Assembly: GCA_964392445.1 (NCBI GenBank)
Contig: CAYMPD010000023.1
Location: 1-16,486 of the forward strand
Source of the DNA: an uncultured archaeon
GTDB taxonomy: Archaea; Aenigmatarchaeota; Aenigmatarchaeia; CG10238-14
Direction: 5' to 3'
Length of the DNA stretch: 16,486 bases
In this document: positions 1-16,486 of the stretch, in pieces
How positions within the stretch are numbered: position 1 is the stretch's first letter
How the letters are laid out: the number at the start of each line of letters is the position of its first letter
The notes under the pieces: model-generated
Told to the model about the DNA's origin: nothing
Database searches by the model: none
The model's input: only the letters and a program-made list of their open reading frames with translations
Position numbers and translations under genes: made by a program

Positions 1-153
1 AAACAAAAGAAAACAAGGATGCCTTCTGGAATGGCAGGGTTGATGAGATATGATGAAGAAATTAAAGAAGCACCTAAACTTGACCCTAAATGGGTAATAG
101 GCTTTTCGGTTGGGTTAGTGCTAATAGAACTTGTTCTGAAGTTTTTGGGTTAA
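1..153 (+). CDS. secG: Preprotein translocase subunit Sec61beta/SecG (5'-truncated by the window; absent from the ORF track)
   Basis: Frame 1 is open from base 1 to TAA at 151-153: KQKKTRMPSGMAGLMRYDEEIKEAPKLDPKWVIGFSVGLVLIELVLKFLG. It shows the archaeal Sec61beta pattern (basic N-terminus, AGLxRY..EE, KxDPxxV) followed by one C-terminal TM helix. Confidence 0.9.
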   Translation, partial: KQKKTRMPSGMAGLMRYDEEIKEAPKLDPKWVIGFSVGLVLIELVLKFLG

Positions 154-181
154 TTTATTTCTGTCTTACTAGTTTATTCTC

Positions 182-985
182 ATGACAATTTACATAGGTA
201 CTGGCGGAACTCCTAAGTCATCTAAAGATAGATCTACTCTCTCGGGTTTGAAAAGGGTAAATAAATTAGGACTAAATGCAATGGAGGTGGAGTTTGTTTA
301 TGGAGTCAGAATGAGTACTGAGATGGCTGAAGAAGTTGGAGAACTTGCGAGGAAGTTAGGGATCAGATTGTCAATTCATGCCCCATATTATATTAATTTA
401 ACATCAACCGAAAAGAAAAAGATAGAAGCCAGTAAAAGAAGAATAATCAAATCATGTGAACGTGGTCATATTATGGGAGCTAAAATTGTTGTTTTTCATC
501 CCGCTTATTATGGGAAATTAACGCCTGAAGAGACTTATACTAGAGTTAAAAAAGAATGTGAAGAAATAGTTGATAGATTAAAAGAGAGGGGTATTCAAGA
601 TGTTATTGTAGGATTGGAAACTACTGGTAAGAAAAGTCAGTTTGGGACAGTGGATGAGTGTGTTAAAATTGCAAAGGAGGTTAAAGGATGTGGTATTTGT
701 GTTGATTGGGCACATGTCTATGCCAGGAATGGAGGTAAAATTAATTTCGGTGAAGTTATTGATAAAGTTCTTACACTCAAAACCAAACACATTCACAGCC
801 ATTTCTCAGGGATTAAATTCTCAGATAAAGGTGAAAGGAACCATTTAACTATTTCTAGTGGACAGCCTGAATATGAAGGAGTAGTCGAGGAAATTAAAAA
901 ACGTAAATTGGATATAACACTTATCTCTGAAAGTCCTAATCTTGAAACAGACGCACTTAAATTAAAAGAAATGTTAAACAAATAA
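182..985 (+). CDS. nfo: Endonuclease IV (AP endonuclease family 2, TIM barrel)
   Basis: Trinuclear-Zn ligand motifs occur in the expected order: SIHAPYYINL, VVFHP, GLETTGK, CVDWAH, IHSHFS, GERNH, ISESP. Confidence 0.93.
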   Translation: MTIYIGTGGTPKSSKDRSTLSGLKRVNKLGLNAMEVEFVYGVRMSTEMAEEVGELARKLGIRLSIHAPYYINLTSTEKKKIEASKRRIIKSCERGHIMGAKIVVFHPAYYGKLTPEETYTRVKKECEEIVDRLKERGIQDVIVGLETTGKKSQFGTVDECVKIAKEVKGCGICVDWAHVYARNGGKINFGEVIDKVLTLKTKHIHSHFSGIKFSDKGERNHLTISSGQPEYEGVVEEIKKRKLDITLISESPNLETDALKLKEMLNK

Positions 986-999
986 TAGGTAATGTAATC

Positions 1000-1266
1000 A
1001 TGCCAAAGAAAAAAGAGGGAAAAGATCTAAGTTGGGAAGAAATTGGAAAAGCTATAGGCAAAAAGATGGAAGGATTTAACTTCGAGGAGTGTACTCCTTG
1101 GAGGAAGAACTTAACCTTCAAATACAAAGAACATGGCGGTGGATTCGGAAGATTAATTTTCGCGATTACAGTAATTTACTTCCTGAAATTCAAAGGAGTA
1201 TTAGTAGGAATTCCAACTTGGGTAATAGTATTGATGGTGGTAGGATTTGCCCTGATGAGATTGTAA
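1000..1266 (+). CDS. Small membrane protein, 2 C-terminal TM segments; loosely LiaF/DUF5668-like, function unknown
   Basis: 88-aa ORF 14 nt after nfo. A charged N-terminal half is followed by two hydrophobic stretches (GRLIFAITVIYFL; IPTWVIVLMVVGFALM). Confidence 0.7.
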   Translation: MPKKKEGKDLSWEEIGKAIGKKMEGFNFEECTPWRKNLTFKYKEHGGGFGRLIFAITVIYFLKFKGVLVGIPTWVIVLMVVGFALMRL

Positions 1267-1287
1267 TGACAAATTCGTTTTGAAATT

Positions 1288-2058
1288 TCATTTCTTCTTA
1301 GGAGGCCAAAGAATAAGTTTACTAGTCTTCCTTTTATATTCCTGATATTTCTTTTTTTTACCATACTTCTTATCATATCTTTGTTCTAATTTAGGTATAC
1401 CAGTCACAAATAAAAGTAAAGAAGTGATAAACACTGGACTAACCAAACCAATCAAAACATTCAAACCCGAGAGAGAATTCAAACAATAAGTATAAACACC
1501 CACCCAACAGAGTATTTCCCCGAAGTAATTAGGATGTCTCGAATATTTCCAAAGACCAGATTGAATCCATTTGCCTTTATTCTTCGGATTATTTTTAAAC
1601 TTGAATTTCTGTAAATCGACAATAGTCTCTATGAATAAACCTGACCCCCAGATAAGGAATCCTAGGAAAGATAAAGGACCAAATCCAGAAGTATCTGAAT
1701 TCAGGTAAATCAATGTAGGAATCATTATAATCCAGACACTAAAACCTTGACCAACCCAGAAGGTTAGAAACTTGGTAAAACTTCCTCTTATCTGATCAAA
1801 CCTAGCGTCTTTTCCTACTTTTATAACTCTTATCACAAGGTAAGTAATCAGTCTTAGGCCCCAAGCAAATATCATTCCAAACAGAAGTGATTTATCTGCT
1901 GTAGTTTCACTTCTTAAAAGAAATATTAGTCCCAAAAGGATAAAGGTTAACCCGTAACCCATGTCTGTTAATTTATCAGTTTTAAACAAGTATGCAGGAA
2001 AGAACAAAATTATCTGAAGAGCTATTGATACCCCTAAAGAAATTAGTATCAGTGACAT
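1288..2058 (-). CDS. DUF1295 family membrane protein (steroid 5-alpha-reductase-like)
   Basis: Multi-TM protein with family motifs DxRFxxIR, DxQKxxFK, GLWKYSRHPNYFGE and GIPxLE. Confidence 0.9.
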   Translation of the reverse strand: MSLILISLGVSIALQIILFFPAYLFKTDKLTDMGYGLTFILLGLIFLLRSETTADKSLLFGMIFAWGLRLITYLVIRVIKVGKDARFDQIRGSFTKFLTFWVGQGFSVWIIMIPTLIYLNSDTSGFGPLSFLGFLIWGSGLFIETIVDLQKFKFKNNPKNKGKWIQSGLWKYSRHPNYFGEILCWVGVYTYCLNSLSGLNVLIGLVSPVFITSLLLFVTGIPKLEQRYDKKYGKKKKYQEYKRKTSKLILWPPKKK

Positions 2059-2079
2059 AGTAATGTTATCGGTAATTGT

Positions 2080-2511
2080 CTATTTAACTTTCTCCCAAGA
2101 TTCAATCCCTCCTTCCACTGCACGAAAAATGGGATGAGGATCTATTTCATTAATCTTTTTTAATTTGTTATATTTATCTGGGCTTCTGGACTCCAACTTT
2201 CTCATTAGATATTTAAACTCATATTCTAGTTGACCTTTTGTTATAGGTATTTTCTCTTTACTAATCTCAGAATCTAATTTAGATTTATCAAAATTGTAAC
2301 ATCTCCTGGAAGATTCTTCCCAAACAGCTAATAGATATGTGCTTATTGAAAACATGGGATTTCTAGTTTCCTTAAATCTTTCAAGTTGCGGGTGATATTT
2401 ATAACCTTCCGTTTTACCTTCTAAAACCGATTTAGCTAACAAACCCTCTCTCCAAAGTGCAACTAATCCTTTAGAATCTAAATATTTTGGATGAATACTC
2501 CACAATCTCAT
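2080..2511 (-). CDS. Pyrimidine-dimer DNA glycosylase / T4 endonuclease V-like protein
   Basis: N-terminus MRLWSIHPKYLDSKGLVALWREGLLA, then GYxxHPQLERF and GQLEYEFxxL. I moved the start from 2526 to 2511 because that ATG forms an ATGA overlap with the tspO stop (2508-2510) and gives the family-typical MRLW start. Confidence 0.88.
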   Translation of the reverse strand: MRLWSIHPKYLDSKGLVALWREGLLAKSVLEGKTEGYKYHPQLERFKETRNPMFSISTYLLAVWEESSRRCYNFDKSKLDSEISKEKIPITKGQLEYEFKYLMRKLESRSPDKYNKLKKINEIDPHPIFRAVEGGIESWEKVK

Positions 2512-2984
2512 ACATTCAACTTCCAAATATAGAAATTAAGTACTGCTGCAAATGTTACCCAAAGTAAATAAGGTAAAAGTAAATAACTCGATTTTTTATC
2601 AATTTTCCAGAATTGATAGGTCGTAAGAAATATAAAAAACCAGAGAATTATTATTTCTATAAAAGCGATCAAAGGGTTTTTAAGGTCAAAGAAGAAGAAT
2701 GACCATAATATATTTAACATAAGTTGTGTTCCAAATAATATTAGTCCAAGTCTAACCTTTCTATCTAATCTTTTTATGAGAATTAAGTATAAGGATATAC
2801 CCATCATTAAAAATAAAAGACTCCAAACAGGAGCAAAAACCCAATTGGGTGGATTAAAAACTGGTTTCTGAATGGTTGTATACCAATTATTAACTGAAGA
2901 AGTTGTAAATACTGATCCTAATAGTCCGGCCCCCTGACAAATAAGTATTGCAGATATAAGTTTAACAAAATTTCTTTTTTTCAT
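2508..2984 (-). CDS. tspO: TspO/MBR tryptophan-rich sensory protein
   Basis: WYxxIxKPxFNPPNWVFAPVWxxLxxxMG, QLxLNxxWSxxFF and LLxPYLxWVxFAxxLN; 5 TM helices. Confidence 0.95.
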   Translation of the reverse strand: MKKRNFVKLISAILICQGAGLLGSVFTTSSVNNWYTTIQKPVFNPPNWVFAPVWSLLFLMMGISLYLILIKRLDRKVRLGLILFGTQLMLNILWSFFFFDLKNPLIAFIEIIILWFFIFLTTYQFWKIDKKSSYLLLPYLLWVTFAAVLNFYIWKLNV

Positions 2985-3008
2985 AAATAATAAATAGTTT
3001 TTAGATTA

Positions 3009-4451
3009 TTATCCTTTAGCCACCGCAAGAGGAATCATTCTAGCAACAGGTTTAGATATCCCAGCACCATCAACACTACGAATAACTTCATCAACATCTT
3101 TGTAAGCACCTGGAGCTTCTTCACTCAGAACTTTTGGATGTGTGGCTCTAGTATAAATACCTTTTTCTTTCAATTCTTTCTTTACCGTCTCTCCCCAAAA
3201 TTTCTTCAAAGCACCAGTTCTAGACATAGTCCTGCCAGCACCATGACAAGTGGAATAAAATGTCTCTGATGCTTTATCAGTACCCACCAAAATATACGAA
3301 GCAGTTCCCATTGATCCTGCTATTAACACGGGTTGACCTACATCCCGATAAACATCTGGTACTAGTTTATGTCCCTTTGGTAAAGCACGGGTTGCACCTT
3401 TCCTGTGAACGTACAATTTTCTTTTCTTTCCATCTACTTCGTGCTCCTCAAGCTTACAGATGTTGTGGCAAATACCGTAAATACTATCCATTTCCATATC
3501 TTCCCAACTTCCTCCAAAAACCTGCTCAAAACTTTCACGAATCCAGTGAGTCATAACTAACCTGTTGGTAAAAGCGTAATTGACCGCACACTTCATCGCT
3601 TTGTAATAATCCTGACCTTCCTGACTGTTAGCGGGCGCACAGACTAACTGAGGATCTGGTAACCAGATGTTGTACTTTTTAGCGGCTTTTTTATGTTTTT
3701 TAAGATAATCTGATGCAACTTGATGACCAAAACCTCTTGAACCACAGTGCAACATTATAACCACTTGATTCTTTTTTTCTATTCCAAATGCTTTAGCAAC
3801 TTTTTCATCAAATACTCTGTCAATACTCTGAACTTCTAAGAAATGGTTGCCTGCACCTAATGTTCCTAACTGGGGTATACCTCTTTTCTTGGCTTTGTCT
3901 GAGATCTTGTTTGGGTCAGCACCTTCCATGCATCCATTTTCTTCATTTCTTTTCAAGTCTTCTTTAGTACCATAACCATTATCTACCGCCCATCTAGCGC
4001 CTTTAACCAGAACTTCATCTAGTTCATCTTTAGTTAGTTTTAATTTGCCTTTTGAACCAACACCAGAAGGAACATTCTTGAATAGTTTTGAAATTAATTC
4101 CTGTAATTTTGGTCTGATTTCTTTCTCGGTTAGATTGGTTCTAATCATTCTTATTCCGCAGTTGATATCGAAGCCGGTCATACCTGGTGATATAACACCT
4201 TCTTCTTGACCAAAAGCCCCCACGGCTCCCATTGGCAAACCATAACCATAATGTGCATCAGCGAGGGCAATTGCATTTTTAACAATTCCAGGCATACAAG
4301 CAACATTTGCTAACTGTCCTAAGGTATCCTCTTCCATGTCATTTAGTATTTTCTCTGAAGCATAAACTAAACCAGGGACTTTCATTCTTTCCCTCGCTGA
4401 AGTAGGTAATTCCCATTTAAAGTCATTAATTTTCTTTAATTTTTCTTTCAT
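3009..4451 (-). CDS. rtcB: RNA-splicing/repair ligase RtcB
   Basis: DAHYGYG, GFDINCG, GNHFLE, HCGSRG, HRKGAT, GSMG, STCHGAGR (guanylylated His motif) and EAPGAYK. 480 aa, no intein-sized insertion. Confidence 0.98.
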   Translation of the reverse strand: MKEKLKKINDFKWELPTSARERMKVPGLVYASEKILNDMEEDTLGQLANVACMPGIVKNAIALADAHYGYGLPMGAVGAFGQEEGVISPGMTGFDINCGIRMIRTNLTEKEIRPKLQELISKLFKNVPSGVGSKGKLKLTKDELDEVLVKGARWAVDNGYGTKEDLKRNEENGCMEGADPNKISDKAKKRGIPQLGTLGAGNHFLEVQSIDRVFDEKVAKAFGIEKKNQVVIMLHCGSRGFGHQVASDYLKKHKKAAKKYNIWLPDPQLVCAPANSQEGQDYYKAMKCAVNYAFTNRLVMTHWIRESFEQVFGGSWEDMEMDSIYGICHNICKLEEHEVDGKKRKLYVHRKGATRALPKGHKLVPDVYRDVGQPVLIAGSMGTASYILVGTDKASETFYSTCHGAGRTMSRTGALKKFWGETVKKELKEKGIYTRATHPKVLSEEAPGAYKDVDEVIRSVDGAGISKPVARMIPLAVAKG

Positions 4452-4454
4452 TTT

Positions 4455-4463
4455 CTCACCTCT
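4455..4463 (-). promoter_or_regulatory. Shine-Dalgarno site of rtcB (AGAGGTGAG)
   Basis: The minus strand reads AGAGGTGAG-AAA-ATG, matching the archaeal GGAGGTGA-type SD. Confidence 0.8.
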
Positions 4464-4524
4464 AATGCAACAGAATCAGACTGCCGCACCCATTTCCGAT
4501 GAAATCTATTCGGTGGGCACGAAC
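4464..4524 (-). promoter_or_regulatory. Structured RNA element in the rtcB leader: BHB/BHL-like hairpin plus a competing hairpin
   Basis: Minus strand GUUCGUGCCCA-CCGA-AUAGAUUUCA-UCGG-AAA-UGGGUGCGG-CAG. It folds into a 9-bp outer helix, a 3-nt bulge and a 4-bp central helix. 24 of 44 nt at 4481-4524 are G/C, whereas the other spacers are strongly AT-rich. The fold was done by hand and function is inferred. Confidence 0.55.
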
Positions 4525-4548
4525 TTAAGATAAATTAGTCAAGGAACT

Positions 4549-4971
4549 TTATATATCTAACACAACACTAACAACCCATCCCTCACCCGTCTTTTCAACC
4601 AAGTATTTATAATAAGTAACAGCCTTAGCAACAGTAAGAATTAACTCCTGACGGATCTCCTCGCCATGACACTCAATCCTAACCCTGAAACCATCATTTC
4701 TGTCCAACTCCAATACCCTAAACTTCTTAAAAAACATATTCTCGGTGTCTATAACCGTTAACAATTCCGACAACCAGTTGTAAATTAAATCTTCCTCTTC
4801 TTCCCCTTCCACTTCAAGCATTAAAACCTGTTTTTCCTCGACTTTATTAATATCACAAACTACCGAAAATAATGCTTCTCCAGAGTTTTCCACTAATTCC
4901 TCTAAGTTCTTACCATAAGCCTTGAACATAACATCCGACTTTATATCGTCAACTATTTCATATTTCTTCAT
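4549..4971 (-). CDS. Archease (RtcB activator)
   Basis: YEIVDD..SDV..KAYG..LEEL..N...ALF, EDLIYNWLSELL, KAVTY and C-terminal VLDI; directly upstream of rtcB; SD-like GAGGGGT before the ATG. Confidence 0.93.
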   Translation of the reverse strand: MKKYEIVDDIKSDVMFKAYGKNLEELVENSGEALFSVVCDINKVEEKQVLMLEVEGEEEEDLIYNWLSELLTVIDTENMFFKKFRVLELDRNDGFRVRIECHGEEIRQELILTVAKAVTYYKYLVEKTGEGWVVSVVLDI

Positions 4972-5020
4972 GTTTACCCCTCAAAACCGTAATAATTATT
5001 AAGCGAAGTAACAATAAAAA

Positions 5021-5035
5021 ACACTTATATACTTG
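5021..5035. promoter_or_regulatory. Putative TATA box of the divergent archease/eS26 promoter region
   Basis: TTATATA at 5025-5031 (TATATAA on the minus strand) lies in the 123-nt spacer between divergent genes, with an A-run just upstream on the + strand. Position-based inference only. Confidence 0.4.
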
Positions 5036-5094
5036 AGTTTTTAATCTTTAACTGATTGATATGTACGCAAAAAAGTTTAGCAGGGTGATGCACC

Positions 5095-5391
5095 TTGCCA
5101 GTTTCTGAAGCACCTTATAAACGTACCTATAAACATACCAGTAGCAGAGGAAATGAACAGAAAGTAAGATGTGTTAAGTGTGGTAAAATGGTTCCTAAAT
5201 GGAAGACTTTTACTATCAGGACAGGAATGAGAATAACTGACCCAACTATCCTAAAACAGGTCGACAAAAGAATGATACATTTAATGAACCGAAAAGGGAG
5301 AGTATGTCCTAAATGTGCAAGATTCTATAATATCGTCGAAAAGGGAAAATCAAAGAGAAAGAAGGGAACTGGTAGAAATAAGAGAAGATGA
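5095..5391 (+). CDS. rps26e: 30S ribosomal protein eS26 (S26e), TTG start
   Basis: Basic 98-aa protein with RGxxxxVRCxxCGKxVPKxK, ITDP and CPKCA; 4 Cys at residues 26/29/71/74 fit the eS26 zinc site. SD GGGTGA lies at 5083-5088, just before the TTG. Confidence 0.82.
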   Translation: MPVSEAPYKRTYKHTSSRGNEQKVRCVKCGKMVPKWKTFTIRTGMRITDPTILKQVDKRMIHLMNRKGRVCPKCARFYNIVEKGKSKRKKGTGRNKRR

Positions 5392-5856
5392 TTAAATCTC
5401 TTGAAGGGTGCCATTCTGCTCGATAAACTCTGCATTTACTTCAGGGCAATTAGTCTTAATTAAACCCTTTTCAAAATCTTTGGGTATTTCTGTGAAATTG
5501 TAAGGTTGTAGTTTACTTGCTTCTAAATTCACCTCCATAGGCTTTTCAATAATTGTTTTATCAGAATAAAAGACATATAATGTCAAATCTTTTAGAACTG
5601 TCGGTTGTAGATTTTCCAAGACAAAAAACAGTGAGCTTTTTGGTTGATCATAAGTTCCAGAGTATAAAGTAAAACTAGCAATAGTACAATCTGTTTCTTG
5701 AGATTTATCCTGTTTCCCAAAACCTGAAGCCCAGAAAGAAAGCCCAGCTGCGATAATAATTGTTATTACAACTAGAGCTATAGCTAATGTTAGCGGATTT
5801 ATACCTAATACTGGAGGTTCATCCTCCATCTCAAATTGTCTAACAAACATATTCAT
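5392..5856 (-). CDS. Archaeal type IV pilin-like protein with an atypical class III signal peptide
   Basis: G-INPLTLAIALVVITIIIAAGLSFW resembles the archaeal pilin N-terminal helix (G-ISPLIAxxLLIxxTV). It is followed by a beta-rich domain with two Cys (TDCT, TNCP). The start may be 5829 (MEDEPP). Confidence 0.65.
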   Translation of the reverse strand: MNMFVRQFEMEDEPPVLGINPLTLAIALVVITIIIAAGLSFWASGFGKQDKSQETDCTIASFTLYSGTYDQPKSSLFFVLENLQPTVLKDLTLYVFYSDKTIIEKPMEVNLEASKLQPYNFTEIPKDFEKGLIKTNCPEVNAEFIEQNGTLQEI

Positions 5857-6102
5857 CTAAATTATTTCCTTTTTTACTAATATCAAAAATACAATTATTC
5901 CCGTTACACCGGTTAAAACCACTAAAACTACGATGAAAAGGTAGATTGATATTGACCAAACTCTTGGTATTTCTGGATTTATTGATTTAAGTAGTAGCAT
6001 AAAGATGAACAAAGCTGCTGCCAAAAGCATCACAAGAAGCAGATTTATGAGCAAAATCGCCTTAAAGCTCTTTTTTTCATTTCCATTGGATTTTTTTCCC
6101 AT
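5857..6102 (-). CDS. Small 2-TM membrane protein, unknown function
   Basis: 81 aa with a basic N-terminus and two long hydrophobic helices. SD AGGAGG at 6110-6115; the stop abuts the next start. Confidence 0.8.
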   Translation of the reverse strand: MGKKSNGNEKKSFKAILLINLLLVMLLAAALFIFMLLLKSINPEIPRVWSISIYLFIVVLVVLTGVTGIIVFLILVKKEII

Positions 6103-6109
6103 CAGAATT

Positions 6110-6115
6110 CCTCCT
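6110..6115 (-). promoter_or_regulatory. Shine-Dalgarno AGGAGG for the 81-aa membrane protein
   Basis: The minus strand reads AAAAGGAGGAATTCTG-ATG, a 7-nt spacing. Confidence 0.75.
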
Positions 6116-6124
6116 TTTATCTTA

Positions 6125-9100
6125 TTAATTATTGGTTTTCTGTTTTATAAATTTGTTAGAGAGTATTTCTAACTTGCTTACTAGTCGGAAGAGGGGATTG
6201 GTGTTTCTTCTCAACTCAGAAAATTTTTCTTCATTTATATTCTTCAGTTTTTCATAATTTTCCTTTTTCAAAATCCCCTTCTTATACTGGTCTTCTATTA
6301 TATATAATGTCCTTAGTATTTTCTTCTCTTCAGTTAAAATTCTTTTATAACTCCTTTTTGCTTTTTTACAGATTAGGAATAAGACTACTGAAATAAGCAG
6401 GAGTAAAAAGTACAGAAGAGTTTTTTCTACAGGAATCTTTGATTTTTCGGGGATAGTAATTTCATTTAACTGCCTTTCAGCCTTATTCAACAAAATTTGT
6501 ATTTCATTTATTTCCAGAGATACTTGATCATAATATTCATCTTCAAGATAAACCTCCAACCTACCTATCTTAAGTTCTATTATATTTAAATTGTCCTCTA
6601 TATTATCAACTTCTGCCCCTTTAGTCCTAAGATAATCTAATTCATCTTTTAAATCACTTAATTTATTTTTCTGTAATTGTGTTTGATATAGATAAAGTTG
6701 TTCTTTGGACGAGAAAAGTCTCAAAGTTATGACTCTTTCATCCTCTACTTCACTACTAATCACTTTTACTTTGAATGGATAATAATCAGGGGTTTCATTC
6801 AGAGGAGCTATTATTTTAATGATGAAATCTTTAACATCACCCGGGGCTAAAAGAGGGCTTTCACTTGTTTTTAGTTTCATCCAATTAGAAATTTTACCTT
6901 CAAGTTCCAGAGAAACATTATGAACAATTTGAGTACCAGTATTGTTAACTTTTAAGGTGATATATTTTATCTCCCCTCTTTCGACTAATACCTCGTCAGG
7001 GTAGTCTATTATACTTATCTCAGGTTCCTTTGCCAAAGGTAAACTCACTCCCCCTACAGCAGCCCCAGAAGGTATACCAACACCCTCAGAAGGTTCCTCT
7101 GTCACAACTTCTTTCTCTTTTACTATGAATGTCCCACTTGCAGTTGCAGGTTTTATTAAAGGATCATAAGTTACTTTAACATTTAGTGTCTTAACACCAG
7201 TTGGTTCATTAGAATCTAAGTTAAAACTAACTGGTACAAGGGTTGATTGATGTGCGTAAACTCTCATCGAAGTTTCTTGGGAATATCTTTTACCATTCCC
7301 AATCCAATAAGTCAAATTAACATCAAATCTATCAGTATCTCCTGTGTTTGAAACATTAATTTGAAATGGAACTGAATCTCCTTGCTCAACCTCTGTCTCA
7401 AGAATTTCAACAGAAACATCGAATGGTCCTCCTGTCAATATTTCAAATGCTTGTATATCATTTGTACTTATTCCATCTTTTGTTGTGTTTAAAAGTGCAA
7501 TATAATTTCCTGAATTTACACTTGAAGATATGTTCTCTGAATATGTATAAAACCCAGTAGTTGATTTGGTCATATCAGATAGAGAAATATTAAACCACTC
7601 TGTTAGTCCAAATTGCTCAGTTACATAATAAACTATAACTGTGATATTATCTGGGTTTATTAACTCATTTGTAGATTCAAATGTCAGAACTGAAATTGAG
7701 AGCTCACGGTCTTTGTATTGTATTGATGGTATTTCCAATTTAGAATGAAAACCTGCTTTTGAATTAACCATAAATGTATAATTGTTTGTATTAGTGACTG
7801 TATAATCTCCAAGAGGGTCATAATAAATTGAAAATGTTGTTAAATTGTGATATCCTGTTTGTGCGTCTGCAGGTAAAATAAAAGTTGGAGTTCCAATGTA
7901 ACCCTTAGAATTACTTGTATAGGTTTCACCTGAAAGAATGTATAGTTCAGTTCTATTAGGATTTTCTATTGATAAATCAACCGAAATATTTTCTAAAGTT
8001 GTTCCATTAATGTCAGTTACCTTGTAATAAATCGATCCATATTCACCCTGACTATAAGACGAATCTCTTGTATTCAAACTTGTATTAAGTCTGGTATATA
8101 CTTTAAAACTAGAAGAAGAGTTTCCACTTACACCTGTGTTGTCTTGAGCAAAAATCGTGAAATTATACCTACCTCTTTCCAGTGTATTCCCCCAAGTATT
8201 ATTGTAATTAGCATACCAATCTGTGGTTGATGTATTGAACATATAATCTTCGTCAATAGTCCCATCTGGTCTTGTGACATTTATTTTAACCCAATTCAAA
8301 CCTGTCCCCGACTGTTCGGATATAGAAGCATTAATGCGTATAGAAGAGTTTTGTTCTGTTTTATCATTAGTAAGACTAATTGTTATTATCGGTGGTCCTT
8401 CGCTTAAATAAAATTTACTATACCAATTTGTTGAGTTAGATAAATAATTCATTTTTGTGAGATTAACTTGTATAGTATAATCCCCGACAGATTTAGCAGT
8501 AGAAGACCAACTGGAATTATAAATACCATTTCCTTCTTCAGTTGTAGCTGCACATTCAGTTCCATTTACAGAGAAGTTTAGTGTTGCTCCTAAGACTGGG
8601 TTAGAACACTCATCTGTTAGATTAAAACTGATTGGTAATGTGTCTCCCTGTGAATAAGTTGAATTAGAAGGTTCCAAAATATTACCAGTTAAAGTTCCTA
8701 TAACTGTAAAAGAGTAGGTTGAAGATTCTTTGTTCTTATAACAATTTCCAGTGTAATTTGCTTTCCAATTATTTTCACCAACTGAAATGGAACAATTAGG
8801 ATTATAATTGAGGGTGACATTCCCGTCCTCGGTATTGTTACTAGAAACATTATTCCAGGAATCAGAATAATAAACCCAAAAATTAACATTCTGAGAGTCT
8901 ATGTAAACATTCCTATCTGTATCTCTTAATCTTACACTCAAACTAACTTTTTCTTCTCCTGATCTGTTAACAGAAGTATTATTACCTGAAAGATATTCTA
9001 TAATTATATCATCCTTTTCAACAGTTGGACCGGAGAAAACACTCGTATTTGCCCATGAGTGGTATTGATCTTTATATTCGAACTTGTATTGCCTAGTTTC

Positions 9101-10417
9101 ACCAACATCCGAACATGAGAAAGGGTTGGTAGTCCAATTTAGAGTTCCTGGTGGGTTAATTGATTTAGTTTCATTCCTTACCCAACGACCATTATCAGTA
9201 TAAACAAGTAATGCAACATTAACCTCATCCCCTTCTGCATCCGTGATATCTATAGAATAATTGAAATTTTCTCCCCAGCCTGCTGAAGAGGTCACCGTCT
9301 GATTTCCAAGAACGGGTATTTCATTTGACACATAACTAAAGGTTGTTGAATTAGTAGCATTTCCATAACTAGATTTATAAGAGGTAACATTAATTGAGTA
9401 AGTACCATCAACTATCCAATCACAAAGAATAGTGTAATTATAATAACCAGAAGAATTAGTTGAGGTTGAGTTAGACCAAGCTACTGATGAATTAGGATAA
9501 TAAATTTTTATATCGACTGAAGCATTATTAACACTATCTCCAGAGGTATCATTAACATAACCAGAAACTAAAATATTTTCACCCCAACCATATGATGATT
9601 TGTCTTTTTCAACAGAAACTAAAAGTGGTAAAACTTCTGAGGTTTCTTGACTAACTGTTAAAGATGGTTCCACCCAGTTAGAGACAGGATAAAACTTTAT
9701 TCTATTAACTCCTGTACCATAGGTACCATAACTGTCCGTACTACTTTCTATTGTTCCACTGTCTGATGTAAATCTGGCAGAAACACTATTTGTAGCATAA
9801 GTTTTAACTTCACTTGAATTCCCTTCTTTAGATCCATATTCAACTCCATCAAAATACAAATAAGCATAATCATAACCAGATTCAGTAGACCATCTCCACG
9901 TGACTTCAACCCCTTCAGCCCAGCTCTTATTCCACTCATATCCTATACCAGGACTAGTTGACTGATTAGACCAAACATTCATATTATCTTCATATCCAGA
10001 TCTCCAATAAGGGAAGATGGACATGGTTTGACCCTCTCCTTTAACTTCATTTTCAATTGTATCAAAATAAATGTAAAAGGTTCTATTTGTTGTGTTTAAA
10101 CTGCCTTCAGCAATCCAAGTAACATTTCCTGCGTCATAAGTTATGTTATCAAAATCATATTTTAAACTAATCGAATCTTCAATAACCCTAATAGAATTTC
10201 CGTCAAATGTTCCAGAATCTCCCAAGTTTTCAAGTAAAGAGGTGAAATTAATATCTTCCAAATTAACCGAAGCGTTTTCTTGATCGGATCCTGAACTGAC
10301 ATTGACTGGGATTCTAAAGTACCAAGAGGTGTTCCACCAACCAATTGAGATGACTGATGGTATTATACTTAGAAAAAAAACCATTAACGCGATTACTGTA
10401 ATCTTTCTCTTCAACAT
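6125..10417 (-). CDS. Large cell-surface glycoprotein/adhesin-like protein (signal peptide, DUF2341-like, CUB-like, MG2/Ig/CARDB-like repeats, C-terminal TM, SHOCT-like tail)
   Basis: Sec signal MLKRKITVIALMVFFLSII; WWNTSWYFRIP...YIYFD (DUF2341-like); WSTESGYDYAYLY...ARFTSD (CUB-like); two DxxxYxxGExxxI...D..G (MG2-like) units; very dense NxS/T sequons; TM at about 6368-6421; basic cytoplasmic tail. Confidence 0.85.
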   Translation of the reverse strand: MLKRKITVIALMVFFLSIIPSVISIGWWNTSWYFRIPVNVSSGSDQENASVNLEDINFTSLLENLGDSGTFDGNSIRVIEDSISLKYDFDNITYDAGNVTWIAEGSLNTTNRTFYIYFDTIENEVKGEGQTMSIFPYWRSGYEDNMNVWSNQSTSPGIGYEWNKSWAEGVEVTWRWSTESGYDYAYLYFDGVEYGSKEGNSSEVKTYATNSVSARFTSDSGTIESSTDSYGTYGTGVNRIKFYPVSNWVEPSLTVSQETSEVLPLLVSVEKDKSSYGWGENILVSGYVNDTSGDSVNNASVDIKIYYPNSSVAWSNSTSTNSSGYYNYTILCDWIVDGTYSINVTSYKSSYGNATNSTTFSYVSNEIPVLGNQTVTSSAGWGENFNYSIDITDAEGDEVNVALLVYTDNGRWVRNETKSINPPGTLNWTTNPFSCSDVGETRQYKFEYKDQYHSWANTSVFSGPTVEKDDIIIEYLSGNNTSVNRSGEEKVSLSVRLRDTDRNVYIDSQNVNFWVYYSDSWNNVSSNNTEDGNVTLNYNPNCSISVGENNWKANYTGNCYKNKESSTYSFTVIGTLTGNILEPSNSTYSQGDTLPISFNLTDECSNPVLGATLNFSVNGTECAATTEEGNGIYNSSWSSTAKSVGDYTIQVNLTKMNYLSNSTNWYSKFYLSEGPPIITISLTNDKTEQNSSIRINASISEQSGTGLNWVKINVTRPDGTIDEDYMFNTSTTDWYANYNNTWGNTLERGRYNFTIFAQDNTGVSGNSSSSFKVYTRLNTSLNTRDSSYSQGEYGSIYYKVTDINGTTLENISVDLSIENPNRTELYILSGETYTSNSKGYIGTPTFILPADAQTGYHNLTTFSIYYDPLGDYTVTNTNNYTFMVNSKAGFHSKLEIPSIQYKDRELSISVLTFESTNELINPDNITVIVYYVTEQFGLTEWFNISLSDMTKSTTGFYTYSENISSSVNSGNYIALLNTTKDGISTNDIQAFEILTGGPFDVSVEILETEVEQGDSVPFQINVSNTGDTDRFDVNLTYWIGNGKRYSQETSMRVYAHQSTLVPVSFNLDSNEPTGVKTLNVKVTYDPLIKPATASGTFIVKEKEVVTEEPSEGVGIPSGAAVGGVSLPLAKEPEISIIDYPDEVLVERGEIKYITLKVNNTGTQIVHNVSLELEGKISNWMKLKTSESPLLAPGDVKDFIIKIIAPLNETPDYYPFKVKVISSEVEDERVITLRLFSSKEQLYLYQTQLQKNKLSDLKDELDYLRTKGAEVDNIEDNLNIIELKIGRLEVYLEDEYYDQVSLEINEIQILLNKAERQLNEITIPEKSKIPVEKTLLYFLLLLISVVLFLICKKAKRSYKRILTEEKKILRTLYIIEDQYKKGILKKENYEKLKNINEEKFSELRRNTNPLFRLVSKLEILSNKFIKQKTNN

Positions 10418-10461
10418 ATGTATTTTATTTGGTAATTCTGATATCTATTTATTTCTGTTAT

Positions 10462-12207
10462 TCAGGTGGGTTGATTTATTAGTTGCTTCACTGTTGAAAT
10501 TCTTCTATTAACATCCCCAATTTTATCAATAGTCCTGTTTTTCATTTCAAAATAATTTTCTTTTTCTATGATGCCCTGCTTTTGTTGTTTTTTGATTAGA
10601 AAAATCATGTTTTCCAGTTCTTTTTTTTGGAGTATCAATTCCTTTAGCGTATCGTTTAAATGGGATGATTTTCTTGGGGTTTTTTCTTTGGCATTGATCT
10701 CTAAGTCGCCTAGTTCTCTTCTTAACTTAGCACCAGACTGTGATCGCTTTTCCATCTGATTTCCCATTTTAACCTCAATAGCTTCCTCTTTACTATCAAA
10801 ATGGTTTTCAATAAATTCTTGATTTGGTCTTTCTTCGAGTCTCCCTAGGTATTTTTTATTTGATTTCTTCATCTCTTCATATTCTTCTTCAGAAATTTTT
10901 CCCTCTTTTTTGTATTTCTCTATATTTTTAATTAATTCCTGTATCTCCTTTTTCTTCTCCTCTACACCTTTAGAATTTTCATCTTTATCAAATGAGACTG
11001 AGATTTCTTTTTTCTGGTTCGAATTCTCCAACTTATTTTGAATTTTATTAAAGGATTTTTTAAGAGATCCCAGTTCCTCCTTTGATACTCTGTTATTTAT
11101 CTCGATTTTATTCTTATCTATACTTGAAACCATCTCTTTTAACAATTCATCATTTTTCTCAAGTCTATTTTCTAACTGTGACAGTTTTGATAGTTTTTTA
11201 TCAATTTCCACGTGTATTTTTTCAGCAAGACCTGCGTATCTCTTGGTATCAGATTTCAATTTATTAATTTTGGAAACATTATTTTGAATTTCTTTCACTG
11301 TTTTTCTTAGGTTCTCAATACTCTTGATTTGGTCTAGTATCTCCTTATTACTCTTAATTTCTTTTGTTTGATCATGAATTAACTTGTCTAATTTTTCTAA
11401 TTTAGCCGAATGTTCCATCAACTCAGTTTCCCTTTTTGAAAGATCTTTTCTGATTTTCCTTGGTTCTATATCAGATACGACATCTTCAAGTTTTCTTATT
11501 TTTGTCTTAAGCTCGTCAACTAAAGCTTCCTTTTGGAATACCAAAGATCTTACTTCACCCAAACCTTCCATTATTTTTCTTATTTGCTCTGAGTTTTGTT
11601 GTTTCATATTCCTTAAAGAAGAAAGTTCCAATTGAACCTTTTCCACTTGCATTGTAAGTTTTTTAAGGTCAATTTCTTGTTCAACACTAACTTTAGCAGG
11701 GAAAGTTTGAACACCAGAATAAATATTTTCCCTTTCATACTCTTGGGGAGCTTTATTTGAACTTTCCCCAGTAAACTTATTTTTAATTGTCTTGAAAAAA
11801 CCTAATTTGGATTTAGACCCTTGAATTAAATCGCCCTTCCCAACAGCACCATGTTCTTGGATGTCCTTTTCTAATCTTTTTCTTTCTTTACTCTCAACTT
11901 CTTTTAAAACTTCACCAACCGGTTTATCCTGATCATCTTTCCCACTTTCTTTTATTTTTTTGGATTTTTTTTCAAATTCTTTAGATTTTTCTTTCAGATA
12001 TTCTTTCATTCCCTTTCTATTTTTACCCTTCTTTTCTAGTTCTAGGAGTTCCTCATAATCTGGTCCCTCCAATTCTTCTATTCGCTTTTTTGCATCTGAA
12101 ATAGTGTTATCAAGACTCTCTTCATAATCCAAATTACTTGGGCTTTTCTGCTTAGATTTCTTTTCCTTTTTATTATCCTTTATCTCAGATTTATTTTCTT
12201 TCGCCAT
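10462..12207 (-). CDS. Cytoplasmic long coiled-coil protein with an N-terminal KNRK helical motif and two SHOCT-like motifs
   Basis: 581 aa, K/E/L-rich heptad-like sequence, no signal peptide or TM. No Walker motifs, so it is not an SMC protein. Confidence 0.8.
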   Translation of the reverse strand: MAKENKSEIKDNKKEKKSKQKSPSNLDYEESLDNTISDAKKRIEELEGPDYEELLELEKKGKNRKGMKEYLKEKSKEFEKKSKKIKESGKDDQDKPVGEVLKEVESKERKRLEKDIQEHGAVGKGDLIQGSKSKLGFFKTIKNKFTGESSNKAPQEYERENIYSGVQTFPAKVSVEQEIDLKKLTMQVEKVQLELSSLRNMKQQNSEQIRKIMEGLGEVRSLVFQKEALVDELKTKIRKLEDVVSDIEPRKIRKDLSKRETELMEHSAKLEKLDKLIHDQTKEIKSNKEILDQIKSIENLRKTVKEIQNNVSKINKLKSDTKRYAGLAEKIHVEIDKKLSKLSQLENRLEKNDELLKEMVSSIDKNKIEINNRVSKEELGSLKKSFNKIQNKLENSNQKKEISVSFDKDENSKGVEEKKKEIQELIKNIEKYKKEGKISEEEYEEMKKSNKKYLGRLEERPNQEFIENHFDSKEEAIEVKMGNQMEKRSQSGAKLRRELGDLEINAKEKTPRKSSHLNDTLKELILQKKELENMIFLIKKQQKQGIIEKENYFEMKNRTIDKIGDVNRRISTVKQLINQPT

Positions 12208-12239
12208 TATACCACTTAAATAATATTATTTTTGGAGCT

Positions 12240-13010
12240 TTAATTATAATCATTAAGTAAAGCTTTTTTACCATATTTTTGCAAATACCTCTGAAGAGTT
12301 ATTTCCGTACCAGTAGTTGTTTCTATTGGGCTCCAACCTATTGAATCATCACTAAAATATCCTATTTCCGCCCAAGCATGGGTTTTCTCATCACTTGTAA
12401 CACCTATAACCACTCTACAAGGTATACCTAAACATCTACTCATTGAACAAAAAAGAATAGCGTCTGACAAACAACAACCTTCACCAATTTTAAGAATTTC
12501 ATCGGATGTAAAAAGTTTATTACATGCTTTACTTTCCTCTGGGTTATTAGGATATTCTATATTTTCTATGACCCAATTGGCCATGTTATCCACTGTATCG
12601 GTAAGTGAGTTTATATCAACCAAAGAAACCGCAATTTCATTCACTTTTTCTGTACAAATTATATAATCTCCGTCTTTTAAGTAATTAGCCAATTCAAAAT
12701 CATAATTAATCCATCTATTTGCGTTTTCCCTATATTCCTCCATATTTAAATCAGAAGTTATTTTTTCTCTTTCCTCCTCAGGTATCATCAAAATATTATT
12801 AATCTCAGTTAGAATCTTTCCACTACTAGTTTGGACATTAACTATAGACTCTTCGATATTCGATAATTCATCTTTAAATTTCCGAATGTCTTCTCCTTGA
12901 ACTACCATTTTTTGTTTAACTGAGTATATTTGAAATAACATGAAAAGATTTATTAATATTGAAAGTAATACAATTAAAACTAAAATTTTTTCCAATCTAT
13001 TAAAAATCAT
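12240..13010 (-). CDS. Membrane-anchored transglutaminase-like (Cys-His-acid) protein
   Basis: N-terminal TM, short coiled stalk, then NWVIENIEY, GxGCCLSDAILFCSMSRCLGIPCRVVIG, HAWAEI and WSPIETT. Confidence 0.85.
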   Translation of the reverse strand: MIFNRLEKILVLIVLLSILINLFMLFQIYSVKQKMVVQGEDIRKFKDELSNIEESIVNVQTSSGKILTEINNILMIPEEEREKITSDLNMEEYRENANRWINYDFELANYLKDGDYIICTEKVNEIAVSLVDINSLTDTVDNMANWVIENIEYPNNPEESKACNKLFTSDEILKIGEGCCLSDAILFCSMSRCLGIPCRVVIGVTSDEKTHAWAEIGYFSDDSIGWSPIETTTGTEITLQRYLQKYGKKALLNDYN

Positions 13011-13019
13011 AACAATTAC

Positions 13020-13322
13020 CTATTTAATTTCTTTTTTCATTAAAAGTAAAGGTATCAAAATTAAAAGAAAACTAAAGAAATGTATATACATGATAAAAAA
13101 CCTTGCATAGAGTTTAATCTCCGGTGACATACCATATACATGACCATATGTCATAATTATAGGATCTATCAGAGTCGCTAATCCGACCAATATTATTAAG
13201 AATACTGCCTTTTTATTAAAATATACATACTCAAGAATCCTAGCGTAGATGTAGTAGATGAAAACTAATTCTACAATAATGATGTTATAAAACATTATGT
13301 CAAATATCTCTAAAATATTCAT
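13020..13322 (-). CDS. Small 3-TM membrane protein, unknown function
   Basis: 100 aa with three hydrophobic segments. ATGA overlap with the upstream gene and SD GGGTGA a few nt before the ATG. Confidence 0.75.
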   Translation of the reverse strand: MNILEIFDIMFYNIIIVELVFIYYIYARILEYVYFNKKAVFLIILVGLATLIDPIIMTYGHVYGMSPEIKLYARFFIMYIHFFSFLLILIPLLLMKKEIK

Positions 13323-13678
13323 TTTTTCACCCTTTTAGCGCCAAAATAATTTTTTCTATATCCATTTCTTAACCATTCCTTGAGATCACTATAGAATAAA
13401 ACTAAAACAACAGAAGTTGTACTATAAGCAAAAAATAAAAAAATATGTCCTATTATTCTGTGTTGAAGTATTGTATCACCATAAACTGAAAGGTCATAAA
13501 AAGTTATTAGAGCGAATACTAGAACGGAAGCAAATCCCAAGTACAGAAAAAAACACCATTGGTTCTCGTATTTGTCTGGCTTTAATTTCCTGATCAAATA
13601 GGTCAATGCCAATAAAGGAAATCCCATACCTAGAATGATTAAAATTGGTGTGAGTATTATAATCAAGTTGAACATCAT
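13319..13678 (-). CDS. Small 3-TM membrane protein, unknown function
   Basis: 119 aa with three hydrophobic segments and a basic C-terminal tail; co-oriented and tightly packed. Confidence 0.75.
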   Translation of the reverse strand: MMFNLIIILTPILIILGMGFPLLALTYLIRKLKPDKYENQWCFFLYLGFASVLVFALITFYDLSVYGDTILQHRIIGHIFLFFAYSTTSVVLVLFYSDLKEWLRNGYRKNYFGAKRVKK

Positions 13679-13708
13679 AATATAAAATTATTTTATATGA
13701 TTTAAAAG

Positions 13709-16486: not shown

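What the first reader, a model, noticed from the sequence alone, without database searches (positions are those of the whole stretch)
4484..4524. Bulge-helix-bulge/loop-like splicing motif in the leader of the tRNA ligase gene rtcB: candidate autoregulatory RNA
Seen: the minus-strand spacer between archease and rtcB folds as outer helix UCGUGCCCA/UGGGUGCGG (4522-4514 with 4492-4484, three G-U pairs), a 3-nt bulge AAA (4495-4493) on the 3' strand, a 4-bp helix CCGA/UCGG, then AUA (4509-4507) and a short loop on the 5' strand. It is a GC-rich island (24/44) among AT-rich spacers, and a TATATAA lies 25 nt upstream of it (4555-4549). Known: archaeal splicing endonuclease EndA cuts after the second nt of 3-nt bulges flanking a 4-bp helix; (alpha-beta)2 and epsilon2 EndA types accept relaxed bulge-helix-loop forms; RtcB with archease ligates the products; an mRNA intron of this kind is known in crenarchaeal cbf5. 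Inference: cutting would remove a 14-nt intron (4507-4494, AGAUUUCAUCGGAA) and leave a stem closed by a 7-nt loop, CCGAAUA. The rtcB mRNA would then be a substrate of its own product and could report ligase capacity. The distal helix is imperfect (G-C offset by an extra A), so this is BHL-like rather than a strict BHB.
Basis: partly seen in the sequence, partly recalled or inferred. Interest (0 to 1): 0.82.

Follow-up and report, generated by a model that had tools for sequence, protein, structure and literature searches.

The report
tRNA-intron-like leader of rtcB mRNA
In a group of very small archaea (Aenigmatarchaeota), the messenger RNA for the tRNA-joining enzyme RtcB begins with a conserved folded leader shaped like the cut site of a tRNA intron, so the tRNA-splicing enzymes may cut and rejoin the ligase's own message and tune its supply; no RNA data yet show the cut.

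Summary
As a single sequence it is weak evidence: z is -2.2, and the same bulge-helix-loop shape occurs hundreds of times by chance in this genome. Comparison with relatives makes it significant.

I found the element in 59 places (57 distinct sequences): genomes of 10 Aenigmatarchaeota families plus 29 metagenome contigs. It always lies on the rtcB strand. In all but three or four copies it sits directly 5' of rtcB, usually behind a TATA-like box.

- All 13 pairs of hairpin 1 show compensatory changes.
- The inner helix is 4 bp in 52 of 57 sequences.
- The 3-nt bulge is AAA in 54 of 57.
- The loop varies from 4 to 51 nt and usually starts A-N-A.
- One lineage forms a perfect bulge-helix-bulge.
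- A second, overlapping hairpin also covaries. It would fold at the new 5' end after a cut in the AAA bulge.

The genome's own tRNAs carry 12-15-nt introns with the same layout. Its single EndA carries the DPANN "L3" insert that has been linked to relaxed substrates.

Best reading (about 50%): an EndA/RtcB-processed leader that couples rtcB expression to splicing activity. Main rival: a protein-bound two-state leader that is never cut. I found no description in the literature searched or in this scan's notes on other DNA.

The parts
4548..4555 (-). TATA-like promoter box TATATAAA, overlapping the archease stop codon
   Evidence: At least 15 of 20 distinct homologous leaders have a TTTAAA/TATATAAA-type box about 20-27 nt before the conserved element. 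The promoter role is inferred.
4523..4526 (-). Probable transcription start region (AAGU); sequence conservation begins here
   Evidence: Alignments A1 and A2 and spacing from the TATA box. Inferred; there are no RNA data.
4514..4522 (-). Segment A: 5' strand of the outer helix (UCGUGCCCA)
   Evidence: All 9 pairs show compensatory changes across 19 sequences.
4510..4513 (-). H: 5' strand of the 4-bp central helix (CCGA)
   Evidence: The helix is 4 bp in 52 of 57 sequences, with 22 different strand combinations.
4500..4509 (-). Apical loop AUAGAUUUCA; its first three nt, AUA (4509-4507), take the place of the 5' bulge
   Evidence: Loop length ranges from 4 to 51 nt in the family. The first three positions are 88/74/79% A, against 40% A in the rest of the loop.
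4496..4499 (-). H': 3' strand of the 4-bp central helix (UCGG)
4493..4495 (-). 3-nt bulge AAA; predicted EndA cut between 4494 and 4493
   Evidence: The bulge is AAA in 54 of 57 distinct sequences. The cut site follows from the pre-tRNA BHB register and is not shown.
4494..4507 (-). Hypothetical 14-nt intron AGAUUUCAUCGGAA
   Evidence: Derived from the BHB register. It lies within the 11-129-nt range of archaeal tRNA introns (PMC4090602). Most family members imply 10-11 nt. Not shown.
4481..4492 (-). Segment B (UGGGUGCGGCAG): 3' strand of the outer helix and, overlapping it, 5' strand of hairpin 2
   Evidence: It pairs either with segment A or with segment C.
4474..4480 (-). Loop of hairpin 2 (UCUGAUU)
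4464..4473 (-). Segment C (CUGUUGCAUU): 3' strand of hairpin 2
   Evidence: RNAalifold on a MAFFT alignment of 33 sequences gives 8 pairs, 6 of them with compensatory changes. The helix is 8-15 bp across the family.
4456..4460 (-). Shine-Dalgarno-like GGUGA
   Evidence: It is conserved in close relatives.
3009..4451 (-). rtcB (480 aa), the RNA 3'-phosphate ligase
   Evidence: Pfam PF01139, E = 1.4e-174.
4549..4971 (-). Archease (140 aa), the RtcB activator; upstream only in this genus
   Evidence: Pfam PF01951, E = 1.1e-33; synteny.

Best explanation
The region from about 4526 to 4452 (minus strand) is the conserved, structured 5' leader of the rtcB mRNA of Aenigmatarchaeota. It holds three segments. 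Segment A pairs with segment B to form a long stem. That stem carries, at its top, a copy of the pre-tRNA splice-site geometry: a 4-bp helix, a 3-nt AAA bulge on the 3' strand, and a short loop whose first three nt (A-N-A) stand where the 5' bulge would be. This is a bulge-helix-loop form of the bulge-helix-bulge motif.

I infer that the tRNA splicing endonuclease EndA recognises this motif. It would cut in the AAA bulge (AA|A, between 4494 and 4493) and probably also after the second loop nt. RtcB with archease would then rejoin the ends, which the A-B stem holds together. If ligation lags, segment C, which is complementary to the same part of B, takes B over. The short 5' piece is then released, leaving an mRNA that begins with a 5'-OH and hairpin B-C. 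The state of the leader would thus report the balance of endonuclease and ligase activity and feed it back on rtcB expression.

Shown: the conservation, both helices, the fixed geometry, the link to rtcB, and the fold of the cut product. Inferred: the promoter and transcription start, EndA cleavage, RtcB ligation, and the sign and size of any regulatory effect.
For: 1. Family and linkage. Covariance-model searches found the element in 10 GTDB families of the class. A pattern scan found it in 29 JGI metagenome contigs. That gives 59 copies, 57 of them distinct, and no genome has a second copy above chance level. Every significant hit is on the rtcB strand and, apart from four copies, ends within about 65 nt of the rtcB start. 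The exceptions are three copies with an inserted homing-endonuclease ORF and L075, which lies about 220 nt away.
2. Structure of hairpin 1. 98.7% of cells pair and 13 of 13 pairs have compensatory changes. 0 of 500 shuffles reach this, and sliding the partners drops pairing to 19-48%.
3. Fixed BHB dimensions while the sequence changes. The central helix is 4 bp in 52 of 57 sequences, with 22 strand combinations. The bulge is always 3 nt, and AAA in 54 of 57. The outer helix is 8-16 bp. Length varies only in the apical part, from 4 to 51 nt.
4. Pseudo-symmetry. The first three loop nt are 88/74/79% A against 40% A in the rest of the loop, mirroring the AAA bulge.
5. L074 (another order) forms a strict hBHBh': 10-bp h, UGG bulge, 4-bp H, 5-bp h', AAA bulge. 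L080 forms a minimal one.
6. This genome's own tRNAs (Lys, Glu, Thr, Val, Gln, Tyr) have 12-44-nt introns with the same h-H4-loop-H'-B3-h layout. Their loops are as short as 8-11 nt and their 3' bulges are mostly A-N-A. The resident EndA must therefore handle such substrates.
7. EndA is a single 180-aa protein with both N and C domains. It has a 6-residue Lys-rich insert that the N. equitans alpha subunit shares and M. jannaschii lacks, and the insert is conserved in the class. It matches the DPANN 'L3 loop', which Kaneta et al. associate with alpha4 enzymes in lineages rich in disrupted tRNA genes (PMC5829648).
8. Hairpin B-C covaries independently. In the modelled 3' cleavage product it starts at nt 1-7 of the new 5' end, at nt 1-5 in 13 of the 15 leaders modelled. 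That would explain why C is kept.
9. Precedent. EndA excises a BHB intron from the 5' UTR of Haloferax HVO_1309, both in vivo and in vitro (PMC7714728).
Against: - No RNA evidence exists for a cut, a junction or a 5'-OH end. None of the 29 metagenome matches has the spliced form, though these are probably DNA.
- In about 95% of sequences the 5' site is a loop, not a bulge. Alpha4 enzymes studied so far are narrow, and the breadth of L3-bearing alpha4 enzymes is inferred from tRNA gene content, not measured (PMC5829648).
- The leader lacks a tRNA body, which some enzymes need for bulge-helix-loop substrates (PMC6379350).
- The implied intron is 10-11 nt in most members, at or below the known minimum of 11 nt (PMC4090602).
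- The absolute conservation of the AAA sequence is not a known EndA requirement and fits sequence-specific binding by another factor.
- Modelled Shine-Dalgarno accessibility does not change consistently between precursor, spliced and cut forms, so the output of the proposed sensor is undefined.
- About three quarters of the genomes in the order lack the element, so it is dispensable.
Confidence: 0.5

Rival explanations
1. The leader is a two-state regulatory RNA that a sequence-specific factor reads and that is never cut. That factor (a protein or another RNA) would bind the AAA bulge, 4-bp helix and short loop, much as iron-responsive-element or coat-protein operator hairpins are bound. Binding would shift the balance between the A-B and B-C pairings and so change translation or stability of rtcB mRNA.
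For: The AAA sequence is invariant in 54 of 57 sequences while almost everything else covaries, which is typical of base-specific recognition. The usual 6-7-nt loop on a 4-bp helix next to a bulge is a common protein-binding hairpin shape (my own knowledge). Two mutually exclusive helices are both kept by covariation. State I is only 2-16 kcal/mol better than state II.
Against: No candidate binding protein is known. The one known archaeal reader of a 3-nt bulge next to a 4-bp helix is EndA. State II does not consistently expose or hide the Shine-Dalgarno sequence. The apical part tolerates 4-51 nt, including inserted hairpins, which is unusual for a loop-reading protein. The strict BHB in L074 and the A-N-A symmetry have no reason to exist under this model.
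Confidence: 0.3
2. The leader is only a 5'-terminal stabilising stem-loop that protects rtcB mRNA from 5' decay. On this view the resemblance to a splice site is incidental.
For: The hairpin starts within a few nt of the inferred transcription start and is stable, at -15.7 kcal/mol here and up to about -40 in relatives.
Against: A protective stem would not need an invariant 3-nt AAA bulge, a helix fixed at 4 bp, or a second overlapping helix kept by covariation. It would also not be restricted to one gene per genome.
Confidence: 0.08
3. The element is an independent small RNA gene, or a decaying tRNA-derived relic (for example a pre-tRNA-Tyr anticodon arm), that merely lies next to rtcB.
For: It has its own TATA-like box. 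In G002 the copy lies 1.25 kb from rtcB and is followed by a T6 run. The commonest apical form, CUGU|A(A/G)A...|AAA, equals the anticodon-loop and intron borders of this genome's tRNA-Tyr(GUA).
Against: In 55 of 59 copies the Shine-Dalgarno sequence and rtcB start follow within about 65 nt, with no room for another promoter. In G002, L113 and L117 the separation comes from an inserted LAGLIDADG ORF. The G002 copy has lost its inner helix, which looks like decay after uncoupling from rtcB. ARAGORN and Rfam find no tRNA or known RNA. A relic would not covary across 10 families.
Confidence: 0.05
4. The element is a chance hairpin or the terminator of the archease gene.
For: The single-sequence statistics are weak (z = -2.2; z = -0.45 for the spacer; 376 chance descriptor matches in the genome). 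It lies just after archease in this genus.
Against: It is conserved with covariation in 57 distinct sequences. Archease is not upstream in most genera that carry it. No oligo-T tract follows it here.
Confidence: 0.01

Closest known systems
BHB intron in the 5' UTR of Haloferax volcanii HVO_1309 (Schwarz et al. 2020, PMC7714728)
   Same: It is a splice-endonuclease-type motif in the untranslated leader of a protein-coding mRNA, conserved among relatives. Processing appears to matter for expression.
   Different: There the motif is a canonical BHB with a 46-nt intron in a 192-nt UTR of a peptidase gene, and cleavage and the circular intron were shown by experiment. Here the motif is mostly bulge-helix-loop with a 10-14-nt 'intron', sits at the very 5' end, is paired with a competing second hairpin, and lies in the gene of the ligase itself. 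Nothing here is shown at the RNA level.
BHB intron in cbf5 mRNA of Crenarchaeota (Watanabe 2002 and Yokobori 2009, as cited in PMC7714728)
   Same: The tRNA-type splicing machinery acts on an mRNA.
   Different: That intron interrupts the coding region and must be removed to make the protein. This element is non-coding, and the spliced loop sequence is not conserved.
Short canonical-position tRNA introns of the same genome (tRNA-Lys CUU 12 nt, Glu UUC 13 nt, Thr/Val 15 nt)
   Same: The layout is identical: stem, 4-bp helix, short loop, 4-nt return strand, 3-nt A-rich bulge, stem. The register is the same, with the cut after the second bulge nt. The same EndA is presumably involved.
   Different: The leader has no tRNA body, its outer stem is 8-16 bp rather than 5 bp, and its bulge is invariably AAA.
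HAC1/XBP1 unconventional mRNA splicing in eukaryotes (IRE1 cut, RtcB or Trl1 ligation; PMC3400036, PMC4090602 and my own knowledge)
   Same: It is a regulatory mRNA cut-and-rejoin event that uses the tRNA ligase, outside tRNA maturation.
   Different: The nuclease (IRE1) and the motif (paired 7-nt loops) are different, the splicing changes the reading frame, and the target is not the ligase gene.
Bacterial rtcBA control by RtcR and sigma-54 (my own knowledge)
   Same: Expression of the RNA-repair ligase is tied to the state of cellular RNA ends.
   Different: That control works through a protein transcription activator that senses RNA fragments. Here the candidate is a cis-acting RNA in an archaeal mRNA leader.

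Membership tests
Archaeal bulge-helix-bulge (BHB/BHL) splice motif, EndA substrate | A 4-bp central helix with a 3-nt bulge on the 3' strand directly followed by a flanking helix | tested here: met
   Seen in the window. The helix is 4 bp in 52 of 57 sequences, the bulge is 3 nt in all parsed copies, and the outer helix is 8-16 bp. Covariation supports the pairing.
Archaeal bulge-helix-bulge (BHB/BHL) splice motif, EndA substrate | A second 3-nt bulge on the opposite strand followed by an inner helix h' (strict hBHBh') | tested here: not met
   The window has a 10-nt loop with no h'. Only L074 (5-bp h') and L080 (2-bp h') of the 57 meet this feature. The rest are the relaxed bulge-helix-loop form, so the element is filed as BHL-like and not as a strict BHB.
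Archaeal bulge-helix-bulge (BHB/BHL) splice motif, EndA substrate | Cleavage by EndA that leaves 2',3'-cyclic phosphate and 5'-OH ends | not testable with these tools
   This needs an enzyme assay or end-specific RNA sequencing.
Archaeal bulge-helix-bulge (BHB/BHL) splice motif, EndA substrate | A spliced junction or circular intron present in cellular RNA | not testable with these tools
None of the 29 metagenome matches shows the gap-0 form.
Archaeal bulge-helix-bulge (BHB/BHL) splice motif, EndA substrate | The host encodes an EndA able to accept relaxed motifs | tested here: inconclusive
   There is one EndA gene of 180 aa with N and C domains, alpha4-like. It carries the Nanoarchaeum-type insert, called L3 in PMC5829648. 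Its specificity has not been measured, but the genome's own tRNAs have 12-15-nt bulge-helix-loop-like introns.
mRNA 5'-UTR BHB intron (HVO_1309 type) | The motif lies between the transcription start and the start codon of a protein gene | tested here: inconclusive
   The position relative to the start codon is certain: hairpin 1 ends 32 nt and the leader's last paired segment 12 nt before the ATG. The transcription start is only inferred, from a conserved TATA-like box and from where conservation begins.
Kink-turn / K-loop (L7Ae-binding) | A 3-nt bulge followed 3' by tandem sheared G.A/A.G pairs | tested here: not met
   After the bulge comes U/C-G-R-G, forming Watson-Crick or wobble pairs that covary (A-U or G-C at pair 14-57). 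There are no G.A pairs.
Any Rfam 15 family; tRNA or tmRNA gene | A match to a curated covariance model or a tRNA detector | tested here: not met
   cmscan finds nothing at E <= 10 in 4452-4527. ARAGORN finds no gene in the window.
Two-state (alternative-pairing) regulatory leader | Two mutually exclusive helices sharing one strand, both maintained in evolution | tested here: met
   A-B: 9 of 9 pairs have compensatory changes. B-C: 6 of 8 pairs have compensatory changes on an alignment not fitted to the structure, and the helix is 8-15 bp. The shared part is 6-8 nt of B.

The most novel reading that the evidence does not exclude
The rtcB mRNA of Aenigmatarchaeota is a genuine substrate of the tRNA splicing endonuclease and needs its own product, RtcB, to be rejoined. 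The conserved competing hairpin B-C turns an unligated cut into an irreversible change of the mRNA's 5' end. Together these would form a self-contained sensor of the cell's cut-to-ligate balance that sets ligase synthesis. It would be the first autoregulatory use of BHB splicing and an archaeal counterpart of HAC1/XBP1-type regulated mRNA splicing.
Probability: 0.35. Interest if true: 0.88.

Novelty: new variant of a known kind. Interest (0 to 1): 0.74.

Why it matters
Only two kinds of tRNA-type introns in archaeal mRNAs are on record: cbf5 and the HVO_1309 5' UTR (PMC7714728). Neither has a known regulatory logic. Here a splice-site-like motif sits in the leader of the ligase gene of the same pathway. 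It is kept across at least 10 families, with the exact dimensions that EndA reads, and it comes with a built-in alternative hairpin.

If it is cut and rejoined, it would show that archaea use the EndA/RtcB pair for gene regulation as well as for RNA maturation. It would also give a direct, testable model for how a cell matches RNA-ligase supply to demand.

Even if it is not cut, it is a well-supported new cis-regulatory RNA family in DPANN archaea, where almost no RNA regulation is known. It also offers a compact natural substrate for testing the specificity of the L3-bearing alpha4 EndA enzymes.

Tried and rejected
- Known RNA families: cmscan finds no Rfam match at E <= 10 in the leader, and ARAGORN finds no tRNA or tmRNA.
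- K-turn/L7Ae site: rejected, because no G.A pairs lie next to the bulge.
- C/D-box sRNA: rejected. The CUGA in hairpin 2's loop occurs only in this genome, and there is no C box.
- Conserved uORF: the AUG at 4493-4491 (AAAUGGG) opens a 5-codon frame here, but the U is C or the G is A in other members (AAACGGG, AAAUAGG). Rejected.
- Archease terminator: rejected, because the element has its own promoter-like box and archease is elsewhere in most genera.
- Repeat or mobile element: no second copy above chance level in any genome.
- Shine-Dalgarno masking switch: the modelled unpaired probability of the SD/start window differs little and inconsistently between precursor, spliced and cut forms. 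Not supported.
- Intron-less (pre-spliced) versions upstream of rtcB in relatives that lack the element: none seen.
- Same or analogous leader outside the phylum. Among 80 rtcB loci (Woesearchaeota, Hydrothermarchaeales, Hermodarchaeota, Thermoplasmata, Methanococcoides, Micrarchaeota and others), model R3 hits only 3 loci. Two are known genus relatives and the third is an unnamed archaeon whose RtcB is 67% identical. Strict-BHB hits upstream of rtcB are at control level, 97 against 76.
- Spliced form in public contigs: a pattern allowing a 0-16-nt gap found 29 true members, all unspliced.
- Co-evolution of EndA insert with motif strictness: all EndAs examined carry the insert, including the genome with the strict BHB, so this is uninformative.
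- Origin from pre-tRNA-Tyr: the commonest apical form resembles tRNA-Tyr borders, but the window's own copy (CCGA, loop AUA...) does not. Left as a remark.
- Literature: three full-text searches found no paper describing a BHB or structured leader of rtcB.
- Scan notes: no look-alike on other DNA.
Full report
**1. Observation**

- The outer helix UCGUGCCCA (4522-4514) pairs with UGGGUGCGG (4492-4484) over 9 bp, with three G-U pairs.
- AAA (4495-4493) is a 3-nt bulge on the 3' strand.
- The inner helix is CCGA (4513-4510) with UCGG (4499-4496).
- The loop is the 10-nt AUAGAUUUCA.

This is the MFE fold of 4480-4526, at -15.7 kcal/mol and z = -2.2. The spacer as a whole is unremarkable, with z = -0.45. 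A simple descriptor (stem >=9 bp, 4-bp helix, 3-nt bulge, 5-22-nt loop) matches 376 times in this 1.2-Mb, 34.5% G+C genome. The single sequence therefore proves nothing. Rfam and ARAGORN find nothing here.

**2. The element is a conserved family tied to rtcB**

Upstream regions of rtcB in same-genus genomes showed the same block in two species. The loops differed, and one inner-helix pair had changed from A-U to G-C. I built three successive covariance models and searched them over the family, order, class and phylum samples. They found significant copies in 10 GTDB families.

A degenerate pattern scan of JGI metagenome contigs added 29 more copies and 3 obvious chance hits. In total there are 59 copies, 57 of them distinct.

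Every significant hit is on the rtcB strand. Apart from four copies, each ends within about 65 nt of the rtcB start. No genome has a second copy above chance level. Record titles of the nearest relatives name the group as Candidatus Aenigmatarchaeota.

Among 80 rtcB loci from other archaeal groups, the model hits only three loci. Two are known genus relatives and the third is an unnamed archaeon with 67% RtcB identity. Strict BHB motifs upstream of those genes are at control level. Within the order roughly a quarter of the genomes carry the element. Relatives without it have short AT-rich upstream regions and no intron-less version.

Most leaders have a TTTAAA/TATATAAA-type box about 20-27 nt before the point where conservation begins. 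The element therefore probably starts at the transcription start and forms the whole 5' UTR. This is an inference.

**3. Structure**

On the model-based alignment of 19 sequences, 98.7% of cells in the proposed pairs are standard pairs, and all 13 pairs of hairpin 1 have compensatory changes. No shuffle out of 500 reaches this. Sliding the partners by 1-3 columns drops pairing to 19-48%.

Across the 57 distinct sequences:
- The outer helix is 8-16 bp.
- The inner helix is exactly 4 bp in 52, with 22 different strand combinations.
- The bulge is AAA in 54. The three exceptions are poor parses, including the degenerate G002 copy.
- The apical loop is usually 6-7 nt but ranges from 4 to 51 nt, sometimes with its own inserted hairpin.
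- The first three loop positions are 88/74/79% A, against 40% A in the rest of the loop.

A second helix is also conserved. The 3' strand of the outer helix (segment B) can pair instead with a downstream segment C, which is GGUGCGGCAG (4490-4481) with CUGUUGCAUU (4473-4464) in the window. This B-C helix is 8-15 bp across the family. RNAalifold predicts it on a MAFFT alignment that was not fitted to any structure, and 6 of its 8 pairs have compensatory changes. A-B and B-C share 6-8 nt of B, so they compete.

In the full leader the A-B state is the MFE or close to it, and blocking A costs 2-16 kcal/mol.

**4. Why it looks like a splice site**

In a canonical archaeal pre-tRNA each strand reads, 5' to 3': flanking helix, 4 nt of the central helix, 3-nt bulge, flanking helix. 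The cut falls after the second bulge nt. This follows from the anticodon-intron pairing rule and the BHB definition (PMC4090602, PMC6379350). Hairpin 1 has this register on its 3' strand. On its 5' strand, the first three loop nt stand where the 5' bulge would be.

The same descriptor recovers this genome's real tRNA introns at position 37/38:
- tRNA-Lys(CUU), 12 nt
- tRNA-Glu(UUC), 13 nt
- tRNA-Thr and tRNA-Val, 15 nt
- tRNA-Gln, 17 nt
- tRNA-Tyr, 43-44 nt

Several of these have loops of only 8-11 nt and no real h' helix, and their 3' bulges are AGA, AUA, AAU, AUA, AUA, AAA and UGA. The leader (10-nt loop, implied 14-nt intron) therefore belongs to the same structural class as substrates the resident enzyme must already process.

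In another order, L074 forms a textbook hBHBh': GACAUGCCUG | CACU | UGG | UUUCC-UAA-GGAAA | AGUG | AAA | CAGGUAUGUC. L080 forms a minimal one.

The genome has one EndA gene of 180 aa with N- and C-terminal domains and no paralogue, so its build is alpha4-like. Its catalytic domain aligns best with the N. equitans alpha subunit. It shares a 6-residue Lys-rich insert between the catalytic Tyr and His that M. jannaschii lacks. The insert is conserved in the class. Kaneta et al. call this the L3 loop. They note alpha4 enzymes carrying it in several DPANN lineages with many disrupted tRNA genes (PMC5829648). That removes the automatic objection that alpha4 enzymes are narrow, but it does not measure specificity.

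**5. Mechanism proposed**

EndA binds hairpin 1 and cuts in the AAA bulge (AA|A), and probably also after the second loop nt. The A-B stem holds the pieces together, and RtcB with archease rejoins them, with or without the 10-14-nt piece. If ligation lags, segment C displaces the now untethered segment A.

In the modelled 3' product, the B-C hairpin starts at nt 1-7 of the new 5' end, at nt 1-5 in 13 of the 15 leaders modelled. This gives a reason for keeping C and for its exact position. The leader would then report the balance of endonuclease and ligase activity.

I could not define the output. Predicted Shine-Dalgarno accessibility barely changes, so any effect would more likely act through the 5'-end chemistry (triphosphate against hydroxyl) and mRNA stability. 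Every step after "the structure is conserved" is inference.

**6. Rivals**

The main rival is a two-state leader read by a sequence-specific factor and never cut. The invariant AAA and the bulge, short helix and hexaloop shape are typical of protein-binding hairpins. Against it stand the wide tolerance of apical insertions, the strict BHB in L074, the A-N-A symmetry, and the absence of any known reader other than EndA.

A plain stabilising stem, an independent sRNA or tRNA relic, and a chance hairpin or terminator are much less likely, for the reasons listed with each rival explanation.

**7. Known systems and novelty**

EndA-type introns in archaeal mRNAs are known from cbf5 and from the 5' UTR of Haloferax HVO_1309, where cleavage and the circular intron were shown (PMC7714728). 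Three full-text searches found no description of such a motif in rtcB. The scan's own notes hold no look-alike on other DNA.

I class the element as a new variant of a known kind. It is a relaxed BHB-type motif in an mRNA leader. What is new is its location in the ligase gene, its coupled alternative hairpin and its breadth of conservation.

**8. Limits**

The metagenome matches are all unspliced and are presumably DNA. E-values from my models are rough, and alignments made with a model lean towards its structure. The slid controls and the independent MAFFT/RNAalifold result mitigate this.

**9. Verdict**

The element is certainly a real, conserved, structured rtcB leader (about 95%). I put the chance that it is processed by EndA/RtcB at about 50%, and full autoregulation at about 35%.

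Noticed in passing
L035:254-1453 (-) in G002; L113:1916-3136 (+); L117:745-1605 (-): In three independent cases a 286-406-aa LAGLIDADG homing-endonuclease-like ORF (two of them with a C-terminal winged-helix domain) is inserted between the conserved leader and rtcB. In G002 the ORF's TAA stop directly abuts an ATT where rtcB's ATG should be, and that leader copy has lost its inner helix and is followed by T6. The leader/start-codon junction looks like a homing site.
   Followed up: partly
Relatives G040, G028, G009, G019, G016, G037 and others: In many relatives the rtcB match is split near residue 95-100 inside open frames of 840-1472 aa. This is consistent with inteins in RtcB.
   Followed up: no
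L209/L210 (G145:C5:48594-49673): In this genome EndA is two tandem units in one 413-aa open frame (an alpha'2-like fusion). Other members of the class have a single unit of 180-192 aa. All of them carry the Lys-rich insert.
   Followed up: partly
G000 contigs C4:59547-59641 and C18:11036-11129: ARAGORN calls two tRNAs with 4-nt 'anticodons' (gact, ggag) and places several introns at odd positions (32-36, 41). These are probably mis-parsed intron-bearing tRNAs and need a BHB-aware predictor.
   Followed up: no
window 4474-4471 and homologous positions (alignment A7): The 3' side of hairpin 2's loop and the start of its 3' strand (UUCUG) is nearly invariant across the family, although the rest of the loop varies. 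The reason is unknown.
   Followed up: no
L033 (G004), about 230 nt between archease and the leader: In one species of the genus, extra sequence separates archease from the leader, and a new TATA-like box (AATTTAA) keeps the usual spacing to the element. This shows that the leader travels with rtcB and not with archease.
   Followed up: partly
G000 contigs C39 and C40, 3750-3796: Two contigs hold identical sequence at identical coordinates (a GGU-rich repeat). This is probably a duplicated contig in the assembly.
   Followed up: no
window 5095-5391 (+): A 98-aa ORF has a weak, sub-threshold Pfam hit to ribosomal protein S26e (E = 8e-4, 20 bits against a cut-off of 27). Archaea are not known to have S26e, so this is probably spurious.
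   Followed up: no
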